Shown in pieces: positions 1 through 64,000 of a DNA stretch of 64,000 bases. This DNA is from Sulfitobacter sp. (GTDB taxonomy: Bacteria > Pseudomonadota > Alphaproteobacteria > Rhodobacterales > Rhodobacteraceae). Each line of letters starts with the position of its first letter. Positions within the stretch are counted from its first letter, which is position 1. Position numbers and translations under genes: made by a program. The stretch spans positions 516 through 64,515 of the forward strand of contig JABDKA010000057.1 in the NCBI GenBank assembly GCA_013002405.1, written 5' to 3'. Under the pieces are notes generated by a model. The model saw only the letters and a program-made list of their open reading frames with translations. It did not search any database and was not told the DNA's origin.

Positions 1-1195
1 TTCCCCTGACGGTGATGGGATGGTTCAGATCCCCGCCTGCAATCGCGTTGACGGAGTTGGTGAGGGCGCGGATGCGGGTATTGAACTGCCGTTCGACGAT
101 CCGCTGATTGGTCAGTAGAATGGTGCCCAGCGCAGCGGCAAGGGCGGTGATGGTGACTATCGTGGCAACAAAAACCGCATCTTCGAGATCCTCTGAAGCC
201 CCCTCCACAATCGCCATAGACCGGTCAACGAGGTCGACAGAAACCCCGGATTTATCCTCGACCAGCGGCCGATGTAGAAAAAGCGCTTTCTCATAGGCTT
301 CCGCCAGTTCAGAGTAGGACCGCCTGCGCGCAAACAGCCCCCCATCGTCGAATAGGAGACTGCGAAGTTCCGCAATCTGTAGGCTGAGCGTGCGGCGCGC
401 TGCGCTATCGGGAAATTGCACGAGACGTCCCAGCATGTCTTTCATCTGTTGCTGAGCAAGAATTTCTTTGCGATCCCCCACAAGCAGGGATGCCCGCCAG
501 CCATCTTCCGCGGCTGTGGCGACAATCGCGTCCAGCATGAAGCCGACGTCGTTCAAAACCAGCGCGGGCAAAAGCATTTCACGATAGCTGCCTTCAATAC
601 TGAAAGACGGATCGAAGTCCGGATTTCCAGACCCCGTCATTGCCGCGTCGGTCCGCGCGCGCAGGTCGAACGTGAGGTCTTCGATGGTCTCATGGCCGCG
701 TTTCTGACGCTGCTTCATATCGGACAGGAGGTCCGCGATCTCAGCGTTGATCTGCGAAAGTTCAGACCGCTGCGTTAACAACTTTTGCGCCGAAGCCTCG
801 GCCCGGTTGAGCCTTTCCGCAAGGCTATCGGCAAGAGCTTCGGGGATCTCGTAGCCGCGCAGGGCATCCAGATCGTCGCGCACCAGGCTCGCTTGATCGA
901 CGATCCGCGCGCGCACCTCGCCCGGCACTCTACTGGGCTGCGGTGTTATCTGACTTTCGAGGGTGACGGAAAGCGCGCTGAGATCCTTCGCCGTACGTTG
1001 GGCAAGGGTCAGCATGGGAAGTGCGGAGTTGTGCAGTGTCTCCTGCGCGGTGGAGATCTTGCCGGTCTGAAACACCACGCCGATCGCGGCGCAAAGCACA
1101 ACCGTTACGATCACGCCAAAGGCCAAGCGAAGCCGCGCGGCAATGCCCGCCGCGGGAAACAGCAGATCCGAAAAGATCGAGCGCCGATATGCCAT
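1..1195 (-). CDS. Membrane sensor with large periplasmic domain and HAMP domain (TorS-like sensor kinase or chemoreceptor); truncated by window edge
   Basis: Not in the ORF track; translated by hand over 1-420 and 1081-1195 (middle not checked): MAYRRSIFSDLLFPAAGIAARLRLAFGVIVTVVLCAAIG (TM1) ... AVFVATIVTITALAAALGTILL (TM2) ... RIRALTNSVNAIAGGDLNHPITVRG (HAMP). In-frame ATGs also at 1219 and 1228. Confidence 0.75.
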   Translation of the reverse strand, partial: MAYRRSIFSDLLFPAAGIAARLRLAFGVIVTVVLCAAIGVVFQTGKISTAQETLHNSALPMLTLAQRTAKDLSALSVTLESQITPQPSRVPGEVRARIVDQASLVRDDLDALRGYEIPEALADSLAERLNRAEASAQKLLTQRSELSQINAEIADLLSDMKQRQKRGHETIEDLTFDLRARTDAAMTGSGNPDFDPSFSIEGSYREMLLPALVLNDVGFMLDAIVATAAEDGWRASLLVGDRKEILAQQQMKDMLGRLVQFPDSAARRTLSLQIAELRSLLFDDGGLFARRRSYSELAEAYEKALFLHRPLVEDKSGVSVDLVDRSMAIVEGASEDLEDAVFVATIVTITALAAALGTILLTNQRIVERQFNTRIRALTNSVNAIAGGDLNHPITVRG

Positions 1196-1218
1196 TCGTG
1201 ACCCATAGGGCGCTGGCA

Positions 1219-1233
1219 TTAAATCCATCTTAA
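1219..1233. promoter_or_regulatory. Candidate CtrA-binding site
   Basis: TTAA-ATCCATC-TTAA, an exact TTAA-N7-TTAA, just upstream of the sensor gene. Confidence 0.4.
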
Positions 1234-1302
1234 TGTGGCTGAACTTAAGAACTGCGCGCTCTTTCACATCGGGGGTGACGGAATGACCGCTACGCCGATT
1301 GA

Positions 1303-1695
1303 CCTGCCGCGCTTTTCGCCCCCACCCCGGAAATGTCGACCCGCGCGGTGCGCCAGGTTGGCGGCTATTTCGATCCTTTCAGGCCCAAGCACTACGCCGA
1401 TCCAGGCATCAAGACGGCCTATTCCGATGACTTCCTACGGGCCCACCGCACAGTGCTGGAGAGGGCGATACCGGATCTTTGTCTGCCCGCGCAGTCGGAT
1501 TACTACTCAGCCTTGTCGAGCGGGCTCGACCGGGCCCTGTCGGGGGTGGGCTCGGCGCGCGGCTGTTTGAAACGGGTGGCTCAGAACTAGGAGCTGATTT
1601 CCAGCAGGAAGGGTCGCGGTCGCCAGGCAGCGGCATGGGCAAACCTGCGCCAGAAATATTCAGCACCGCGCGAAACGATGGTGCGCGATCCTCAG
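1303..1695 (+). pseudogene. Remnant (C-terminal part) of an ABC-type extracellular solute-binding protein gene
   Basis: Frame reads PAALFAPTPEMSTRAVRQVGGYFDPFRPKHYADPGIKTAYSDDFLRAHRTVLERAIPDLCLP..SDYYSALSSGLDRALSG..VAQN*ELISSRKGRGRQAAAWANLRQKY. It resembles the C-terminus of family-1 solute-binding proteins from recall. In-frame stops at 1300 and 1588; no signal peptide or N-terminal part. Confidence 0.55.
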
Positions 1696-1770
1696 GGCAG
1701 CGCACGGCTTAACAAAATTGAAAGGCAGCGGGTGATACCCCTTGCCCCGAACACTTCACGAGGTCTTCCG

Positions 1771-2511
1771 ATGACAACTGGGTCCGAACATTCCAACGTG
1801 GCTCGAAAGGGCGCGACCGAGTATGGGCCGAAAGGCGGCTCGAAAGAGATCGAGGACTTTATCTATCTGATCAGTCACGACGTGCGCAGCTCGGTACGAG
1901 CCCTGATCGAACTGCCGCAATGGATTGTCGAGGATCTCGAGGGGCAAGGGGTCAAAATCGAAGGGCCAGTCGCCACTTCGATCGAGATGCTGAATCGCCA
2001 TACCGGGCGGCTTGACCGGATGCTTGTTGATCTTCTGACCTTCTTCAGGATCGGGCGGATGCAGGAGGTGCGCCGGATAGATCTTGATTCAGCCATCGAC
2101 ACGGTTTTGGAGGCCATGGAAGTGCCCCATGGCTTTCAAGTCGTTCGCAACCTGGAGTGCGACAGCTTCATGATGGGGGAGCGGGATGTGCTGACACTTC
2201 TCAGCGCCCTGATCCAGAATGCGATCAAGCATCACGACCGGACCAGCGGCAAGATAATCCTGATGTCCGAAAAGCAGGGGAATGACGTTCTTCTCTGCGT
2301 CTCGGACGATGGGCCGGGGATCACGGAGGAGTTCACCGAGAAGGTCTTTGGTGCGATGACCACGCTGCGCCCCCGTGATGAAGTGGAAGGCAGTGGCATG
2401 GGTCTCGCCCAGGTTCGCAAGATCGCGCAGCACTACGGCGGGGACGCAACCGCGACGGCATCCTCCTACGGTCGGGGAACACAGATTCGCGTCCGATTTT
2501 CCGCAGGGTAA
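1771..2511 (+). CDS. Soluble histidine kinase (HisKA + HATPase), no sensor domain
   Basis: H-box YLISHDVRSSVR, N-box LIQNAIKH, G1 DDGPGI, G2 GSGMGLA; ATG at 1771 after AGGT. Confidence 0.9.
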   Translation: MTTGSEHSNVARKGATEYGPKGGSKEIEDFIYLISHDVRSSVRALIELPQWIVEDLEGQGVKIEGPVATSIEMLNRHTGRLDRMLVDLLTFFRIGRMQEVRRIDLDSAIDTVLEAMEVPHGFQVVRNLECDSFMMGERDVLTLLSALIQNAIKHHDRTSGKIILMSEKQGNDVLLCVSDDGPGITEEFTEKVFGAMTTLRPRDEVEGSGMGLAQVRKIAQHYGGDATATASSYGRGTQIRVRFSAG

Positions 2512-2653
2512 GAGCGCCCAAATCAGAGGATGAGGGGCAATTCTCCTTGTTAATCAGGGGCGTGTGTCCCGGTGGTGTGCGGGGTGCTAAGAAAACCGAA
2601 GGAAGCCGACCAAATCAATCTCCCATCAACATCTGCATATCAAAGGCGTTTAC

Positions 2654-3313
2654 ATGTTCAATCCGTCCGCTCGCCACAATCCCCAAGTGTCCGAAGTGCC
2701 AGTACCCCGCGACATTCGCGCGCTTTTGCTGGATGACAGCTCATTCGACCGGGCCCGCATCCGCCGGATGAGCGACGATATTCAATTGCCGATCCTTCTG
2801 GATGAGGTCGGCAGCATCGAGGAATTGGACAGCGCGGTGGGCGAGGCGGACTATGACCTGATCCTTATCGACTACCGTCTGCCGATCGGTGACGGGATGG
2901 TGGCGCTGGATCATATCCTGCAAAGCCCCCGCAACCGCGCCGCGGGCAAGATCATGATCACAGGGAATGAGACGCTGGATACCGCCGTGGAGGCGATGCG
3001 CGCGGGGTGCCACGATTTCCTCTGCAAGGACCGGATGAGCAGTGATGTCCTGCGCCGGTCCATCCTGAAAACCATTGCGATGGCGCACCAGACCCCGGTG
3101 GCCACGCTTGATCTGAAAGAACAGCGCGAAATGATCCGACAGGGTGTGATCGACGCCCTCCGAGACAGTGAAGTGCAGGGCAGCATGATGTCACATCTTG
3201 CCCGCCAGTTGGGGGCACAAGGCGCAGCGAGCCTGCTATGTAAGTCGGATCAGGAATCCTTGAACAGCCTGGTGCAGGGGCTCTCCGACCCCGATGACTT
3301 CGTCTTTCACTAG
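2654..3313 (+). CDS. Response regulator (receiver domain plus uncharacterised C-terminal tail)
   Basis: LLLDDSSFD, LILIDYRLPIGDG, MITG, DFLCK receiver motifs. Confidence 0.85.
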   Translation: MFNPSARHNPQVSEVPVPRDIRALLLDDSSFDRARIRRMSDDIQLPILLDEVGSIEELDSAVGEADYDLILIDYRLPIGDGMVALDHILQSPRNRAAGKIMITGNETLDTAVEAMRAGCHDFLCKDRMSSDVLRRSILKTIAMAHQTPVATLDLKEQREMIRQGVIDALRDSEVQGSMMSHLARQLGAQGAASLLCKSDQESLNSLVQGLSDPDDFVFH

Positions 3314-3377
3314 GCCTTGCCAGGCCTTCGCGTTGAAATGGCTTGGCGGGCATGACGGCACGGGCTAAGCCCGATGT

Positions 3378-4226
3378 ATGCGCGTTGCTCTCTTGACCGC
3401 CTTGACGATGGTCGCCTTCGCGGCCAATTCGATCCTTACCCGCCTGGCGGTTGACGGGGATCATATCGATCCGTCGGGCTTTGCAATACTGCGCGTCCTG
3501 TCCGGCGCCGTGGTGCTGGGTATGGTCATGACTGCCCGCGGCGGCGGCCTGCCTATCCTGCGCACCCGGCGGCTTGGCGGAGCCTTCAGCCTGGCGGTCT
3601 ACATGATCGGATTTTCGCTTGCCTATCTCACCCTGGACGCGGGCCTGGGTGCGCTGATCCTGTTCGGGGTGGTGCAGATCACCATGTTCGCGCAAGGCGC
3701 GCTCACCGGCAGCAGGCCCACGGCGCGGCAGTTGGTGGGGGCCGGTGTTGCCTTCCTGGGACTCCTTCTTGCCCTCTGGCCGGGTCCGGGCAGCCAGACG
3801 GATCTGGCGGGGGCGCTGTTGATGGTCTTTGCGGGGCTTGGCTGGGCCGCCTACACCATCCTGGGCCGACGTGCGGCCGATCCGCTTGCGGCCACGACGG
3901 CCAATTTCCTGCTCTGTCTGCCGATCCTGCTGGTGCTTCTTGTGGGGACAGGCCTGCAATTCAGCGCAACGGGTGCGGCGCTCGCCATCGTCAGTGGCGG
4001 CCTGACCTCGGGACTGGGTTACGCCCTATGGTACCGCGTCCTGCCACAGCTGGAGAGTGCCACGGCCGCGATCGTACAGTTGAGCGTGCCGATCATCGCC
4101 ATCTTGGGCGGAGCGCTGCTGCTGGAGGAAGCTGTTACACTGCTGACCGCGCTTTCCGCCGCCCTGGTGGTGGGCGGAATCGGCTGGGCCGTCACGGCAC
4201 GATCGGCTCCAGCGGATCGTAGCTAG
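3378..4226 (+). CDS. DMT/EamA family transporter
   Basis: About 10 hydrophobic segments in two repeats; FAANS and LGYALWY motifs. Confidence 0.88.
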   Translation: MRVALLTALTMVAFAANSILTRLAVDGDHIDPSGFAILRVLSGAVVLGMVMTARGGGLPILRTRRLGGAFSLAVYMIGFSLAYLTLDAGLGALILFGVVQITMFAQGALTGSRPTARQLVGAGVAFLGLLLALWPGPGSQTDLAGALLMVFAGLGWAAYTILGRRAADPLAATTANFLLCLPILLVLLVGTGLQFSATGAALAIVSGGLTSGLGYALWYRVLPQLESATAAIVQLSVPIIAILGGALLLEEAVTLLTALSAALVVGGIGWAVTARSAPADRS

Positions 4227-4647
4227 GGCCGCCATCCGCGTCGAAGGCCACGGCGCGCAGGCTGTCGGGTTTGTGCGGTACTTCGGCCAGTTCCGCCTCG
4301 CTTACCCACCGCCACTCCGAAACGATCGCCTCCTTGTCCTGCCAGTTCGGATCGATCCGGGCGGGACTGCGCAGGATGCAGCGGAAATAGACATCGACCT
4401 GGTGAAAATCCCCCAGTGGATCATGGAATTCATTGACCAGACAGGGCGCGCCGACCTCGATCTCCAGACCACATTCCTCGTAGACTTCCCGGCGCAGATT
4501 ATCTGGAAGGGAGGCGCCGCGCTCCACTCCGCCACCCGGCGCGCACATGAGCGGGCTGCGCCCCGCGGGGTAGGCATTGACCAACAGGAGACGGTCACCA
4601 TCCAGTATGATTGCGCGCACGGCAAGGCGGGGTGAAGAGCGTTGCAT
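4192..4647 (-). CDS. NUDIX hydrolase
   Basis: Nudix box [23 protein letters not shown]; alternative ATG at 4653. Confidence 0.9.
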
Positions 4648-4716
4648 GGGCATACTTTCGCGTGGTCATCCACGCGTAGCATTTCACAGGAGGGCAAAAG
4701 GGTCTATCTGAACAGC

Positions 4717-5523
4717 ATGACCCGATGGCTTTTCATCCCGCTGGCGCTGATCCTTGCGCTTCTGCCCGCCTGGCAGGCCAAGGCGCAGGACCGCTGCGTC
4801 ATCCTTCTGCACGGTCTTGCCCGGACGGAAACCTCGTTTGCGTTGATGGAAGCGGCGCTTGAGGCCGAAGGCTACCGCGTGGTGCGCCCTGGCTATCCCT
4901 CGACCGAAGCACCAGTGCAGACACTTGTGCGTCAGACCTTGCCCGATGCAGTCTCGGCCTGCGGTGCGGGCAAGGTTGACTTCGTGACCCATTCGATGGG
5001 CGGGATCCTGGTGCGGCAGTGGGTCTATGAAGTAGGGCCCGCGCGGGTTGGCCGCGTGGTCATGCTGGGGCCCCCAAACCAGGGTAGTGAAGTGGTGGAT
5101 CAGCTGGGTGACCTGCCCACGTTCGACTGGATCAACGGGCCGGCCGGGATGCAGATGGGGACGGGTCAGGATTCGCTACCACGCGCGCTGCCCAAGGTGC
5201 CATTTGAGTTGGGCGTAATTGCGGGGTCACAATCGCTGAACCCCTATTTCTCATCGCTGCTGCCAGGGGATGACGATGGCAAGGTCTCGGTTGCCTCGAC
5301 CATGGTCGAGGGGATGAAGGACCATATCGTGCTGCCGGTGACCCATACCTTCATGATGAACAATCCTCGCGTGATCGCCCAGACGATGGAATTCCTGAAC
5401 CGTGGCCGTTTTGACCGCTCCATGACCCTTTTGGATGGGATGCTGGATGCGGTCGGCTGCCCCGACGCGAATTGCCTGATCGGAAGCGAGGCGGAAGCCG
5501 GGCCTGAGAATGCCGACCGTTGA
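4717..5523 (+). CDS. Exported alpha/beta hydrolase (lipase/esterase-like)
   Basis: Signal peptide ..PAWQAKA, LLHGLAR, nucleophile motif THSMGG, DDGKV, HTFMM. Confidence 0.85.
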
Positions 5524-6652
5524 TCTGATGGGTGCGCAGGTGCTTGGCCCGGACGGGTTGAGCCAGGAGCGGCTTTCCGTGAAGGAAGGACGCATCGCTA
5601 AGGACAGCGTTGGTCGTCCTGTGGATCTGTCCGGTTTCATGGTCCTTCCCGGGATCGTGGATATTCATGGCGACGGGTTTGAGCGGCATCTGGCGCAACG
5701 GCGCGGCGCGATGAAGCAGATGGACGAGGGGCTGGTGGCCTGTGAAGCGGAGCTTGCCGCCAACGGGATTACCACCGCGGTTCTCGCACAGTTCATCAGC
5801 TGGGAGGGCGGCATGCGCGGTCCTGATTTTGCGGGCCAGGTTTTTGCTGCCATTAGGGACGTGAACACCCACGTCATCACCGATCTGCGCGCGCAGCTGC
5901 GGTTTGAGACGCATCTGCTAGAGCATTATGACGCCCTGCCCGGACAGTTGCGGGACTGGGGCATTGATTACGTCGTTTTCAACGATCACCTGCCGCACGA
6001 CAGGCTTGCGGCGGGCAAAACCCCGCGCCGCCTGATGGGACAGGCCCTGAAAGCGCGGCGGAGTCCGGAGAAGCATCACGCCTACATGCTGGAACTGCAC
6101 GAACGCCGGGCGGAAGTCCCCGCCGCACTGGACCAGCTTTGCGCCACGCTGGGGGCACAAGGGGTGTCGATGGGAAGCCACGATGACACCTCAGCGGATG
6201 ATCGTGCTACCTGGCGCGGGCGCGCCGCGCGCATCGCGGAATTCCCCGAAACGCTTGAAGCGGCGGAGGCGGCTTTCATGGGGGGTGACACCGTCGTTAT
6301 GGGGGCGCCCAATGTCGTGCGGGGCGGGTCGCACAATGGCAACCTGTCGGCAATCGACCTCATCGCCATGGGCTACTGCCACGCCATCGCGTCAGACTAT
6401 CACTACCCCTCGCCGCGCCGCGCGGCCCTGATGCTGGTCGAGACGGGTCTGTGCGATATGGCGCAGGCCTGGGGCCTGATCTCGGCCGGGCCCGCCGCGA
6501 TTCTGGGGCTGGAGGACCGGGGCACCCTCGTGCCGGGCAAGCGGGCGGATCTGGTCATACTGCACCGGGAAACGGGCAGGGTGGCGGCGACTCTTGTCGA
6601 AGGGCGCGTGTCCTACATGGCAGGAGAGATTGCGGAGCGCTTCACGGGCTGA
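5510..6652 (+). CDS. phnM: PhnM-like amidohydrolase (alpha-D-ribose 1-methylphosphonate 5-triphosphate diphosphatase family)
   Basis: [43 protein letters not shown] motifs. Confidence 0.8.
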
Positions 6653-6701
6653 ACCAGCGGGATGCTCAGCGGTAAGTTTTTCCGCCAAGATGAAGCAGGG
6701 A

Positions 6702-7769
6702 TCAGCGCACAATGCGGTTGACGTGGCCCATCTTGCGACCCGGTTTGATGTCGCGCTTGCCGTAGAGGTGGAGCGCGGTGTCGACCTCTTTCGCGAGCTC
6801 AGGCAGGCGGTCCATGTCATCACCGATGAGGTTTTCCATGGTAACGTCCGCGTGGCGGCTGCCGTCGCCCAGGGGCCAGCCTACGATGGCGCGTATGTGC
6901 TGTTCGAACTGATCCACGGTACAGCCATTCTGGGTCCAGTGGCCCGAATTGTGAACGCGGGGGGCAATTTCGTTGACCACGAGGCCCTGGGGCGTCACGA
7001 AAAGCTCCACCCCCAGAACGCCGACGTAGTCGAGCGCATTCAGGATGCGCCCCGCCAGCAGGACGGCGTCCGTGCGCTGGGCAGCGGAGAGGCGGGCAGG
7101 CACCGTGGTGGTCCGCAGGATCCCCTCCCGGTGGACGTTTTCACCTGGATCGAAGCAGGCGACTTCACCCGAGGGACCGCGCGCCGCGATGACCGAAACC
7201 TCGTGGCTGAAGTCGATAAAGCCTTCCAGGATTGCGGGTGCGCCCTGCATGTCCTTGAGGGCCCCTTCGGCGTCATCGGGGGAGGTGAGGCGGGCCTGCC
7301 CCTTGCCGTCATAGCCGAAGCGGCGCGTCTTGAGGATCGCGGGCGTGCCGATATCGGTGAGAGCCCGGGCCAGGGCGTCGGCGTCCGACACATCGGCGTA
7401 GGGCGCCACGGCAAGGCCGAGATCGGAGAGGTACTCCTTCTCCGTCAGCCGGTCCTGAGAGATGCGCAGCGCCTCGCGGCCCGGCCGGATCGGCACCAAC
7501 GCCTCGATCAGGTCGAGGGCGGCGGTGGGGACGTTCTCGAACTCGAAAGTGACGACATCGCAGCCTTCGGCGAAGGCGCGCAGGGCGGCCTCATCCTCGT
7601 AGGGTGCGGTGGTGACGGCATGGGCCACATCGCCCGCGGGCGGCTCGGTGCCTGGCTCATAGATATGGCAGCGGAACCCGAGGCGCGCAGCGGCGACCGA
7701 CAGCATCCGGCCCAGTTGGCCGCCCCCCAGAATGCCGATCGTGCTGCCTGGGGCGAGGGGATCAGTCAT
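6702..7769 (-). CDS. purK: N5-carboxyaminoimidazole ribonucleotide synthase
   Basis: [44 protein letters not shown]. Confidence 0.97.
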
Positions 7770-8250
7770 CGCTGGGTTCCTGCGGTATGGAGGCGCTGAG
7801 GGCCGCGCGCCAGTCATCGAGACGGGCCGCAAGGGCCGCATCTTGCAGGGCAAGGATGCCTGCCGCCATGAGGGCCGCGTTGGCGGCTCCTGCGGCACCA
7901 ATGGCCATGGTGGCAACCGGATAGCCGCGCGGCATCTGGAGGATGGAATAGAGCGAATCGACACCCGACAGGGCCCTTGTCTGGACCGGAACGCCGATCA
8001 CGGGGATGCGCGTTTTTGAGGCCATCATCCCGGGCAGATGCGCCGCACCCCCCGCACCCGCGATGATCACCTGCAGGCCGCGGTCGGCCGCCGTCTTGCC
8101 ATAGTCCCAAAGCCTGTCCGGCGTACGGTGGGCCGAAACGATGCGCTTTTCGTAGGCAACGCCCAGCTCATCGAGGAGGGCTGCCGCTTCACGCATGGTG
8201 GCCCAGTCGGACTGGGACCCCATGATGATGCCGACGGGGGGGGTGGTCAT
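7762..8250 (-). CDS. purE: N5-CAIR mutase
   Basis: [28 protein letters not shown]; overlaps the purK start. Confidence 0.97.
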
Positions 8251-8316
8251 GCTGCGCGCCTTTGTCCTCGTGATCGGAGCGCGCACTATAGCCAAGGCGC
8301 GCGGGCCTGCAATGCG

Positions 8317-8541
8317 TCAGGCGATGATGTCGGGGGTCAGGCGGTCTTCGATCTGGGCGATGATGTCCTTGAGCCGCAGTTTACGCTTTTTGAGCCGCTG
8401 CAAGGTCAGTTGATCGGCAGTGTTTCTTTCGCTCATTGCGCGGATCGCCTCATCCAGATCGCGGTGTTCGCGGCGGAAAACCTCAAGCTCCACCCGCAAT
8501 ACCTCATCGGTTTTCATCGAAAGATCGGTGGGTACGGTCAT
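8317..8541 (-). CDS. DUF465/YdcH family coiled-coil protein
   Basis: EHRDLD..I, LQRLKKRKLRLKD.I, PDIIA C-terminus. Confidence 0.85.
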   Translation of the reverse strand: MTVPTDLSMKTDEVLRVELEVFRREHRDLDEAIRAMSERNTADQLTLQRLKKRKLRLKDIIAQIEDRLTPDIIA

Positions 8542-8606
8542 GGGGGCCGGTCCTTAGCACACTATGTGAGGCGTAATATAAGCCTTCACCACAATTCCGC
8601 ATAGCC

Positions 8607-8635
8607 CTTGCGGAGCCTAACTGCACACCCCATAT
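8607..8635 (+). promoter_or_regulatory. RpoH (sigma32)-type promoter
   Basis: CTTG-N17-CCCCATAT upstream of the Hsp20 gene. Confidence 0.7.
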
Positions 8636-8674
8636 TTGCTTCAAAGGGTTGCCATAAAGGGACCCGACCTGACT

Positions 8675-8704
8675 GTCGCTTTGATCGCAAGGACGTGTCG
8701 CATG
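8675..8704 (+). promoter_or_regulatory. ROSE-like RNA thermometer hairpin
   Basis: GUC(G)CUU pairs with the SD AAGGAC with a bulged G (UCGCU motif), immediately before the Hsp20 AUG. Confidence 0.55.
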
Positions 8705-9115
8705 ACGAAACTGACGCTCGGCTCTTATCCCCATATGCTGGGGTTCGAACAGCTGGAACGGGTACTTGAACGCACCGCCAAGGGCGGCAATGACGGATAC
8801 CCGCCTTTCAACATCGAACAGACCTCTGATTTCAGCTATCGCATCACGCTCGCCGTGGCAGGCTTTGCCGAAGATGACCTGTCGATCACCGTCGAGGACC
8901 GCCAACTGGTGATCCGCGGCCGCCAGAGCGAGGACACGGGCGACCGCGTCTTTCTGCACCGCGGGATCGCGGCACGGCAGTTCCAGCGCTCTTTCGTGCT
9001 GGCCGAAGGTGTCGACGTGGGTCAGGCGCAGATGGAGAACGGTCTGCTGCACGTGGACCTGACCCGCGCCCAGCCTGAGTCAGTGGTTCAGACGATCAAG
9101 ATCAAGAAAGGATAA
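8702..9115 (+). CDS. Small heat-shock protein Hsp20 (IbpA family)
   Basis: YPPFNIE, ITLAVAGF, FLHRGIAARQFQRSFVLA, NGLL. Confidence 0.93.
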   Translation: MTKLTLGSYPHMLGFEQLERVLERTAKGGNDGYPPFNIEQTSDFSYRITLAVAGFAEDDLSITVEDRQLVIRGRQSEDTGDRVFLHRGIAARQFQRSFVLAEGVDVGQAQMENGLLHVDLTRAQPESVVQTIKIKKG

Positions 9116-9119
9116 GACG

Positions 9120-9344
9120 ATGACAGTGATAAACCCTCAAGACCAAGGTCAGGACCGCACCGTCTACGTCAAGGCGATTTCGGTTACAGATCTGCCGCGC
9201 GAGGTGCGCGCGCAAGCCGAGGGGCTGGAACAGCTCTATGCCGTGCATGACGCGACCGGCCAGCAGCTGGCACTGGTGGGGGACCGCAAGCTGGCCTTCC
9301 ACCTGGCGCGTGAGCATGATTATGCGCCCGTGATGGTGCATTAA
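9120..9344 (+). CDS. DUF1150 family protein
   Basis: VYVK, LYAVHDATGQQLAL, VH C-terminus; typical position after Hsp20. Confidence 0.8.
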   Translation: MTVINPQDQGQDRTVYVKAISVTDLPREVRAQAEGLEQLYAVHDATGQQLALVGDRKLAFHLAREHDYAPVMVH

Positions 9345-9380
9345 GCTGGCCTTTCAAAGCCTGCTTTGAGAGAAATAGAT

Positions 9381-9412
9381 GGGTCGCAGCGGTGCTGCGG
9401 CCCTTTTGTTTT
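9381..9412 (+). terminator. Intrinsic terminator of the hsp20-DUF1150 operon
   Basis: GGGTCGCAGC-GGT-GCTGCGGCCC followed by a T-rich tail. Confidence 0.7.
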
Positions 9413-9424
9413 GGGGAGGGTCCG

Positions 9425-10297
9425 ATGGAGTATGAATTCGACTGGGTAGATGCCTTTACGGATGTGCCTTTCGGCGGCAATGGCTGCGCAGTGGTGCACG
9501 GCGGGGCGGATGTGCCGGATGAGGTCTGTACTGCCTTCGTGCGTGAAACCTCGCTGGTGGAATGTACCTACACCGGACCTTCGGAGATCGCCGATATCCG
9601 GGTGAAATACTATCTCGCCAGCCGCGAAATTCCCTTCGCGGGGCACCCCACGCTCGCCACCGTCGTGGCCTTGCGCCATCGCGGCAAGATCAAGGATGGC
9701 ACCTTGACGCTGGAAACCGGGGCGGGCCTTGTCCCAGTCGAGGTGTCGGGCAACAGGGTGAGCATGACGCAGATTGCCCCGGTCATCGGTGAGGTGGTGC
9801 CGCGGGAAATGGTCGCCGAAGTAGGGAGCATCGCGGCTGAGGAGATTATCCATCCGCCGCGCATCGTCTCAACGGGGCTGCCCTTCTGCATCACGGTGGT
9901 CCGCGACCGCGCTGTGCTGGAGCGCGTTCACCTCAACAGCAAGGCGCTGAATGGTTATTTCGCCCACATCGGCCTGACGGAAACCGATATGCTTGAGCCC
10001 TACTGGATCACCCTTGAAGGGGCGACGGCGGCGGGTGACACATACGCCCGCTTGCTTCTGGCCCCACCCAGTCCGGCGGAAGACCCCTTTACAGGGTCCG
10101 CTACCGGTGCCGCGGCTTCCTACCTCTGGTCCGAGGGACTGATCGAAGGGCCGACCTATGTGGCCGAGCAGGGGCACGGAATGGGCCGTCCCGGGCGGGC
10201 CGAGGTCGAGGTGCTGGGGCCGCGGGAGGCGATCAATGGGGTAAAGGTCAGCGGGCAGGGGGCTGTCGTGATGTCGGGAACGGTGTACCTGCCCTAG
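9425..10297 (+). CDS. PhzF family isomerase
   Basis: VDAFTD.PFGGN, EIPFAGHPT, EDPFTGSA, QGHGMGRP. Confidence 0.92.
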   Translation: MEYEFDWVDAFTDVPFGGNGCAVVHGGADVPDEVCTAFVRETSLVECTYTGPSEIADIRVKYYLASREIPFAGHPTLATVVALRHRGKIKDGTLTLETGAGLVPVEVSGNRVSMTQIAPVIGEVVPREMVAEVGSIAAEEIIHPPRIVSTGLPFCITVVRDRAVLERVHLNSKALNGYFAHIGLTETDMLEPYWITLEGATAAGDTYARLLLAPPSPAEDPFTGSATGAAASYLWSEGLIEGPTYVAEQGHGMGRPGRAEVEVLGPREAINGVKVSGQGAVVMSGTVYLP

Positions 10298-10308
10298 GTG
10301 TCGAAGCG

Positions 10309-10333
10309 CAGCCCCGGATTACGTCCGGGGCTG
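10309..10333. repeat. Palindromic intergenic repeat (CCGGATCAAGTCCGG-like family), probably a bidirectional terminator
   Basis: CAGCCCCGGA-TTACG-TCCGGGGCTG between convergent genes; relatives at 34951, 40633-40706 and 57286. Confidence 0.6.
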
Positions 10334-10342
10334 TAGCACTCG

Positions 10343-12058
10343 TCAGCCCGCGATCAGCCCCATATTTTCCAGCTTCAACAGCACCTGATGCGCGCAGTTA
10401 TCGACCTCAACGTTTTCGGTCTCAAGCCGAAGCTCGGGGCTCTCGGGGACATCGTAAGGGTCCGAGATGCCCGTGAACTCCTTGATCTTGCCCTCCCGCG
10501 CCAGTTTGTAGAGGCCTTTGCGGTCACGTCTCTCACACTCTTCGATGGAAGTGGCGACGTGGACTTCAAGAAAGGCGCCGAACTCTTCGATCTCCTCGCG
10601 CACCGCGCGGCGGGTGGTGGCGTAGGGGGCGATGGGGGCACAGATGGCAATGCCGCCGTTCTTGGTGATTTCCGAGGCCACATAGCCGATGCGGCGGATG
10701 TTCAGATCGCGGTGTTCTTTGGAAAAGCCGAGCTCGGAACTGAGGTTCTTGCGCACGATGTCCCCGTCCAGAAGGGTTACGGGACGGCCGCCCATCTCCA
10801 TCAGCTTGACCATCAGCGCGTTGGCGATTGTGCTTTTGCCGGACCCTGAGAAGCCGGTGAAGAAGACGGTGAAGCCCTGCTGCGACCGGGGCGGCCGGGT
10901 CCGGCGCAGTTCCTTGACCACTTCGGGAAAGGAGAACCATTCGGGGATCTCCAACCCCTCCTGCAGGCGGCGGCGCAGTTCGGTGCCCGAGATGTTGAGG
11001 ATGGTAACGTTGTCCCGGTCCGCGATCTCGTCGCTCGGCTCATACTGGGCGCGCTCCTGGACGTAGACCATGTGTTTGAAGTCCACCATCTCGATGCCCA
11101 TCTCTTCCTGGTGCTCGCGGAAGAGGTCCTGCGCATCGTAGGGGCCATAGAAATCCTCACCCGCGCTGTTCTTGCCCGGCCCGGCGTGATCGCGGCCTAC
11201 GATGAAATGGGTGCAGCCGTGGTTCTTGCGGATCAGGCCGTGCCAGACTGCCTCGCGCGGGCCCGCCATGCGCATGGCAAGGTTCAGCAGGCTCATGTTG
11301 GTGGTGGCGGCGGGGTACTTGTCCAGCACCGCCTCATAACACCGCACGCGGGTGAAATGGTCTACATCGCCGGGCTTGGTCATGCCGACGACGGGGTGAA
11401 TAAGCAGGTTGGCCTGGCTTTCCCGGGCGGCGCGGAAGGTCAGTTCCTGGTGCGCGCGGTGCAGGGGGTTGCGGGTCTGGAAGGCCACCACCTTGCGCCA
11501 GCCGACTTTGCGGAAATAGGCGCGCAGTTCGTTGGGCGTGTCGCGCCGGGCGCGAAAATCGTAGTGCACGGGCTGCTGGATACCGGTGACTGGCCCGCCA
11601 AGATATACCTTGCCCGCCTTATGATGCAGGTAGTTGACCGCCGGGTGCGCAAGATCGTCGGCGCCAAAGACCTTCTCTGCCTCGCGCGCCTTGTCAGGCG
11701 TCCAGCGGTCGGTGACGGTCATGGTGGCCAGGATCACGCCCTCCTGATCGCGCAGGGCGATGTCCTGCCCGATCTCAAGATTGGCGGCAAAGTCCTCGCT
11801 TACATCCAGTGTGATGGGCATGGGCCAGAGCGTCCCGTCGGCAAGGCGCATGGCCTCCACCACGCTGTTGTAATCCGCCTCAGCAAGAAAGCCCTTGAGC
11901 GGGTTGAACCCGCCGTTCATCAAAAGCTCCAGATCGCAGATTTGGCGGGGGGTCAGGTCATGGCTGCTCAGATCGCCGGCCTCAATCTTCATCTTCTGGG
12001 CGGAATCGTAGGAGACGTATAATTCCGGGATTGGTGCCAGGTTACTCAGCATGGTCAT
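10343..12058 (-). CDS. sat-cysC: Bifunctional sulfate adenylyltransferase / adenylylsulfate kinase
   Basis: QTRNPLHRAH, VGRDHAG (ATP sulfurylase); GFSGSGKST, LDGD, TGISDPY (APS kinase). Confidence 0.95.
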   Translation of the reverse strand: MTMLSNLAPIPELYVSYDSAQKMKIEAGDLSSHDLTPRQICDLELLMNGGFNPLKGFLAEADYNSVVEAMRLADGTLWPMPITLDVSEDFAANLEIGQDIALRDQEGVILATMTVTDRWTPDKAREAEKVFGADDLAHPAVNYLHHKAGKVYLGGPVTGIQQPVHYDFRARRDTPNELRAYFRKVGWRKVVAFQTRNPLHRAHQELTFRAARESQANLLIHPVVGMTKPGDVDHFTRVRCYEAVLDKYPAATTNMSLLNLAMRMAGPREAVWHGLIRKNHGCTHFIVGRDHAGPGKNSAGEDFYGPYDAQDLFREHQEEMGIEMVDFKHMVYVQERAQYEPSDEIADRDNVTILNISGTELRRRLQEGLEIPEWFSFPEVVKELRRTRPPRSQQGFTVFFTGFSGSGKSTIANALMVKLMEMGGRPVTLLDGDIVRKNLSSELGFSKEHRDLNIRRIGYVASEITKNGGIAICAPIAPYATTRRAVREEIEEFGAFLEVHVATSIEECERRDRKGLYKLAREGKIKEFTGISDPYDVPESPELRLETENVEVDNCAHQVLLKLENMGLIAG

Positions 12059-12207
12059 GTCGGCCTCTTATTCTCTGTCGGGACCCACGTCCCTTTTTCC
12101 GCGCGGTATGCCGCCGGACTGGGGCGCAAGTCCAGCCAGACTGTGCAAAAAATTCGGAAATTCGTTAACCGGCGCGGAAAGGGCACGGATTTTCGCAGTG
12201 CCACCGC

Positions 12208-13896
12208 TCAGGCGGACCCCCGGTCCAGTTGAGAGAGCTGCCGCGAGAGGTTGTTGGCCTTCAGGACAGCGAGTGTCGCCAGGGGCTCGCTGAGGCCCCG
12301 CAGCTCCAACGCGGTAAATTCATCGGCGGCCACATTCAGCCCTGCGGCAGCCAGCAGAGGGGCCGATATGAAAGCCTGGACCTTGTGTTCCTTGGTCACC
12401 CCTTCAAGGCGGGAAGCCGTGTTGACGGTATCGCCGATCAGGGTGCGCGGTGCCTGCCCGGCCGCGCCGATTTCCCCCAAAACGACATTGCCCAGATGGG
12501 CACCTATGCCGATGGCAACGGTCGGCTGGCCTTCGGCGGCGAGGGTTTCGTTGAAACTGTCGAGCGCCTGGGAAATCCCTTCCACCGCAGCGAGGGCCGC
12601 GCGGGCTGAGCTTTCGGGGCTGTTGGTCTCGAATACTGCCAGAAAACCGTCACCGAGGTACTTGTCGACCGTCCCTCCGTTTGCAGTGACGGCGGGCACG
12701 ACAGCATCGAAGAAACGGTTCAGCAGGAAAACGACGTCGTAGGGCAGCTGCCCCGTTGTACGTGCCGTAAAGCCGCGCATGTCGAGGAATAGAACAGCCA
12801 GCTCCTTTTCCTGTCCCTGGCTGGCATGACCCCGGTCGCGACGGCCATCGGGGCGGAAAACGCGGAAGACGGTGGCCGGACTGTTGGGCCGGATCTGGCA
12901 GGCCAGCCGGGTGTTGGGGCCCGCATTGACCGCCGCAAGGGTGCGCGCCTCGGCCTCGCTTGGTGGATGCAGCAGGTCCGCACCGTCCTCAATTACAACG
13001 CGGCAGGTGGTGCAGCGCCCCCGCCCTCCGCAGAGGGAGGCATGGGGAACGTTGCGCACGCGTGACATCTCCAGCAGTGTCATGCCCTTGGGTGCTGTGA
13101 TGCGCGGCCCGTTCACGTAAGATATCTGGACCGATCGGCGGCGGGCGATGATAAAGCGCACCACGAGGATCAGAATGACTAGTCCAAGGACGACGCCAAA
13201 AACCCAGAGCACCAGGTCGCTGAGCGCGATGAGGGCGAGGAAGGTCTCACGGTCGGGAAAGTTGAAGACTTCGATCATCATCTGGGCCTGATCTGCATCG
13301 GCAAAAGCGGCCTTGATCCGCCGTCCCGCCACGAGAAATCCTGCCAGCGCAAATGCGGGCACCAGGACGGCAAGGCTCACCAGAACCAGTTGCCAGCGCC
13401 GCCACCAGGCCTTGCCCCGCAGCCAGAAGTGCAGACCGATGCAGCCGTGAACCCAGACGATCAGCAAAAGCGCGCTTTGTTTCCAGCCGTCGGCGGTGCC
13501 CCAGATCAGCAGCATGATATAGGCCATCGCATCATTGACGTCGTAAAGTTCATAAGCGGCGCGGGTGTGAGTAATGTGGGCCAAGAGCAGGGCCGGGATG
13601 GTGATGCCCAGGATGACCTGCGCGGCCTCCCAACGTGGCATGCGCAGGGTCCGCCGTCCTGCCAGCCGGGCCAGCGCAAGGCTGATGTGCACCGTGAAGG
13701 CACCGTAGATGATCAGGGTACCGATCAGACTGCGTGTGAATAGCTTTCGCAGGTCCTGCGTGGCGTGCATCAGGTCATTGGAGAAAATGCCCAAGCCGAT
13801 ATTGAGGAAGTGCAGCAGCGCGTAGAGGAACAGGACAAGGCCACTGCCGATCCGCAAACGGGTTGCCCAACTGCCGCGCCACAGGTCTGTCATCAA
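12208..13896 (-). CDS. Membrane adenylate cyclase with His-containing TM domain and 2Fe-2S ferredoxin domain (CyaC-like)
   Basis: TM His residues (LLHFLN, TVHISL, LAHITH, WVHGCIGLH); CGGRGRCTTC..RLAC; cyclase motifs FLDMRGF, KYLGDG, IGDTVNTASRLE. Confidence 0.88.
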   Translation of the reverse strand: MMTDLWRGSWATRLRIGSGLVLFLYALLHFLNIGLGIFSNDLMHATQDLRKLFTRSLIGTLIIYGAFTVHISLALARLAGRRTLRMPRWEAAQVILGITIPALLLAHITHTRAAYELYDVNDAMAYIMLLIWGTADGWKQSALLLIVWVHGCIGLHFWLRGKAWWRRWQLVLVSLAVLVPAFALAGFLVAGRRIKAAFADADQAQMMIEVFNFPDRETFLALIALSDLVLWVFGVVLGLVILILVVRFIIARRRSVQISYVNGPRITAPKGMTLLEMSRVRNVPHASLCGGRGRCTTCRVVIEDGADLLHPPSEAEARTLAAVNAGPNTRLACQIRPNSPATVFRVFRPDGRRDRGHASQGQEKELAVLFLDMRGFTARTTGQLPYDVVFLLNRFFDAVVPAVTANGGTVDKYLGDGFLAVFETNSPESSARAALAAVEGISQALDSFNETLAAEGQPTVAIGIGAHLGNVVLGEIGAAGQAPRTLIGDTVNTASRLEGVTKEHKVQAFISAPLLAAAGLNVAADEFTALELRGLSEPLATLAVLKANNLSRQLSQLDRGSA

Positions 13897-13955
13897 GGCC
13901 CCCTCGTACCCGAGGCCGAGTTTGGGGGGCCTTCAAGGGTGCGTCAAGCCGCGGC

Positions 13956-14960
13956 TCAGGCCTCTTCCTTCACTTCCGCGCCATAGCCAAGCGGCAGGGA
14001 GGTGTCCTTGCCCTCTTCAACGCCGACTTCGGCCAGGAAGCGTTCCGCCTCCAGCGCCGCCTGGCATCCCATACCCGCCGAGGTAATGGCCTGACGGTAC
14101 TGCCAATCGGTGATGTCGCCCGCCGCAAAGACGCCGGGGATGGAGGTCTGCGTCGAGTCGGGCTTGGTCACGACATAACCGCCCATGTGGGTCTCAAGCG
14201 TATCCTTGACCAGCTCATTGGCGGGCGCGTGGCCGATGGCGACGAAGACGCCCTTGCAGGGGATATCGGTAATCTCGCCGGTCTTGGTGTGCTTGACCTT
14301 GATGCCCTCCACACCCAGCGGATTATCGGTGCCGTAGACTTCTTCGAGCGTATGGAACCAGAGCGGTTCGATCTTGGGGTTTTTCATGAGCCGGTCGATC
14401 AGGATCTTTTCCGCGCGCAGCTCATCCCGGCGGTGGACCAGTGTGACCTTGGAGGCGAAGTTGGTCAGGAACAGCGCCTCTTCCACAGCCGTATTGCCAC
14501 CGCCGATCACCACGATTTCCTGGCCGCGGTAGAAGAAGCCGTCACAGGTGGCGCAGGCGGAAACGCCGAAGCCCTTGAACTTCTCCTCGCTCTCCAGGCC
14601 CAGCCACTTGGCGCGGGCGCCGGTGGCGAGGATCACGGCGTCGGCCACGTAGGTGGTGCCGCTGTCGCCCTTGGCGTGGAACGGGCGGGAGGACAGATCA
14701 AGATCGGTGATGATGTCGCCGATGATCTCCGTGCCAACGGCCTTGGCGTGGGCCTCCATCCGGATCATCAGATCGGGGCCCTGAACCTCGGTATCGCCGG
14801 GCCAGTTTTCCACTTCGGTGGTGGTGGTCAGCTGGCCGCCGGGCTCGATTCCCTGCACCAGAATGGGTTCCAGCATAGCGCGGCTTGCGTAGACTGCTGC
14901 CGTGTAGCCCGCAGGGCCGGAGCCGATGATAAGAACCTTGGTCTTGCGTGTCTCGGCCAT
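13956..14960 (-). CDS. trxB: Thioredoxin reductase
   Basis: [31 protein letters not shown]. Confidence 0.97.
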
Positions 14961-15161
14961 GTGGCGCTCCCCGTTTGAAACCTTGCCTGCCCCCGATATA
15001 GCCCTGCGTCCGCAGCACTTAAACCCCCTGTCGCCGCGCCTGAATGAAGGAGGCTCTCTCGGGCCGGTGGACATTGCTGGAAAGAATCTTGCGCTATCGC
15101 GAAACATTATTGCGCCCAGCCGGAGCGCTGCTATAAGAAACGCAAATTGAAGGGGACATTC

Positions 15162-15662
15162 ATGGCAGGTTCAAGGCTTGATCCGATTGATCGGAAGATT
15201 CTGGCTGAGCTGCAAGCGGACGGACGCATGACCAACGTTGAACTGGCCAAGAGGGTCGGCATTTCTGCACCCCCCTGTCTGCGTCGTGTCCGCACGCTGG
15301 AAGAGCAGGGGTACATCAAAGGCTACCATGCGGATGTGGACGCCCGAGAGTTGGGGTTCGAGGTGCAGGTTTTTGCCATGGTCGGGCTGGCCAGTCAGGC
15401 CGAGACCGATTTAAGTGCCTTTGAAAACAAGTGCAGGGGCTGGCCGCTGGTCCGCGAATGTCACATGCTTAACGGCGAAGTGGATTTCATGCTCAAGTGC
15501 GTGGCACCGGACCTGTCCAGTTTTCAAAGTTTTCTGACGGGCGAATTGTTGACCACACCGAACGTGGAGAGTGTGAAAACAAGCCTGGTCATCCGGGGGG
15601 CCAAGGATGAGCCCGGTGTGCCCTTTGACGTGCTGGAAAAGCGGCTCCAAGTGGCACCCTGA
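15162..15662 (+). CDS. Lrp/AsnC family transcriptional regulator
   Basis: [39 protein letters not shown]. Confidence 0.93.
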
Positions 15663-15664
15663 CG

Positions 15665-15693
15665 AAAAAGACCCCCGGCGGCGGGCCGGGGGG
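15665..15693 (-). terminator. Intrinsic terminator after the Hint gene
   Basis: CCCCCGGC/GCCGGGGG stem; T-run on the minus strand. Confidence 0.6.
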
Positions 15694-15717
15694 CACGTGG
15701 TCCCTATTTAAGAAGCT

Positions 15718-16509
15718 CTAGACAGCCTCGCGCGGCAACTCCTCCTCCGGCTCGGGCGCGCGCGGGTGGGCGAGTGGACCGAAGTCCGACGCATGGCCGA
15801 TGCGCGGGAACATCGACAGGAACCGGTCGCGCATGGACTGTGATACGGACCGTATTGCCTGAGCGCCGGGATGAAAGGTCTCCATTTCCAGCCCGTTAAC
15901 ACGGATCGCAGCATGGCGGGTCAGACAGATGTGGAAAAGGCGCACGGGTGTTGGGGGCGTCACTTCGATCACGTTCACACCATCCACAAGATCGTGCACC
16001 GGCGTGAGCAGCCGGGTCTCACCGGCCTCGGCGCGCAGGTGGTGGGGGGTGTGCAGCACGCGGGCGCCCGGGCCCACGGTGATGAAGGAAGAAGGACGTC
16101 CTTCACCGAAGCTGTCAGTCATGATGCGAACCAGGGGCAGGCGGCGGCCCGTATCGGCAGGCACGAAGCTGCTGGAGCCAACCCAGACCAGCTGCGCCGG
16201 TTGACCCGTCGAGGTATTGATCATGTCACCGGGTTGCAGATCCTCTACGGCCACGTCGCCGTGGGCCGTCTGAATGACGGTGCCGCGCGCGAAGGCACTG
16301 AAGGCGGATTCGAACAGCGGCAGCGCGGGCGCGCGGTCCTGACCGATGTAAAGGCTGTCGTCGCTGCGCAGGGCAGCCACTTCGAAACTGCGGGTCGGCA
16401 TCTGTGCCGCGGGTCTGGTCATGTTCGGTGCGGTCCTGGCAAAGCCGAAGCCGCTGTCGTCGGGCGTTGGTTTCAAATGGCGCGAGGCCGTGGCAGCATC
16501 CAGTGTCAT
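15718..16509 (-). CDS. Standalone Hint (BIL/Hint_2-type) domain protein lacking Cys1
   Basis: SAFARGTVIQTAHGDVAVEDLQPGDMINT ... VNGLEMETFHPG; start uncertain (16560 or 16509). Confidence 0.82.
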   Translation of the reverse strand: MTLDAATASRHLKPTPDDSGFGFARTAPNMTRPAAQMPTRSFEVAALRSDDSLYIGQDRAPALPLFESAFSAFARGTVIQTAHGDVAVEDLQPGDMINTSTGQPAQLVWVGSSSFVPADTGRRLPLVRIMTDSFGEGRPSSFITVGPGARVLHTPHHLRAEAGETRLLTPVHDLVDGVNVIEVTPPTPVRLFHICLTRHAAIRVNGLEMETFHPGAQAIRSVSQSMRDRFLSMFPRIGHASDFGPLAHPRAPEPEEELPREAV

Positions 16510-16721
16510 GCGATCACCTTTCCTAAGGGTCACATCCGTGTCGGCCCCCACCGACAACAACGGAAATGGCGTGATGTCATTTCATGTTTGATTAGCCAAA
16601 ATCGCCACGTCGGAGGGTGATTGTCAAAGATTCCAGGACATTAACCACGGGAAACCAGGCAATTTGGTGCCAATTCGCCTTTTTGTTTCCTTAATTTGTG
16701 TGTGCTTGCCACATTTCGGAC

Positions 16722-16770
16722 AAGAAAAAGACCCCGCAGGCGAATCAACGCTTACGGGGTCTTTTGTTTT
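16722..16770 (-). terminator. Intrinsic terminator after the 47-aa small gene
   Basis: AAAAGACCCCG..AGGCG / CGCTT..CGGGGTCTTTT long stem flanked by A/T runs. Confidence 0.7.
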
Positions 16771-16819
16771 CCCAGGAGGAAAACGGCGGGCCCGAAGGCC
16801 CGGATCTGCTGCTAAAGGA

Positions 16820-16963
16820 TCAGGCGGACTTGCGTTCGGCCGTCTGGGCGTTCCGCTTCGCGATGAAGGCGGCCCGGCGAGCGCCGCGAGCCCAAGGCAT
16901 GACGGTCTCTTCTTTGGCGGCCGCTGCGATGACACCCTTGATGAAGCGCTTGTTCGTTTTCAT
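16820..16963 (-). CDS. Small basic hypothetical protein (47 aa)
   Basis: MKTNKRFIKGVIAAAAKEETVMPWARGARRAAFIAKRNAQTAERKSA; SD-like AGAGGA just upstream and its own terminator. Confidence 0.7.
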   Translation of the reverse strand: MKTNKRFIKGVIAAAAKEETVMPWARGARRAAFIAKRNAQTAERKSA

Positions 16964-17250
16964 GGCTCTGATCCTCTGTCTTACTCTCTTGCGGGCGTCT
17001 GCCCTTCGTTGAGAATGAATATGACCAAGCAATCGGGCCGGTTTTGGGCGTTAGAAAAGTTTTTCAGAAAAAATGAAACGTCTCTTTTGACATTTTGTGG
17101 CCAGGCTGCCCCAATCTTGAAAACCCCTTGTTTTGTTGGTGTTTCGCAAGGGTGCATCACCAATCATGCCAAATTGAGGGGGATTGTTTCCAATTCCTGG
17201 GCGCGCATTTGGGCAAATAGGGGGCAGCACTTGCCCCAATTGGGTCAAAT

Positions 17251-18006
17251 TCAAAGCGTGATTGCCGCAATCAGCCGTCCGTAGTCGGCTTCCTTGGCGT
17301 GGGTGGCGCGCCGGTAGGAGAAAAAGCGCGCCTCATCGCTATAGGTACAGTGCCGCGTCCAGGTGGCCTCGCCCACGCCAGCCTGTCTCAGGCGGTAGAG
17401 GCCAAAACCGGGCAGGTCGAATTGCATGCGATCACCCTCGCCTTGCGCGAAAAAGCGGGCGTTCTCCGGATCCTCCGCAATAAAGTCCTCGAAAAACTCC
17501 GGCCCTACCTCGTAGGCGCGCTGGCTGATGCAGGGTCCGATGACCGCGTGGATGTTTCCCCGCTCGGCCCCGAGCGCAACCATCGCGTCGACCGTGGCAT
17601 CCAGGATCCCGTCCAGTGCCCCGCGCCAACCGGCGTGGGCGGCACCAATGACCCCCGCCTCCGCATCGGCGAAAAGAACAGGCTGGCAATCAGCCGTCAG
17701 GATAGACAGGGCAAGCCCCGGACGGTCCGTCACCATTGCGTCGGCCCGGGGTTTTTCTTCCAGGGGGGCGGTCACATGGGCGACCTCTGCTGAATGCACC
17801 TGGTGTACGCCGACCAGATGATCGGGCGTGACACCCATCGCGTCAGCCACGCGTGCGCGGTTGATCTGGACAATTTCCCGCTGATCCGAGCTGCCTTGTC
17901 CGCAATTGAGCCCTGTAAAGACCCCCGAAGATGCGCCGCCCGCGCGGGTGAAGAACCCGTGGCGGACCGGCCCAAGCGTGTCAGAGGTCAGTATCTCTAG
18001 TGTCAT
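17251..18006 (-). CDS. pgeF: YfiH/PgeF family protein
   Basis: HGFFTR.GG.S, QVHS, TADCQPVL, AHAGWRG, GPCI, FFSYRR. Confidence 0.93.
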   Translation of the reverse strand: MTLEILTSDTLGPVRHGFFTRAGGASSGVFTGLNCGQGSSDQREIVQINRARVADAMGVTPDHLVGVHQVHSAEVAHVTAPLEEKPRADAMVTDRPGLALSILTADCQPVLFADAEAGVIGAAHAGWRGALDGILDATVDAMVALGAERGNIHAVIGPCISQRAYEVGPEFFEDFIAEDPENARFFAQGEGDRMQFDLPGFGLYRLRQAGVGEATWTRHCTYSDEARFFSYRRATHAKEADYGRLIAAITL

Positions 18007-19064
18007 GGCTCCAGTCCCGGCGGCGGGTGGCCGCCCGTTGGATAAAGTGCGATCACCTTGAACAGGTTTCCCATTTCGTCCGGGTGCGTCAACCGCCGAT
18101 GCGCGGCAATGTGCTCATTCAGCGCATCCCCCTCAAGGCCGGCTGCCAATGCCTGTGCACGCGGGGTGAGTCCAAGCCGTTCCAGAAAGACCCCCTGCGG
18201 TGTGACCCGGCTGAAGTCGCAGGATTTGGCGGCCTGGGCCAGCGCTTCGAAATCGACGTGAGCGGTCAGATCCGCCTCACCCGGACCGGCAAGCGGGTCG
18301 ACCTTTTCGTGCGCGCGAAGGGCTTGCAGGGTGTCACCCAGGGTGCGCCAATCACCGTAGTCAACAATCAGTGCTGCGCCCCCATCTCTTGCGATCTGAT
18401 CGGCGATCTGCGCCACCAGCGGGGCTAGCGCACTGCTTGCCTCCACCAGATCGCCGTCGCGCGTGTCCCCCAGCCGGTCGGCCAGGGCCGGTTGCGGCTG
18501 CGCGGGGCCCAGGCCGAAGATCAGCTGGCCCTTTTTAACCCCCACGTGCCGCTCTCGCCAGCCGGTGCCCTCCCGCACGAACTGCCGGATCGGCAGGGCA
18601 TCGAAGAATTCGTTGGCGATCAGGAAAAGCGGCTGTTTCGGAAGAGCGTCGAGATCATCGACGTGCGTCATCCGGTGGGCCGAAAGCGTCTCCTTCTGTC
18701 TGTCACGCAGGGCGGGGGAGGCCTCGACCAGAAAGATCTGCGCGGCCTCCACGAAGCCCGGCACCCGCGCCGCGGCCCGCAGGGCATCGGCCATGAGCGT
18801 CCCGCGGCCCGGCCCGAGTTCTGCCAGTGAGAAGGGATTGGGTGCCCCTTGATCAAACCAGGTCTGGGCCAGCGACAGCCCCACCAGTTCCCCGAACATC
18901 TGGCTGATCTCGGGCGCGGTGGTGAAATCTCCAGCTGTCCCGAAGGGATCGCGCGTTGTATAATAGCCCTTCGTCGGGTGCAGCAGGCAGGTCGTCATGT
19001 AATCGTCCAGCCGCATTGGCCCCTCGGCCTGTATCCGCGCGATGATGTCATCCCTCAGGCTCAT
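18003..19064 (-). CDS. SAM-dependent methyltransferase, MidA/NDUFAF7 family
   Basis: [44 protein letters not shown]. Confidence 0.92.
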
Positions 19065-19945
19065 GCCGCCCGCCCGCTCCTCAGGATAAGCATGAGCCCG
19101 ACAAGGATCATCGGCAGGCTGAGGATTTGCCCCATCGTCAGACCCGTTCCTCCGATCTGCCAGGCAAGGCCGAGCGGATTGTCAGCCGTAACGAACTGGG
19201 CATCGGGCTGGCGGACGAACTCCACCGCGAAGCGCGCGAGACCGTAACCCGCAAGGAAGGTCCCGCAGAGCAGACCGGGCCGACGGAAGGCACCCCGCTG
19301 CCAGGCCAGCCAGATCAGGACCGCTCCGAGGATCAGCCCTTCCAGCAGCGCCTCGTACAGCTGGGAAGGGTGGCGCGCGCAGGCACCCACGACCTGCGGA
19401 CAGAATTGTGCGGCATCGCCGGGAAAGACCACGCCCCAGGGCAGATCGGTCGGGCGGCCCCAAAGCTCTGCGTTGATGAAGTTGGCCAGTCGGCCCAGCA
19501 GCAGGCCGGGCGGTATGCCCAGCACGATCAGGTCCGCGGCGCGCAGGCGCGCGATGGCGTGGCGACCGGTATAGATGAAGGCCGCGATGAAGACCCCCAG
19601 CGCCCCGCCGTGAAAGGACATGCCACCCTGCCAGATCTGCAGGATCAGCGCCGGGTTCGATATATAATAGCCAGGCTGATAGAAAAGGACGTAGCCCAGC
19701 CTGCCCCCCAAAATGACGCCAAGGATGACCCAAAAGAGCAGATCCTCGATCTGCTCCGCCGTCATCAAGGGCCGCTCGCCGGGCCAGAGCCGTCGGGTAC
19801 GTACCGCGCGCACGACCAGACGCCAGCCCAGCACAATGCCCACGATATAGGCCAACGCGTACCAGCGCAGCGCCAATTCGAAGCCGAAGACGGTGATGGA
19901 GAAAATCTCGGGATCAATGTCGGGAAAAGGAAGCGCGCCGGTCAT
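19061..19945 (-). CDS. lgt: Prolipoprotein diacylglyceryl transferase
   Basis: [46 protein letters not shown]. Confidence 0.97.
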
Positions 19946-19980
19946 GCGCCGATTGAGCGCGCCTCGCGCGGGAAGTCAAC

Positions 19981-20009
19981 CTTGCCCAGGCAGCCCTCTG
20001 ACACCATAT
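19981..20009 (+). promoter_or_regulatory. Possible RpoH-type promoter
   Basis: CTTG-N17-CACCATAT upstream of ubiK. Confidence 0.35.
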
Positions 20010-20041
20010 AGAGGCAAACAGCGAAAGCCCGGAGGCCACCG

Positions 20042-20293
20042 ATGCAAACCCGAAACAAATTTCTCGACGATGTATCCCAGATGATGACCAACGCGATGGG
20101 CGTTGCGCAGGGAGCCAAGCAGGAGGCGGAAACCGCGATGAAGGGCATGCTGGACCGCTGGCTGGCCGATCGCGACTTTGTCACGCGCGAAGAATTCGAC
20201 GCCGTCCGCGCCATGGCCCAGAAAGCCCGCGAAGAAAACGAGGCGCTTAAGGCCCGGCTCGACGCGATGGAAGCAAAGAAAAAGAAGGGCTGA
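20042..20293 (+). CDS. ubiK: Accessory factor UbiK / BMFP family
   Basis: DFVTREEFDAVRAMAQKAREENEALKARL. Confidence 0.85.
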   Translation: MQTRNKFLDDVSQMMTNAMGVAQGAKQEAETAMKGMLDRWLADRDFVTREEFDAVRAMAQKAREENEALKARLDAMEAKKKKG

Positions 20294-20620
20294 TCCGGCC
20301 CCTCTTTGGCATCCCGAAGAGGGCGAACTGACCCAATCATTAAAACGGCCGGGCCCCGATCCGGCCTCCTGTGTCGAAGTTGATGGCCCGATCTTCGGTG
20401 CCGCCGCGAAATATGCTGCAATTCTGTCTGGGTCCCACCAGATATTGCAGTTATCCACTCCTAATTGTGTTTATTCCCAAGAAAAGGGTTGCCAGATGCC
20501 CCTCTTGGGCGGCACCATATCTTGTAGAGGCGGGGGGAACGCCCACGCCTTGTTGTGGAGGCATCCAGCCATGGTATTGCAGGCGGTACCGCGGCTGGAC
20601 CCAATAAAAGAGGTGGCGAA

Positions 20621-21121
20621 ATGGCCCTGTCCGAGCAGTACCTTGAAGAAGACATTCATCCCATTGATATCGTTGAAAATCTGGCGGCCTACCATGAGTG
20701 GGATTTTGACCGGATCTCAGACGAGCAGATCGCGATGGCCGTGGAAGGGCAGTGGCGTACCTACTCACTGACACTGGCCTGGTCGGCTTTCGATGAGACG
20801 CTCCGGCTCATTTGCACCTTCGAGATGGAGCCGCCCGAGGAGAAACTGAGCGGACTTTACGAGCTTTTGAACCTCGTCAACGATCAGTGTTGGGCAGGGT
20901 CCTATACCTACTGGGCCGAGCAGAAGCTGATGGTTTATCGCTACGGTTTGATCCTTGCCGGGGGCCATCAGGCCAGTGCCGAACAGATCGACACAATGAT
21001 CGGCACCGCCGTCCTGTCGGCTGAACGGTACTATCCCGCGCTGCAGCTTCTGGTCTGGGGTGATACAACTCCCGAACAGGCGCTTCAGGTCGCCATTGCG
21101 GAGGCCTACGGCCGCGCGTAA
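20621..21121 (+). CDS. YbjN/DUF1790 family protein
   Basis: HPIDIVE, VEGQWRTYSLTLAW, AERYYPALQ. Confidence 0.82.
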   Translation: MALSEQYLEEDIHPIDIVENLAAYHEWDFDRISDEQIAMAVEGQWRTYSLTLAWSAFDETLRLICTFEMEPPEEKLSGLYELLNLVNDQCWAGSYTYWAEQKLMVYRYGLILAGGHQASAEQIDTMIGTAVLSAERYYPALQLLVWGDTTPEQALQVAIAEAYGRA

Positions 21122-21150
21122 CTTGCCCCCGATAAAAGGGGGTCCGTTCG

Positions 21151-21966
21151 ATGAAAGACAGTGCAATCGCACGCGATGGCTTGGTGCTGCTGGGCTGCGG
21201 CAAGATGGGCTCGGCGATGCTGGCAGGCTGGCTGGCGCGGGGGCTGCCGCCCGCTTCCGTCTGGGTGGTAGACCCCTTCCCCAGCGATTGGCTCAAAGAT
21301 CAGGGCGTGCACCTGAACGTTGATCTGCCAAAGACCCCCGCCGTCGTGTTGGTCGCGGTCAAACCCCAGATGATGGTCGAGGTTCTTCCCAGCCTCAGGG
21401 CCATGGGCAACGGCAACACGCTTTTTGTCAGCGTCGCGGCGGGTACCACCATCGATTTTTTTGAGCAGACCCTCGGTGCCAAGACCCCCATCGTGCGCGC
21501 CATGCCGAACACCCCAGCCGCCATCTCTCGCGGGATCACGGCGATTGCGGGGAACGACTCGGCGGGGGATATCGGCCTGGTGGCGGCCGAAACGCTTTTG
21601 TCGGCCGTTGGTGAGGTGGTTCGGCTTGACAGTGAAGACCAGATCGACGCGGTTACGGGCGTCAGCGGATCTGGTCCGGCATATGTCTTTCACATGATCG
21701 AGACCCTGGCCGCGGGCGGTGTGGCCCAGGGCCTTTCGCCGGAGCTGGCGATGCGGCTGGCCAAGGCCACTGTCGCGGGGGCCGGGGCCCTGGCAATGGA
21801 GGCCAAGGAGAGCCCCGAACAGCTACGGATCAACGTCACTAGCCCAAACGGCACCACACAGGCCGCGCTGGAAGTTTTGATGAACGCAGATCACGGCTTT
21901 CCCGCCCTGCTGCCCCGCGCCGTGAAGGCGGCCACGGACCGGTCGAAGGAGCTTGCCCGTGGCTGA
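21151..21966 (+). CDS. proC: Pyrroline-5-carboxylate reductase
   Basis: LGCGKMG, AVKPQ, RAMPNTP, SGSGPAY, VTSPNGTT. Confidence 0.96.
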   Translation: MKDSAIARDGLVLLGCGKMGSAMLAGWLARGLPPASVWVVDPFPSDWLKDQGVHLNVDLPKTPAVVLVAVKPQMMVEVLPSLRAMGNGNTLFVSVAAGTTIDFFEQTLGAKTPIVRAMPNTPAAISRGITAIAGNDSAGDIGLVAAETLLSAVGEVVRLDSEDQIDAVTGVSGSGPAYVFHMIETLAAGGVAQGLSPELAMRLAKATVAGAGALAMEAKESPEQLRINVTSPNGTTQAALEVLMNADHGFPALLPRAVKAATDRSKELARG

Positions 21967-22297
21967 GATCACCTTTGATGACTTCCTCGCCGTTGATATC
22001 CGCGCGGGCACTGTGATCCGGGCCGAACCCTTTCCCGAGGCGCGCAAACCCGCGATCAAGCTCTGGATCGACTTCGGGCCAGAGATCGGGGAGCGCAAAA
22101 CCTCCGCTCAGATCACCGATCATTACGATCCCGACGGGCTGTTAGGCCGAAAGGTCATGGCCGTCGTCAACTTTCCGCCCCGCCAGATCGGCCCCTTCAT
22201 GTCGGAGGTGCTTGTGCTGGGAGTTGCAGACGCGCAGGGGGCGACCGTACTGTTGGCCCCCGATCACGAGGTCCCGAATGGAGGGCGGATGCATTGA
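21959..22297 (+). CDS. csaA: tRNA-binding protein / CsaA chaperone
   Basis: DIRAGTV, IDFG, SAQIT, VVNFPPRQIG..MSEVLVLG; GTG start. Confidence 0.9.
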   Translation: MAEITFDDFLAVDIRAGTVIRAEPFPEARKPAIKLWIDFGPEIGERKTSAQITDHYDPDGLLGRKVMAVVNFPPRQIGPFMSEVLVLGVADAQGATVLLAPDHEVPNGGRMH

Positions 22298-23244
22298 CCA
22301 AGATCCTGATCACAAGGCCGCTGCCGGACGATGTTATCGCTGCGCTGGGGGGATTGGACTTGACCGTCCGCGCCAAGACCGGGCCGCTCGATGCGGACGA
22401 ACTGCGCGCGGCCCTTCGCGACTTCGATGGAGTCCTGCCGACGCTGGGTGACGCCTTTTTGGCCGAGGTGTTTGCCGATGTACCCGATCCGCGCTGCCGG
22501 ATCCTGGCCAACTTCGGGGTGGGCTATAACCACATCGACGCGGCGGCGGCTGGGGCTGCCGGGATCACCGTCACCAACACCCCCGGTGCGGTCACCGACG
22601 CCACCGCCGACATTGGCATGACCCTCATGCTCATGAGCGCCCGGCGGGCCGCGGAAGGGGAAAGGCTGGTCCGGAGCGGGGCCTGGGAAGGCTGGCATCC
22701 GACCCAGATGCTGGGGCTGCATCTGACCGGCAAGACCGTCGGTATCGTGGGAATGGGGCGCATCGGCCAGGCCATCGCGCGGCGCTGCCACTACGGCTTC
22801 GGCATGGCCGTCAAATACTGGAACCGGTCCGAGAAGACCCTCGCATTCCCGGCAGAACGGATGGAGCGGCTGACCGAACTTGCCGCATCGGTCGACGTTC
22901 TGGTCGCCGCCGTACCCGGCAGTCCGGAAACGCATCACCTGATCGACGCGGAGGTCATCGCCGCCATGCAGGGCCATGCGCATCTCGTGAACATTTCACG
23001 CGGTGACGTGCTGGAGGAAGCGGCCCTGATCGCTGCACTTCAGGAGGGGCGCATCGGCGGGGCGGGTCTTGATGTCTACGAGTTCGAGCCGAAAGTGCCC
23101 GAGGCCCTGCGCGCCCTCGACAATGTTACGCTGCTGCCTCACCTGGGCACATCCGCGCTTGAGATCCGGATCGAGATGGGGCTGATGGCGGTCGAGAATT
23201 TGCGCGCCTTCTTTGACGGGAAAACGCCCCCAAACAAGGTCTGA
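22294..23244 (+). CDS. D-2-hydroxyacid dehydrogenase (glyoxylate/hydroxypyruvate reductase-like)
   Basis: GVGYNHID, GIVGMGRIG, NISRG, GLDVYEFEP, PHLG. Confidence 0.92.
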   Translation: MTKILITRPLPDDVIAALGGLDLTVRAKTGPLDADELRAALRDFDGVLPTLGDAFLAEVFADVPDPRCRILANFGVGYNHIDAAAAGAAGITVTNTPGAVTDATADIGMTLMLMSARRAAEGERLVRSGAWEGWHPTQMLGLHLTGKTVGIVGMGRIGQAIARRCHYGFGMAVKYWNRSEKTLAFPAERMERLTELAASVDVLVAAVPGSPETHHLIDAEVIAAMQGHAHLVNISRGDVLEEAALIAALQEGRIGGAGLDVYEFEPKVPEALRALDNVTLLPHLGTSALEIRIEMGLMAVENLRAFFDGKTPPNKV

Positions 23245-23273
23245 ACAGCACAGACCCAAAGAGGTGCCCCCCA

Positions 23274-23324
23274 CTCTTCACTGCTCTTAAAGGTAGAGTC
23301 CGGAGGAGTCGCGGGGTGGGCCCC
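23274..23324 (-). repeat. Short intergenic repeat (GGGGC-N3/4-GCCCC family), degenerate reverse copy
   Basis: Reverse complement GGGGCCCACCCC..CTCCTCCGG..TTTAAGAGCAGTGAAGAG resembles the copies at 33351, 49747 and 57350. Confidence 0.4.
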
Positions 23325-23334
23325 GGTCTAGCTC

Positions 23335-23925
23335 TCAGTCCGCCGGACGGTCCCCGACCGCCTCGCGCCAGTGACGTCGGCAGAGGGAGACGTAGGTCTC
23401 ATTTCCGCCGATCTGTACCTGTGCACCGTCCCGCAGGACCTGACCCTCGGCGTTCGTCCGCACCACCATGGTTGCCTTTTTCCCGCAATGGCAGATGGTG
23501 CGCACCTCCCGCATCTCATCGGAAAGGGCCAGAAGGGTGGCGGAGCCGGGAAAAAGCTCTCCCCGGAAGTCCACCCGCAACCCGAAGCACATGACCGGTA
23601 CACGCAGATCATCGACCGCGCGGGCCAGCTGCCAGACCTGATCTGCCTCAAGAAATTGCGCCTCATCCACAAAGACACAGGCGCAGGGCCCTGCTTCAAA
23701 TCGGCGCTGCAGCTTGGCAAATAGGTCCTCACCGGGCCCGAAGGTATCCGCCCTTTCGGTGATCCCGATGCGCGAAGCGATGCGTCCGTCACCCGAGCGG
23801 TTGTCGAACTGCGCAGTCAGCAGAAAGACCGACATGCCCCTTTCGACATAGTTGTGTGCCGCCTGCAGCAGCACCGTCGATTTGCCGGCATTCATGGTGG
23901 AATAGTGGAAATAGAGCTTGGCCAT
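23335..23925 (-). CDS. tdk: Thymidine kinase
   Basis: STMNAGKST, VDEAQF, GLRVDF, ICHCGKKA, YVSLCRRH. Confidence 0.96.
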   Translation of the reverse strand: MAKLYFHYSTMNAGKSTVLLQAAHNYVERGMSVFLLTAQFDNRSGDGRIASRIGITERADTFGPGEDLFAKLQRRFEAGPCACVFVDEAQFLEADQVWQLARAVDDLRVPVMCFGLRVDFRGELFPGSATLLALSDEMREVRTICHCGKKATMVVRTNAEGQVLRDGAQVQIGGNETYVSLCRRHWREAVGDRPAD

Positions 23926-24208
23926 GCGCCCTCTGTTAATCCAAGCGCGCGGGGCCGATCAAGGCCGTAAAGGCCGCGGAGGCATGTGGGTTCGCCCGGT
24001 CCAGCGCTCTGAGGCGCGGGGGTCGCTGCCCCTCCGGTCCCCGACGAACCCCCTGGCCCGGCCCGGTAGGTTCAAGACAGGTGCACGGGCCACGCATCCC
24101 CTTGCGGAAATGCCATTAAAACATGACACTGGGTGGCTTTACGGGTAATGGGAAAGTCGCAATCATCTTCCCCACCCCCGGTCAGGGGAACGAAAGAGCG
24201 AGGGTTCT

Positions 24209-24667
24209 ATGGCAGGCATTGGCGGCTATCTGAAGAAACACACCGAGGCCTTGGTGAAAGCCGTGGGCATTGAGCCCGCGTGCAACGTGACGGGCAAGTC
24301 CAAGGCCACGCTGGGCCGCTACTATTCCGACAATGACGAACACCGTGACCGGTTTATGCCCATCGACACGGTTGCCCTGCTGGAAGAGGCGGCGGGCTAC
24401 CCACATGTGACAGCCGCCCTGGCCGAACTGCGCGGCGTGACGCTCACCTTCGAGGATCGTCGCAGCAACGTTGAGCGCAAAAGCACCGTCAATTCCGACG
24501 TTATTGCCCTCAGCCAGCGCTTCGCGCTTCTGATGAGCGAATACCACCAGTCTATCGAGGATGGGACGATCACGGTCAATGAGGCCAAGCGCATGTTGCG
24601 CGAAACGACCCTGCTGCAGCAGGTCCTGGTGGATATGAAGCTCAATCTCGAGGAAGAGAGTGTCTGA
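24209..24667 (+). CDS. Hypothetical protein resembling phage CII-like regulators
   Basis: HTH-like [31 protein letters not shown]-terminal [12 protein letters not shown]; resemblance from recall. Confidence 0.6.
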
Positions 24668-25376
24668 CGATCTGCCCGCCCTGGTAGTCGAGGCGCTGCC
24701 CGCGATCGAGTCTGGCCTTCTGCGCGGTCCGCAGGATTCTGGCCACCCGCCCCGCATTCTGCTTCTCTACGGCTCGCTGCGTCCGCAGTCCTATTCCCGC
24801 CGGGCGGCGGAGGAAGCGGCGCGCATCCTGCGGCATCTGGGTTGCGAGACCCGCTTTTTCGACCCCACCGGGCTGCCCCTTCCGGACGGGGCTGAACCCG
24901 ATCATCCCAAGGTGGTCGAACTGCGCGATCTGGCCGTCTGGTCAGAGGGGATGGTCTGGTCCAGTCCCGAAAGGCACGGTGCAATGACCGCGATCATGAA
25001 GGCGCAGGTTGACTGGTTGCCCCTGTCCCTGAAGGGTGGCATCCGGCCCACCCAGGGCAAGACCCTGGCGGTCATGCAGGTCTCGGGCGGCTCGCAATCC
25101 TTCAACGCGGTGAACCAGATGCGCATCCTCGGCCGCTGGATGCGAATGGTCACGATACCCAATCAATCCAGCATCCCCAAGGCCTGGTTGGAGTTCGACA
25201 GCACGGGCCGCTTGCCCGCAGGGCCTTTCTACGCCCGCGTGGTGGATGTGATGGAAGAACTGGTGAAATTCACCTGGATGGTGCGCGGTCGGTCCGACTA
25301 CCTCGTCGATCGTTACTCAGAAAGGGTGGAGAGCGTTGAGGAGGTGCACAATAGGGTGTCAAAGAAGACCTCCTAG
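24660..25376 (+). CDS. arsH: ArsH NADPH-dependent FMN reductase
   Basis: [43 protein letters not shown]. Confidence 0.95.
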
Positions 25377-25428
25377 ATCGGCCCCTTTATCGAAGGCAGT
25401 CCCGCAGATGATCCGGAACCTCGTCCGG

Positions 25429-26553
25429 TCAAGCGTGTTTTTCGACGATCACCGATCCAACCGAGTAGCCCGCGCCGAAGGAACAGATCAGCCCCTTGTC
25501 GCCGTCCTTCATGTCATCGGAGTACTTCGAGAAGGCGATGATCGACCCCGCCGATGAAGTGTTTGCATAGTCCTGCAGGATATTGGGCTGCTCGCCCATT
25601 TCGGGGGGTCGGCCCAGCACTTTGCGCCCGATGAAGTCGTTCATCGACTTGTTGGCCTGGTGCAGCCAAAGCCGCTTGAGGTCCGCGGCTTCGACGCCTG
25701 CGTCGGCCAGATGGTTGGCGATATGTTCCGACACCATCGGCACAACCTCTTTGAAGACCTTGCGGCCATTCTGCATGAACTGCATGTCGCGGCGGTCCTT
25801 CAGCCCATCGGGGCGGGAGCGGCGCAGGAAGCCGTTGTTATTGCGGATGTTGTTGGAAAACTCGGTGGCACAGCGGGTCGACTTGACCTCGAAATATTCG
25901 CCTCTGGCGTCTTCACTGCGTTCGATGAAGGTCGCCGTTGCCACGTCGCCGAAGATGAAATGGCAATCTCTGTCGCGCCATTCCAGATGGGCCGAGCAGA
26001 TCTCGGGGTTTACGACAAGGGCCGAGCGGATGGAGCCCGAGCGCACCATGTCTGCCGCCGCCTGAATGCCGAAGGTGGCCGAGGAGCAGGCGACGTTCAT
26101 GTCGAAAGCAAAGCCATCCACGCCCAAAAGCTGCTGAATTTCGATGGCGACCGCCGGATAGGCCCTCTCCAGGTTGGAGGCCGCGCAGATGACCGCGCCG
26201 ACGTCCTCGGGTCCCTTGCCTGCCTGGGCAAGCGCCTTTTTCGCCGCATCAAGCGCCATCTCTGCCATCAGGCTCGGCTCCTCGTCCGACCGTTGGCGCA
26301 GCAGCGGGTGCATGACCTTGGGGTCCAGCACCCCGCTTTTGTCGATGACATAGCGCTGTTCAATGCCGGAAGCTTTGAAAATGAATTCCTCTGAGGAATA
26401 CTCCTTGGCAGGCAGATCCCCCGCCGCGATCTCGTCTGCGTGCTCGGCATTGTATAGGTCGACGTAGGCATTGAAGGCCTCGACCAGTTCGGCATTGGTA
26501 ATGACCTGGTCAGGGGTGAAAACGCCGGTGCCGGTGATCGCGGGTGTATACAT
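25429..26553 (-). CDS. Beta-ketoacyl-ACP synthase III (long FabH-like type)
   Basis: DMNVACSS, FGD, HQAN, NTSSA, FGAG. Confidence 0.9.
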   Translation of the reverse strand: MYTPAITGTGVFTPDQVITNAELVEAFNAYVDLYNAEHADEIAAGDLPAKEYSSEEFIFKASGIEQRYVIDKSGVLDPKVMHPLLRQRSDEEPSLMAEMALDAAKKALAQAGKGPEDVGAVICAASNLERAYPAVAIEIQQLLGVDGFAFDMNVACSSATFGIQAAADMVRSGSIRSALVVNPEICSAHLEWRDRDCHFIFGDVATATFIERSEDARGEYFEVKSTRCATEFSNNIRNNNGFLRRSRPDGLKDRRDMQFMQNGRKVFKEVVPMVSEHIANHLADAGVEAADLKRLWLHQANKSMNDFIGRKVLGRPPEMGEQPNILQDYANTSSAGSIIAFSKYSDDMKDGDKGLICSFGAGYSVGSVIVEKHA

Positions 26554-26696
26554 CGTGGTTCCTTCAGCTTTCACATGGCTGTTAGGTTGAGTATTAAACG
26601 AACTTCTGGCGGCTCGCCATGGCAACCTGCGGGCAGGGGGGGCGAAAGCGGTTCGGATGGCTTGTCATCGGTTGCCAAGGCGGCTAGCCCGAGGGC

Positions 26697-27440
26697 ATGA
26701 AGCCTTTTCTGATCCTTCAGTTGCGCCCCGAAAGCGATGCCTCCGATGACGAATACCGCGCCATCCTGGACAAGTGCGGCCTGACGCCGGACCAGACCCG
26801 GCGGATCCGGGTGGATCAGGAGGATATCCCCGCCGATCTGGATGTCAGCGATTATGCGGGCGTGATCGTCGGCGGCGGACCCGGTTGCGTCAGCGACGCC
26901 CCCGACCAGAAGTCCGCGCAAGAAGCGCGGATCGAGGCACAGATCATGGCGCTGATGCCCCAGATCACGGGCCGCGACCATCCCTTCATGGGCTGCTGCT
27001 ATGGTCTGGGCATCCTGGCGCATCATCTGGGCGCGGAGGTGAGCAAGGCCCGCTTCGGCGAACCGGTGGGGGCGACCCTTTGTTCCCAGACCAAGGCGGC
27101 GGCGCGTGATCCCTTGCTTGAAGGGCTGGATAACACATTCGAGATCTTCGTCGGTCACAAGGAAGCTGTGCAGGAAGTGCCGGAAGGCACGGTGCATCTG
27201 CTGCAGGGTCAGACCTGCCCGGTGCAGATGATCCGCTTTGGTCAGAACGTCTATGCTACCCAGTTCCACCCCGAGGCGGACGCGCACGATTTCGAAAGGC
27301 GCATCCGCATCTACCGCAACCACGGCTACTTCCCGCCCGAGGATGCGGATCGGTTGATCGAGGCCTGCCACCGGGCCGAGGTCACTGTCCCCGGAGAGAT
27401 CCTGCGCCGGTTCGCGCGGCGGTATGGAAGCGGAGCCTGA
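26697..27440 (+). CDS. Class I glutamine amidotransferase
   Basis: VGGGPG, GCCYG nucleophile, QFHPE. Confidence 0.9.
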   Translation: MKPFLILQLRPESDASDDEYRAILDKCGLTPDQTRRIRVDQEDIPADLDVSDYAGVIVGGGPGCVSDAPDQKSAQEARIEAQIMALMPQITGRDHPFMGCCYGLGILAHHLGAEVSKARFGEPVGATLCSQTKAAARDPLLEGLDNTFEIFVGHKEAVQEVPEGTVHLLQGQTCPVQMIRFGQNVYATQFHPEADAHDFERRIRIYRNHGYFPPEDADRLIEACHRAEVTVPGEILRRFARRYGSGA

Positions 27441-27502
27441 ACAGCCGATCAACCTGTCCGGGGCCTGCGACGATTATTGCAAAGGGAATTAGAGATGGTC
27501 GG

Positions 27503-27533
27503 TTGACCTTCCCCTTACCGGAACCCCTAAATT
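27503..27533 (+). promoter_or_regulatory. CueR (MerR-family)-type promoter/operator
   Basis: TTGACC-N19-TAAATT with ACCTTCC-N7-GGAAC dyad in the spacer. Confidence 0.75.
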
Positions 27534-27565
27534 GGTGCGAACGGAAGAGAAAGAGGATCATTGTC

Positions 27566-28042
27566 ATGTCTCAGTCTGGTTATTCACGACGGACCTTCTT
27601 GGGCGGTCTTGCGACGCTTGCCGCGCTGCCTGGTAGCCTATCTGCGCAGAGCGGACCGGCGATCCATGTGCTCAAGGATCCCAACTGCGGCTGTTGCGGG
27701 GCCTGGATCGGTATCCTGCAAAAGGAAGGGTTCGGGGTGACGACTGAGCCTTCCGCCGGTGTGGCGCTGATCCGCGAAAAGATGGCGCGCGGGGTGCCTC
27801 AGACCATGGCTTCCTGCCACACGGCAGATGTGGAGGGATACGTGATCGAGGGCCATGTGCCTGCAGCAGACATCCGGCGGTTGCTGTCGGAACGGCCCGA
27901 TGCGGTGGGGCTCGCCGTGCCGGGGATGCCCTATGGATCGCCTGGTATGGGACCGGAGGACCGGCGAGAGGCTTACGATGTGCACCTCATCCGGCGCGAC
28001 GGCACGACGGAAGTCTTCACCGCCTACGCAGCGGCGGAATGA
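27566..28042 (+). CDS. DUF411 / CopG-like periplasmic metal-binding protein
   Basis: Tat signal SRRTFL, CGCC, SCHT, EGHVP, GMPYGSPGM. Confidence 0.9.
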   Translation: MSQSGYSRRTFLGGLATLAALPGSLSAQSGPAIHVLKDPNCGCCGAWIGILQKEGFGVTTEPSAGVALIREKMARGVPQTMASCHTADVEGYVIEGHVPAADIRRLLSERPDAVGLAVPGMPYGSPGMGPEDRREAYDVHLIRRDGTTEVFTAYAAAE

Positions 28043-28491
28043 GGTTCGGGATGAGGAGGACGTTTATTGCAACGGTGTCCGTGCTGCTTTGCGCGGGCAC
28101 CCTGGCGTTGGCTCACACGGGCGTGAAGAACAAGACCGTCATGAAGCGCATGGAGGCGATGAAATCCATCGGGGAAAGCACCAAGGTGCTGGGTCAGATG
28201 GCCAAGGGCGAGCGTGCCTTTGACCGCGAGGCCGCCCGCGCGGCTGCGGCGGATATCGCAAGGCACGCGGAACGGACACCGGCGCTTTTCGAGGAGGAAG
28301 AGCGTGATCAGAAGGATGAGGCAAGGGCAGTGATCTGGACGGAATTCCCAGATTTCGTCGCCAAGTCGGAGAGGCTGGAAAAGGTGGCGCTTCAGCTTGC
28401 AAACGGGTTGGAGAGCAAGGACGACCTGCGTGCCGGGCTTGGCCGGATCGGGGCCACCTGCAAGTCCTGTCACGAACGTTACCGGAAATAG
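28039..28491 (+). CDS. Class II cytochrome c (c'/c556-like)
   Basis: Signal peptide, helical sequence, C-terminal CKSCH; start 28039 or 28051. Confidence 0.9.
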   Translation: MRFGMRRTFIATVSVLLCAGTLALAHTGVKNKTVMKRMEAMKSIGESTKVLGQMAKGERAFDREAARAAAADIARHAERTPALFEEEERDQKDEARAVIWTEFPDFVAKSERLEKVALQLANGLESKDDLRAGLGRIGATCKSCHERYRK

Positions 28492-28507
28492 CCACAGGGA
28501 GGCGGCC

Positions 28508-29284
28508 ATGGATCTTGGCCTGGAAGGCAAGCGGGTACTGGTGACCGGCGGCTCACGCGGCATCGGGTTTGAGACGGCGCTGGCCTTTGCCCGTGAAGGG
28601 GCCCTGCCTATTCTTGCCTCACGCGATGCGACAGCACTTGAGTCCGCAGCGGCGCGGATCGCGGAAGAGACGGGCATCACCGCCACGGTCTTTGCTGGTG
28701 ACCTTTCACAGGACGGGCCGCGCCAGGACCTGGCCAACGCCCATTCAACAGCCGATATCCTGGTGAACAACGCCGGCGCTATCCCAGGTGGCGGGCTGGC
28801 CGATATCTCCATGGACCGCTGGCAGGAGGCGTGGGCCCTCAAGGTCTTCGGCTACATCCACCTCTGCCAGCTCTACGCGGCCCGGATGAAGCAGCGCGGC
28901 GCGGGCGTGATCGTCAACATCATCGGCATGGGCGGGCGCGCGGTGCGGCCCGACTATATCTGCGGGGCGGCGGGGAACGCGGCGTTGATCGGGTTCACCA
29001 ATGCGCTGGGGGCGGAGACGCCCGCCTACGGGGTCCGGGTCTTCGGCATCAACCCCTCGCCCACCCTGACGGACCGGGTGGTGGGCCTTTACAAATCCCG
29101 CGCCGCTTCGAAGTTCGGGGATGAGAGCCGCTGGCAGGAACTGCTGGACGAAAGCACCATGCCTTTCGGACGGCTCAAGCGGCCTGCTGAGGTCGGCGCA
29201 CTGGCCGCCATGCTTTGCGCGCCGCAGGTGCAGTACCTGTCGGGTACGGTGATTGACATGGATGGCGGGGGGCAGTGGGGGTAG
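28508..29284 (+). CDS. Short-chain dehydrogenase/reductase
   Basis: TGGSRGIG, NNAG, YICGAAGN (atypical catalytic motif). Confidence 0.9.
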   Translation: MDLGLEGKRVLVTGGSRGIGFETALAFAREGALPILASRDATALESAAARIAEETGITATVFAGDLSQDGPRQDLANAHSTADILVNNAGAIPGGGLADISMDRWQEAWALKVFGYIHLCQLYAARMKQRGAGVIVNIIGMGGRAVRPDYICGAAGNAALIGFTNALGAETPAYGVRVFGINPSPTLTDRVVGLYKSRAASKFGDESRWQELLDESTMPFGRLKRPAEVGALAAMLCAPQVQYLSGTVIDMDGGGQWG

Positions 29285-29318
29285 GCTGTTTCGGCTGACC
29301 CTGTATGCTGAGAGCGTC

Positions 29319-29804
29319 ATGACCCTTTTCGAAGACTTCACCGATGCCCCCGAAACACGCTGGGACTACGTCGCGGACGGGGTCATGGGCGGTGTGTCTG
29401 AGGGGCAGGCGGAATTCGTCACGGATGGGGACGGCACCGCAGTGCGGCTGACGGGCCTGGTGAGCACCGAGAACAACGGCGGATTCATCCAGGTGCGCCG
29501 CCGGTTCGAGGGCGGGTTCCCCGTCGCGGCCAAGGGTCTGATCCTGTCGGTCAAGGGCAACGGAGAGCCCTACTTCGTCTTCCTGCGCACCAAGGGACAG
29601 AAGCGGGTCTTCCATTCCTACCGGTTCGAGTTCGAAACGACCTCCGACTGGGAGGAGGTACGCATGGACTTTGCGGACTTCTATCCCTCGCATGAGGAGA
29701 TGCCCCTAAATTTCGCGCCGGAAGATGTGACCGGGATTGGGATTGTGGCCTACGGTCGTGCGTTCGAGGCGGATGTGATGGTGCGGCGGGTGGAGGTTTA
29801 CTAG
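29319..29804 (+). CDS. CIA30 family protein
   Basis: W..V.DGVMGGVS, STENNGGF.Q.R. Confidence 0.88.
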   Translation: MTLFEDFTDAPETRWDYVADGVMGGVSEGQAEFVTDGDGTAVRLTGLVSTENNGGFIQVRRRFEGGFPVAAKGLILSVKGNGEPYFVFLRTKGQKRVFHSYRFEFETTSDWEEVRMDFADFYPSHEEMPLNFAPEDVTGIGIVAYGRAFEADVMVRRVEVY

Positions 29805-29923
29805 CTGCCCGCGTGCGGCACGATGGACTGTCCGGCCTTTGGTTGGTGAGGCATCGACGTTCCGCCCGTGAATTGCACAATTAATCAACCTGCAAGTACC
29901 CTAGGCGGGGCCCGAACCGCCCT

Positions 29924-33280
<3,357 letters not shown>

Positions 33281-33312
33281 GGCGTGCGGCCCCTCATATG
33301 CAAATTGTCTGC

Positions 33313-33340
33313 GTTATAGGGATGGGGCGGACAGGTGCAA
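33313..33340 (-). promoter_or_regulatory. Possible sigma70 promoter of carB
   Basis: TTGCAC-N16-TATAAC on the minus strand. Confidence 0.45.
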
Positions 33341-33350
33341 GGGTTGGATT

Positions 33351-33394
33351 GGGGCTCTGCCCCAAACCCCGGAGGTATTTTTGGTGATAAAGAG
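33351..33394 (+). repeat. Short intergenic repeat (GGGGC-N3/4-GCCCC family)
   Basis: GGGGCTCTGCCCC-AAA-CCCCGGAGGTATTTTTGGTGATAAAGAG. Confidence 0.55.
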
Positions 33395-33484
33395 GGGGCT
33401 GGTCAGTTTGCGGGGGCGATGTGCAGAGGCGCAATGTTCGTTTGGGAAGGATCTACGGTCTTTGGCGCCCTGCTAAAGACAAGG

Positions 33485-34786
33485 CTATTCGGCGGCCTCC
33501 ACAGGGTCTGTGAAGGCGTGCTTTTTGCCCCCCGCCCGTTTGCCTCGCGCCGCCGCAACCGGCCGTAGCCTTTCGATCGGCTTTCCCGCATCTGGGTAGA
33601 GATAGCCGCGCGTCAGTGGGACAGCGTCGCGTTTGTGGGCCAGCTGAAAGTGGTAGACGGCCTGCATCTGTTCTTCGAAGGCCACGATACAGGCGGTGAA
33701 ATAGTATTCGAACATCCGGATGAAGCGGGCGTCGTACTGTGCCTCGATCTCGGTTCGCTGGACGTTGAAGCGGCTGCGCCAGTGGCGCAGGGTCCGGGCA
33801 TAGTGCAGGCGCCAGATCTCAATGTCGGACTGCCAGAGGTTCGCCCTTTCCATCGGGGTGGCCAATTCTGAGAGCGAGGGCACATAGCCCCCCGGAAAGA
33901 TATACTTGTGGATCCAGGGGTCATGCGACATGGGCGGTGCACTGCGACCGATCGTGTGGATAAGCGCAATGCCGTCTTCGTGCAGCAGTTCGGAAAGCCG
34001 GTCGAAATAGGTGCCGTAGTTGGGCACGCCCACATGCTCCAGCATACCGACGCTGACGATTCGGTCGAACTTGCCCCGGGTGTGGCGGTAATCCTCAAGG
34101 CGAAAGTGCACGCGGTCCTCAAGCCCTGCTTCGCGCGCCCGGCGCTGGGCAGTGGCAAGCTGGTTTTGCGACAGGGTGATGCCTGTGACGCGCGCGCCGA
34201 AGTCGCGGGCCAGGGTCAGCGCCATGCCACCCCAGCCGCAGCCGATGTCGAGGACATGTATGCCCGGTTCAATCAGCAGCTTGGCCCCGATGTGGGCCTT
34301 CTTGGCGGCCTGCGCCTCTTCCAGGGTCATATCGGGATCGCTGAAATAGCCGCAGGAATATTGCATGTCCGTGTCCAGAAAGCGGGCGTAAAGATCGTCC
34401 GAGATGTCATAATGGTGGGCGACATTCGCGCGGGCGCGGTTTGGCGTGTTCTTCTGGACGAACTGGCGGATGTGGAAACGGGCTTTGTTCGTTGCCTCGT
34501 ACCAGGCAGGCAGGCGGCCTGCGTCCCGGTTGCGGGCCAGGATTTTGAGCGTCCGCTCCAACCCCGCGTCGGGGAAGGTGATACGCGCATCCATGTAGCC
34601 TTCGCCGGTGCCGAGGCTGGGGTTGAGACAGATAGCCCGCAGGATGGCATCATCGTGCAGACGCACGGTCGCCTCTTCACCGGTGTCGGGCCCATAGCTG
34701 TGACGGCTGCCATCGGCGAAATGTACGGTCAGGCGATCGCGCACCATCATGCCGGTCAGAAATTGGTCAAGCAGCTTGCGCCACAT
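33485..34786 (-). CDS. cfa: Cyclopropane-fatty-acyl-phospholipid synthase family methyltransferase
   Basis: HYDIS, QYSCGYF, LDIGCGWGG, VSVGMLEHVG, KYIFPGG. Confidence 0.9.
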   Translation of the reverse strand: MWRKLLDQFLTGMMVRDRLTVHFADGSRHSYGPDTGEEATVRLHDDAILRAICLNPSLGTGEGYMDARITFPDAGLERTLKILARNRDAGRLPAWYEATNKARFHIRQFVQKNTPNRARANVAHHYDISDDLYARFLDTDMQYSCGYFSDPDMTLEEAQAAKKAHIGAKLLIEPGIHVLDIGCGWGGMALTLARDFGARVTGITLSQNQLATAQRRAREAGLEDRVHFRLEDYRHTRGKFDRIVSVGMLEHVGVPNYGTYFDRLSELLHEDGIALIHTIGRSAPPMSHDPWIHKYIFPGGYVPSLSELATPMERANLWQSDIEIWRLHYARTLRHWRSRFNVQRTEIEAQYDARFIRMFEYYFTACIVAFEEQMQAVYHFQLAHKRDAVPLTRGYLYPDAGKPIERLRPVAAARGKRAGGKKHAFTDPVEAAE

Positions 34787-35135
34787 ACTCCTACTCCCTA
34801 GATGCCGCGCCACCGCCTCCAAGAATGGCACCTTGAAAAAGTGCTTATTTTTGGGCCATTTTAGGAGGTTACGTCAAGGGAAATGCCGTGGCGGAGGCCT
34901 GCAGGCATGATCCAGAGTGCCTGATAGGCGGGCTTTTGCGTATGGGTTGGGGATCAAGTCCGGGTGATTAGAGACCCGCCGCGCGCCGAAACCAGCCTTC
35001 CGGCCGGTTGAAAAGCTGGTTGTAGCGGCGAACGCTCAGCGCCCAGTCGAAGGCTTTTACATGGGCTCACGGGCTGCGGCAGAGGGCCTGTGATCGACCT
35101 CGGCTCAAACCCGCCCGATTGCCCAGGTGCCGTTT

Positions 35136-35903
35136 CTAGGCCGTTTCCAGAAACGCGCGGACCGCTGCCTCGAACTCGCGCGGTTTTTCGGCGTGGAGCC
35201 AGTGGCCCGCCCCCGGCAGCTTGGCAAAGCGGGCGGCGGGGAAGAGATTTTTGATATTGGCGCGGTGCTCCGGACGGACATAGTCCGAGACACCCCCCGA
35301 CAAGAAAAGCGTGGGACCATCGAAAGGACCGGTGAGTTCCTCTGGCCAGCCGATGATCCTGTGCATTTCGGCCTCAAGCGCGTCGAGATTCAGACGCCAA
35401 CGTTTGTTGGGGACATCAAGGGACTGGGTGAAAAAGCTTTGTAGTGCCCGATCGACCCCCGCCGCGGAAAGCTGGCTTTCGGCGTCCGAGCGGCGTGTGA
35501 GATTGGCAAGATCGACCTGGCGCATCGCCGCGATGAACCCGGCCTGGCTGTGGTCGTAGGTGACAGGGGCAATGTCGGCGACGGTGAGCCGGTTGATCAG
35601 GTCCGGCTCGGTCAGTGCAAGGGCCATGGCCGCCTTGCCACCCATGGAATGACCACAAAGGTCAACCGGCCCACCGATGTGGCGGATCAGCTCAGCCAGG
35701 TCTGCAGCCATGTCCGGATAGCCGTGGCTGTCTGACCTGGGGCTGCGACCGTGGTTGCGCATGTCCGGTGTGATGACCCGGCGGCTGTCCGAAAGACGCT
35801 TGGCGATGACCCCCCAGTTGCGCCCCGACCCGTAAAGGCCATGCACGATCAGAAGCGGGGGTCGGCCGGGCCGGGTCTCACCAAAGTCGATATAGTTGAG
35901 CAT
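35136..35903 (-). CDS. Alpha/beta hydrolase (YbfF-like esterase)
   Basis: HGLYGS.RNW, DMRNHG, GHSMGGK, GHWLHAEKP. Confidence 0.9.
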   Translation of the reverse strand: MLNYIDFGETRPGRPPLLIVHGLYGSGRNWGVIAKRLSDSRRVITPDMRNHGRSPRSDSHGYPDMAADLAELIRHIGGPVDLCGHSMGGKAAMALALTEPDLINRLTVADIAPVTYDHSQAGFIAAMRQVDLANLTRRSDAESQLSAAGVDRALQSFFTQSLDVPNKRWRLNLDALEAEMHRIIGWPEELTGPFDGPTLFLSGGVSDYVRPEHRANIKNLFPAARFAKLPGAGHWLHAEKPREFEAAVRAFLETA

Positions 35904-35958
35904 GGGGGCAGCTTTAGCGGGATTGCAGGCGGCCCGCCAGTAAGATTAGAAGGAGGCC

Positions 35959-36333
35959 ATGGTGCGTGGGGATGACCTTGATGCCCGGGCCGAAAGGCTA
36001 CGGGCGCTTTTTGAAGAAAAGTTCCGGCTCAAGAGCCGAACGCTTTCCCGTGCGCTGCGCAAGGCCGGACGGCGCTTGCCGCGCAGGCATCGGCGGCAGG
36101 TTGAGGCGCTACTAGAGGCACAGAGCCGGGCGAAACATCCCAAGCTCGCCGTGCAAATCGACGCCGCCTCCGTGATGAAGGGCTGTGATGAGGTGGCGGT
36201 CTATCTCAAGACGCTTGACCCGGAAAAGGCGCGGCGGGACCGGCTGCTGAACCTGGCTGCACTGATCGCCTTCTACCTGCTCGCCGTGATCATCGCCTTT
36301 GTCTATTTCCTCTGGTGGCGTGGCTACGTCTGA
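35959..36333 (+). CDS. Hypothetical protein with C-terminal membrane anchor
   Basis: Basic helical ORF ending in a hydrophobic helix; GGAGG upstream. Confidence 0.7.
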   Translation: MVRGDDLDARAERLRALFEEKFRLKSRTLSRALRKAGRRLPRRHRRQVEALLEAQSRAKHPKLAVQIDAASVMKGCDEVAVYLKTLDPEKARRDRLLNLAALIAFYLLAVIIAFVYFLWWRGYV

Positions 36334-36731
36334 TCCGTTCCCCCGTACTGCTCATCCGTAACCGGATCTTCCCAATAGGCGGTGGTACCATCCTTGGCCT
36401 CCTGCAGCGCGATGTGGGTCATGGCGCATTCCGGGGCGGCACCGTGCCAGTGCCGCTCTCCTGGGTCGAACCAGACAACGTCACCGGACCGGACCTCCTT
36501 GACCGGGCCGCCTTCGGTCTGGATGCGTCCGGCACCCGAAGTGATGATCAGCGTCTGACCGTAGGGATGGGTGTGCCAATTGGTGCGCGCCCCTGGTTCA
36601 AAAGTGACTTGAATGGCGCGCAGCCGTGCCGGTTCGGGGGAGGCGATCAGGGGATCCATGCGCACGATGCCTGTAAAATAGGCTGAATCCGGCTTGGTGG
36701 AGGGGCGTGAGCCCGCGGGGTGGACGATCAT
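36324..36731 (-). CDS. Cupin domain protein
   Basis: FEPGARTNWHTHP.GQ, HWHGA, MTHIA. Confidence 0.9.
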   Translation of the reverse strand: MIVHPAGSRPSTKPDSAYFTGIVRMDPLIASPEPARLRAIQVTFEPGARTNWHTHPYGQTLIITSGAGRIQTEGGPVKEVRSGDVVWFDPGERHWHGAAPECAMTHIALQEAKDGTTAYWEDPVTDEQYGGTDQT

Positions 36732-36807
36732 TGCTGTGCTCCGGGTCAATGGGGTTGAATTCCGGACCCACGATACGACCTTTCAAGCAGATCAAAAGGA
36801 GAAAGAG

Positions 36808-37584
36808 ATGAGCAAGGTAGCGTTGGTGACCGGCGCCTCTTCTGGCATCGGCAAAGAGTTCGCCCGCTATCATGCGGAAAAGGGCGGAGACGTCGTCCTG
36901 ACAGCGCGCCGCGAGGAGACGCTCAAAGAGATCAAGGCCGAGCTTGAAAAGGAACACGGGATATCGGCCCATGTCTTTGCGTGCGATCTGGGCAAGGCGG
37001 GTGCCGCTGGGGAGCTATATGGGCGAATCAAGAAGGCCGGTCTGGATGTTGATATTCTGATCAACAACGCAGGCTTTGGGGGGCAAGGCAAGCATATCGA
37101 TCGTGCGCTGGAGGATGAGCTCGACATGATCGACCTCAACGTGAAGGCCCTTGTCTCCCTGACCCAACAGGTTGCGCAAGAGATGGTGGAACGGGGCAGC
37201 GGAAAGATACTCAACGTAGGCTCCACCGCCGGTTTCATGCCTGGCCCGAACCAGGCGGTCTATTTTGCGACAAAGGCTTTCGTGAAGTCCTTCTCGGAAG
37301 CGCTCGCGCAGGAAATGCAGGGCACAGGCGTGACGGTAACGCTTCTGGCACCGGGCTACGTCGAAACAGAGTTCGCGGAGCGCAGTGGGTTGACGGGTAC
37401 CAAGCTTGTGTCGGGCGGGGGTGCGACACCCCGGTCCGTCGCCAAGCACGGTTATGACGCCATGCGGCGCGGCGAAATCGTGACGGTGAATGAAAAGATG
37501 CTGGGTTTCGCGGTGAACTGGGTGATCCCGCTGCTGCCACGCAGGTCGGTCCTGAAGATGGTCGAGCGGATGCAGGCGAAATGA
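36808..37584 (+). CDS. Short-chain dehydrogenase/reductase
   Basis: TGASSGIG, NNAGFG, YFATK. Confidence 0.92.
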   Translation: MSKVALVTGASSGIGKEFARYHAEKGGDVVLTARREETLKEIKAELEKEHGISAHVFACDLGKAGAAGELYGRIKKAGLDVDILINNAGFGGQGKHIDRALEDELDMIDLNVKALVSLTQQVAQEMVERGSGKILNVGSTAGFMPGPNQAVYFATKAFVKSFSEALAQEMQGTGVTVTLLAPGYVETEFAERSGLTGTKLVSGGGATPRSVAKHGYDAMRRGEIVTVNEKMLGFAVNWVIPLLPRRSVLKMVERMQAK

Positions 37585-37612
37585 CTGCAAAGTAGGGCGA
37601 AGACGACCGGGT

Positions 37613-37665
37613 GGTCACGGGGTCGGCTGCGCAGATGCGTCGGGGCATGGCACCGCCCCGTGACC
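37613..37665. terminator. Inverted repeat between convergent SDR and GYD genes
   Basis: GGTCACGGGG ... CCCCGTGACC perfect 10-bp arms; long loop, no clear T-tail. Confidence 0.35.
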
Positions 37666-37684
37666 GACTGGTTAAGACAAGGGA

Positions 37685-38017
37685 TCAGGTGGGAGGTGCG
37701 TAAGACCCCTTGACCCGCTTGTAGACGTCCCGCGCTTTGTGCATCTCTTCGTTGCTGTACATCGGGACCGTCTTGAAGCTTTCGATCGCGCCGCCCATCG
37801 TGGCCACCAGAACGGTGCCCACGTACTCTGAAACGCTGGGCATATCGGCGATCATCGCGATATGGTGCTCTTGGCCAATCAGCCCATAAAATCCGAGCAT
37901 CTTACCGCCCGCAGCCTCGCAAACCGCACGCGCCACTTCCTCGCGGTCGGTGTCACCCTCCACAATGGAGGCAACGGCCGCAGGTGTATATCTCATCATA
38001 AACATGTAGATCGCCAT
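37685..38017 (-). CDS. GYD domain-containing protein
   Basis: Y.F..RYT, DR.E.A..V.EAAGGK...Y..IG.; ATG at 38017. Confidence 0.75.
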   Translation of the reverse strand: MAIYMFMMRYTPAAVASIVEGDTDREEVARAVCEAAGGKMLGFYGLIGQEHHIAMIADMPSVSEYVGTVLVATMGGAIESFKTVPMYSNEEMHKARDVYKRVKGSYAPPT

Positions 38018-38353
38018 AACGTACTTTCCTTTCAAAAATGCCCGCGATTGTCGCGGGCTTCCGCTGCTGGAAAGCGTCTTGCCATGGCGTTCGATACCAC
38101 AATCGGGCCGAAATTTCACCTTTGGCCGGTTCGGGCACGGGTGTTGGGCACCGGGCAAGAAGATTGTTTAGGCCAATTGACCGACTGAACACGTGGTAAT
38201 TGACCTTCCAATTCCGGGGGAAGGCCAATTCACACCTGATGATCATTTTGTTTGTTACGTCGGGCGGGTCGTGAGGCTTCTCGCAAGAGCCCGGGCGCTG
38301 ATGTTGAACCACCGCTGACCACCGGGGGCTGGACAGGGCCGGTCTCCTGAATG

Positions 38354-38386
38354 GTGAACTGGCCGATTGGAAAAGGGCCAGCTCAC
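38354..38386 (-). terminator. Hairpin downstream of glyA
   Basis: Minus-strand GUGAGCUGGCC / GGCCAGUUCAC 11-bp stem with one G-U pair. Confidence 0.5.
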
Positions 38387-38396
38387 CTCACTGTCT

Positions 38397-39674
38397 TCAG
38401 AGATCGGGATAAAGCGGGAACCGCTTGCAAAGTGCCTCGACCTCGGCCTTCACCTTGGCCTCGACCGCACCGTTGCCCTCTTCGCCGTTCGCGGCCAGTC
38501 CATCGACGACTTCAATGATCCAGTCGGCGATTTGGCGGAACTCGGCTTCACCGAAGCCGCGGGTTGTACCCGCAGGCGATCCCAGCCGGATGCCGGATGT
38601 GACCATGGGTTTTTCGGGGTCGAAGGGTACACCGTTCTTGTTGCAGGTGATGTGGGCGCGGCCGAGGGCCTTCTCGGTCGCGTTGCCTTTCACGCCTTTG
38701 GGGCGCAGGTCCACCAGCACCACATGGGTGTCGGTCCCGTGGGTAACCGTATCCAGCCCGCCCTTGATCAGCTGATCGGACAGGGCCTGGGCGTTGGTGA
38801 TCACCTGTTTGGAGTATGCCTTGAACTCGGGCTGGAGGGCCTCACCGAAAGCCACCGCCTTGGCAGCGATGACGTGCATCAGCGGCCCGCCCTGGATGCC
38901 GGGGAAGATGGCGGAGTTGAATTTTTTCGCTAACGCCTCGTCATCGGTCAGGATCATGCCGCCGCGGGGACCGCGCAGAGTCTTGTGGGTCGTGGTGGTG
39001 GCGACATGGGCGTGGGGGAAGGGCGAGGGGTGTTCGCCTGCCGCCACGAGGCCCGCAAAGTGGGCCATATCGACGTGCAGGTAGGCACCGACCATATCCG
39101 CGATCTCGCGCATGCGCTTGAAGTCGATCTGACGCGGGACGGCGGAACCACCGGCGATGATCAGCTTGGGCTCGTGCTCCTTCGCCAGCGCCTCGACCTG
39201 ATCGTAGTCCAGCAGATTGTCCTCTTTGCGCACACCGTACTGAATAGCGTTAAACCACTTGCCCGATTGGTTGGGCTTGGCCCCGTGGGTCAGGTGCCCG
39301 CCCGCGTCGAGGGACATGCCGAGGATCGTATCGCCCGGCTGCAGCAGGGCGGTAAATACACCCTGGTTCGCCTGAGAGCCGGAATTTGGCTGCACATTCG
39401 CAAATTCGCAACCGAACAGTCTGCAGGCGCGTTCAATGGCAAGGTTCTCGGCCACATCGACCCATTCGCACCCGCCGTAGTACCGGCGGCCCGGATAGCC
39501 TTCCGCATACTTGTTGGTCATCACCGAGCCTTGCGCCTCGAGCACGGCGCGGGAGACGATATTTTCGGAGGCGATAAGCTCAATCTCATCGCGCTGGCGG
39601 CCCAGCTCGCTCTCGATGGCCTTGAAGATTTCCGGGTCGGTCTCGGCAAGATGCGTGGTGAAGAAGTCTTTCAT
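38397..39674 (-). CDS. glyA: Serine hydroxymethyltransferase
   Basis: [33 protein letters not shown]; SD GAGGA before ATG 39674. Confidence 0.98.
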
Positions 39675-39842
39675 GGGATGATTCCTCGTCAACGGGATTT
39701 GCGGTTACATAAAGGAAACCACGTCTGGCGGTAAGGCGCGAAAACGACGCAAGCAAAGATATGTGCGTCCCACGCTGGTGCGAATGGGCTTTCTGTGGTT
39801 GGTTTGGGGAAATTCCCGTCCCATAGGAAACATGCCGGACCT

Positions 39843-40604
39843 ATGCCGCTCAAGATCGCCTTTACCGCCAGCCGGGCCACCGTCGCCCAGACCGCGCGTG
39901 CGGCCCTGATCGGGCGGTACGGTGACGTGCCAATGGAAGAGGCGGACGTGATCGTGGCCCTGGGTGGCGATGGTTTCATGCTCCAGACCCTGCATGATAC
40001 CCAGGAACTGGCCGCGCCGGTCTACGGCATGAACCGGGGCACCATCGGATTTTTGATGAACGCCTACGGGGAAAGCGATCTGGTGGAACGGCTGGAGGCG
40101 GCGGAGCGGGCTGTGATCAACCCGTTGATCATGCGTGCCACGCACGTGAATGGGACGGTGTCCGAGGCCTTGGCGATCAATGAGGTCTCCTTGCTGCGCG
40201 CGGGACCCCAGGCGGCCAAGCTGCAGATAACCGTGGACGGACGGCTGCGCATGCAGGAACTGGTCTGCGACGGAGCGCTCTTGGCAACGCCCGCGGGCTC
40301 CACCGCCTACAACTATTCCGCCCATGGGCCGATCCTGCCCATCGGGGCCGAGGTGCTGGCGCTTACCGCGATGGCGGCCTTCCGGCCCCGGCGCTGGCGC
40401 GGGGCGCTTTTGCCGATCACCGCCAAGGTGCGCTTTGATGTGCTGGAGCAGGACAAGCGGCCCGTGATGGCGGACGCCGATGGAACCAGCTACCGCGACG
40501 TTGTGTCAGTAGAGATCGAGTCAGAGCCGAGCGTGGAGCACACGATCCTTTTCGATCCGGGTCACGGGCTGGAAGAGCGGCTGATTTCGGAGCAATTCAA
40601 CTGA
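39843..40604 (+). CDS. nadK: NAD kinase
   Basis: [27 protein letters not shown]. Confidence 0.95.
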
Positions 40605-40632
40605 ATGCGACGTCGCCGTCGCTCAAACCATA

Positions 40633-40706
40633 GCCCCGGACCTGCTCCGGGGTGTTTCCTGTGGTGGATAGCGCCCAGCCAGGAGGTCCCGGATCCGGTC
40701 CGGGAC
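40633..40706. repeat. Double-hairpin palindromic intergenic element (CCGGATCAAGTCCGG-like family)
   Basis: GCCCCGGACCTGCTCCGGGGT ... GAGGTCCCGGATCCGGTCCGGGAC between convergent genes. Confidence 0.65.
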
Positions 40707-40730
40707 TGCGGGGTTAAGGTGCCATCCGGA

Positions 40731-41288
40731 TCAGCTCTCTGGCGCCATATAGCGAAGCGCGATCTGCGCCGCACTTGCCGCATCCAGCACCGGTGGGATC
40801 AGGGTCAGCACATCACCCGAACCGTCCAACAGATAGATGAGCGATCCATGGGTGAAGACGGGGCCGTACTTCGGATCCTCGTAGGCCAGCGCATGGTCGA
40901 CCGAAAAGGCGGCGTAGGCGGTGGCCAGGGCTTCCTTGGAACCAGTCAGGCCAATGAAAGCGGGATGGTGCTCAGCTAGCGGCGCCTGCATCGTCCCCAC
41001 CCGGTCCCTTTCGGGATCGACCGTGATCATCACCGGGCGCAGGTCATGCCCCGCTTCCGCCACCAGATCGGTGACATCGGCCATCAGTGGCAAGGCGGCG
41101 CTGCAGATGCCGGGACAGTTGGCATAGCCGAAGAAAAGCAACTGCGGCTGCCCATCGGGGTCTGCTTCGGTTCGCATCTCACCGTTCTGGTCGGTCAGGG
41201 CAAAGGGCCCGCCCACGTCAAAGGGTAGGGGCGACTGAGCCAGCAACGGCCCGGCCAGCAGACCGAGGATCAGGGTGAGGCGCTTCAT
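40731..41288 (-). CDS. SCO1/SenC family copper chaperone
   Basis: GGPFALTDQNG, FFGYANCPGIC (CxxxC), ITVDPERD, THGS. Confidence 0.92.
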   Translation of the reverse strand: MKRLTLILGLLAGPLLAQSPLPFDVGGPFALTDQNGEMRTEADPDGQPQLLFFGYANCPGICSAALPLMADVTDLVAEAGHDLRPVMITVDPERDRVGTMQAPLAEHHPAFIGLTGSKEALATAYAAFSVDHALAYEDPKYGPVFTHGSLIYLLDGSGDVLTLIPPVLDAASAAQIALRYMAPES

Positions 41289-41851
41289 TCGAAGAGATAC
41301 TCTTTGAATTCACGGTCGATCTCCAAGCCAAGGCCGAGATAGCCGTGTTTCTCGATCTCTGCGAGGATGCGCGGATCGCGGCGGAACCAGGGGCCTTTGC
41401 CCTTGGCATTGGGGTTCTCCCTGGCCCAGACCTTGGTGAACTGGCTGGCCTTGCTCCAGTCGCCACCATCCGTCTTGACCCGTTGGACCAGATAGATGTT
41501 GCGCGCTCCGATCTCGGGATCGTCGATCATCAGACCGTCCACTGTCACGCTCAGCCCGCAGTAAGGCAGCAGGTCTACAACCGCGCCGGTGAAGGCGGGT
41601 TGATTGTTCTTGGTGGCCATGACCAGCACACCGTCTGCGGCCCGCAACAGACCAAGCTGACGCTCGCCTCCCCCGCAATTCTCAGGGCAATCGCCCGTGA
41701 GTTCACACATCACGTCGACGACACGGGCTTCGAATGTCGCGGGCACCTCGGCATAGAGGTTCCAGGATCGGGCCTCTGACCCTTCCGAGAAATCCTGCGC
41801 GGCCAGGGGGGCGGCAATAAGGGCGATGGCGGTTGCGAGACGGGAAATCAT
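41285..41851 (-). CDS. Exported hypothetical protein with D-x-x-C and CxxxC motifs
   Basis: Signal peptide; VVDVMC..GDCPENCGGG..QLGLL..DG; overlaps both neighbours by 4 nt. Confidence 0.85.
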   Translation of the reverse strand: MISRLATAIALIAAPLAAQDFSEGSEARSWNLYAEVPATFEARVVDVMCELTGDCPENCGGGERQLGLLRAADGVLVMATKNNQPAFTGAVVDLLPYCGLSVTVDGLMIDDPEIGARNIYLVQRVKTDGGDWSKASQFTKVWARENPNAKGKGPWFRRDPRILAEIEKHGYLGLGLEIDREFKEYLFE

Positions 41852-42294
41852 TCCTTCGGCTCCGGGATCGCGAAGGAGGGGACTACATCATAATCCTCGT
41901 GGCTGAGATTGGTAATCCCCATGTCACTGACCACCCTCTCAACAACGATGTAATTGATCCCGTCACGGGCGTAGAACATACCCTCCGCCGTCACAGTGTG
42001 CGAGGCGAGCGTGAGTGCCGTATCCCCGCCAGTGGCATTGTCCTGCGGACCCAGATTGAGCACCGTGTAGACCGTGCCATCTTCGGTCAGAAGCCCGATT
42101 GGGATACCGCTGGCTGAACACCAGAGCGCGCAGGTGTGATGGGCCGATCCCACGACCGCATCGGGCCCCCCCATGACGCCAGAGTAATAACACCAGGTGT
42201 CGATGATCTCTCCGGTCACGGTGATCCGCTCCCCTTCGCTGGCCCAGGCGGGCAGCGCTGTCAGGGCCGCGAGTGTTGCCAATAGTCGTTTCAT
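41848..42294 (-). CDS. Exported hypothetical protein with D-x-x-C and HHxCxxxC motifs
   Basis: Signal peptide; GEIIDTWCY..AHHTCALWCSASGIPIGLL.EDG; GGAGG SD. Confidence 0.85.
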   Translation of the reverse strand: MKRLLATLAALTALPAWASEGERITVTGEIIDTWCYYSGVMGGPDAVVGSAHHTCALWCSASGIPIGLLTEDGTVYTVLNLGPQDNATGGDTALTLASHTVTAEGMFYARDGINYIVVERVVSDMGITNLSHEDYDVVPSFAIPEPKE

Positions 42295-42333
42295 GGGTTC
42301 GCACCTCCAATCAGGCTCGGGAGAAGCCTAGGG

Positions 42334-42354
42334 TTGCCGCTTAGGTTGCGGCAA
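42334..42354. promoter_or_regulatory. Perfect dyad, candidate operator of the SCO operon
   Basis: TTGCCGC-N7-GCGGCAA overlapping a minus-strand TTGCCG-N18-TAGGCT. Confidence 0.4.
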
Positions 42355-42385
42355 ATCACTTTTCCGGGTGGGAGCAGATTTTTGC

Positions 42386-42410
42386 GGAACTTCTGACCGA
42401 CACGACCGTT
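42386..42410 (+). promoter_or_regulatory. EcfG (general stress response sigma) promoter
   Basis: GGAAC-N16-CGTT upstream of the csbD-like gene. Confidence 0.7.
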
Positions 42411-42475
42411 TAGCCGGTGACAGAGTGTCGTGCCTCCTGCGCGACGCGAGGAACGCAAACACAAGGAGTTCGAAA

Positions 42476-42676
42476 ATGAATTGGGACAAGATCAAGGGCA
42501 ACTGGAATCAGCTTACCGGTGACGTGAAGCAAAAGTGGGGTGAACTGACCGACGATGACGTTCAGCAGGCCGAAGGCAACCGTGATGAACTGGTCGGCAA
42601 GATTCAGGAACGCTATGGGATCGCCAAGGACAAGGCGGAAAAACAGGTGGACGAGTTTTTCGCCAATCACGGCTGA
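42476..42676 (+). CDS. CsbD family stress protein
   Basis: NWDKIKGNWNQL.G..KQKWGELTDDD. Confidence 0.92.
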   Translation: MNWDKIKGNWNQLTGDVKQKWGELTDDDVQQAEGNRDELVGKIQERYGIAKDKAEKQVDEFFANHG

Positions 42677-42702
42677 CTCTATCCAATCAATGCTGAATAT
42701 GG

Positions 42703-42731
42703 GGCGGTCCTGCGGGGCCGCCTTTTTCTTT
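42703..42731 (+). terminator. Intrinsic terminator
   Basis: GGCGGTCC-TGCG-GGGCCGCC followed by TTTTTCTTT. Confidence 0.72.
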
Positions 42732-42736
42732 GCCGC

Positions 42737-43975
42737 TCAATCCAGCGTGAAAAGCTCGTACCGGTCCGTCACTCCGCGCATGCGGTATTGACCCAAGGAA
42801 ACGAGATCCGGCCGGTCTTCAAGCAGCGGCTTTGCCACGTGGGATGAGATCACGATGGTCTGATCGACCGCACCGCACATGCCCAAAATACGCGCGGTGG
42901 TGTTCACGGCGGGGCCGATCACTGTAAAGTCGAGCCGGGTGCGCCCGCCGATGTTGCCATAGTGGACGTCGCCCGCGTGCAGGGCCAGGGTGAAACCGGT
43001 GGATGGCAGATCTGCCGCCTTCCTTTCGGTTTCGAGTATCTTGAAGGCCTCCCGCAACTCGACCACCGCTGCCACCGCCACGGCTCGGGCGTCGGGTATT
43101 TCGTCCAGGTCGAAGATTGCCAACATCCCGTCACCCATGAACTTCAGGACGTTCCCGCCGTTCTGTTCGACGATCTCGACCGCGACGCCGAAACAGGCAT
43201 TCAACATGTCGATGATCTGGGGCCCCGGCAGTGTCTCCGACAGCTTGGTGAAGCCGCGCAGATCGAAGTACCAGATGACGGCTCTCTTCGTCTCGGAAGA
43301 GCCGCGCATGATGTCCCCCGACAGCACCCGGCGCGAGGCGTCGCGGCCCAGATAGGCGGCAGTAATATCCTCTGCCATCATGCGATTTGCACCGCTTTTC
43401 AGCGTCAGGCTGATCGGAGACATGAGGCCGCGCAGCCCTTCCAATTGCACTTCGGTGAAGCCACCGGGTGCGTCTGTGCAGAGGGAAATTGTTAGCCCCT
43501 CTTCAAGCCTCATCGGGTTCGAAGGGGAATTCTGATCTTTTCGCAGAAAATACCGTTTAGCCGCGTAATAGTCCGTATAGCCGAGCGCGCGCAGTTCATC
43601 GAAGATGGGGAAATTGAGCTCTGGATCGGGCACATCAAGCCGCTGACTGAAATCAGAGACCGGGCTTGCCATGAGATAGAAGAGGGGGCTCTTGCGATAC
43701 TCCTCTGATTCATCCGTGTTGTTCCGGTTGTATTCGAAATTTTCATTCTCTTCGTCGCGTTTCCACCGGAAGGCGAGCGCTCCGATCTCCGGATGATGGG
43801 CGCGCATGGTGAGGTTCACACGGGTGAGCTGAAAGCCCGCGTCGATCAGTCGGAAACAGAAGTCTTCAAGCCAGTCGTTAACGGGCGTGTTTTCCAAACC
43901 CTGCTGGATCAGCCAGTTGGACAGATCAGCCAGCTTGGCCGTCATTTCGAAGTTGTCGATTGTCGGGGCAGCCAT
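42737..43975 (-). CDS. Soluble class III adenylate/guanylate cyclase with GAF-like N-terminal domain
   Basis: FDLRGFT, KFMGDG, GNIG..RLDFTVIGPAVN..AR. Confidence 0.88.
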   Translation of the reverse strand: MAAPTIDNFEMTAKLADLSNWLIQQGLENTPVNDWLEDFCFRLIDAGFQLTRVNLTMRAHHPEIGALAFRWKRDEENENFEYNRNNTDESEEYRKSPLFYLMASPVSDFSQRLDVPDPELNFPIFDELRALGYTDYYAAKRYFLRKDQNSPSNPMRLEEGLTISLCTDAPGGFTEVQLEGLRGLMSPISLTLKSGANRMMAEDITAAYLGRDASRRVLSGDIMRGSSETKRAVIWYFDLRGFTKLSETLPGPQIIDMLNACFGVAVEIVEQNGGNVLKFMGDGMLAIFDLDEIPDARAVAVAAVVELREAFKILETERKAADLPSTGFTLALHAGDVHYGNIGGRTRLDFTVIGPAVNTTARILGMCGAVDQTIVISSHVAKPLLEDRPDLVSLGQYRMRGVTDRYELFTLD

Positions 43976-44140
43976 GGGACACCTTCAATCTGTTTTGGCT
44001 TTCCGCAATTCTACGGTCTTCGGTGCAATTCGGACAGTTCTTTCGCGCTTGGCGCGCACATTGGCCGGGCAGCGCGCACTACCGTTGCCCAACAGATAGG
44101 CATGGTTCCCGTTCCTGTCACCCTTCGGGGCCGACCAAGC

Positions 44141-44181
44141 TTGATTTGCGTCAATCATTATTGCTTCGCTCCTTCTATGCT
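44141..44181 (+). promoter_or_regulatory. FNR/FixK-type class II promoter
   Basis: TTGAT-TTGC-GTCAA with -10 TATGCT at 44176-44181. Confidence 0.6.
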
Positions 44182-44218
44182 TCACCCAGATGGAAATCTG
44201 ATGTGCTGGAGATCTGAG

Positions 44219-45343
44219 ATGAACAGGATTTTGCTGACTGCCTTGATGCTCGTTTGCACCGCCGCAGGTGCAATCGCGCAGGAAAAGGAAAGCTACTTCG
44301 ATTTCGGCGGGGACAGCTTTCGCGCTGGGTCCACTGCCGTGCTGGATGTCGACGGTGTGGATGATCTCTTCATGGCAGGGGAAACGGTGCGGGTAGAAAA
44401 GCCCATTGCCGGGTCCGCGCATTTGGCCGGTCGCAAGGTTTTTGTGTCAGAGGCTGTCGGTGGAGATGCCTATGTGGCGGGAATGGAGCTTTCGATTGAC
44501 GGCGCGATCGCGGGGAACGCGACGGTGGCGGGCTATAGCGTCCGCCTTTCCGACGTGGGCGGTAATCTTAGGGTCACAGGAAGCTCCGTTGAGATTTCGG
44601 GCCCGGTGGCCGGATACGCCTTGATTGCTGCGGATGAGGTTGAGATTGATGCGGTTATTTCAGGTGATGTCAGCCTGACCGCGAGGGAAATCGACTTCGA
44701 CGATGGGGCGCGGATTGAAGGGACGCTGACCCTTTACGAGGAGAAGGGGAAAAGCCTTGAGGTCCCCACATCGATTGTGCCCGCCGACCGGGTTGAGCGA
44801 CGGCCGATTGCCGAATGGTCTGAGGTCGCGGAGGAATTCGAGGTCTGGAGCTGGCAACAGGCGATCTGGAAATTCGTCCGGGGAGTGATTCTGGTGGCGG
44901 CATTGGCCGCCCTCGTCGCGGTCTTCGTGCCCGACCGGCTTGCCAGTCTGCGGCGCAGCATCCTCGACCAGCCTTTCCGCAACCTCCTGTTCGGGTTCCT
45001 TGCCGTCTCGGCGCTGATCGGGTCGACCATCCTCCTGATGATGACGCTGGTTGGCCTGCTGCTGACCCCGCTGACGGTCCTGACCGCGCTCTTGAGCGCC
45101 TTTGCGGGCTACGTGGTCGGCGCTTACGCGGTAGGTGTGGGCCTGACCCTTCTGGCCGGGCGGCCTGAGCCGGACAGCATGGGCACCCGTGCCATCGCAG
45201 CGGCTATAGGTGCGCTGGCAGTTGCGGTGATCGGGCTGATCCCCTTCTTCGGCTGGCTCTTCGTTCTGGCCCTGTCGCTGTCGGGGGCGGGCGCCATCGC
45301 GGTCTGGCTGTTCCAGCCGCGGTTCTTCGCGCCCACCTACTGA
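44219..45343 (+). CDS. Exported beta-helix (bactofilin-like) repeat protein with C-terminal TM helices
   Basis: Signal peptide; about 17-aa repeats such as GDAYVAG, GNATVAG, GNLRVTG, GDVSLTA; several hydrophobic C-terminal helices. Confidence 0.75.
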   Translation: MNRILLTALMLVCTAAGAIAQEKESYFDFGGDSFRAGSTAVLDVDGVDDLFMAGETVRVEKPIAGSAHLAGRKVFVSEAVGGDAYVAGMELSIDGAIAGNATVAGYSVRLSDVGGNLRVTGSSVEISGPVAGYALIAADEVEIDAVISGDVSLTAREIDFDDGARIEGTLTLYEEKGKSLEVPTSIVPADRVERRPIAEWSEVAEEFEVWSWQQAIWKFVRGVILVAALAALVAVFVPDRLASLRRSILDQPFRNLLFGFLAVSALIGSTILLMMTLVGLLLTPLTVLTALLSAFAGYVVGAYAVGVGLTLLAGRPEPDSMGTRAIAAAIGALAVAVIGLIPFFGWLFVLALSLSGAGAIAVWLFQPRFFAPTY

Positions 45344-45348
45344 GGGTC

Positions 45349-47241
45349 TCAGCCCTTGGCGTAGCCGATCCCCTGCAGGGCCACCTTGATCTCATCGAGG
45401 ATGGCCGGATCGTCGATGGTCGCGGGCATCTTGAAGTCCTGACTGTCAGCGATCTTGACCATGGTCGCACGCAGGATCTTGCCTGACCGGGTCTTTGGCA
45501 AGCGGTCCACCACGACGGCCTGCTTGAAGGCGGCCACGGGCCCGATCTGGTCCCGCACGCGCTGAACGCACTCCTTGGCGATCTCCTCGTGCGCGCGGTT
45601 TACGCCCTTGGAGAGGCAGACAAAGCCCACAGGTGACTGGCCCTTGAGTGCATCGCTTACGCCGATTACAGCACATTCGGCCACGTCCGGATGACCCGCC
45701 AGCACCTCCTCCATTGCGCCCGTGGATAGGCGGTGACCGGCCACGTTGATGACGTCATCGGTCCGCGCCATGATGTAGAGGTATCCGTCCTCATCCATCA
45801 TGCCCGCATCGCCCGTCTCGTAGTAGCCGGGGAAGGTGGTCAGGTAGGATTTCTTGAACCGGTCCTCCGCGTGCCAGAGCGTCGGCAGGGTGCCGGGAGG
45901 GAGGGGCAGTTTGATGGCAATCGCACCCAGTTCGCCCGGTTTCTGGGGCTGCCCCGCCTCATCGAGGATCTCGATATCATAGCCCGGCATGGCCACCGTG
46001 GGAGAGCCGACCTTGACCGGGAGGGCTTCGAGTCCCGCAGGGTTGCCCGCGATGGTCCAGCCCGTCTCCGTCTGCCACCAGTGATCGAAGACCGGCTTGT
46101 CCAGCATGTCCTGAGCCCAGTGGATCGTGTCGGGATCGGCGCGTTCACCGGCAAGATAGAGCGCCCGCAAGCATGACAGGTCATACTTTTTGAGGAACTC
46201 GCCCTTGGGGTCCTCCCGTTTCACCGCGCGGATGGCGGTGGGCGCAGTGAAGAAAGAGCGAACCTTGTGCTCTTCGATGATGCGCCAGAAGGTGCCTGCA
46301 TCGGGCGTGCCGATGGGCTTGCCTTCGAAGACAATCGTTGTGTTGCCGTGGATGAGGGGCGCGTAGCAGATGTAGCTGTGGCCGACGACCCAGCCGACGT
46401 CCGACGCGGCCCAGAAGACATCGCCGGGATCACACTGGTAGATGTTCTTCATCGTCCAGTTTAGTGCCACCAGATGGCCTGCGGTGTGACGCACAACGCC
46501 CTTGGGCGCGCCGGTTGTGCCCGAGGTGTAGAGGATATAGGCCGGGTGATTTCCTTCGACCGGAACGCAGTTCGCCGGGGCAACCCCTTCCTGTGCCGCC
46601 TGCCAGTCCAGATCGCGGCCCGGGATCAGATCGCAGTTGTGCTGCTCTCGCTGCAGAATGATGCAGACCTCAGGCTTGTGATCGGCCATCTCGATGGCCC
46701 CGTCCAGCAAGGGCTTGTATTGCACCACACGGCCCGGCTCCAGCCCGCAGGATGCGGCGAGGATCGCCTTTGGGGTGCAGTCGTCAATGCGGACGGCCAG
46801 TTCGTTGGCGGCAAAGCCCCCGAAGACGACCGAATGAACCGCACCGATCCGGGCACAGGCCAGCATGGCGTCCAGCGCTTCGGGCACCATGGGCATGTAG
46901 ATGATCACCCGGTCGCCCTTCTCCACGCCCTGGGCCACCAGCGCCCCTGCCAGCCGCGAAACGCGATCCTGCAGTTCGGCATAGGTGATCTTGGTCTGGC
47001 TGGCGGTGACGGGGCTGTCATGGATGATGGCGATCTGATCGGCGCGGCCATTCTCCACGTGGCGGTCGACTGCGTTGTAGCAGCCGTTCACCTTGGCATC
47101 CGCATACCATTCAAAGAGGTTCTCCCCCCGTGGAAAGAGCGCCTTTTTCGGGGCCTCTACCCAGTCGATGGATGTCGCCTGCTCAAGCCAGAAGGCTTCG
47201 GGGTCCTCTTTCCATTGCTGGTAGGTTTCGCGGTATCCCAT
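45349..47241 (-). CDS. prpE: Propionyl-CoA synthetase (acetate/propionate-CoA ligase family)
   Basis: YTSGTTGAPKG, SDVGWVVGHSY, DHWWQTETGW, PKTRSGKILR. Confidence 0.88.
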   Translation of the reverse strand: MGYRETYQQWKEDPEAFWLEQATSIDWVEAPKKALFPRGENLFEWYADAKVNGCYNAVDRHVENGRADQIAIIHDSPVTASQTKITYAELQDRVSRLAGALVAQGVEKGDRVIIYMPMVPEALDAMLACARIGAVHSVVFGGFAANELAVRIDDCTPKAILAASCGLEPGRVVQYKPLLDGAIEMADHKPEVCIILQREQHNCDLIPGRDLDWQAAQEGVAPANCVPVEGNHPAYILYTSGTTGAPKGVVRHTAGHLVALNWTMKNIYQCDPGDVFWAASDVGWVVGHSYICYAPLIHGNTTIVFEGKPIGTPDAGTFWRIIEEHKVRSFFTAPTAIRAVKREDPKGEFLKKYDLSCLRALYLAGERADPDTIHWAQDMLDKPVFDHWWQTETGWTIAGNPAGLEALPVKVGSPTVAMPGYDIEILDEAGQPQKPGELGAIAIKLPLPPGTLPTLWHAEDRFKKSYLTTFPGYYETGDAGMMDEDGYLYIMARTDDVINVAGHRLSTGAMEEVLAGHPDVAECAVIGVSDALKGQSPVGFVCLSKGVNRAHEEIAKECVQRVRDQIGPVAAFKQAVVVDRLPKTRSGKILRATMVKIADSQDFKMPATIDDPAILDEIKVALQGIGYAKG

Positions 47242-47323
47242 GGTCTTGCTCCTCCCTTGCGTTCCCTTGGGGTTACGCAGCAAAATGCCTTCGGACAAGC
47301 GTTTCAATGACGCGAGAGGTCCG

Positions 47324-47372
47324 TTTGCAAAGTTTTTTGCGCCCCGGCGGGTATTTCGTGAAAATTTGTAAA
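47324..47372. promoter_or_regulatory. Candidate PccR/PrpR (ScfR family) sites
   Basis: TTTGCAAA-N4-TTTGCGCC and a further TTTGTAAA upstream of prpE. Confidence 0.5.
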
Positions 47373-47377
47373 GCCGC

Positions 47378-49651
47378 CTAACCGTAGTGCGCCACGGGCG
47401 TGCCCGCGATCGCCCCCATGTTCAACAGTCCCCGCGCGGTGATGGAGGGTGAGACGATGTGCGCACGGTTGCCCATGCCCATCAGGATCGGCCCCACCTC
47501 AAGTCCCCCGCCTTTCATCTTGAGTATGTTCCGCACACCCGAGGCGGCATCCGCATGGGCAAATACCAGGACGTTCGCCGCGCCCTCCATACGGTTGCCG
47601 GGCAGCAAGCGGGCGCGCAGCTCCGCATCGAGGGCGGTGTCGATATTCATCTCCCCTTCGTAGCAGAAGTCGGCCTCCTCCTGGTCCAGCATACGGATAG
47701 CGGCCCGCAGACGGCCCCCGCTCCCTTCGCCCTGGTTGCCGAACTGTGATTGGGAGCAGAAGGCGATCTTCGGTTCGATTCCGAAGCGGCGGACGTGGCG
47801 GGCCGCGCCTCGGGCGATTTCAGCGATCTGTTCGGGGTTTGGATGCAGGTGCACCTGCGTATCGGCGATGAAAAGCGGACCGTCCTCCAGGATCATCAGC
47901 GACAGGGCGCCGTGCGGACGCAGCCCGTTGCGGCCCAACACCTGGCTCACGTAGTTGAGGTGCCAGCCGAATTCCCCGAAGGTGCCGCAGATAAGACTGT
48001 CAGCCTCTTCCCGGTGCACCATGACTGCGCCAATGGCGGTAGTGTTGGTGCGCATGATGGCCTTGGCAATGTCGGGAGAGACGCCCCTGCGGGCCATGAG
48101 CTGGTGATATGTTTCCCAATAGTCGCGGTAGCGCGGATCGTTTTCGGGGTTCACCAGTTCTATATTGTCGCCCAACCGCAGGTTCAGACCCGCCTGTTCG
48201 ATCCGGCGTTGGATCACCTCGGGTCGCCCGATCAGGATCGGGCTTTCCACCGTTTCCTCGATGATCGCCTGTGCGGCGCGCAGAACACGCTCATCCTCGC
48301 CTTCGGCAAAGACCAGACGCCGGGGAGAGACGCGCGCGGCCTCGAAAACGGGGCGCATCAGGAGGGCGGACTTGAAGACCGAACCGTCCAGCTTGCGCTT
48401 GTAAGCGTCCAGATCCTCAAGCGGGCGGGTGGCGACACCCGTTTCCATCGCAGCCTTGGCCACGGCGGAGGAGACCACACCGATCAGGCGCGGATCAAAG
48501 GGTTTGGGGATAAGGTATTCCGGCCCGAAAGTGAGTTGTTCCCCCTGGTAGGCGGCCGCGGCTTCGGCCGAGGTGGTGGCGCGGGCGAGGGCCGCAATGC
48601 CATCTATGCAGGCCAGTTCCATTTCATCGTTGATCGTGGTGGCGCCGACGTCCAGCGCCCCGCGGAAGATGAAGGGAAAGCAAAGAACATTGTTGACCTG
48701 ATTGGGGAAATCGCTGCGTCCCGTGGCGATGATGGCGTCGGGCGCAACGGCGCGGGCCAGGTCGGGCAGGATTTCGGGCGTCGGGTTGGCCAGCGCGAAG
48801 ATGATCGGGCGGCCGGCCATTTTGCCCACCATTTCAGGCGTCAGCACACCGGGCCCGGAGAGGCCCAGGAAAAGGTCCGCATCCGGGATCACCTCATCGA
48901 GCGTGCGCAGATCGGTCTTTTGCGCATACTCCGACTTGATCGGGTTCATGTCGACCTCACGACCCTGATAAACCAGTCCGTTGATGTCACAAAGCCAGAC
49001 GTTTTCCCGCTTCACGCCAAGTTTCAGCAGCATGTTTAGGCAGGCTATTCCTGCAGCACCCCCACCGGTGGAGACGATCTTGATCTCCTCGAATGTCTTT
49101 CCGGCCACGTGCAGGGCATTGGTCACCGCCGCGCCAACCACGATCGCGGTGCCGTGCTGATCGTCGTGGAAGACGGGGATGTTCATCCGCTCGCGGCAAA
49201 GTCGTTCAACGGTAAAACAATCGGGCGCCTTGATGTCTTCAAGGTTGATGGCGCCGAAGGTGGGGCCCAGCGCGCAGACGATATCGGCCAGCTTTTCGGG
49301 GTCGGGCTGATCCAGTTCGATGTCGAAACAGTCGATGTTGGCGAACTTCTTGAAAAGCACCGCCTTGCCTTCCATGACGGGCTTGGAAGCAAGCGCGCCG
49401 ATGTTGCCAAGCCCCAGCACAGCAGTGCCATTCGTCACCACGGCCACCAGATTTCCGCGCGAGGTGTAGGTCGCGGCGGTAGCGGGATCGGCCTTGATTT
49501 CAAGGCAGGCCTCGGCCACGCCGGGCGAATAGGCGCGGGCCAGGTCACGGCCATTGGCGAGGGGCTTGGTCGCGCGGATCTCCAACTTGCCGGGCTTTGG
49601 ATAGGCGTGATAATCAAGTGCGGCCTGGCGGAGATTTGGGGTGTCTGACAT
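47378..49651 (-). CDS. maeB: NADP-dependent malic enzyme with phosphotransacetylase-like domain
   Basis: [49 protein letters not shown]. Confidence 0.96.
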
Positions 49652-49675
49652 CTGGGCGGACCTTCTGTGAGAGAA

Positions 49676-49707
49676 GTAGTTTAATGGTAAACTACCCTTG
49701 GGGTAGT
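49676..49707. promoter_or_regulatory. Overlapping palindromes upstream of maeB
   Basis: GTAGTTTA-N4-TAAACTAC and ACTACCC-N3-GGGTAGT. Confidence 0.45.
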
Positions 49708-49746
49708 CCACTATTACACGGGCGCAGCCCTTCTCCAAGCGGATTT

Positions 49747-49812
49747 GGGGGCCAGCCCCTATCGCAACCCGGGGCGGCGATTTCGCCGGGAGTATTTGGA
49801 GTGACCAGGAGG
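49747..49812 (+). repeat. Short intergenic repeat (GGGGC-N3/4-GCCCC family)
   Basis: GGGGGCCAGCCCC ... GCCGGGAGTATTTGGA. Confidence 0.5.
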
Positions 49813-49897
49813 TGTCTGCCTGGCAGGTCCCTTGCGTTTTCGCATCGCGTCAGGTGGTGGGATTTCTTATAAGTAGAAAAAAGGGGGACTCATTCCA

Positions 49898-50287
49898 ATG
49901 GATTTGCGCAAAGCGGCAGTTGAAGTGCGGGAAAGGGCCTACGCGCCCTATTCGAAGTTCAAGGTAGGGGCGGCCGTACGCGGGGCGTCGGGTGCGGTCT
50001 ACGTGGGCTGCAACGTGGAGAACGCGGCCTATCCCGAAGGAACCTGCGCCGAGGCCGGGGCCGTTGCCGCAATGGTAGCAGCGGGCGAGACACGCATCGC
50101 GGAAGCCTACGTCGTGGCCGAAGGGGCGAAACCGGTGTCGCCCTGCGGGGGCTGCCGTCAGAAGCTGTCGGAGTTCGGAAGCGGCGACATGCGGGTGACG
50201 ATGGCGACCACTGCGGGGGCTGAACAAGTCTCGACCCTGGCCGACCTTCTGCCTGGTGCCTTTGGCCCAGGCCAACTTGAGGACTGA
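49898..50287 (+). CDS. cdd: Cytidine deaminase
   Basis: AYAPYSKF.VGAA, NVENA, CAE, PCGGCRQ. Confidence 0.96.
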   Translation: MDLRKAAVEVRERAYAPYSKFKVGAAVRGASGAVYVGCNVENAAYPEGTCAEAGAVAAMVAAGETRIAEAYVVAEGAKPVSPCGGCRQKLSEFGSGDMRVTMATTAGAEQVSTLADLLPGAFGPGQLED

Positions 50288-50290
50288 GCG

Positions 50291-51595
50291 GTGAATGCGC
50301 GGGCGATACTGGCGGGGCTGCGCCACGGGCGCGCGCTTTCCAAGGATGAGTTGCGCTGGATGGCCCTCGCGCTGGCCGAGGCGGAGGTGAGTGACGCCCA
50401 GGCTGGTGCCTTTGCCATGGGCGTCTGTCTCAATGGCCTGGATGAGGCCGGGCGGGTGGCCCTGACCCTGGCCATGCGGGATTCGGGGCAGGTTCTGTCC
50501 TGGGATCTGGGGGGACCGGTGCTCGACAAGCATTCGACCGGCGGGGTCGGCGACTGCGTGAGCCTGGTCCTGGCCCCGGCACTTGCCGCCTGCGGGGCCT
50601 ATGTGCCGATGATTTCGGGGCGCGGATTGGGCCATACCGGCGGCACCCTGGACAAGCTGGAATCGGTGCCGGGCGTCGCGACCCAGGTGGAGGAGGCGCG
50701 ATTGCGCGAGATCACGGGACGCGTCGGTTGCGCCATCGTCGGGGCCACGGCGAATATCGCACCGGCGGACCGGCGGCTGTACGCGGTTCGTGATGTCACC
50801 TCGACGGTGGATTCGCTGGACCTGATCACCGCCTCGATCCTGTCAAAGAAACTGGCGGCGGGGCTGGACGGGCTGGTCCTGGATGTAAAGGTCGGCAGCG
50901 GGGCCTTCATGAAGGATATCGAGGCCGCGCGTGCCCTTGCAACTGCCCTGAGCGGAACCGCCAATGCGGCAGGCTGCCGGACCACGGCGCTTATCTCGGA
51001 CATGAGCCAGCCGCTGGTGCCCGCGCTGGGCAATGCGCTGGAGGTGGCCGAAGTGATGCGGGTACTGACAGGCGGCGCGCGCGGGCCGATCGTGGAGCTT
51101 TCGGCGGCCCTCGGCGGCGTGCTGCTGGCGGGTGCGGGCCTGTCCAAGGACGTGCAGGCCGGGGCGGACGCGATCCTGCGCGCCATCCGGGACGGATCGG
51201 CGGCAGAACGGTTCGGGCAGATGCTGGCGGCCCTGGGCGGACCGGTGGCCTTTGTGGAGAATTGGGCGCGCTTCCTGCCGGAGGCGACGGTGATCCGCCA
51301 GGTCAGGGCCACCCAGGCCGGTTTCGTGACGGCCATAGAGGGGGAAACACTTGGCCTCGCCGTGGTGGATCTGGGCGGCGGGCGCAAGGTGGAGAGTGAC
51401 AGGGTCGACCCTGCCGTTGGCCTTTCCGAAGTGGTCCGGCTTGGCGCGCAGGTTGCGGTAGGTCAGACGCTGGCGGTCGTCCACGCCTCCCGGTCGGATC
51501 AGGCGGACCGTGCGGCGGCGGCGGTGCAGCGGGCCATCACCATAGGCGAGGCCGCGGCGACCCCGCCGGATCTGATCGTGGAAAGGGTGGACTGA
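50291..51595 (+). CDS. deoA: Thymidine / pyrimidine-nucleoside phosphorylase
   Basis: DKHSTGGVGD, SGRGLGHTGGTLDKLES, SILSKK. Confidence 0.94.
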   Translation: MNARAILAGLRHGRALSKDELRWMALALAEAEVSDAQAGAFAMGVCLNGLDEAGRVALTLAMRDSGQVLSWDLGGPVLDKHSTGGVGDCVSLVLAPALAACGAYVPMISGRGLGHTGGTLDKLESVPGVATQVEEARLREITGRVGCAIVGATANIAPADRRLYAVRDVTSTVDSLDLITASILSKKLAAGLDGLVLDVKVGSGAFMKDIEAARALATALSGTANAAGCRTTALISDMSQPLVPALGNALEVAEVMRVLTGGARGPIVELSAALGGVLLAGAGLSKDVQAGADAILRAIRDGSAAERFGQMLAALGGPVAFVENWARFLPEATVIRQVRATQAGFVTAIEGETLGLAVVDLGGGRKVESDRVDPAVGLSEVVRLGAQVAVGQTLAVVHASRSDQADRAAAAVQRAITIGEAAATPPDLIVERVD

Positions 51596-52779
51596 TGGCA
51601 CGGGCCTTCCTTGTGGTGATGGATTCGGTGGGCGTCGGTGGGGCCCCGGATGCGGATCAGTTCTTCAACGGCAATGTGCCCGATAGGGGGGCCAATACCC
51701 TTGGACATATCCAAGCGGCCTGTGTGGCGGGAAAGGCCGAAGAGGGCCGCAGCGGGCGGCTGCACCTGCCGGTGATGGGGCAGCTTGGCCTCTGGCATGC
51801 CCTGTCCCTCGCCAACGGCGAAAAGCCGGAGGGCAAGACTACGGGGCGTTGGGGCGCTGCGACAGAGGTTTCGCGCGGGAAGGATACGCCCTCGGGCCAT
51901 TGGGAATTGGCCGGGGTGCCGGTGCCCTGGGAGTGGACCTATTTCCCGGATGAGCGGCCCGCTTTTCCGGGAGATCTGACTGCCTTCGTGGCAGCGCAGG
52001 CGGGTACCGAAGGGATCCTGGGGAACTGCCATGCCTCCGGCACCGAGATCATTGCCGAACTGGGGGCAGAGCATTGCAGGACGGGGCTGCCGATATGCTA
52101 CACCTCAGCCGATTCGGTTTTTCAGATCGCGGCGCATGAGGAAACCTTCGGGCTAGGGCGGTTGCTGGCGCTCTGCGAAGCGGTGGCGCCTCGCCTCCAC
52201 GAGATGCGGGTGGGCCGGGTGATTGCGCGGCCTTTCGTGGGTGACGCCGAGGCGGGCTTTGACCGCACCCCAAACCGTCGCGACTACGCAATGGCCCCGC
52301 CCGCGCCGGTGCTGACGAACTGGGTGCAAGAGGCGGGGCGCCGGGTCTATGCGGTGGGCAAGATCGGCGACATCTTCTCGATGGAGGGCATCGACGAGGT
52401 GCGCAAGGGCGACGACGCTGCCCTGATGGGCCATCTGACCGATCTGATTGCGGAGGCCGAAGAGGGGTCCCTGACATTTGCCAACTTTGTGGAGTTCGAC
52501 AGCCTCTACGGGCACAGGCGGGACGTGTCGGGCTACGCTCGCGGACTAGAGTGGTTCGATGCAGAGATGGGACGTGTCATCGCGGCGCTGCGGCCCGGCG
52601 ACATGTTGCTGATCACGGCGGATCACGGGAACGATCCAACATGGATAGGGACCGACCATACCCGTGAGCGGGTCCCGGTTTTGGTCGCGGGGACAGGTGC
52701 AGGTACGCTGGGACTTATCGGCTTTCGCGATGTGGCAGGACTGGTCGCGGGCCATTTGGGGGTGGCGGTGCCGGACTGA
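51595..52779 (+). CDS. deoB: Phosphopentomutase
   Basis: MDSVG.G, GKDTPSGHWE, FDSLYGHRRD, TADHGNDP, DHTRE. Confidence 0.96.
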   Translation: MARAFLVVMDSVGVGGAPDADQFFNGNVPDRGANTLGHIQAACVAGKAEEGRSGRLHLPVMGQLGLWHALSLANGEKPEGKTTGRWGAATEVSRGKDTPSGHWELAGVPVPWEWTYFPDERPAFPGDLTAFVAAQAGTEGILGNCHASGTEIIAELGAEHCRTGLPICYTSADSVFQIAAHEETFGLGRLLALCEAVAPRLHEMRVGRVIARPFVGDAEAGFDRTPNRRDYAMAPPAPVLTNWVQEAGRRVYAVGKIGDIFSMEGIDEVRKGDDAALMGHLTDLIAEAEEGSLTFANFVEFDSLYGHRRDVSGYARGLEWFDAEMGRVIAALRPGDMLLITADHGNDPTWIGTDHTRERVPVLVAGTGAGTLGLIGFRDVAGLVAGHLGVAVPD

Positions 52780-52916
52780 GAGAGGGCCCTATTATGCTGT
52801 CTGATCGCGGCTAGCCGCTGCAACCCGGCCGGACTTTGCGTTGAGAGAGGGGTGCATCGCGGCTTGTCTCACCGCGCCGCTTGGGTCAGAACGGGGCATG
52901 CCAAAAGGGGGCCGAA

Positions 52917-53558
52917 ATGACTGATAGTGATCGCCATCTGACCATCGTGGATCATCCGCTGGTGCAGCACAAACTGACCATCATGCGGGACAAGGATACC
53001 CCAACAGCTGTATTCCGTCAGCTTTTGCGCGAAATCAGCCAGCTTCTGGCCTATGAGGTCACCCGGCATCTGCCCCTCGCCATCAAGCATATCGAAACCC
53101 CCATGCGAGAGATGGACGCGCCCACGCTGGCGGGGAAGAAGCTCGCGCTGATTTCTATCCTGAGGGCTGGGAACGGCCTTCTGGACGGGGTGTTGGAACT
53201 CATCCCCTCCGCAAGGGTCGGCTTTGTCGGTCTTTACCGCGACGAAGAGACGCTTAAGCCCGTACAGTATTACTTCAAGGTGCCAGAGGGGCTCGATGAC
53301 CGCCTCGTGATCGTGGTCGACCCGATGCTGGCAACGGGCAATTCCTCTGTCGCGGCGGTTGATCTGCTCAAGAACGCAGGTGCCACCAACATACGCTTTC
53401 TCTGCCTCCTTGCGGCCCCCGAAGGGATCGCCCGGATGAAGGAGGCGCATCCCGATGTCCCCATCGTTACGGCCGCAGTAGACGAAAAGCTGAACGAGGT
53501 CGGCTACATCGTGCCGGGCCTTGGCGACGCGGGCGACCGCATGTTTGGGACCAAATGA
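52917..53558 (+). CDS. upp: Uracil phosphoribosyltransferase
   Basis: [30 protein letters not shown]. Confidence 0.97.
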
Positions 53559-53661
53559 AGAATTAATTGGCCAAAATGGCGCGGTTTGGCCGCGCTGATG
53601 CTGGACAGAGCTCTCGGGCTGCTGCATCTTGCAGACCATATATATTGTGTGGGGGCGCGAG

Positions 53662-54978
53662 ATGAAGGTGACCAGACTACTAGCGATAGCAACCATTGCG
53701 GGCTCACTCTGCGTCGGTATCAGCAACGCACAGATCCCCGAACAGCAGCCGGCCGAGTTTCCACCAGTCACCTACAAGGGCAAGCAATACGTCGATAGCA
53801 GGGGCTGCGTTTTCATAAGGGCAGGCATCGATGGAGACGTGGCCTGGGTGCCGCGCGTGACCCGCGACCGCAAGATCGTCTGTGGTTTCAAGCCGTCCCT
53901 CTCCGCCGGGGTGGCCGCGGCGCCAGCGCCCGCCGCCGCCGCAGAAAAACCTGTCGAGACCGCGCGGACTGTACCGGCGGTCACACCCCGGCCCGCTCCG
54001 GTGCCCCGCGCGGTGGCTCCCAAGCCGCGCAAGGCCGCACCGGTTGTTGTGCGCCAGACCGCGCCGAAGCCTGCGCCCCGTCGGATCGCACCAGCGCCCG
54101 CCGCACCGGCCCCGTCCACGCCACAGATCGCCACGGCCTGTCCCGATGCCTCGCCCCTCTCACAGCAGTACCTGCCCCGTGTCAGCGGTCTGGCGGTCCG
54201 CTGCGGGCCGCAGGCCGCGCCGGTCCTGGGCCAGCCCCGATCAGGGACCGCAGTGGCGGCGTCCGCAGGCGGGGTTCCGGTAAAGCGCCCCGGAGCGTCT
54301 GCGCGCCCTGCACCGGTGAAGGTTTCACCCACCACCCGCATCGTGCCACGGCACGTGGCGCAGAAGCGGGTCAATACGCGGAACGGCAGCGTGCGCGTCC
54401 CCCCGGGCTACCGCCGCGTCTGGGAAGACGGGCGGCTCAATCCCAAACGGGCAGAGCAGACCCTCCGGGGCCGGTCAGATATGCTGTTGATCTGGACCCA
54501 GACGGTGCCGCGGCGTCTGATCGATCAGAGCACGGGGCGCGATGTGACGGCCTCGGTTCCGCTGGTCTATCCCTATCTTGATCAGGCGACACAACGCCGC
54601 GAGTTCGGAGAGGTGACCCTGGTCCAGCGGCAAGGCCAGCAGATGAAGCGGATCAGGCGCAATCCGGGCGTGACGCAACCCACCTACAGTGCAAGCACCG
54701 GCTCAGCGCGCAGGGTCGTCGCCGCACCCGTCACGGCCCAGGCGGTAGTGGGCAAACGTTATGTCCAGATCGGCCTCTACGGCAGCCCGGACACGGCCCA
54801 GTCGGCGGCGCGTCAGGTGGCCAGCATGGGGATGCCTGCACGTATCGGCAAGTATCGCCGCGGTGGGAAGACCTACATGAGTGTCCAGGCGGGCCCCTTT
54901 GAGGGCAGTCAGGCGATGACCTCAGCCATGAACCGACTGCGCCGCGCGGGCTACAGCGAGGCCTTCCCCCGCAATTGA
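53662..54978 (+). CDS. Exported SPOR domain protein with Pro/Ala-rich linker
   Basis: Signal peptide; YVDSRGCVFIRAG; C-terminal YVQIGLY..A..L..AGY.EAF. Confidence 0.85.
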   Translation: MKVTRLLAIATIAGSLCVGISNAQIPEQQPAEFPPVTYKGKQYVDSRGCVFIRAGIDGDVAWVPRVTRDRKIVCGFKPSLSAGVAAAPAPAAAAEKPVETARTVPAVTPRPAPVPRAVAPKPRKAAPVVVRQTAPKPAPRRIAPAPAAPAPSTPQIATACPDASPLSQQYLPRVSGLAVRCGPQAAPVLGQPRSGTAVAASAGGVPVKRPGASARPAPVKVSPTTRIVPRHVAQKRVNTRNGSVRVPPGYRRVWEDGRLNPKRAEQTLRGRSDMLLIWTQTVPRRLIDQSTGRDVTASVPLVYPYLDQATQRREFGEVTLVQRQGQQMKRIRRNPGVTQPTYSASTGSARRVVAAPVTAQAVVGKRYVQIGLYGSPDTAQSAARQVASMGMPARIGKYRRGGKTYMSVQAGPFEGSQAMTSAMNRLRRAGYSEAFPRN

Positions 54979-54985
54979 TGCCAAT

Positions 54986-55705
54986 CTACCCCGGTGCCAA
55001 TCGTGGCCAGTCGGAAAGGATCCGGCTGGCCATTTCCTTGCCCCAGATCGCATAGAGATCGGGGGAGGGATGAAAGCCATCCTCGGCAACCAGCTCGGGC
55101 CGAGGGTCCAGGGCAAAAGGCATGTAGGTCAGATCGCTCCGGGTGCCCGCGTGTCGGGCCATGAGGGCTTCAAAAGCGCGGCCTTGCCGGGCGAGGGTCC
55201 AGCGCAGCGGGTTGGGCAGGAGCGGGAATTCCTGCAGAGGCGGCACGCCCGAGAGGTAAATGTGCTTTGGGGCGTAGAGTTCCGCGATACGCGCATGAAG
55301 CCTTTGTTGCAGTTCAAGCCAGACGCGCGGCCGGACAAGGCGCGTGACGTCGTTCACGCCAAGGGCAGTGATCACGATATCCGTCGGCGCGGGGGGCCGT
55401 TCTGCAAGCCGTGACAGCGTGCTGCGGGTCGTGGCACCGGTGATGGCGTCGAGCGACCAGTGCACAGTGAACTGCGCAGCCAGATGGGCCACCGTCTGAC
55501 CGGCCAGTGCCTCATCCTGGGTATCGGCCCCGACCCCGGCGGCAGAGCTGTCGCCGATGATGCGCAGGTGCAGCGGCGGACCATCGCCCGCCATGCCCGA
55601 ACGGGGGCCGTTGGCCTCTGGCAGGCTTTTCGCGCGGCGGCGCACTGTCAGCGCCTGGGCGACCAGGATGGGTGAGAGAGCGACTCTTGGTACGAGGTCG
55701 AACAT
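54986..55705 (-). CDS. SGNH/GDSL hydrolase
   Basis: IGDSSAAGVG, GVND, DGFHP. Confidence 0.92.
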   Translation of the reverse strand: MFDLVPRVALSPILVAQALTVRRRAKSLPEANGPRSGMAGDGPPLHLRIIGDSSAAGVGADTQDEALAGQTVAHLAAQFTVHWSLDAITGATTRSTLSRLAERPPAPTDIVITALGVNDVTRLVRPRVWLELQQRLHARIAELYAPKHIYLSGVPPLQEFPLLPNPLRWTLARQGRAFEALMARHAGTRSDLTYMPFALDPRPELVAEDGFHPSPDLYAIWGKEMASRILSDWPRLAPG

Positions 55706-55708
55706 GGA

Positions 55709-56722
55709 CTAACCTCCGCAGATGTTCTGCAGACGTAGCCAGTTGGCATCGGACATCAAGGGCTCGGTCAGCTTGCCCGCCATGGGATCCCCCTCGATAA
55801 GTCCCAGCGTGGTCTCACCCGTGATGTCCCGGGCGTAGGCGAAGGGAGAGGAGCGCAGGGCAGCCGCTTCAAACCGGGCAAGCTGGGCGGCAAGATCGGG
55901 CGCCGGGCGCGGTGCGGTGGTTAGGTGTTCGGCGTAGGCATCCAGTGCCTCGGATGTCACATCACCCGTTGTAAGAAGCCGCAGGTTTTCCCACAGGCCG
56001 GCAACCTTCAGCAGATCGCGCAGGGGGTCGCTGGCGCTGCGCCGCGTCTGTTCGGTCAGGACATAGCCAGCGGCCACGTCCGGTTCCTCGAAATCCTCGA
56101 TCACGGCGCGGTCCAGCAAAATAAGGCGGCCGGGCAGGTGCAGGCTGTCCTGGGTAAGATTCGGCAGGACGGCTAGGCGGCCCGCCTGCAGACGCAGGGA
56201 CAAGAGCCCCAGTGCCGCAATGCCGCCGGGATCCGCGCAGCGGGGGCCTGAGAGCCGCTCGAGCCGCTCCAGCAGGTCCGCTCCGATCTGGGCGCGTTTG
56301 GCATCTGGGACCACGCGCAGGGTATGGTCCTGCACCGCCCCCGGCAGCCAGAAAAGGGCGAGCGCCGTAACGGCGAGGGCGGCCGCGATGGTCGAGAAGA
56401 GACGAAGACGGCCCGGTCGGGGCCGCGCCCGGTCGATGGCAAGGCGCAGGGTTTCGATGGCCTCAACCATCTCCTTCTCGTGCTCGGGCAGTTCAAGAGT
56501 TTCGCCGGGATCGCCGTTAGGATGATAGAGGGCGGGCCGCGTGCCGGGATTCGCACGCTCAATCGCGGCGAGCGACCAGTGGGCCAGAGCTCTGTCGTTC
56601 ATATCGGTGATGACAAGTGTTGCATCGCCCAAGGATACAATGACCTCGCGCCGCTGCTCTGCTGCGGTGGCGCGCCAAAGACCTGTCGCCTCTAGCCGGG
56701 CGTATTTGGTCAATGCCGTCAT
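55709..56722 (-). CDS. Single-TM hypothetical protein with degenerate peptidase M48-like region
   Basis: N-terminal cytoplasmic domain, one TM helix, LPGRLILL..; VAAGYVLTEQTR where HExxH would be expected. Confidence 0.7.
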   Translation of the reverse strand: MTALTKYARLEATGLWRATAAEQRREVIVSLGDATLVITDMNDRALAHWSLAAIERANPGTRPALYHPNGDPGETLELPEHEKEMVEAIETLRLAIDRARPRPGRLRLFSTIAAALAVTALALFWLPGAVQDHTLRVVPDAKRAQIGADLLERLERLSGPRCADPGGIAALGLLSLRLQAGRLAVLPNLTQDSLHLPGRLILLDRAVIEDFEEPDVAAGYVLTEQTRRSASDPLRDLLKVAGLWENLRLLTTGDVTSEALDAYAEHLTTAPRPAPDLAAQLARFEAAALRSSPFAYARDITGETTLGLIEGDPMAGKLTEPLMSDANWLRLQNICGG

Positions 56723-56808
56723 GTGCGCTGCGATACTGCCTCAAGTGTTGCGACAGTCTAGCAGCGGGGATAGTCCGGGCAAAGGGGTGGCAGGCGCTTT
56801 GGGAAGGA

Positions 56809-57279
56809 ATGATCATGCGGATTGAACGGGCACGACAGGATGATTTGGCAGAGGTGGCCGCCCTGTGGCACGCGGGCTGGCACCAGGCCCATGCCGATAT
56901 CGTCCCGCCCGCCCTGGTGGCCTCTCGCCAGCCCGCGGAGTTTGAGGCGCGGGCGGCCAAGCGGTTGTCCGCGACGTGGGTTGCGCGGGCCGGGGGTGGG
57001 CTGGCGGGCTTCTACATGCTCGAAGGTGATGAGCTTTATCAGTTTTACGTTGATGCGAGATTTCAGGGGCGAGGCGTGGCAGGTTCGATGATGGCGGCGG
57101 TGGAACGGGATCTGACGGGCCGGGTGGCCTGGCTAGCCTGCAGCGTCGGCAATGATCGGGCGGCGCGTTTCTATGAGAAGGCGGGCTGGCGGCGCGAGGC
57201 CGAAGAGGTCTATCCGGTTGAGTCGGCGGAGGGAACGCAGGAGGTGATCGCCTGGCGGTTCGAAAAGGACCTGCGCTGA
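56809..57279 (+). CDS. GNAT N-acetyltransferase
   Basis: QFYV..RFQGRGVA, N.RA.RFYEKAGW. Confidence 0.9.
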   Translation: MIMRIERARQDDLAEVAALWHAGWHQAHADIVPPALVASRQPAEFEARAAKRLSATWVARAGGGLAGFYMLEGDELYQFYVDARFQGRGVAGSMMAAVERDLTGRVAWLACSVGNDRAARFYEKAGWRREAEEVYPVESAEGTQEVIAWRFEKDLR

Positions 57280-57285
57280 GCCGCA

Positions 57286-57308
57286 GGTCCCGGATTGGGT
57301 CAGGGACC
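57286..57308. repeat. Palindromic repeat (CCGGATCAAGTCCGG-like family)
   Basis: GGTCCCGGATTGGGTCAGGGACC. Confidence 0.5.
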
Positions 57309-57349
57309 GAGGTGCCTTGACTGCTTTGGATCCGATGCTGAGGGATCCA

Positions 57350-57398
57350 GGGGGCTTTTGCCCCCGGACCCACCAAATGAATTCTCACTGATAAAGAG
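57350..57398 (+). repeat. Short intergenic repeat (GGGGC-N3/4-GCCCC family)
   Basis: GGGGGCTTTTGCCCCC ... TGATAAAGAG (same 3' end as the 33351 copy). Confidence 0.55.
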
Positions 57399-57404
57399 AG
57401 AGGT

Positions 57405-59024
57405 TCAGAGATCGGCCGCAGTCTTGCGCAGTTCAAACTTCTGGATCTTGCCGGTGGAGGTCTTGGGCAGCTCCTGAAAGACGACCTTCTTGGGGGCCTT
57501 GAACCCCGCGAGCGTCTCGCGCGTGAAGGCGATCAGCGCCGCCTCATCGCCGGTCGCCCCCGGTTTCAGCTCCACGAAGGCGCAAGGGACTTCGCCCCAC
57601 GTCTCGTCCGGCTTGGCGACGACGGCGGCCAGGTTCACGTCCGGGTGTCCCATGATCACACCTTCGACTTCGACGGATGAGATGTTTTCACCGCCCGAGA
57701 TGATGATGTCCTTGGCCCGGTCTGCGATCTGTATATAGCCATCGGGGTGCTGGACGGCGATGTCGCCCGAATGGAAATAGCCGCCCGCAAAGGATTCAGC
57801 AGTGGCCTGCGGGTTCTTGAGGTAACCCTTCATCACCGAATTGCCCCGGATCATGATCTCTCCCTGTGTGGTGCCGTCACGGGGGACTTCTTTCAAATCG
57901 GCATCGGTGACAGTGATATGTTCCATCATGGGCATGGCCACGCCCTGCCGCGCCTTGATGGCGGCCTTGTCGGATTGCGCCAGGCTGTTCCAGTCCTCGG
58001 CCTTCCAGATGCATTCGGTCACATGTCCGTAGGTCTCTGTCAGGCCGTAGACCTGTGTGACGTTGAAGCCCAATCTCTCGATCTTTGCCAGGGTCGCGGG
58101 GGCGGGGGGCGCGCCTGCGGTAAAGACCTCGACCGTGTGGTCGAAAGGGCGGCGTTCCTCTTCTGGCGCATTGACGAGCATGTTCAGCACAATAGGCGCG
58201 CCACCGAAGTGGGTGACGCCCTCAACCGCGATGGCGTTGTAGATGTTCCCGGCCGTGATATCGCGGCAGCAGACCAGCGTGCCGCCGATAAGCGGCATCA
58301 TCCAGGTGTGGTTCCAGCCGTTGCAGTGAAAGAGTGGCACAATCTGCATGAAGACAGGATGCAGCACCATCCGCCAGGAAATGACGGTGCCCATAGTCAT
58401 CAGGTAAGCGCCGCGATGATGATAGACCACGCCCTTGGGCCGTCCGGTGGTGCCAGACGTGTAGTTGAGCGCGAGGCTTTCCCACTCATCCTGCGGCATC
58501 TTCCAGTCATAGGTAGGGTCGCCGCCTTCCAGCAGCGCCTCGTAGGTCTGGTGCCTTCCGGTCGCGGGCAGCTTGTCCGTGACCTCGATGATCTTGGGTG
58601 CGGTGCCTTCCATCTCCGCGCAGGCGGCCTCGGCCAGTGCCACGAATTCCGTATCGACAAGGGCCACCTTTGCCCCGCCGTGTTCAAAGATGTAGGCTAC
58701 GGTGGCCACGTCGAGCCGGGTGTTGATCGTGTTCAGCACTGCACCGCAGGCGGGCACGCCAAAGTGCGCCTCGGCCTGGGCAGGCAGGTTGGGGATGAGG
58801 GTGGCGACAACCTCACCCGGGCCTACGCCAATCTGCTCAAGCGCCGAGGCCAACCGGGAACAACGTCCGTAATATTCCGCGTAGGTGACACGGTGATCGC
58901 CGTGGACCACGGCCAGCCGGTCGGCAAAGACGTCCGCCGCGCGGCGCAGGTGCGACAGTGGCGTGAGCGGTACGTAGTTGGCGGCGCACTTGTCGAGCCC
59001 CGTTTCGTCCTGCATCCATCCCAT
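57405..59024 (-). CDS. Acyl-CoA synthetase (AMP-binding family)
   Basis: YTSGTTGRPKG, YGLTET, SGD, RAKDIIISGGEN, PKTSTGKIQK. Confidence 0.93.
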   Translation of the reverse strand: MGWMQDETGLDKCAANYVPLTPLSHLRRAADVFADRLAVVHGDHRVTYAEYYGRCSRLASALEQIGVGPGEVVATLIPNLPAQAEAHFGVPACGAVLNTINTRLDVATVAYIFEHGGAKVALVDTEFVALAEAACAEMEGTAPKIIEVTDKLPATGRHQTYEALLEGGDPTYDWKMPQDEWESLALNYTSGTTGRPKGVVYHHRGAYLMTMGTVISWRMVLHPVFMQIVPLFHCNGWNHTWMMPLIGGTLVCCRDITAGNIYNAIAVEGVTHFGGAPIVLNMLVNAPEEERRPFDHTVEVFTAGAPPAPATLAKIERLGFNVTQVYGLTETYGHVTECIWKAEDWNSLAQSDKAAIKARQGVAMPMMEHITVTDADLKEVPRDGTTQGEIMIRGNSVMKGYLKNPQATAESFAGGYFHSGDIAVQHPDGYIQIADRAKDIIISGGENISSVEVEGVIMGHPDVNLAAVVAKPDETWGEVPCAFVELKPGATGDEAALIAFTRETLAGFKAPKKVVFQELPKTSTGKIQKFELRKTAADL

Positions 59025-59118
59025 GTCGCTTCTCCCTGATCGGTCCTGGATTCCAGCAAAGAGTATTGCGGGCCGCGCGGGACTTTGGAAGGGTGTTTTC
59101 GCGAAGGAGGCCGCACCC

Positions 59119-60054
59119 ATGGGCAGTCAGATCAACAAACCCGGGCTGGCGGCCCTGTCGGTGCTCGGCGGAATGGCCACACTGGGCCTGACGGACAATT
59201 TCGTCCCCTACATCTCGGAACGCGGATCGCTCTGGCAGTTTCACTTTGTCCGCTCCTTGATGGCTTTCGCTATTCTTGCAGCCGTCGTCGCACTTGGCTT
59301 CGGCAGCCTGCGGGCCAGGAACTGGGGCGCGGTGCTGGGGCGCAGCTTTTTTCAGGCGGGGGCGATGCTGATCTATTTCGGCTGCCTGTCGATCCTGCCA
59401 ATCGGCGTGGTGGTCGCAGGTCTCTTCACTTCACCCCTCTTTGTGGTGCTGATCACGATCCTGTTTCAAGGCAAGCGGGTTGGCCCCTTCCGCTGGGTGG
59501 CGGTGGTGCTGGGCTTTGTCGGCGCGCTCATGGTGATCCGCCCCGATCCGGCGGAGCTTGATCCGGTGGCCTTCATGCCGATCCTCGCCGGATTGCTCTA
59601 CGCCATCGGAGCCGTGGCCACCCGCGCCTGGTGCGAGGGGGAGAGCACGCTGACTCTGACGGCGGGATTTTTTGGGATCCTGGGGCTTTTCGGCCTCATT
59701 GGGATCTTTGCCGTAACGGGGGAGGCTCCGTCAGGCCACGCCGGTTTCGTGCTGCGGTCCTGGGGACCGCTCGATGCCGAGATGCTCTTCTGGTTCGCCG
59801 TGCAGGCTGTCGGATCGCTCATTGGGATCGGCCTGATCTTTCGCGGCTACCTCATGGGAGAGGCGAGCCACGTGGCGGTCTTCGAGTATTCGCTGCTGGT
59901 CTTTGCCAGCTTCTGGGCCTGGATCCTGTGGGGACAGACGGTACCCGCTTTGGGCCTGGTGGGCATGCTCCTGATCGGGTTCGCGGGAAGCGTGATCGCC
60001 CTGCGCAGCGCCGAGCCACCCGTTGCGGGCCGGGTTCCGGAGGTGCCGCAGTGA
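59119..60054 (+). CDS. DMT/EamA family transporter
   Basis: About 10 TM segments; FTSPLF, IRP, FEYS. Confidence 0.88.
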   Translation: MGSQINKPGLAALSVLGGMATLGLTDNFVPYISERGSLWQFHFVRSLMAFAILAAVVALGFGSLRARNWGAVLGRSFFQAGAMLIYFGCLSILPIGVVVAGLFTSPLFVVLITILFQGKRVGPFRWVAVVLGFVGALMVIRPDPAELDPVAFMPILAGLLYAIGAVATRAWCEGESTLTLTAGFFGILGLFGLIGIFAVTGEAPSGHAGFVLRSWGPLDAEMLFWFAVQAVGSLIGIGLIFRGYLMGEASHVAVFEYSLLVFASFWAWILWGQTVPALGLVGMLLIGFAGSVIALRSAEPPVAGRVPEVPQ

Positions 60055-60701
60055 TCATCAGCCGGGGGCGCAGGTATATCTTCGTGCATGCCCCCAAGAC
60101 CGGGGGTACCTCACTGGCGTTGGCGCTGGAAGACCGGGCGATGAAAGACGACATCATGCTGGGAGACACGCCCAAGGCGGTGAAACGGCGGCGCAGGCTG
60201 CAGGGGGTGCAATCGGCCGGGCGGCTCTGGAAGCACAGTACCTTGGCGGATATCGACGGGCTGGTCTCAATAGAGGAATTGGCGGGCTTTTTCTGCTTCA
60301 CGATGGTACGCAACCCCTGGGACCGGGTGGTAAGCTACTATCATTGGCTGCGCGAACAGTCCTTCGATCATCCGGCCGTGATCCTTGCGAAGGGGACGGA
60401 TTTCGCGGGCTTCATCGGGGTGGAGCATGCCCAGCGGAGCCTGCGCGCGGCTTCGGCGGCTCACTACATGCGGGATGCCACGGGGCAGGAAAGGTGCGAT
60501 TGTTACATCCGGCTGGAGCATTTCGAGGCGGATGCGGCGCCTCTCTTTACCCATCTGGGGTTCCGCTTAGATCTGCCCCGTGTGAACGCTTCAGAGCGGA
60601 GAGAGGATTACCGGTCCTACTATTCACCACCGCTGCGAGAGATCGTGGCGCGCACTTGCGCTGAGGACATAAGGCGCTTCGGGTATTTGTTTGACCCCTG
60701 A
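60051..60701 (+). CDS. Sulfotransferase family protein
   Basis: PAPS-binding motifs HAPKTGGTS and RNPWDRVVSYY; GTG start overlaps the DMT stop. Confidence 0.85.
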   Translation: MIISRGRRYIFVHAPKTGGTSLALALEDRAMKDDIMLGDTPKAVKRRRRLQGVQSAGRLWKHSTLADIDGLVSIEELAGFFCFTMVRNPWDRVVSYYHWLREQSFDHPAVILAKGTDFAGFIGVEHAQRSLRAASAAHYMRDATGQERCDCYIRLEHFEADAAPLFTHLGFRLDLPRVNASERREDYRSYYSPPLREIVARTCAEDIRRFGYLFDP

Positions 60702-60758
60702 TATCCCCTTTCAAAAAAGGCGTGGTCAGAAAACGAACGGAACCGGGAGGAGTATGAG

Positions 60759-61244
60759 ATGCCGACACCTGAGGATCGACTTGAGGCGCTGGGGCTGGTG
60801 CTGCCCCCGCCGGTGAAATTACCCGCCGGGGTGCATCTGCCTTTTTGCATGATCAATGTCCGGGACGACCGGGCCATCTTTTCCGGGCACCCACGGCACG
60901 GGGCAGACGGGGCAATCTCGGGGCCATTCGGTACGCTCGGCCAGGACATGACGACCGAGGAAGGTTATGCCGCCGCGCGGGAGGTAGCCCTTTCGGTGCT
61001 TGCGAATCTGCGCGCCGAGATCGGGTCGCTTTCGTGCGTTCGTGGCTTTGTGCGGATCTTCGGTATGGTCACCTCGGCACCGGGCTACAGTGAGCAGCAT
61101 CTTGTCGTGAATGGCTTCAGCGACACGATCATCGAGGCTTTCGGTCCTGATGTGGGCCGCCACGCCCGGTCCGCGCTCGGGGTGGCCGGTCTGCCGATGG
61201 GGTTCGCCATGGAGATTGAGGGGGAGGTCCTGGTCTCACCCTGA
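60759..61244 (+). CDS. RidA/YjgF family protein
   Basis: RLEALGLVLP, VNGFSD, GRHARSALG, EIE. Confidence 0.88.
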   Translation: MPTPEDRLEALGLVLPPPVKLPAGVHLPFCMINVRDDRAIFSGHPRHGADGAISGPFGTLGQDMTTEEGYAAAREVALSVLANLRAEIGSLSCVRGFVRIFGMVTSAPGYSEQHLVVNGFSDTIIEAFGPDVGRHARSALGVAGLPMGFAMEIEGEVLVSP

Positions 61245-61318
61245 TAGGGTGCAGCGATCTCTGCGCGAGAGCCCTTTCGATGACGCCCCCCCCGGAAGGG
61301 CGCCGCCGATCTCTGAAA

Positions 61319-61360
61319 TTGATCCAGAACAACGACCGCAGGCCTGCGAGGGCCTATCTT
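61319..61360 (+). promoter_or_regulatory. FNR-type class II promoter
   Basis: TTGAT-CCAG-AACAA with -10 TATCTT at 61355-61360. Confidence 0.55.
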
Positions 61361-61411
61361 TGTCACGGTCATTAGCTGCCCAGGCAGCGGAACATCGCGG
61401 GGAGGGACATT

Positions 61412-61939
61412 ATGAAAGTTCTGATACTCTATGGAACGGTCGAGGGTCATACCGGCAAAATCGCCAACTTTGTCACGGACCAGGTCAGGGAGGCGGGTCA
61501 CGAGGTCGCGTTGGTCGATACTGATGACGTAGCGCAGATCTCGTTTGAGGGGGTCGACGCCGTGATCCTTGCCGCCTCCGTTCACCAGCGGCGTCATCCG
61601 AAGAACTTCGAGGCCTCGGTTTCCGCCCACCGCGAGGATCTGAGGGCACGCAAGACCTTGATGCTGTCCGTCAGCCTCAACGCGGCTTTCCCGGAAGGGC
61701 TCGAGGAAGCGGGCGAATACCTGACCGAAATGAAGATGCGCACGAATTTCACACCGGATCACGAGATGCTGGTGGCAGGTGCGGTACGGACCGGCCACTA
61801 CGATTACTTCGCCATGCAGGTGGTGCGCCACGTGGTCCTGCGGGGCCGCGATGTGGACCCCGAAGCGGGCGAGCATGAGTTCACCGATTGGGACGCGGTT
61901 GGGGCCCAGGTGGGGGCCTTTTTGGAAACGACTGGCTGA
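61412..61939 (+). CDS. HemG-like flavodoxin (putative protoporphyrinogen oxidase)
   Basis: LILYGTVEGHT.KIA, ASVH...H, AGA..Y..Y, EFTDW. Confidence 0.8.
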   Translation: MKVLILYGTVEGHTGKIANFVTDQVREAGHEVALVDTDDVAQISFEGVDAVILAASVHQRRHPKNFEASVSAHREDLRARKTLMLSVSLNAAFPEGLEEAGEYLTEMKMRTNFTPDHEMLVAGAVRTGHYDYFAMQVVRHVVLRGRDVDPEAGEHEFTDWDAVGAQVGAFLETTG

Positions 61940-62265
61940 CCGTGACGTTTCTGGGATCCTGTCTTTCCTGACGCGCAGGCCAAGCGCTCTTTTTGGTCAC
62001 CACAGGCCTTTGGATGACCGAGGGCCGCATCGGTTTCGTCCATCCATTGATTCTCATGGCGCGTGTCGGTCGCTTCCGGATCTTATTCAATTCAACACAA
62101 CCATGTACCAATCCAGGGGCAGCCACACCATTGTCGCCGAATTGACTGGAAATGCCTCAATCCGGCCCCACTCCGGGCAAGGCGAGGTCACGTAAATCGT
62201 GACAATTGAGTTCAACGGATTTGCAACGCCGATGCCACCGGCACCACCTTGGGGAAGGTCCTTGT

Positions 62266-62856
62266 ATGTTTGGATGGAACAGTCACGATGCCGCCACGGA
62301 ACCCCGCACGGCAGAGCCTTCCGGGGCGGCAGAAGGCAGCGATGCGCCACTGGAGGCGGGGTTTCTGGCCGGAACCTACGTCGCCACGGACACAGGGTGG
62401 CGCGCGGTTGAGTTACTTGCCGTCGGTGATCTGGTGATGACCTTCGACAATGACCTGCAGCCTATCACGAACCTCAGCCGTCGCACCGTATGGCAGCGCG
62501 GGCAGGACATCCCGCAGCGTGAATGGCCCCTGCTTGTGCCGGTCGGCGTGTTCGACAATGGCTATGACATGTTGGTTCTTCCGGGTCAGGGCCTGATGGT
62601 GGAAAGCGACTGGGGTCAGATGGCCTACGGCGATCCTTTCATCATCGTCCCGGTTCACGCCTTGGAGGGTGTGCGCGGGATCGCCCGCCAGCGGCCGCAG
62701 CGCAGCATGGAAGTGATCACGCTGGAGCTGGAACAGGACAACCTTGTTTACGCGGAAGGCGGTGCGCTGATGCACTGCGCCGCACAGGGGTCAGCCTCGG
62801 GCGCAATGCTGGCGCCCCGGCAAGCAGCCTTTGCGGCGCGGAGTCTTTCGGCCTAG
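62266..62856 (+). CDS. Standalone Hint domain protein lacking Cys1
   Basis: AGFLAGTYVATDTGWRAVELLAVGDLVMTFD ... VYAEGGALMHC. Confidence 0.82.
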   Translation: MFGWNSHDAATEPRTAEPSGAAEGSDAPLEAGFLAGTYVATDTGWRAVELLAVGDLVMTFDNDLQPITNLSRRTVWQRGQDIPQREWPLLVPVGVFDNGYDMLVLPGQGLMVESDWGQMAYGDPFIIVPVHALEGVRGIARQRPQRSMEVITLELEQDNLVYAEGGALMHCAAQGSASGAMLAPRQAAFAARSLSA

Positions 62857-63050
62857 GGGCAGGGCGGCAGCGCCAATCGCGCCAAGCGAGGGGCCCTGCC
62901 ACGTTGCAGATACGTCCGCTGCACATTCCCTGTCCTGATCCAAGGACCTTGCCCGCGAAGTGGAGGGGCCGTGTGAGAGGCGCGGCCCCTTTTCATCGCC
63001 AGCGGTTGCGGTCGGTCTGATAGACTGGCGCCATGACCAACGATTCAGCC

Positions 63051-64000
63051 ATGAGGGCTGTTGTATTTCACCGCTACGGCGCGCCGGAACGGCTTTCCCT
63101 GCAAAGGGTGCCCCGCCCCGTGCCCGGGGACGGGGATGTCCTTGTCCGGATAGTGGCAAGCACCGTAACCCGGACCGATACCGCGACAGTGCGCGCCCAT
63201 CCCTTCTTTGCGCGGCTCGCGACCGGGCTTGTCAGGCCGAAGATGCGGACACTGGGGATGGATTTCGCCGGTACGGTTGAGAGCGTCGGTCGGGATGTGC
63301 GCGCCTATCGGCCCGGTGACCGGGTCTTTGGTCTCTCTCCTGATCACTTCGGGACCCATGCCGAATACCTCTGCGTCCCGGCCGATGGGCCGATCGCCCC
63401 AATTCCGGCAGATCTTGGGTTTCACGCGGCAGTCGTGGGGGAGGGCGCCTGGTACGCAAGTGGGACGACCCGGCACCTCGAGCCTAACCAGAGCTGCCTG
63501 ATCTACGGTGCCTCCGGTGCCATCGGGACGGCGGCCGTGCAATTGGCCAAGATCCGGGGCGCCCAGGTCACCGCTGTCGTGGGTACGCGGCATATGGAGC
63601 TTGTCGCGCGGCTCGGTGCGGACCGGATCGTGAACTACCAGGCAGAAGATTTCACGGCAACGGATGAAAGGTTCGATCTGGTCATGGACGCGGTAGGCAA
63701 GACTTCCTGGTTTGCCTGCCGTCCGTTGCTGAAGAAAGGCGGGATCTTCGCCGCGACGGATCTTGGTCCCGGCTGGTCCAATATCGTGCTGTCGGCGTGG
63801 TACGGTTTGACGGGCCGACGCAAGGTCATTGTTCCATTCCCGGAGGATGCGCCGGGCTTCATCCGCCAACTTGCCGACTATCTGGCCGACGGTCGCTTTC
63901 GCGGGGTCTTTGACCGGGACTATCCGCTCGAGGATGTCGTGGAGGCCTTTCGATACGTCGAGCGGGGACACAAGACGGGGATCGTTACGGTGACGGTCGG
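63051..64000 (+). CDS. NAD(P)-dependent MDR-family oxidoreductase (quinone oxidoreductase-like); runs off the window
   Basis: Not in the ORF track; MRAVVFHRYG.P, G.DFAG.VE, GASGAIG, D.VG; frame intact at the window end. Alternative ATG at 63033. Confidence 0.88.
   Translation, partial: MRAVVFHRYGAPERLSLQRVPRPVPGDGDVLVRIVASTVTRTDTATVRAHPFFARLATGLVRPKMRTLGMDFAGTVESVGRDVRAYRPGDRVFGLSPDHFGTHAEYLCVPADGPIAPIPADLGFHAAVVGEGAWYASGTTRHLEPNQSCLIYGASGAIGTAAVQLAKIRGAQVTAVVGTRHMELVARLGADRIVNYQAEDFTATDERFDLVMDAVGKTSWFACRPLLKKGGIFAATDLGPGWSNIVLSAWYGLTGRRKVIVPFPEDAPGFIRQLADYLADGRFRGVFDRDYPLEDVVEAFRYVERGHKTGIVTVTV

Follow-up and report, generated by a model that had tools for sequence, protein, structure and literature searches.

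Two paralogues with invariant cysteines and predicted export, and a linked SCO protein, in Sulfitobacter: probably a new copper or thiol-redox module

Three overlapping genes in the stretch of Sulfitobacter DNA analysed here (the window, 64,000 nucleotides in length) probably constitute a new copper or thiol-redox module. All three are on the minus strand. Gene A (41848..42294) encodes a protein of 148 aa with predicted export, an OB-fold-like model and a Cys3-His core, gene B (41285..41851) encodes a paralogue of A of 188 aa that is also predicted to be exported, and the third gene (40731..41288) encodes an SCO1/SenC protein of 185 aa with the Cu-binding residues C58-x3-C62 and H147. At the A/B and B/SCO junctions the start codon overlaps the preceding stop codon by 4 nt in the sequence ATGA, and the open reading frames at these coordinates bear out the preliminary description of a chain of three genes joined by 4-nt overlaps. 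To account for the observations described below we propose, tentatively, that A and B form a periplasmic complex holding copper at a Cys/His(/Met) site, with the SCO protein servicing that site, a reading that we regard as quite possible although short of probable.

The third gene product can be assigned clearly to the SCO1/SenC family. It matches Pfam PF02630 (E 6.5e-39) over residues 26–159, corresponding to profile positions 1–133 of 134, and its closest solved relative is Bradyrhizobium ScoI (4wbj, E 1e-22). The Cu triad, C58-PGI-C62 and H147, aligns with the CPDVC motif and His of ScoI, and among 82 linked SCO proteins C58 and C62 are conserved in 100% and H147 in 99%. Signal peptides had been claimed for all three proteins, and Sec-like N-termini with small residues at -3 and -1 can indeed be read from each sequence: MKRLLATLAALTALPAWA preceding SE in A, MISRLATAIALIAAPLAA preceding QD in B, and MKRLTLILGLLAGPLLA preceding QS in the SCO protein. 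These signals suggest that A, B and SCO are all exported to the periplasm. There is no Tat signal motif in A or B, whose N-termini are MKR.. and MISR.. respectively, and a twin-arginine-like pattern is seen in just 9 of 240 A and B orthologues. As the signals are of the Sec type and not Tat, a cofactor would be acquired in the periplasm, like Cu; a Tat-exported Fe-S protein is ruled out by the same signals.

A and B do not match any family in Pfam (E<=1), NCBIfam or the PDB, and the earlier view of them as proteins without an assigned function or characterised family therefore stands. Pfam and NCBIfam were equally unproductive for distant relatives, and a Pfam scan of all aligned relatives (54 from the superfamily of A and 26 B proteins) returned nothing except weak matches to DUF5818 (PF19135), a family defined by a 57-residue fragment model; these occur in 11 of the 54 superfamily members and in neither A nor B, with a best E of 3.9e-5 and, for one of them, a score of 14.4 that is below the gathering threshold of 27 bits. 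None of the 26 B proteins matches DUF2147 (PF09917) at E<=1, including P0222, which carries that label in UniRef. PDB sequence searches with single sequences and with three profiles gave only chance-level matches, among them de novo trefoils, insect defensins and 8ehb, a 'putative lipoprotein' (E 0.14) for which we found no paper. Literature searches were similarly uninformative: no functional papers were found for DUF5818 or DUF2231, nothing resembling the A/B family appeared under combinations of OB-fold, Sco and copper chaperone, UniProt and GenBank accessions gave no match, and of the locus tags SPO2931–2937 SPO2936 alone is mentioned, as a 'hypothetical protein'.

AlphaFold models of A (pLDDT 64) and B (pLDDT 73) suggest an OB-fold-like beta-barrel in both proteins. 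An OB fold is a closed barrel of five strands that has a helix between the third and the fourth; the order of strands and helices in the models fits, and Foldseek comparison with the PDB finds no close structure for either protein, only generic OB folds (E of at least 0.02, TM 0.25–0.4). A weak match of this kind at chance level (1nnx, E 0.2) is YgiW of the BOF proteins, which is likewise exported and of undescribed function; BOF proteins lack a Cys/His helix insertion. A is not a cupredoxin or CuA protein, defined by a Greek-key fold and a C-x-E-x-C-x3-H-x2-M loop, as there is no Pfam or PDB match and the model is OB-like; the resemblance is limited to the C-x3-C spacing and the His/Met content. 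The CxxCH haem-attachment motif is absent from A and B, occurring solely in proteins encoded beside distant relatives, which rules out a haem c protein.

We found 1932 relatives of A, and the superfamily to which they belong comprises at least 781 clusters at 50% identity and has no name. The motif GE..D..C-x(n)-H-x2-CA-x2-C-x3-G-x-P is invariant in this superfamily, and the segment C-x(n)-H-x2-C-x3-C is present in essentially all full-length members among 150 representatives of the 781-cluster superfamily. In the window the core motif of A lies at 42100..42210 (minus strand) and includes E29, D32, W34, C35, M41, H52, H53, C55, W58, C59, G63 and P65. Residues E29, D32, C35, G49, H52, C55, A56, C59, G63 and P65 are conserved superfamily-wide, and W34, M41, H53 and W58 are specific to the A-type clade, which has thus gained a Met and a His, typical Cu ligands, together with a Trp beside both Cys. 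A carries every invariant residue on a predicted exported barrel of ~110 residues, and so belongs to the superfamily. The His-His pair ahead of a CxxxC that had been noticed in one of the two proteins is found in A as H52-H53-T-C55-x3-C59; H52 is invariant throughout the superfamily and H53 is confined to the A-type clade, and in the model H52, C55 and C59 occupy positions i, i+3 and i+7 of one predicted helix. The Cys of both proteins and the His of A are invariant over wide divergence, the opposite of the missing conservation that had been named as a ground for refutation.

Mature A has exactly three Cys in 120 of 120 orthologues, as do 40 of 46 proteins of the distant single-copy type. Because this number is odd, at least one thiol is expected to be unpaired in an oxidising compartment. 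The C-terminal tail of A (residues 124–148; 41851..41925, minus strand), with an invariant H132 and P139, is kept by every A-type protein with a B partner, is missing from proteins of the distant single-copy type, and has a pLDDT below 50 in the monomer model. One member of the superfamily is fused to two YHS domains. An exact-protein look-up of the window's A gave no record, and A and one distant member are absent from the PLSDB plasmids. The window sequence occurs in DNA metagenomes only (beach sand and marine sediment), with no RNA runs containing it; metagenome loci were sought with a degenerate DNA pattern.

B, for which 1366 relatives were found, is by its sequence a His-less, four-Cys derivative of the A type. 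Its invariant residues include C49, C55, C59 and C98, with no conserved His or Met, and relative to the superfamily motif it keeps the three Cys and the G-x-[PR] region and is missing the His loop. The preliminary description had aligned A and B by eye as paralogues. Pairwise BLASTP is not significant (E 0.28), but hhalign supports the relationship, both with shallow profiles of A and B (83%, E 8e-6) and with B against the broad superfamily profile (95.9%, E 5.8e-9, 89 columns). Both alignments are in the same register as the alignment by eye, and the AlphaFold models have their secondary-structure elements in the same order. We conclude from these profile comparisons that A and B are genuine paralogues, though only distantly related. 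B also has a C-terminal extension (approximately residues 138–188; 41285..41440, minus strand) in which W142, W155, G170, G173 and L174 are invariant; it has no counterpart in A or the distant type and is modelled with low confidence. With its four Cys, and lacking any conserved His or Met, B is explained as well by two structural disulfides as by a metal site.

Hundreds of marine bacteria carry this trio of genes. B follows A at every A-type locus seen, and is found only beside A-type genes, and the SCO gene follows A–B at 78 of 80 Rhodobacterales loci with variable flanks. Overlaps of 4 or 1 nt join A to B at 61 of 70 loci and B to SCO at 63 of 67 loci. SCO is also linked in three of about six divergent alphaproteobacterial contexts (L210, L211 and L214); in the first two, the three proteins have diverged from those of the window to a similar degree, with identities of 42–46% for A, 39–45% for B and 36–42% for SCO, and the SCO protein of the third is 34% identical to that of the window. 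SCO is not adjacent to A–B in L081, L084/L212 and L086, about half of the non-Rhodobacterales lineages, and neither SCO nor oxidase assembly genes were found at any of 120 distant single-copy-type loci. The expectation that linkage to SCO is conserved is thus upheld within the Rhodobacterales and by its recurrence in divergent lineages, but not in about half of the other lineages nor in the distant type. The absence of SCO from all 120 distant-type loci indicates that it is the accessory of one clade rather than the defining partner of the fold. The commonest neighbours at the distant-type loci are DUF2231-like membrane proteins and cytochromes c, including dihaem forms, which suggests electron transfer in general and not copper specifically; CCP/MauG proteins also occur there, and two such loci have Redoxin/AhpC-TSA neighbours. 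Occasional neighbours in the superfamily are HMBD, DUF3347 and Met/His-rich proteins.

Upstream of A there is a Shine-Dalgarno sequence, GGAGG (42304..42308, minus strand), read from the sequence 9 nt before the ATG, and a -10-like CTAGGCT (42325..42331, minus strand) 37 nt upstream of the start codon. Of 81 upstream regions of orthologous loci, 45, spread over several genera, have a CTAGGCT match with up to 2 mismatches at about 35 nt from the start codon. A GTGATTTGCC box with a -35-like TTGCC (42350..42359, minus strand) is kept in many orthologous loci at ~17–19 nt upstream of CTAGGCT, and the spacing from GTGA to CTAGGCT in orthologous loci peaks at 26–28 nt. The conserved upstream element has the layout of a sigma-70-type promoter, as judged from its sequence, in which CTAGGCT would act as the -10 element. 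Inside the promoter spacer is a perfect palindrome, TTGCCGC-N7-GCGGCAA (42334..42354, minus strand), which is specific to the window since other loci do not share the spacer sequence. Inspection by eye recognised no Fur, Irr, RirA, CueR or FnrL-like boxes upstream of A, and the lack of a recognised Cu-responsive operator counts against the copper reading. At the other end, a consensus scan places a GC-rich hairpin (40634..40652, minus strand) between the SCO stop codon and the convergent NAD-kinase gene, and this is likely to be a terminator. There is no Rfam match anywhere within the 64-kb window. Neither inspection by eye of the open reading frames called across the window nor a Pfam scan of the ten that were unidentified revealed an oxidase or known cuproenzyme, in accord with the earlier statement that none is encoded nearby.

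In the copper model that we favour, A and B would be translationally coupled, Sec-exported paralogues that act together as a periplasmic heteromeric complex. The ligand-rich site would be located in A and would comprise the superfamily core C35, H52, C55 and C59, with H53, M41, the flanking W34 and W58, and H132 of the C-terminal tail as additions of the A-type clade; B is more probably a structural partner. Copper in the A site could be a redox centre or cargo, and SCO would deliver Cu and/or keep the A cysteines reduced, as it does for the CxxxC-His-Met CuA site of oxidase subunit II. The formation of a heterodimer, the binding of copper and the direction of the interaction with SCO are what we infer from this arrangement. 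The copper reading is supported by the odd Cys count of A beside an invariant His, the motif kept throughout the superfamily, the Met, His and Trp residues added in the A-type clade, and the Sec-type signals. Further support comes from the presence of SCO at 78 of 80 loci despite variable flanks, in Ruegeria pomeroyi and in three divergent lineages, from the overlapping junctions and from the intact Cu triad. Hints of metal elsewhere in the superfamily are given by the fusion to YHS domains and by the occasional HMBD, DUF3347 and Met/His-rich proteins encoded nearby. Against it are the lineages and distant-type loci without an adjacent SCO, the only moderately confident models, and the fact that helical CxxxC motifs are equally well known as disulfide staples, as well as the four Cys of a B protein that lacks His and Met.

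Known copper systems offer partial parallels. SCO proteins metallate or reduce CuA in subunit II of cytochrome oxidase, and the likeness is that an exported SCO with C-x3-C and His is co-encoded here with a protein having C-x3-C, His and Met, the kinds of ligand found in CuA. However, A has an OB-fold-like model and is not a cupredoxin, its His precedes the CxxxC and its third Cys is invariant, and the locus has no oxidase genes nearby. CusF is a periplasmic OB-fold carrier of Cu(I)/Ag(I) with a His-Met-Met-Trp site and no Cys, encoded with CusCBA; A resembles it, as modelled, in being a small exported OB-type barrel with Trp and Met near its putative site, but neither A nor B matches CusF in Pfam at E<=1, and CusF does not appear among the PDB sequence or fold matches. 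PCuAC (DUF461) folds as a Greek-key beta-sandwich, has the Cys-free site H(M)X10MX21HXM, and is often encoded beside SCO, with which it cooperates in CuA assembly. A and B are likewise small exported proteins next to SCO but do not match PCuAC in sequence, and PF04314 is not matched at E<=1 by A, B or the 54 and 26 aligned relatives.

Other explanations have to be considered. A–B might be a periplasmic Cu carrier in the manner of PCuAC or CusF, relaying Cu to or from SCO for oxidase targets elsewhere. Like metallochaperones, A and B are small and have no catalytic domain, SCO is adjacent with no client enzyme near A–B, a non-adjacent SCO could be situated elsewhere in the genome, and PCuAC and CusF themselves provide precedents. 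We consider such a relay rather unlikely, given that the ligands of A are thiolate-rich, unlike the Met/His sites of those carriers, and that the distant relatives lie beside cytochromes c and DUF2231-like proteins with no SCO or oxidase assembly genes. Metal-free thiol–disulfide chemistry, with the unpaired Cys of A activated by H52 and either redox-active or carrying a persulfide or sulfenate, and with SCO as the oxidoreductase, would make use of the odd Cys count and invariant His. SCO proteins have documented disulfide-reductase activity, the SCO protein of the window has a thioredoxin-like fold and weak AhpC/Redoxin similarity in the Pfam scan, and Redoxin/AhpC-TSA genes adjoin two distant-type loci. 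This is an improbable account, as thiol chemistry alone does not need the nearly invariant triad His of the linked SCO proteins, there is no CxxC motif and no connection with CcdA/DsbD or another electron donor of the membrane, and the Met and His gained by the A-type clade suit metal binding better.

The cysteines might instead be structural only, with disulfides stapling the inserted helix to the barrel of an OB-fold pair that binds a ligand or protein in some unrelated function, and with the SCO adjacency inherited in one clade and involving no direct interaction. The four Cys and missing His of B, the known use of CxxxC as a helix staple, and the absence of SCO from several A–B lineages and the whole distant type are all compatible with this. 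It is nonetheless an unlikely explanation, since an odd set of three Cys leaves one without a partner, the His does not vary among ~780 clusters, and SCO linkage with overlapping junctions persists down to 42% identity despite variable flanks. Finally, the Cys3-His set of A and the Cys4 set of B, which are classic ligands for Zn or Fe, could hold one of these (rubredoxin-like in the case of Fe) or a non-covalent haem, so that A and B would be small periplasmic electron carriers or structural metal sites, with SCO having a redox role only; the cytochrome c, CCP/MauG and DUF2231-like neighbours of distant members would be consistent with this. It appears very unlikely to us, as Sec export into an oxidising periplasm disfavours Fe- or Zn-thiolate sites, CxxCH is missing, and Cu is favoured by the linked SCO gene as well as by the fusion to YHS domains and the HMBD neighbour.

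SCO is known mainly for CuA assembly, and to our knowledge few clients other than oxidases have been put forward, most of them by inference. A precedent for SCO with a non-oxidase Cu enzyme is the mtoX-SCO1/senC-mauG cluster of roseobacters and Hyphomicrobium, which encodes a Cu-dependent methanethiol oxidase (PMC5739008). It resembles the A–B locus in having, within the same group of bacteria, a paralogous SCO beside a periplasmic protein that is not an oxidase. Ruegeria pomeroyi has at least one other SCO, located beside mtoX (PMC5739008), which qualifies the earlier description of the linked SCO as dedicated. However, A and B are unrelated small proteins, and since neither SBP56/MtoX nor MauG is encoded at the A–B locus, a link to mtoX/MauG or methylamine is ruled out.

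What is new here is a large superfamily with an invariant Cys3-His site that is without a Pfam family, a solved structure or literature. On a bolder form of the copper model, which we think doubtful, A would be the prototype of a non-cupredoxin periplasmic copper-thiolate redox centre on an OB-fold barrel, with a CuA-like or type-1/red-copper-like site formed from C55, C59, H52/H53 and M41 and assembled in alphaproteobacteria by the cognate SCO. If this were true, the superfamily of at least 781 clusters would represent unrecognised small electron carriers, with DUF2231-type membrane proteins and dihaem cytochromes c as their docking partners. A–B is a concrete candidate for a new partner of SCO and one that is amenable to genetics. 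Ruegeria pomeroyi DSS-3 carries the trio, probably at about SPO2935–2937, downstream of prpE. Whether A–B is a copper centre, a Cu carrier or a thiol-redox protein, each would fill a gap in envelope copper and electron handling.

The predicted exported proteins A and B are paralogues encoded as a conserved, translationally coupled pair; they belong to an undescribed superfamily in which a Cys3-His core is invariant, and their linkage to a copper-competent SCO chaperone is recurrent but not universal. The three genes are arranged in tandem on the minus strand, A at 42294-41848 (an ORF of 148 aa), B at 41851-41285 (188 aa) and SCO at 41288-40731 (185 aa), and the chain of 4-nt overlaps recognised in the preliminary description is confirmed, with ATGA at both junctions and each start overlapping the preceding stop. 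A Shine-Dalgarno GGAGG is situated 9 nt 5' of the A ATG, and beyond the SCO stop, ahead of the convergent NAD-kinase gene, lies a GC-rich hairpin (40634-40652). Each N-terminus has a short basic stretch followed by hydrophobic residues and an A-x-A-like site (AWA/S, LAA/Q and LLA/Q for A, B and SCO respectively); these resemble Sec signals, from which we infer export, and twin-arginine patterns are rare (9 of 240 A/B orthologues).

The trio is surrounded by genes for SHMT, NAD kinase, CsbD, a class III cyclase and a PrpE-like acyl-CoA synthetase. As had been claimed earlier, neither an oxidase nor a known cuproenzyme turned up in the rest of the window when the called ORFs were read by eye and ten of them were scanned with Pfam; Rfam gave no match in the window. 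Elsewhere in the window, a 562-aa protein (12208-13896, minus strand) with a hydrophobic N-terminus joins a Fer2 2Fe-2S ferredoxin domain (E 8e-8) to a class III adenylate/guanylate cyclase domain (E 2e-13); such a redox-sensing arrangement is unusual for a cyclase. A 516-aa ORF (43793-45343, plus strand) has no Pfam match and a strongly hydrophobic C-terminal third; its 5' end overlaps the opposite-strand cyclase gene, so the true start is probably at the internal MNRILLTALMLVCTAAGAIA signal-like segment.

We identified 498 genomes with a close A in the GTDB species set. B directly follows A in all 80 Rhodobacterales loci fetched, and SCO follows B in 78, the contig ending there in both exceptions; the trio is likewise present in R. 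pomeroyi. Overlaps of 4 or 1 nt occur at 61 of 70 A/B junctions and 63 of 67 B/SCO junctions. The flanks of the 80 loci are variable, with a PrpE-like gene in 38, NAD kinase in 35 and CsbD in 21; the window's CsbD-like stress gene (42473-42676, plus strand; E 2e-22) is divergent from A, an arrangement kept in those 21 of the 80. In other Alphaproteobacteria, where A is 42-50% identical to that of the window, B always adjoins A. SCO lies next to the pair at L210, L211 and L214/215 but not at L081/082, L084/085/212/213 or L086/087, L209 being incomplete. At L210 and L211 the three proteins have diverged about equally from those of the window (A 42-46%, B 39-45% and SCO 36-42% identity), which is consistent with a trio inherited together that later lost its adjacency in some lineages; the L214 SCO is 34% identical. 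The window's A is 85% identical to those of S. aestuariivivens and S. sediminilitoris. Near-identical copies of the trio-region DNA (40600-42400) came only from beach-sand and marine-sediment DNA metagenomes, the best run holding 58% of the sampled words, so that the source is an uncultured roseobacter resembling Sulfitobacter. PLSDB plasmids yielded neither A nor a member of the distant type (single-copy superfamily members without B). We found no paper mentioning the R. pomeroyi orthologue AAV96176/Q5LPB2, and the only listing of SPO2936 calls it a hypothetical protein.

Upstream of A we compared the window, L001-L080 and L208. Across genera, 45 of 81 loci share GTGAT(T)TGCC, a gap of 17-19 nt and CCTAGGCT, about 35 nt 5' of the A ATG (42325-42359, minus strand, in the window). 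Judged by its sequence this conserved layout is sigma-70-type and promoter-like, and the GTGA box immediately 5' of the -35-like TTGCC is unusually strongly conserved. A perfect palindrome in the window (42334-42354, TTGCCGC-N7-GCGGCAA) lies in the promoter spacer between the divergent CsbD and A; neither this spacer nor the palindrome is conserved in orthologous loci, although some of these (L001, L011 and L014) carry other palindromes about the -10-like element. No known metal-regulator box was recognised upstream of A.

Neither A nor B matches Pfam, NCBIfam or, as single sequences or profiles, any PDB sequence. When tested for membership, neither was found to belong to CusF, PCuAC, cupredoxin/CuA, cytochrome c, DUF2147 or DUF5818. 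The paralogy of A and B, earlier proposed from an alignment by eye, holds: a BLASTP comparison of the two falls short of significance (E 0.28) yet recovers the same register, hhalign of close-orthologue profiles gives 83% (E 8e-6), and a broad superfamily profile matches the B family at 95.9% (E 5.8e-9, 89 columns). In this last alignment C49, C55 and C59 of B correspond to C35, C55 and C59 of A, the His-bearing loop of A is deleted in B, and C98 of B falls at the invariant A97 of A; B is thus a paralogue that has diverged from A, losing the His and acquiring a fourth Cys. AlphaFold2 models of moderate confidence (pLDDT 64 for A, 73 for B) have one common layout of strand 1, two to three short Cys-bearing helices, strands 2 and 3, a loop or helix, and strands 4 and 5. 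The top Foldseek matches are all OB folds at weak scores (E >=0.02, TM 0.25-0.4), namely RPA14/32, Lys/Asp-tRNA synthetase N-domains, SSB, YgiW and the NlpE C-domain, and we provisionally regard the models as OB-fold-like. PDB 8ehb chain A (113 aa, 'Putative lipoprotein') is a weak sequence match (E 0.14) with an H-x2-C-x3-C...IP segment ahead of a GEV.D segment, and might be a circularly permuted version of the family fold; it is not among the best 50 matches listed of either Foldseek search, and a literature search found no paper on the structure.

In 90% clusters A has 1932 relatives and B 1366, every one labelled hypothetical, and an exhaustive profile search of 1.84 billion representatives gave 781 clusters at E<=1e-3. 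Most members are exported and about 125 aa long, and every full-length member examined has C-x(n)-H-x2-C-x3-C. No Pfam family was found among the distant relatives of A; DUF5818 matches 11 of 54 members weakly. One protein of 237 aa (P0374, representative search) joins the family domain to two C-terminal YHS domains (Pfam E 3.5e-14), YHS being a putative metal-binding module. The Cys/His conservation that the preliminary description required is borne out by an alignment of 54 sequences (mean identity 22%), in which E29, C35, G49, H52, C55, C59 and G63 are invariant and G28, D32, A56, P65 and G105 nearly so. The A clade with a B partner additionally conserves R23, W34, M41, H53, W58, D111 and Y115 and a C-terminal tail including H132 and P139; H99 is conserved in Rhodobacterales only. 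Invariant residues of B include all four Cys and no His or Met, and its C-terminal extension carries W142, W155, G170, G173 and L174. Mature A has three Cys in 120 of 120 sequences, B four in 119 of 120, and the distant type three in 40 of 46.

The third gene encodes an ordinary SCO1/SenC protein (PF02630, E 6.5e-39), and membership of that family was found on testing. Among solved structures Bradyrhizobium ScoI (4wbj, E 1e-22) is closest, its C-x3-C and His matching those of the window's protein in the alignment, and in 82 linked SCOs C58 and C62 are conserved in 100% and H147 in 99%. The Rhodobacterales motif reads CxxIC[S/T]; that of the divergent L214 SCO is CPDICP, resembling CPDVCP of ScoI. 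R. pomeroyi has at least one further SCO, SPOA0270, adjoining the gene for a copper-dependent methanethiol oxidase (PMC5739008), and thus several SCO paralogues tied to different genes exist in this group.

The distant type was sampled at 120 metagenomic loci found with a degenerate motif pattern, and none contains SCO or B. The SCO linkage of the preliminary description stands in the Rhodobacterales and at L210, L211 and L214, but not in those alphaproteobacterial lineages where SCO does not adjoin the pair, nor in the distant type. Neighbours of the distant type include DUF2231 membrane proteins (9 loci) and an unnamed 4-TM cluster (13 loci; hhalign to DUF2231 92.9%), a membrane-anchored dihaem cytochrome c (11 loci by clustering, 7 by Pfam of 150 neighbours), ECF sigma factors (3-5 loci), DUF3347 (2-5), Redoxin/AhpC-TSA (2), CCP/MauG (1-3) and HMBD (1). 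These neighbours suggest that the fold ancestrally partnered membrane or haem redox proteins in the periplasm. In an Acidobacteriota MAG (L083:3048-10294) the distant-type gene is flanked by a TonB-dependent receptor and a membrane-anchored dihaem cytochrome c, followed by two unlabelled ORFs, CcmE, CcmF and CcmH, which together make up a tightly packed redox cluster of the envelope. At two metagenomic loci (L190:7800-9700 and L170:700-2850) the distant-type gene stands three or four times in tandem, which indicates that the fold duplicates readily, as in A and B.

The obligate co-occurrence of A and B, their gene overlap and the clade-specific terminal extensions, which are of low confidence in the monomer models, suggest that the two would act jointly. 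The site in A may be a metal or redox site, because its odd number of Cys is not fully disulfide-bondable and an invariant His stands at i-3 and i-7 of the two helix Cys; both features weigh against the rival view that the Cys form purely structural disulfides, and a thiol function not involving metal is a further rival. Copper is favoured over the rival of another cofactor by the linked SCO, by the Met, His and Trp gained in the A-type clade, by Sec export and by metal-domain hints elsewhere in the superfamily. The organisation of the trio resembles SCO-plus-client or SCO-plus-co-chaperone modules (SCO-CuA, PCuAC-SCO and mtoX-SCO), and the pair could also be read as a copper donor rather than a client of SCO. 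We favour tentatively, at somewhat short of even chances, the reading in which A and B act jointly with a copper site in A. The observations behind the earlier proposal of a copper or thiol-redox pair matured by SCO hold, and its interpretation stands in part, as plausible and uncontradicted, with a chemistry that we infer.

The trio is an SCO-associated periplasmic Cys/His module from an undescribed protein superfamily, and the hint from distant-type neighbours of an ancestral role as partner of membrane or haem redox proteins keeps alive the more novel possibility of small redox carriers, with copper or thiolate, that would form a class of their own.
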